Virus record (IMG/VR): IMGVR_UViG_2541047968_000003
Span: 1-4,545 of that record
Source of the DNA: a virus
Taxonomy: Duplodnaviria > Heunggongvirae > Uroviricota > Caudoviricetes
Direction: 5' to 3' (one strand)
DNA: 4,545 nucleotides
In this document: piece by piece, positions 1 through 4,545 of the stretch
Numbering within the stretch: position 1 is the stretch's first letter
How the letters are laid out: each line of letters starts with the position of its first letter
Position numbers and translations under genes: made by a program
Notes under the pieces: generated by a model
Told to the model about the DNA's origin: nothing
The model's input: the letters and a program-made list of their open reading frames with translations, nothing else
Databases searched by the model: none

Positions 1-705
1 CTGCGTATCATCACTGATAACCTCAAACAGGAAGAGCACGCTATTGTGCAGGTGGAAGAAATGCAGGCGGTGAATGCCGTGCTGTATGGCAAATACACCA
101 TGGAAGGGGAACAGTTTGACACGGTTGAGGTGGATTTTGGACGCTCTGAAGGAAATAACATTGAGCAGGCCGACGGTAAAAAATGGTCTGAGCAGGACCG
201 TGATACGTTTGATCCGACGCATGATATTGACCTTTACTGCGATCAGGCCAGCGGTCTTGTGAATATTGCCATTATGGACGGTACTGTCTGGCGTCTGCTG
301 AATGGCTTTAAGCTTTTCCGCGAAAAACTGGATACCCGTCGCGGCTCAAATTCACAACTCGAAACGGCAGTGAAAGACCTGGGGGCGGTGGTGTCTTTCA
401 AAGGGTATTACGGTGATCTGGCCATTGTGGTGGCGAAAACGTCTTATGTGGCAGAAGACGGTACCGAAAAACGTTATCTGCCGGAGGGTACACTGGTCCT
501 GGGGAATACGGCAGCAGAGGGCATTCGTTGCTATGGTGCCATTCAGGATGCGCAGGCGTTGTCCGAAGGTGTGGTGGCCTCTTCCCGTTATCCGAAACAC
601 TGGCTGACGGTGGGGGATCCTGCCCGTGAATTTACCATGACGCAGTCCGCACCGCTGATGGTGTTGCCGGACCCGGATGAGTTTGTGGTGGTGCAGGTGA
701 AATAA
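1..705 (+). CDS. E: Major capsid protein, lambda gpE family; 5'-truncated by the window edge (C-terminal ~234 aa present)
   Basis: Frame 1 is open from nt 1 to the TAA at 703-705. The translation (LRIITDNLKQEEHAIVQVEEMQAVNAVLYGKYTMEGEQFD...KLDTRRGSNSQLETAVKDLG...ARYPKHWLTVGDPAREFTMTQSAPLMVLPDPDEFVVVQVK) closely follows the C-terminal two thirds of lambda gpE as I recall it (e.g. EKLDTRRGSNSELETAVKDLG, GDPAREFTMIQSAPLM, DPDEFVSVQLA). The M at 46 in the ORF track is internal, not the start. Confidence 0.95.
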   Translation: MRIITDNLKQEEHAIVQVEEMQAVNAVLYGKYTMEGEQFDTVEVDFGRSEGNNIEQADGKKWSEQDRDTFDPTHDIDLYCDQASGLVNIAIMDGTVWRLLNGFKLFREKLDTRRGSNSQLETAVKDLGAVVSFKGYYGDLAIVVAKTSYVAEDGTEKRYLPEGTLVLGNTAAEGIRCYGAIQDAQALSEGVVASSRYPKHWLTVGDPAREFTMTQSAPLMVLPDPDEFVVVQVK

Positions 706-713
706 TCCGTGAG

Positions 714-742
714 CGGGGGCGAAATGCCCCCGTGTCTTTTTT
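714..742 (+). terminator. Putative intrinsic terminator or RNA stem-loop between the capsid gene and the FI-like gene
   Basis: Perfect 7-bp GC-rich inverted repeat CGGGGGC (714-720) / GCCCCCG (726-732) with a 5-nt loop GAAAT, followed directly by TGTCTTTTTT (733-742). It sits 9 nt after the E stop and ends 15 nt before the FI ATG. Confidence 0.5.
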
Positions 743-756
743 CACAGGAGACCGAG

Positions 757-1140
757 ATGGCAACAAAAGAAGAAAATCTGAATCGCCTTCGTGAACTGTC
801 TGGCCTGCTGGGGCGAGAGGCGGATATGTCGGGGAGTGCTGCGGATATTGCTCAACGTGTGTCTGAGTGGGAAGAGGAGCTTGCTGTTTCCCCGGAGGGC
901 ATTATGCACTCTGATGAGAGCGGGGCTGATCAAAATCACACAGACGATGGTGAGCAGTTGAACAACACGGATGCTCCGGATGATGTTAAAGCCGTCCGGG
1001 TACGGAAGTGCCTGCAAGTAATGGGGTATTGCCCGGAGACAGGTCGTCCCGTTGAGCTGGCGTTACGGGGTATGCGTGTTCTGGTGCCATCATCACTGGC
1101 AACGGCCATGATACAGCACGGAACGGCTGAATATGCGTGA
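757..1140 (+). CDS. FI: Head assembly / DNA-packaging accessory protein, lambda gpFI-like
   Basis: ATG at 757 preceded by AGGAG (746-750, 6-nt spacer); TGA at 1138-1140. Position between E and FII, size (~127 aa), and an acidic central segment with a conserved-looking N-terminus (MATKEENLNRLRELSGLL, compare lambda FI MTKDELIARLRSLGEQL from memory). More divergent from lambda than its neighbours. Confidence 0.8.
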   Translation: MATKEENLNRLRELSGLLGREADMSGSAADIAQRVSEWEEELAVSPEGIMHSDESGADQNHTDDGEQLNNTDAPDDVKAVRVRKCLQVMGYCPETGRPVELALRGMRVLVPSSLATAMIQHGTAEYA

Positions 1141-1486
1141 TTTTCAGAATGCCTTTGATGCTGCCCTCGCCGGGGTGGACAGTACGATCGTTGAAGTGAT
1201 GGGGATCCGTGCGCAGTTCACCTCCGGAGCACAACGTGGCGGCGAAGTTCAGGGGGTTTTTGACGATCCGGAGTCGCTGGGTTTTGCCGGTGGCGGGGTC
1301 CGTATTGAAGGAAGCAGCCCGTCATTATTTGTGCGGACGGATACGGTGCGTGCCGTGCGGCGTGGTGACACGCTGACCATTAACGGCGAGATGTTCTGGG
1401 TGGATCGTGTTTCTCCGGATGACGGGGGAAGCTGTTATCTCTGGCTCAACCGTGGGCAACCACCCGCTGTTAACCGGCGACGATAA
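1133..1486 (+). CDS. FII: Head-tail joining (head completion) protein, lambda gpFII family
   Basis: ATG at 1133 overlaps the FI stop (ATGCGTGA). The translation MRDFQNAFDAALAG...GEVQGVFDDPESLGFAGGGVRIEGSSPSLFVRTDTVRAVRRGDTLTINGEMFWVDRVSPDDGGSCYLWLNRGQPPAVNRRR is near-collinear with lambda gpFII (…VFDDPEN…GVRVEGSSPSLFVRTDEVRQLRRGDTLTI…FWVDRVSPDDGGSCHLWLGRG…PPAVNRRR, from memory). TAA at 1484-1486. Confidence 0.93.
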   Translation: MRDFQNAFDAALAGVDSTIVEVMGIRAQFTSGAQRGGEVQGVFDDPESLGFAGGGVRIEGSSPSLFVRTDTVRAVRRGDTLTINGEMFWVDRVSPDDGGSCYLWLNRGQPPAVNRRR

Positions 1487-1501
1487 ACGCAGGGTGAAAT
1501 T

Positions 1502-2077
1502 ATGGCGATAAAAGGGCTTGATCAGGCGATTGATAATCTGAGCCGGGTTCGTAAAAACGCCATTCCGGCGGCTTCAGCAATGACGATTAACCGCGTGGCC
1601 ACAACGGCGATTAATCAGTCTTCATCACAGGTTGCCCGGGAGACAAAGGTACGCCGGAAACTGGTTAAGGAACGGTCCAGACTGAAACGGGCCACGGTCA
1701 GAAATCCGAATGCCAGAATTATCGTTAACCGCGGTGATCTCCCTGTGATTAAGCTGGGGATCAGAATGCTGGGGCGTCGTCCGGACAGCATACTCAAAGC
1801 CGGTCAGCATCGTTATCAGCGGGCATTTATCCAGCGATTAAATAATGGGCGCTGGCATGTTATGCAACGTCTTCCTCAGGCCAGATATGAGGAGGGCAAT
1901 GACGACAAGGGAAGGAAAAAGCGTAATCGCCTTCCCATTCAGGTGGTGAAAATCCCGATGGCGGCCCCACTGAAACAGGCATTTGATGAGAATGTTGACC
2001 GTATCCGGCGTGAACGCCTGCCTAAAGAACTGGCATACGCGCTGAAACAACAACTGAGGATTGCGATAAAACGATGA
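1502..2077 (+). CDS. Z: Tail completion (minor tail) protein, lambda gpZ family
   Basis: ATG at 1502, 15 nt after the FII stop; TGA at 2075-2077. N-terminus MAIKGLDQAIDNLSRVRKNAIPAASAMTINRVATTAINQSSSQVARETKVRRKLVKERSRLKRATV and C-terminus [25 protein letters not shown] match lambda gpZ (MAIKGLEQAVENLS…ARETKVRRKLVKERARLKRATV…ERIRRERLPKELGYALQHQLRMVIKR, from memory). Confidence 0.93.
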   Translation: MAIKGLDQAIDNLSRVRKNAIPAASAMTINRVATTAINQSSSQVARETKVRRKLVKERSRLKRATVRNPNARIIVNRGDLPVIKLGIRMLGRRPDSILKAGQHRYQRAFIQRLNNGRWHVMQRLPQARYEEGNDDKGRKKRNRLPIQVVKIPMAAPLKQAFDENVDRIRRERLPKELAYALKQQLRIAIKR

Positions 2078-2469
2078 AACACACTGACATTCGTGCCGCA
2101 GTGCTGGATGCACTCGAGCAGCATGAACACGGGGCGACGCTGTTTGATGGTCGCCCCGTTGTTTTTGACGAAGAGGATTTTCCTGCGATCGCGGTTTATC
2201 TGACGGATGCAGAGTATACCGGTGAAGAGCTGGATGCAGATACCTGGCGGGCCACACTGCATATTGAGGTGTTTTTACCGGCACAGGTACCTGATTCGGA
2301 GCTCGATCAGTGGATGGAAAGCCGGATTTATCCGGCGATGACTGCGATCCCTGCACTGGCAGGACTGATTACCACGATGGTTACGCAGGGCTATGAGTAT
2401 CGTCGTGATGACGATATGGCGTTATGGAGTTCTGCAGATCTGACTTATTCCATTACATACGAGATGTGA
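2074..2469 (+). CDS. U: Tail terminator protein, lambda gpU family
   Basis: ATG at 2074 overlaps the Z stop (ATGA). The 131-aa product [58 protein letters not shown]…[25 protein letters not shown]…YRRDDD…[15 protein letters not shown] is near-identical in layout and length to lambda gpU. TGA at 2467-2469. Confidence 0.95.
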
Positions 2470-2476
2470 GGACGAT

Positions 2477-3229
2477 ATGGCAACACCAAATCCCCTTGAG
2501 CCGGTAAAAGGTGCCGGTACCACTCTGTGGGTTTACAACGGCAAGGGTGATGCTTATGCAAACCCGTTGTCAGACGATGACTGGCAGCGACTGGCTAAGG
2601 TGAAGGATCTGACGCCGGGCGAGATGACGGCAGAACCCTACGATGATAACTACCTGGATGATGAAGACGCGGACTGGACCGCGACCGGGCAGGGGCAGAA
2701 GTCTGCAGGAGATACCAGTTTTACGCTGGCCTGGAAACCGGGAGAAGATGGTCAGAAAGGGCTTATAGGCTGGTTTGAAAGCGGGGATGTGCGGGCCTAT
2801 AAAATCCGTTTTCCGAACGGCACGGTGGATGTGTTTCGTGGCTGGGTCAGCAGTATCGGTAAGGCCGTGACGGCGAAAGAAGTGATCACCCGCACGGTGA
2901 AAGTGACCAACGTGGGCAAACCTTCCGTGGCGGAAGAACGCAGCAAAATTACGCCGGTCACTGCAATTAAGGTGACACCGACATCCGGTACCGTGGAAAA
3001 AGGAAAAACAACCACCCTGACGGTTTCTTTTGAGCCGGAAAGTGCAACCGACAAGACGTTCAGAGCGGTTTCCGCCGATCCGTCAACGGGAACCATTGCT
3101 GTGAAAGATATGGTGATCACTGTGACGGGGATTAAGGCCGGAAAAGTGAGTATCCCCGTGATTTCCGGTAATGGTCAGTTTGCCACGGTAGCTGAAGTCA
3201 CCGTTACTGAAGCGGGCGCTGCAGGGTAA
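2477..3229 (+). CDS. V: Major tail tube protein, lambda gpV family, with C-terminal Ig-like (Big_2-type) domain
   Basis: ATG at 2477 preceded by GAGGA (2468-2472); TAA at 3227-3229. The N-terminal ~160 aa (…[78 protein letters not shown]…[42 protein letters not shown]) match lambda gpV very closely. The T/V/K-rich C-terminal ~90 aa resembles its Ig-like domain. Confidence 0.95.
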
Positions 3230-3242
3230 ACGGAGGTAATAC

Positions 3243-3674
3243 ATGTTTCTGAAAACAGAACAATTTGAATATAACGGTGTATCCGTCATGCTTTCTGAGC
3301 TGTCTGCGCTGCAGCGTATTGAGCATCTTGCCCTCCTGAAACGGCGGGCAGAAGAGGCTGAAGCCAGCGGCAACCTGCAGGTGAGTGTGGAAGATCTTGT
3401 CAGAACCGGCGCGTTTCTGGTGGCGATGTCCCTGTGGCATAACCATCCACAGAAAACGCAGTCACCGTCAATGAATGAGGCCGTGATGAAGATAGAGCAG
3501 GAAGTGCTCACCACCTGGCCTGCCGATGCCATTGCCCGGGCGGAAGACGTGGTGTTGTGCCTGTCCGGGATGATCGAAGCTGTTCGTCCGGATACTGATA
3601 TTACTGAAGTGGCGAAAAATAACACGCTGACTGATGATGATTTTTCTGCGGGAAAGTCTTCGACGGCGAGCTGA
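3243..3674 (+). CDS. G: Tail assembly chaperone, lambda gpG family (zero-frame product)
   Basis: ATG at 3243 preceded by GGAGG (3232-3236, 6-nt spacer); TGA at 3672-3674. MFLKTEQFEYNGVSVMLSELSALQRIEHLALLKRRAEEAEA…RTGAFLVAMSLWHNHPQKTQSPSMNEAV…IEQEVLTTWP…SAGKSSTAS parallels lambda gpG (MFLKTESFEHNGVTVTLSELSALQRIEHLALMKRQAEQAE…RTGAFLVAMSLWHNHPQKTQMPSMNEAV…, from memory). Confidence 0.93.
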   Translation: MFLKTEQFEYNGVSVMLSELSALQRIEHLALLKRRAEEAEASGNLQVSVEDLVRTGAFLVAMSLWHNHPQKTQSPSMNEAVMKIEQEVLTTWPADAIARAEDVVLCLSGMIEAVRPDTDITEVAKNNTLTDDDFSAGKSSTAS

Positions 3675-4114
3675 ATTTTGCCCTCAGACTGGCGCGTGAG
3701 ATGGGGAGACCCGACTGGCGCGCCATGCTTGCCGGGATGACATCCACCGAATATGCCGACTGGCGACATTTTTACCGCACGCATTATTTTCACGATACCC
3801 AGCTGGATATGCATTTTTCCGGGCTGACGTACGCCGTACTCAGCCTGTTTTTTTGCGATCCGGATATGCATCCCTCGGACTTCAGTCTGCTTGCCCCCCG
3901 GCATGAGGAAGAGCAGACGGCGATGCCGGACGAGGAAGACATGCTGATGCAGAAAGCGGCAGGACTTGCCGGAGGCGTCCGGTTCGGTGGGGACGGAAGG
4001 CGCGATATTTTATCGTCTGCGGATGTGGCGGATGTCATGGTGGATGATGCCGCATTAATGATGGCTTCAGCGGGGATTCCGGGAGGTGTGAGATATGTCC
4101 CAGCCGGTTGGTGA
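3243..4114 (+). CDS. T: Tail assembly chaperone fusion gpGT, made by -1 frameshift (G frame 3243-3656, then T frame 3656-4114)
   Basis: The T-frame ORF (track 3701..4114) has no credible independent start or RBS. Its translation (…GRPDWRAMLAGMTSTEYADWRHFYRTHYFHD…DMHFSGLTYAVLSLFF…DPDMHP…LMQKAAGLAGGVRFG…GGVRY) matches the lambda T segment, which is expressed only as the GT fusion. Predicted fusion ~290 aa; TGA at 4112-4114. Confidence 0.85.
3650..3656 (+). other. Programmed -1 ribosomal frameshift slippery heptamer G_GGA_AAG (G to GT recoding site)
   Basis: GGGAAAG at 3650-3656 has GGA (3651-3653) and AAG (3654-3656) as in-frame G codons 137-138, 6 codons before the G stop. The -1 frame continues open from 3656 as VFDGELNFALRLAREMGRPDWRAMLAGM…, the same junction as lambda G-T. 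Heptamer identity and position match the known lambda site. Confidence 0.85.
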
Positions 4115-4545
4115 TCTGGTTATTGACCTGAGTCTGGATGCGGTCCGTTTCGATGAGCAGATGACCCGGGTAAGGCGTCATTTTTCAGGACTGGAGAATG
4201 ATGCCAGAAAAACCGCCACTGCCGTTGAGCAGGGGCTGAGTCGTCAGGCGCTGGCTGCACAAAAAGCCGGGATTTCCGTCGGGCAGTATAAAGCTGCCAT
4301 GCGTATGCTGCCTGCGCAGTTCACCGACGTGGCCACGCAGCTTGCAGGCGGGCAAAGTCCGTGGCTGATCCTGCTGCAACAGGGGGGGCAGGTGAAGGAC
4401 TCCTTCGGCGGGATGATCCCCATGTTCAGGGGGCTTGCCGGTGCGATCACCCTGCCGATGGTCGGGGTCACCTCGCTGGCGGTGGCGACAGGTGCGCTGG
4501 CGTACGCCTGGTACCAGGGAGATTCCACGCTTTCAGAATTTAATA
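4095..4545 (+). CDS. H: Tail tape measure protein, lambda gpH family; 3'-truncated by the window edge (N-terminal ~150 aa)
   Basis: ATG at 4095 preceded by GGAGG (4082-4086, 8-nt spacer), overlapping the T 3' end by 20 nt; frame open to the window end, so absent from the ORF track. The translation MSQPVGDLVIDLSLDAVRFDEQMTRVRRHFSGLENDARKTATAVEQGLSRQALAAQKAGISVGQYKAAMRMLPAQFTDVATQLAGGQSPWLILLQQGGQVKDSFGGMIPMFRGLAGAITLPMVG…LAYAWYQG is nearly identical to the lambda gpH N-terminus as I recall it. Confidence 0.93.
   Translation, partial: MSQPVGDLVIDLSLDAVRFDEQMTRVRRHFSGLENDARKTATAVEQGLSRQALAAQKAGISVGQYKAAMRMLPAQFTDVATQLAGGQSPWLILLQQGGQVKDSFGGMIPMFRGLAGAITLPMVGVTSLAVATGALAYAWYQGDSTLSEFN

What the first reader, a model, noticed from the sequence alone, without database searches (positions are those of the whole stretch)
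714..742. Strong terminator-like hairpin directly after the major capsid gene
A perfect 7-bp G/C stem with a 5-nt loop followed by a U-rich tract lies in the 51-nt E-FI gap. Inside an antiterminated late operon it may not terminate fully; it could instead lower expression of downstream genes relative to the capsid gene, or act as a 3' stabilising end for a processed capsid mRNA. I cannot tell from sequence which role it plays, or whether it is conserved at this position in lambda.
Basis: seen in the sequence. Interest (0 to 1): 0.45.

Follow-up and report, generated by a model that had tools for sequence, protein, structure and literature searches.

The report
Conserved terminator-like hairpin after capsid gene
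A stable RNA hairpin followed by a run of U sits directly after the major capsid gene of this lambda-like prophage; phages with this capsid family almost always keep a hairpin at this spot although its sequence keeps changing, so it is a real but ordinary kind of phage signal whose exact job has not been measured.

Summary
Bases 714-732 form a perfect 7-bp G/C stem with loop GAAAU, extendable by G713·U733. UGUC and then U6 (737-742) follow, inside the 51-nt gap between the Phage_cap_E gene (stop 703-705) and the FI gene (ATG 757). The core folds at -16.8 kcal/mol (z -4.4). It is the only G/C-only stem of 7 bp or more in the window (0.028 expected per shuffle).

It is conserved in position, not in sequence. 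All 204 close loci and 11 of 12 distant E-family phages carry a GC-rich hairpin right after the capsid stop, with at least eight unrelated stem sequences. Lambda has AUGGCCC-UUCG-GGGCCAU. Compensatory changes occur within types. A U-rich tail follows in about 60% of variants.

In lambda and in the closest complete relative, hairpins follow both D and E, while the other head and proximal tail junctions examined have almost no gap.

Best reading: an intrinsic-terminator-type hairpin inside the Q-antiterminated late operon. It most likely works at RNA level, protecting the 3' end of the capsid message, with leaky termination as a minor contribution. Function was not measured here.

This is a known kind of element (T7 Tφ, P22/L, SPP1). 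Interest is modest.

The parts
1..705 (+). 3' part of the major capsid protein gene (lambda E / phage 21 gene 7 type); stop codon TAA at 703-705
   Evidence: Pfam Phage_cap_E, E 6e-45. 64% amino-acid identity to lambda gpE over 234 residues. 99.6% to the PhiR12_2 capsid protein E.
706..756 (+). 51-nt non-coding gap between E and FI; the only gap longer than 15 nt between real genes in the window (the 26-nt G-T spacing is the frameshift region)
   Evidence: ORF list. Gap table for the 97%-identical phage PhiR12_2_star. Indel variants inside the gap in related loci show that it is non-coding.
713..733 (+). RNA hairpin: 5' arm 713/714-720 (G)CGGGGGC, loop 721-725 GAAAU, 3' arm 726-732/733 GCCCCCG(U)
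   Evidence: -16.8 kcal/mol, z -4.43. Pair probabilities 0.80-0.999 in long contexts. 100% of cells paired across 15 distinct 21-type variants, with the series G-C, G-U, A-U at one pair.
734..742 (+). U-rich tail GUCUUUUUU (U6 at 737-742)
   Evidence: Passes the terminator-like scan. The tail GTCTTTTTTCAC is present in 80 of 84 loci that carry this exact hairpin.
746..750 (+). Shine-Dalgarno AGGAG of FI, 6 nt before ATG 757; lies outside the hairpin
   Evidence: Sequence. A ribosome-binding site is annotated at the homologous position in phage 21 record M81255.
757..1140 (+). FI gene (DNA-packaging chaperone), the first gene downstream of the hairpin
   Evidence: Pfam Packaging_FI, E 4.6e-14. 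Annotation in PhiR12_2_star.

Best explanation
The element is an intrinsic-terminator-type hairpin, a GC stem-loop with a U-rich tail, at the 3' end of the major capsid gene inside the single long Q-antiterminated late operon of a lambdoid (phage 21-like) prophage.

Shown: the hairpin is very stable and is not a chance feature. It is kept at this exact position throughout the lambda-E capsid family while its sequence is replaced again and again.

Inferred mechanism: late transcription by Q-loaded RNA polymerase mostly runs through it, because the Q 'nozzle' prevents hairpin formation in the RNA exit channel. Once the polymerase has passed, the hairpin folds in the mRNA and acts as a barrier to 3'-to-5' exonucleases (PNPase, RNase II). 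Any RNA 3' end produced downstream is trimmed back only as far as the hairpin. Such ends can arise from endonuclease cuts in the 19 kb of tail genes or in the adjacent U-rich tract, or from the small fraction of polymerases that do terminate at the U-run.

The capsid-coding segment (D and E, the proteins needed in about 400 copies per virion) is therefore insulated from decay that starts downstream, and it outlasts or outnumbers the message for the low-copy genes FI, FII, Z and U. Leaky termination would act in the same direction but is probably the smaller contribution in an antiterminated operon.
For: - **Structure and non-randomness:**
- **Position conserved, sequence not:** every one of 204 close loci has a GC-rich hairpin 1-19 nt after the E stop. 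The same holds in 11 of 12 distant E-family phages at 27-89% amino-acid identity, from Salmonella, Alteromonas, Vibrio, Xylella, Achromobacter, Pseudomonas, Proteus, Pectobacterium and Erythrobacter hosts.
- **Unrelated stems at the same place:** 21 type GCGGGGGC/GCCCCCGU; lambda type (A/G)(U/C)GGCCC/GGGCC(A/G)(U/C); Providencia CGGCGGG/CCCGCCG; Trabulsiella GCACCACGG/CCGUGGUGC; Gifsy-1 AAAGGCCUGA/UCAGGCCUUU; and others.
- **Compensatory changes within types:** U-A to C-G and A-U/G-C/G-U in the lambda type, with 95.5% of cells paired against 33-57% when the partner is slid. G-C, G-U, A-U in the 21 type, with 100% paired.
- **Control windows:** in 20 of 27 representative loci the 70 nt after the capsid stop rank in the best 5% of that locus's own windows for hairpin stability.
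- **Hairpin more constant than U-tract:** 18 of 30 variants have at least 5 T in the next 8 nt, 3 have 4, and 9 have 3 or fewer (Trabulsiella, Xylella Sano, Proteus pPM_01, Erythrobacter R16L, Alteromonas P24 and others). This points to a function that needs the stem but not necessarily termination.
- **Placement tracks the high-copy genes:** in lambda and in PhiR12_2_star, hairpins follow both D and E. From FI to the G/T genes the junctions overlap or have gaps of 15 nt or less. The only other gaps over 20 nt in the head and proximal tail block are C/Nu3-D (36 nt, no hairpin) in PhiR12_2_star and L-K (148 nt, structured) in lambda. In 12 of 12 distant phages the junction after the next gene has no meaningful gap.
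- **Antitermination context:** a Q gene is annotated upstream in the closest relative. Q-lambda and Q21 form a nozzle that prevents terminator hairpin formation (PMC11150451).
- **Precedents:** RNA drops after T7 Tφ, which lies directly after capsid gene 10. That paper also cites work showing that secondary structure creates differential decay within E. coli polycistronic transcripts (PMC6938266).
Against: - No RNA data were available. No 3' ends, half-lives or coverage were examined, so the mechanism is inference.
- The U-rich tail is far more frequent than chance. P is about 0.03 per site for at least 5 T of 8 at 25% T, against 18 of 30 observed. In the 21 type the U6 run is nearly invariant. 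Termination, or some other function that needs U, is therefore also under selection.
- From my own memory, not verified here: classical work on lambda (Sampson, Hendrix, Huang and Casjens 1988, PNAS) attributed the large differences in late protein yields to translation initiation, with roughly equal mRNA. That would leave only a modest role for this element.
- The major tail gene V, also a high-copy gene, has no hairpin after it (V-G gap 13 nt).
- Lambda also has terminator-like hairpins after I, J and lom, so such elements are not exclusive to capsid genes.
- The loci sampled are phylogenetically related, and counts of 'types' are approximate.
Confidence: 0.5

Rival explanations
1. Transcriptional attenuator. 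The hairpin and U-run terminate a substantial fraction of late-operon polymerases, including Q-modified ones, and so directly lower transcription of FI and everything downstream relative to the capsid gene. This is the T7 Tφ model.
For: The site passes the terminator-like scan as its best hit. U-rich tails are strongly enriched across variants (18 of 30), and U6 is nearly invariant in the 21 type. T7 has its single terminator directly after capsid gene 10, with a clear RNA drop downstream (PMC6938266). Phage L/P22 authors list partial termination as one possibility (PMC8022706).
Against: Q-loaded polymerase is built to prevent hairpin formation in the exit channel (PMC11150451). The U-run is offset 4 nt from the perfect stem. 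Nine of 30 variants have 3 or fewer T in the 8 nt after the stem. High-copy tail genes such as V lie downstream and would be penalised. Lambda has at least four further terminator-like hairpins in series, which would compound the losses.
Confidence: 0.17
2. Fail-safe insulator. It is a genuine terminator whose selected role is to stop polymerases that are not Q-modified, for example from spurious internal promoters, read-through of tR', or host read-in in the prophage. Expression of the downstream structural genes then depends strictly on Q. It has no role in stoichiometry.
For: Proposed for phage L and P22 (PMC8022706). Gene-transfer-agent and phage clusters with internal terminators that are bypassed only by a dedicated antiterminator are documented (PMC11150451). 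Lambda has a series of such hairpins after D, E, I, J and lom. The element resides in prophages of 1541 of 5426 complete E. coli genomes, where silence matters.
Against: This does not explain why the position directly after the capsid gene is the conserved one across very different phages. These include Chi-like and other Casjensviridae phages, most of them isolated as free phages, whose lifestyle and use of antitermination I did not check. It does not explain the variants without a U-tract. A safety stop would be more useful upstream of the lysis genes than 7-10 kb into the operon.
Confidence: 0.17
3. Translational decoupler. The hairpin stops ribosomes that have just finished the very heavily translated E gene from sliding on and re-initiating at FI, so that FI output is set only by its own Shine-Dalgarno sequence.
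For: The hairpin always lies between the E stop and the next SD, and never covers the SD. FI-type genes are low-demand genes placed directly behind the most translated gene. The hairpin needs no U-tract for this role, which fits the nine U-poor variants.
Against: A similar hairpin follows D in lambda, in the 21 type and in Gifsy-1, where the next gene (E) needs maximal translation. The enrichment of U-rich tails is not explained. A gap of 34-82 nt alone would already weaken coupling. There is no direct evidence.
Confidence: 0.08
4. No RNA function. The inverted repeat is a chance feature, a relic, or a DNA-level feature such as a recombination joint at a mosaic module boundary.
For: The E/FI boundary is a mosaic joint. 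Some phages share E and the hairpin but differ immediately after it (L086 and L174). Lambda-type and 21-type DNA similarity ends near the E stop.
Against: 0.028 such stems are expected per shuffled window. Independent replacement by unrelated stems at the same position, compensatory changes, and a sense-strand-specific U-tail are signatures of selection on a transcribed structure.
Confidence: 0.03

Closest known systems
T7 Tφ, the terminator directly after major capsid gene 10
   Same: A stable stem-loop with a U-run immediately downstream of the major capsid gene, inside a block of co-transcribed structural genes. Read-through continues into the tail genes, and RNA abundance drops downstream (PMC6938266).
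   Different: Tφ acts on T7 RNA polymerase, not on a host polymerase carrying a Q antiterminator. There is no sequence relationship. Tφ's effect has been measured, whereas nothing has been measured for this element.
Intra-late-operon terminator after the procapsid (coat) gene module of Salmonella phages L and P22
   Same: A lambdoid late operon with one promoter and a Q-type antiterminator. A predicted Rho-independent terminator lies at the end of the capsid-assembly module. [quoted passage not shown]
   Different: A different capsid protein family and a different gene order. That element was predicted in silico only, with no comparative or covariation analysis reported there.
Lambda's own E-FI hairpin (7163-7180) and D-E hairpin
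   Same: The same position between orthologous genes, a 7-bp stem, and a U/C-rich tail. It is the positional orthologue of the window's element.
   Different: The stem and loop differ completely (AUGGCCC-UUCG-GGGCCAU against GCGGGGGC-GAAAU-GCCCCCGU). It starts 2 nt after the stop instead of 8. Its U-tract is weaker and interrupted by C. It is not annotated in the lambda RefSeq record.
Intercistronic 3' stabiliser hairpins of bacterial operons (REP in malEFG, the puf and pap operons); named from my own knowledge
   Same: A stable stem-loop at the 3' end of the more highly expressed upstream cistron of a polycistronic RNA. The proposed mode of action is a block to 3' exonucleases that gives segmental differences in stability.
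   Different: This is not a REP sequence and not a dispersed repeat. Differential stability has not been shown here. This element also has a terminator-like U-tail.
SPP1 predicted terminator at 8775-8815, directly after major capsid gene 13
   Same: A predicted stem-loop with a T-run overlapping the capsid stop codon (gene 13 ends at 8777, gene 14 starts at 8828), inside the late structural gene block (PMC6316719).
   Different: A Gram-positive host, an unrelated capsid gene, and no known Q-type antitermination.

Membership tests
Intrinsic (Rho-independent) terminator | GC-rich stem of about 5-14 bp with a short loop | tested here: met
   7 G-C pairs plus one G·U, a 5-nt loop, -16.8 kcal/mol.
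Intrinsic (Rho-independent) terminator | U-tract of about 7-9 nt immediately 3' of the stem | tested here: inconclusive
   The tail is UGUCUUUUUU. It passes the simple scan (at least 5 T in 8), but the U6 run starts 4 nt after the perfect stem. Across the family, 18 of 30 variants are U-rich and 9 of 30 are not. TransTermHP and ARNold could not be run.
Intrinsic (Rho-independent) terminator | Sense orientation downstream of a gene, with a strand-specific tail | tested here: met
   It starts 8 nt after the E stop, and the T-run is on the + strand only.
Intrinsic (Rho-independent) terminator | RNA 3' ends or transcript release at the U-tract, in vitro or in vivo | not testable with these tools
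   No transcript data were available and no paper with 3'-end data for this site was found.
Intercistronic mRNA-stabilising hairpin (3' exonuclease barrier) | Stable stem-loop in an intercistronic gap of a polycistronic operon, at the 3' end of the more highly expressed cistron | tested here: met
   It lies in the E-FI gap of the late operon, and E is the major capsid gene.
Intercistronic mRNA-stabilising hairpin (3' exonuclease barrier) | Upstream RNA segment longer-lived or more abundant than the downstream segment, dependent on the stem | not testable with these tools
   Requires a rifampicin chase or RNA-seq, and stem mutants.
Conserved structured RNA element (selection on pairing) | Pairing maintained through sequence change (covariation or replacement) | tested here: met
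   Within types there is one pair each with double changes, plus wobble intermediates. 95.5% and 100% of cells are paired, against 33-72% for slid controls. The core 5 pairs are invariant within a type, so the formal covariation signal is small. The stronger evidence is the replacement by at least eight unrelated stems at the same position.
Any curated Rfam family | Match to a covariance model at or near the gathering score | tested here: not met
   No Rfam hit at 700-760 even at E up to 1. The only two hits in the window are chance-level matches elsewhere.

The most novel reading that the evidence does not exclude
The hairpins that bracket E (one after D, one after E) would be a conserved 'capsid message cassette'. 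The 26-kb late transcript would be processed at these two structures into discrete, long-lived D and E mRNAs. The post-capsid hairpin would act as a general firebreak against 3' decay, and possibly also against ribosome run-on into FI. Capsid:accessory stoichiometry in lambda-E-type phages would then be set partly after transcription, contrary to the classical view that translation initiation alone sets lambda late-protein ratios.
Probability: 0.15. Interest if true: 0.5.

Novelty: new member of a known kind. Interest (0 to 1): 0.3.

Why it matters
Terminator-like hairpins inside antiterminated phage late operons are often predicted, but their roles are stated to be unknown (PMC8022706). This analysis shows that the hairpin behind the lambda-E-type capsid gene is kept at the same place across distant phages while its sequence turns over. 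It also shows that the stem is more constant than the U-tract.

That gives a concrete, mutable target for testing whether such elements set capsid mRNA dosage by RNA stability, by leaky termination, or not at all. The target is an intergenic stem with no coding constraint, and it is also present in lambda and phage 21. Practically, the element sits in prophages of about 28% of complete E. coli genomes and is unannotated. It is also relevant to lambda-based display and engineering constructs that insert cargo after D or E.

Tried and rejected
- **Rfam scan of the whole window at E up to 1:** nothing at the site.
- **Longer outer helix in the MFE fold** (706-712 with 742-748, touching the FI Shine-Dalgarno sequence): rejected. 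Only 77.8% of cells pair across 15 variants, all departures are breaks with no compensation, and the helix is absent in the lambda type.
- **In-frame GTG 709 and ATG 724 upstream of FI** (the ORF list shows 709..1140): rejected as coding. Related loci carry 1-nt indels in the C-run and the T-run (L004, L030, L084, L178, L190). Lambda-type gaps have no such frame. The annotated start with a ribosome-binding site is the ATG equivalent to 757.
- **Formal covariation statistics:** weak, because the five core pairs are invariant within each type. I rely instead on between-type replacement.
- **Literature searches for direct data on lambda or phage 21 E-FI 3' ends, late mRNA half-lives or coverage:** nothing usable. 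The lambda ribosome-profiling paper (PNAS 2013) and the Casjens and Hendrix lambda review are not held.
- **Search for diverse U-gene loci** to follow up the second inverted repeat: returned only identical sequences.
- ** table:** the 'pairs' and 'loop' columns are unreliable because my script optimised energy over loop settings. Only the hairpin sequences, energies and tails from that call are used.
- **Genome-collection hits from unrelated taxa:** many are lambda DNA itself and were counted as one lambda type, not as independent evidence.

Full report
**What the window is.** The 4545 bases are part of the late (head-tail) operon of a lambdoid prophage of the phage 21 / PhiR12 type. They are 97% identical to Escherichia phage PhiR12_2_star and about 81% identical to phage 21-like phages. 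The gene order is E (3' part, ending at 705), FI (757-1140), FII (1133-1486), Z, U, V, G, T and the start of H. Pfam confirms Phage_cap_E, Packaging_FI and Phage_attach for the first three. The 181 bases around the finding occur in prophages of 1541 of 5426 complete E. coli genomes, with an exact match in strain JNEC-KY202. In the closest complete phage an annotated antiterminator Q lies upstream of the lysis, head and tail genes, all in one orientation.

**The observation.** It is correct to the base.
- The 5' arm is 714-720 CGGGGGC, the loop is 721-725 GAAAT, and the 3' arm is 726-732 GCCCCCG. G713·U733 is an optional eighth pair.
- TGTC and then T6 (737-742) follow.
- The stop codon is at 703-705, the FI Shine-Dalgarno AGGAG is at 746-750, and the ATG is at 757. 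The gap is 51 nt.
- The core hairpin folds at -16.8 kcal/mol (z -4.43; 0 of 200 shuffles as stable). The 40-nt context folds at -18.6 kcal/mol (z -3.45).
- In 150-460-nt contexts the stem pairs have probabilities of 0.80-0.999.
- It is the only G/C-only stem of 7 bp or more in the window, against 0.028 expected per dinucleotide shuffle.
- It is the best terminator-like site in the consensus scan.
- The one qualification is that the U-run is not flush with the stem.

**Conservation.** Lambda has a hairpin at the same place with an entirely different sequence: TAA-TC-ATGGCCC-TTCG-GGGCCAT-TGTTTCTCTG. I collected loci encoding E relatives from viral and genome collections and extracted the DNA after the E stop.
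- All 204 usable loci have a GC-rich hairpin starting 1-19 nt after the stop.
- The stems fall into unrelated types:
  - 21 type: GCGGGGGC/GCCCCCGT.
  - Lambda type: (A/G)(T/C)GGCCC/GGGCC(A/G)(T/C), with UUCG, UGUC, UGUU, UUUC, UGCG or AUUC loops.
  - Providencia: CGGCGGG-GAAA-CCCGCCG.
  - Trabulsiella: GCACCACGG...CCGTGGTGC.
  - Others.
- Within the 21 type, one pair runs G-C (12 variants), G-U (1) and A-U (2), and all 120 cells are paired.
- Within the lambda type, the two outer pairs show U-A/C-G and A-U/G-C/G-U. 95.5% of cells are paired, against 33-57% for slid controls.
- The inner five pairs never vary within a type, so the formal covariation signal is small. The stronger argument is repeated replacement at a fixed position.

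**Distant relatives.** I then looked at 12 distant E-family phages at 27-89% amino-acid identity: Gifsy-1, Alteromonas P24, Vibrio K251, Xylella Sano, Achromobacter AchV4, Pseudomonas UF_RH7, Proteus pPM_01, the Chi-like Salmonella phage YSD1, Pectobacterium MA11, Vibrio phi2, Erythrobacter R16L and E. coli 783R5.
- Eleven have a 34-82-nt gap after the capsid gene containing a stable hairpin of -7.8 to -24.2 kcal/mol.
- Only Vibrio phi2, where the next gene overlaps the capsid gene, has none.
- The next junction downstream has essentially no gap in all twelve.
- In 20 of 27 representative loci, the 70 nt after the capsid stop rank in the best 5% of that locus's own windows for simple-hairpin stability.

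**Hairpin versus U-tract.**
- Of 30 representative variants, 18 have at least 5 T in the 8 nt after the stem. The chance expectation is about 3% per site at 25% T.
- Three variants have 4 T, and nine have 3 or fewer.
- The tail is therefore clearly under selection in many lineages. In the 21 type, 80 of 84 loci keep GTCTTTTTTCAC.
- Still, the stem is the constant feature and the U-tract is dispensable in about a third of lineages.
- The tail lies only on the sense strand.

**Context in the operon.**
- In lambda, every late-operon gap longer than 40 nt holds a hairpin. D-E has AAAGGCCGC-CUGU-GCGGCUUUUUUU, and E-FI, I-J, J-lom and lom-stf have their own. The 148-nt L-K gap is also highly structured. 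The other head and proximal tail junctions overlap or have gaps of 15 nt or less.
- In PhiR12_2_star, the Nu1-to-I block has gaps longer than 20 nt only at C/Nu3-D (no hairpin), D-E (hairpin CAGGCCAC-CGCG/CGCGUU-...GGCCUG, no U-run) and E-FI.
- In both lineages, then, the genes for the two most abundant virion proteins are each followed by a hairpin.
- In the distant phages, where the decoration and capsid genes are only 12 nt apart, a single hairpin follows the pair.

**Mechanism.** Nothing here measures RNA, so this part is inference.
- Q-type antiterminators form a nozzle at the RNA exit channel that prevents terminator hairpins from forming (summarised in PMC11150451). Most late transcription should therefore pass the site.
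- After the polymerase has moved on, the hairpin will fold. A GC-rich stem at an RNA 3' end is the classical obstacle to PNPase and RNase II; this is established knowledge, cited from memory.
- I therefore favour a 3'-protective 'firebreak' role. Ends generated downstream, by endonucleolytic cleavage or by the minority of terminating polymerases, are trimmed back to the hairpin and no further. This prolongs the D/E message relative to that of the low-copy genes FI, FII, Z and U.
- The model accounts for four things: the universal stem, the tolerated loss of the U-tract, the position tied to the capsid gene in very different phages, and the second hairpin after D.
- Leaky termination (the T7 Tφ model; PMC6938266) works in the same direction and is my main rival, together with the fail-safe insulator idea raised for phage L and P22 (PMC8022706).
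- A translational-decoupling role is possible but does not fit the D-E hairpin.
- Against a large effect of any kind, I recall that classical lambda work attributed late-protein ratios mainly to translation initiation. I could not retrieve that paper.
- One further inference, untested: the hairpin begins 8 nt after the stop here and 2 nt after it in lambda. A ribosome sitting on the E stop codon should therefore melt part of the 5' arm, which could suppress termination on well-translated transcripts.

**Comparison with what is known.** The element works like, but is not homologous to, the following:
- T7 Tφ.
- The predicted terminator after the P22/L procapsid module.
- The predicted terminator overlapping the stop of SPP1 capsid gene 13 (PMC6316719).
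- Intercistronic stabiliser hairpins of bacterial operons.

It matches no Rfam family. It is not annotated in the lambda RefSeq record, the phage 21 record or the PhiR12 record. It is best filed as a further, well-conserved member of a known kind: a terminator or stabiliser hairpin after the capsid gene.

**Verdict.** Novelty is low to moderate and interest is 0.3.

Noticed in passing
window 2129-2159 (+), inside gene U (2074-2469): A perfect 9-bp GC-rich inverted repeat, ACGGGGCGAC-gctgtttgatg-GTCGCCCCGT, is the most stable 30-nt local fold of the whole window at -19.4 kcal/mol. Lambda has the same arms at 8608-8637. All six arm codons (G-A-T and G-R-P) are identical in the two phages, although third-position identity across U is only 54%. 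That is roughly p 0.03, a weak hint of selection on structure inside the coding sequence.
   Followed up: partly
L006 1128-1149; L285 9004-9060 (D/shp-E gap of 21-type phages, just upstream of the window): The gap between the decoration gene and E also holds a strong hairpin, CAGGCCAC-CGCG-GTGGCCTG at -16 kcal/mol (z -5.0), without a U-run. Lambda and Gifsy-1 have different hairpins at the same place. E is therefore bracketed by hairpins.
   Followed up: partly
L272 (lambda) 14128-14275, the L-K gap; also the I-J, J-lom and lom-stf gaps: Lambda's 148-nt L-K gap folds very strongly at -67.6 kcal/mol, with several GC-rich helices. Terminator-like hairpins also sit after I, J and lom. Their functions were not examined.
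   Followed up: no
L091-L106, L110, L114-L126 (genome-contig hits): Short, low-coverage contigs identical to lambda in the E-FI region appear in assemblies of unrelated organisms, including Kitasatospora, Bradyrhizobium, Neobacillus, Pseudoxanthomonas and an Akkermansia MAG. This is almost certainly lambda control or cloning DNA contaminating the assemblies.
   Followed up: partly
window 709-756 (+): GTG 709 and ATG 724, the latter inside the hairpin loop, are in frame with FI, so the mechanical ORF list shows 709..1140. Indel variants in relatives and the annotated ribosome-binding site indicate that the true start is ATG 757.
   Followed up: yes
L004, L030, L084 (position equivalent to window 727-731): Three related loci have one C fewer in the 3' arm (GCCCCG instead of GCCCCCG), which shortens or bulges the stem. 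These may be homopolymer sequencing errors or real weakened alleles.
   Followed up: no
L285 18333-18581 (I-J gap of PhiR12_2_star, downstream of the window): The 249-nt non-coding I-J gap has several strong hairpins, including a terminator-like GGCATCCTCCGGGGTGCC followed by a T-run. It looks like a small inserted (moron-like) segment and differs from lambda's 60-nt I-J gap.
   Followed up: no

Follow-up and report, generated by a model that had tools for sequence, protein, structure and literature searches.

Predicted Programmed −1 Ribosomal Frameshifting at the G–T Tail-Assembly-Chaperone Locus of a Lambda-Like E. coli Prophage

Introduction

The tail genes G and T of bacteriophage lambda form an already known system, arguably a textbook example of programmed −1 ribosomal frameshifting (Levin, Hendrix and Casjens 1993; Xu, Hendrix and Duda 2004, 2013, 2014). 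In lambda, gpGT arises from a −1 shift at GGGAAAG, which takes place in ~4% of passages, and the resulting ratio of products is needed for tail assembly (PMC3296357). Experimental demonstration of the shift is credited to Levin 1993, as that work is cited in PMC3296357 and PMC5009743. The frequency of shifting responds to the mnm5s2U34 modification of tRNA-Lys (PMC3296357), and heptamers that end in A_AAG are shift-prone (PMC5009743). Both gpG and gpGT are required for assembly of the lambda tail, and both are absent from virions (PMC5009743). PMC5009743 reviews the 30:1 proportion of G to GT, what each of the two parts does, and how the arrangement is conserved among long-tailed phages; the roles of gpG and gpGT go back to Xu 2013 and 2014, as summarised in PMC3296357 and PMC5009743.

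Here we describe the corresponding locus in a window of 4,545 nt, the whole stretch of Caudoviricetes DNA analysed (IMG/VR record IMGVR_UViG_2541047968_000003, positions 1 to 4,545). It shows every defining feature of the lambda G/GT family that can be tested on sequence. We conclude with high confidence, from sequence comparison, that G and T of this lambda-like E. coli prophage constitute a tail-assembly-chaperone pair of the lambda type, linked by a programmed −1 ribosomal frameshift.

Results and Discussion

Gene Module and Identity of G and T

The + strand of the window carries a lambda-type late-gene module in the order E, FI, FII, Z, U, V, G, T, H. Every ORF in the window scores well over the Pfam gathering score for its lambda family. 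The features used below are as follows.

To 705, + strand: 3′ part of E, the major capsid gene.
757–1140, + strand: FI.
1133–1486, + strand: FII.
1502–2077, + strand: Z.
2074–2469, + strand: U.
2477–3229, + strand: V, the major tail tube gene and upstream neighbor of G (PF16461 Phage_TTP_12, E 2e-69, plus a Big_2 domain).
3243–3674, + strand: G, encoding the tail assembly chaperone gpG, 143 aa (PF06894, TIGR01674).
3632–3640, + strand: TGA TGA TGA in the −1 frame, from the GAT GAT GAT Asp codons in G.
3650–3656, + strand: slippery heptamer G GGA AAG, the predicted −1 ribosomal frameshift site.
3656–3674, + strand: G/T overlap; in the T frame, the five final G codons plus the stop encode V F D G E L.
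3656–4114, + strand: T segment, 152 codons and a stop (PF06223, TIGR01715).
join(3243..3656, 3656..4114), + strand: predicted fusion CDS, gpGT, 290 aa.
3690–3725, + strand: predicted hairpin GGCGCG...CGCGCC, 33 nt 3′ of the heptamer.
3701–3703, + strand: internal Met codon of T (...LAREMGRPDW...), miscalled as the T start by automated annotation.
4095–4545, + strand: 5′ part of H, the tape-measure gene and downstream neighbor of T (PF06791 TMP_2, E 1e-37).

The tail chaperone pair appears as two overlapping ORFs with the major tail gene V on the 5′ side and the tape-measure gene H on the 3′ side; the end of T overlaps the start of H by 20 nt. The window as a whole is 98.5% identical to a prophage of E. 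coli NCTC9112, and its region is matched in 3769 of 5426 complete E. coli genomes (~70%). Over G–T, the induced phages PhiR12_1 to PhiR12_5 show 96.6% identity.

Profile searches identify both partners. G is a gpG homologue by PF06894 (E 1.3e-50) and by the TIGR01674 phage_lambda_G equivalog, against which it scores 164.4 bits (cut-off 74.45); tblastn aligns it with lambda G at 66.7% protein identity. The −1 ORF is a gpT homologue. It matches PF06223 at 51.8 bits and the TIGR01715 phage_lam_T equivalog at 206.3 bits (cut-off 77.35; E 9e-62), with the full model covered. A comparison of the GT fusion with PDB chains by sequence returned no match at E up to 0.01.

Two further elements of the module were observed outside the G–T junction. 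An intrinsic-terminator-like hairpin lies on the + strand at 713–733, followed by a T-run to 743, and is flanked by the E stop (705) and the FI start (757). It consists of GCGGGGGCGAAATGCCCCCGT and then GTCTTTTTTC, has nine pairs, seven of them G-C, and is a strong element inside the late operon. It may impose an expression step from the capsid gene to the downstream genes, or it may be read through by Q-antiterminated polymerase. Comparable terminators are annotated 3′ of the major tail gene in the N15 and mEp460 records. The second element is the Shine-Dalgarno sequence of the H start at ATG 4095, GGGAGGTG, which sits in the final T codons and, at −14.1 kcal/mol, gives the strongest pairing of the window.

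Anatomy of the Slip Site

GGGAAAG is present as a single copy in the window, at 3650–3656 on the + strand. Counting from ATG 3243, the G start, places position 3650 at the third base of a codon; the zero frame reads GCG GGA AAG, which is the X XXY YYZ phase with GGA at 3651–3653 and AAG at 3654–3656. After AAG, the zero frame continues with TCT TCG ACG GCG AGC (S S T A S) and terminates at TGA 3672–3674. The −1 frame is shut by the three TGA codons at 3632–3640 and is then open from 3641 to its stop at 4112–4114, which gives a post-slip reading frame of 152 codons from 3656 to 4114. The G stop TGA falls within the conserved Glu-Leu codons GAG CTG A of the T frame. The predicted junction peptide is ...DDDFSAGK followed by VFDGELNFALRLAREMGRPDW..., and across the junction it reads ...SAGK-VFDGELNF....

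An earlier sequence-only reading of this DNA had described a heptamer in the correct phase, a −1 frame that runs straight into a T-like sequence without a stop between 3656 and 3701, and a junction of the form SAGK/VFDGELNF. The codon phase, the two T-family matches in a frame open to 4114, and the predicted translation bear out this description. The distance that it gave, six codons from the heptamer to the G stop, holds when the stop codon is included, there being five sense codons.

In this variant, the −1-frame TGA triplet ends three codons 5′ of the slip site, leaving a very narrow stretch in which a shift into T could be productive. The −1 frame of lambda opens 13 codons before the slip site, as compared to three here.

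In the mechanism that we favor, most ribosomes would read G (3243–3674) to its stop, affording gpG of 143 aa. A small fraction would slip one base back while P-site tRNA-Gly is paired with GGA and A-site tRNA-Lys with AAG. Tandem re-pairing would place tRNA-Gly on GGG and tRNA-Lys on AAA. The slipped ribosomes would then read GTC TTC GAC..., bypass the G stop, and end at 4114, affording gpGT of 290 aa. By analogy with lambda, gpG and the G part of gpGT would coat the tape-measure protein gpH, the T part of gpGT would recruit the tail-tube protein gpV, and both gpG and gpGT would be absent from the finished virion. The slip frequency would set the G:GT ratio, which is expected to be ~30:1 if the locus behaves as lambda does. 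We infer the slip itself, its ~4% frequency, and the chaperone role from the lambda literature.

Conservation of the Slip Site among Relatives

We compared the site across a panel of 19 loci from lambda-like enterobacterial phages, which spans 33–100% G protein identity. The panel comprises the window itself, lambda, HK630, ev099, YDC107_1, PhiR12_1, PhiR46_1, two Stx types, ASU11, N15, mEp237, an Enterobacter phage, LLS, mEp043, mEp460, cdtI, Fels-1, and Gifsy-1. Its diversity derives from a tblastn search against phage records, with rows spaced along the ranking. The viral-contig search supplied relatives at 97–100% identity only, and these are informative on invariance, not divergence.

All 19 panel loci have an in-phase site ending in A_AAG at the homologous position, and in all 19 the −1 frame is open into a T homologue. 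The heptamer itself varies by group, being GGGAAAG in lambda, AAAAAAG in the Stx phages, and GGAAAAG in N15, Gifsy, and mEp. The slip site is separated from the G stop by five sense codons, or by one in the Gifsy, Fels, and cdtI group. Among 99 close loci, GGGAAAG is kept in every one of the 98 that carry the anchor motif. In the deposited records of N15, LLS, and Gifsy-1, a −1 translational frameshift is explicitly annotated at this position. The sequence-only reading had called the event conserved across long-tailed phages; our comparison upholds this among lambda-like enterobacterial phages, the group compared.

A genome-contig search returned mostly lambda itself, in the form of identical lambda-type G matches, 67% identical to the query as lambda G itself is, on low-coverage contigs. 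These contigs are assigned to Pseudomonas, Neobacillus, Oceanobacillus, Shewanella, Kitasatospora, Chromatium, Leeuwenhoekiella, and other genera, and several are ~48.4–48.5 kb long, equal to the lambda genome. The occurrence of lambda-type G contigs in such unrelated genera probably reflects contamination of the assemblies with lambda control DNA.

Stimulatory Structures and Lineage-Specific Features

Programmed −1 sites of the stimulator-dependent class (dnaX-, IS-, or coronavirus-like) rely on a pseudoknot or stable hairpin 5–9 nt 3′ of the heptamer, or on a Shine-Dalgarno-like element 5′ of it, and the present site falls outside that class. The 64-nt fold beside the heptamer is no better than those of shuffled sequences, with z values of −0.15 for the window and +0.43 for lambda. 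The 57 nt upstream give a z value of −0.40 and contain no GGAGG-like (Shine-Dalgarno-like) element. When the downstream fold is extended to 104 nt, z reaches −2.88, and this fold includes the hairpin at 3690–3725. Folding of the alignment gives a covariation term of −0.31 kcal/mol, with most pairs invariant or broken, and a search of Rfam yielded only two sub-threshold chance matches, a miRNA and a lncRNA. The hairpin at 3690–3725 was considered as a frameshift stimulator and rejected: it lies 33 nt away, as compared to the usual spacer of 5–9 nt, and lacks convincing covariation. It is probably incidental to the conserved LAREMGRPDWRA codons, which specify an invariant peptide, rather than a positioned stimulator. 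Downstream RNA structure is likewise reported to be absent in lambda, and the tailed-phage shift is reported to be a low-level event that needs no stimulators (PMC5009743).

The C-terminus of T also varies among lineages. A motif of the form (acidic)-LM..(A/E)G..GGVR[F/Y] is present in two copies in the window, lambda, HK630, and Stx1_EH2197, whose T parts are 144–152 aa long; in the window the copies occupy 3962–3985 and 4073–4096 in the T frame. The motif is single in N15, mEp237, Stx2_12E129, ASU11, LLS, mEp043, mEp460, cdtI, Fels-1, and Gifsy-1, and these single-motif T parts are 113–117 aa long and end just past it. BLASTP aligns the two copies with 8/14 identities (E 1e-5). This pattern looks like the duplication or loss of a module of ~37 residues. 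The duplicated module could provide two binding sites for the tube or tape-measure protein. That such lineage features, the hairpin at 3690–3725 and the duplicated C-terminal module of T, tune G:GT output or T function seems doubtful to us.

Translation Start of T

T could instead be a gene in its own right, with initiation at ATG 3701 and an incidental heptamer. ATG 3701 is the first ATG, GTG, or TTG in the −1 frame of the window; the PF06223 match starts C-terminal to Met 3701; and RefSeq/PGAP as well as several GenBank records annotate T as a stand-alone CDS. Low-level independent initiation is conceivable, since the codon exists. We nevertheless consider a separate gene very unlikely, on several grounds. 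When the 16S anti-Shine-Dalgarno sequence is compared with the 17 nt 5′ of each ATG, pairing at ATG 3701 amounts to only −1.9 kcal/mol, whereas the seven real starts range from −4.1 to −14.1 kcal/mol and the G start pairs strongly, at −10.9 kcal/mol. Of the 109 ATGs on the + strand of the window, 76% pair as well as ATG 3701 or better. The sequence-only reading had seen no functional ribosome-binding site at 3701, and none is apparent from this test either.

Nor is the codon itself maintained. Met 3701 is replaced by Phe (TTC) in N15, Fels-1, Gifsy-1, mEp043, and mEp460, and no start codon occurs there in these phages. The first start codon of the −1 frame varies by lineage: in lambda it is the nominal T start, a GTG that abuts the heptamer, whereas in the window this codon is GTC, so that none occurs until ATG 3701. 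The family model points in the same direction. The TIGR01715 alignment begins at T residue 5 (nt 3668), 5′ of both the G stop and ATG 3701 and 11 residues upstream of the latter, so a product initiated at 3701 would miss conserved family positions.

Selection on the stretch upstream of ATG 3701 provides a further test. The peptide ELxFxxxLARE, which is N-terminal to Met 3701, is conserved. Across 15 unique, phylogenetically related sequences, the short region of nine codons between the G stop and ATG 3701 (T codons 7–15) gives pooled pN/pS values of 0.52 (T frame), 3.54 (G frame), and 1.28 (+1 frame). For T codons 7–31, the corresponding values are 0.31, 2.28, and 2.22. Variable sites in the nine codons number 3, 3, and 7 at T-frame positions 1, 2, and 3. 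By this measure, the nine codons before ATG 3701 are under purifying selection in the T frame only, which argues that they are translated in the T frame; a ribosome translating them must therefore arrive from G. Lambda requires the frameshift to express its T frame as gpGT (PMC3296357).

These data suggest that T has no credible functional start of its own and, as predicted from the sequence, is expressed only as the C-terminal part of gpGT. With the GTG of lambda replaced by GTC, the N-terminal 15 residues of the conserved T domain would be makeable only by frameshifting, and the GTG-less variant of the window thus serves as a clean natural control.

The annotation of T in public records is affected by this arrangement. 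The sequence-only reading had anticipated that annotation from ORFs alone would miscall T as a separate gene starting at ATG 3701, and PGAP does so in the NCTC9112 prophage, where "phage tail assembly protein T" is placed at the equivalent of 3701–4114. In RefSeq/PGAP and several recent GenBank phage records, the stand-alone T is 15 to 23 residues short or begins at the nominal GTG of lambda. T is annotated in at least four incompatible ways: it begins at the lambda GTG in NC_001416 (RefSeq) and HK630, at the counterpart of ATG 3701 in NCTC9112 (PGAP), and at later ATGs in PhiR12_1 and YDC107_1, and the LLS record has a proper T join with a slippage note. Some records only, LLS among them, have the correct join. 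The annotation of YDC107_1 is without G. The correct annotation of the present locus would be join(3243..3656, 3656..4114) with ribosomal slippage, as in phage LLS. The practical value of the analysis lies in annotation quality.

Transcriptional Slippage

A second way to join the frames would be slippage of RNA polymerase on G3A3, in which one extra base in the mRNA puts T in frame with G; a one-base deletion would yield the +1 frame instead. Trans-frame products of phages and IS elements are known to arise by transcriptional slippage as well (PMC5009743). Stx-type relatives have a longer A run, AAAAAAG. The homopolymer runs here, GGG and AAA, are three bases each, whereas productive transcriptional slippage usually needs runs of ~seven or more. 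Conservation applies to the pattern that lets the tRNAs re-pair at a fixed codon phase (X XXA AAG) and not to the length of a homopolymer. Moreover, shifting in lambda responds to modification of the tRNA-Lys anticodon, which places the event on the ribosome (PMC3296357). Polymerase slippage is hence highly improbable at this locus, and ribosomal frameshifting remains the preferred explanation.

Chance Occurrence

By count alone, the heptamer does not reach significance: the expectation is ~0.76 copies per window over both strands, and at least one copy appears in 106 of 200 shuffles; the case for ribosomal frameshifting therefore rests on phase, context, and conservation. When the codons of G are shuffled, 1.6% of trials have an in-phase X XXY YYZ heptamer at one of the final ten codon junctions, and 0.12% have an in-phase X XXA AAG there. 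The window has 1326 in-frame codon junctions, of which just 0.45% precede a −1 run of at least 152 codons. The window genes contain six in-phase slippery-type heptamers, and a long −1 frame follows only the one at 3650–3656, the other five being followed by −1 runs of 1, 4, 6, 7, and 51 codons.

These other heptamers were considered as possible further recoding sites. Those at 1279, 1642, 1915, and 2560 meet a −1 stop within 1–7 codons and would give truncated products only, and they were rejected; they are GGGTTTT in FII (1279), GACAAAG and GAAAAAG in Z, and AAACCCG in V (2560). The remaining one, an in-phase G GGG GGG at 4382–4388 on the + strand in gene H, has 51 open −1 codons (ORF 4361–4543).

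That the heptamer is a chance occurrence, or that G–T is a pseudogene, a single gene disrupted by a frameshift mutation or a sequencing error, has a negligible probability in our judgment: although the heptamer alone is expected 0.76 times per window, a phased X XXA AAG in that zone has a probability of 0.12%, the two-frame layout, slip-site position, and short zero-frame tail recur in 19/19 panel loci and 98/98 close loci with the anchor motif, and the region is found in 3769 of 5426 complete E. coli genomes.

Comparison with Known Systems

The −1 shift in E. coli dnaX yields two products, the gamma and tau subunits, from one gene in a set ratio. Its heptamer is A AAA AAG and, like that of the window, positions tRNA-Lys on A_AAG. 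Shifting in dnaX reaches ~50% and uses an upstream Shine-Dalgarno-like element and a downstream hairpin. Unlike dnaX, the window has neither an upstream Shine-Dalgarno-like element nor a positioned or covarying downstream structure.

N15 (gp14/gp15), Gifsy-1, Fels-1, cdtI, and mEp460 have the same gpG/gpT pair and a homologous −1 shift site with the invariant A_AAG. At their heptamer, G GAA AAG, the P-site codon specifies Glu, not Gly. In the Gifsy, Fels, and cdtI group, the G stop comes one sense codon after the site, and T of the N15/Gifsy type is ~113–115 residues long and has one C-terminal copy of G..GGVR[FY], not two.

The closest known system is lambda (NC_001416), whose heptamer, G GGA AAG, is the same, is in the same phase, and is likewise followed by five sense codons and the G stop. 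The heptamer lies in a 15-nt block, TTTCTGCGGGAAAGT, that is identical in lambda and the window, whereas the ~70 nt just 5′ are heavily diverged and indel-rich. The two also share the −1 continuation VFDGEL(N/S)FAL(R/K)LAREMGRPDW and the gene order V-G-T-H, with 67% identity between the G proteins and 87% identity between the G–T DNA sequences. Differences from lambda are minor. In the window, the C-terminal linker of G, 5′ of the slip site, has a divergent sequence with three additional residues; T exceeds that of lambda by eight residues and overlaps H by 20 nt as compared to 8 nt in lambda. The biology is nothing new, and the locus would represent a paradigm case of low-level, stimulator-free −1 frameshifting that fixes the stoichiometry of two tail-assembly chaperones.
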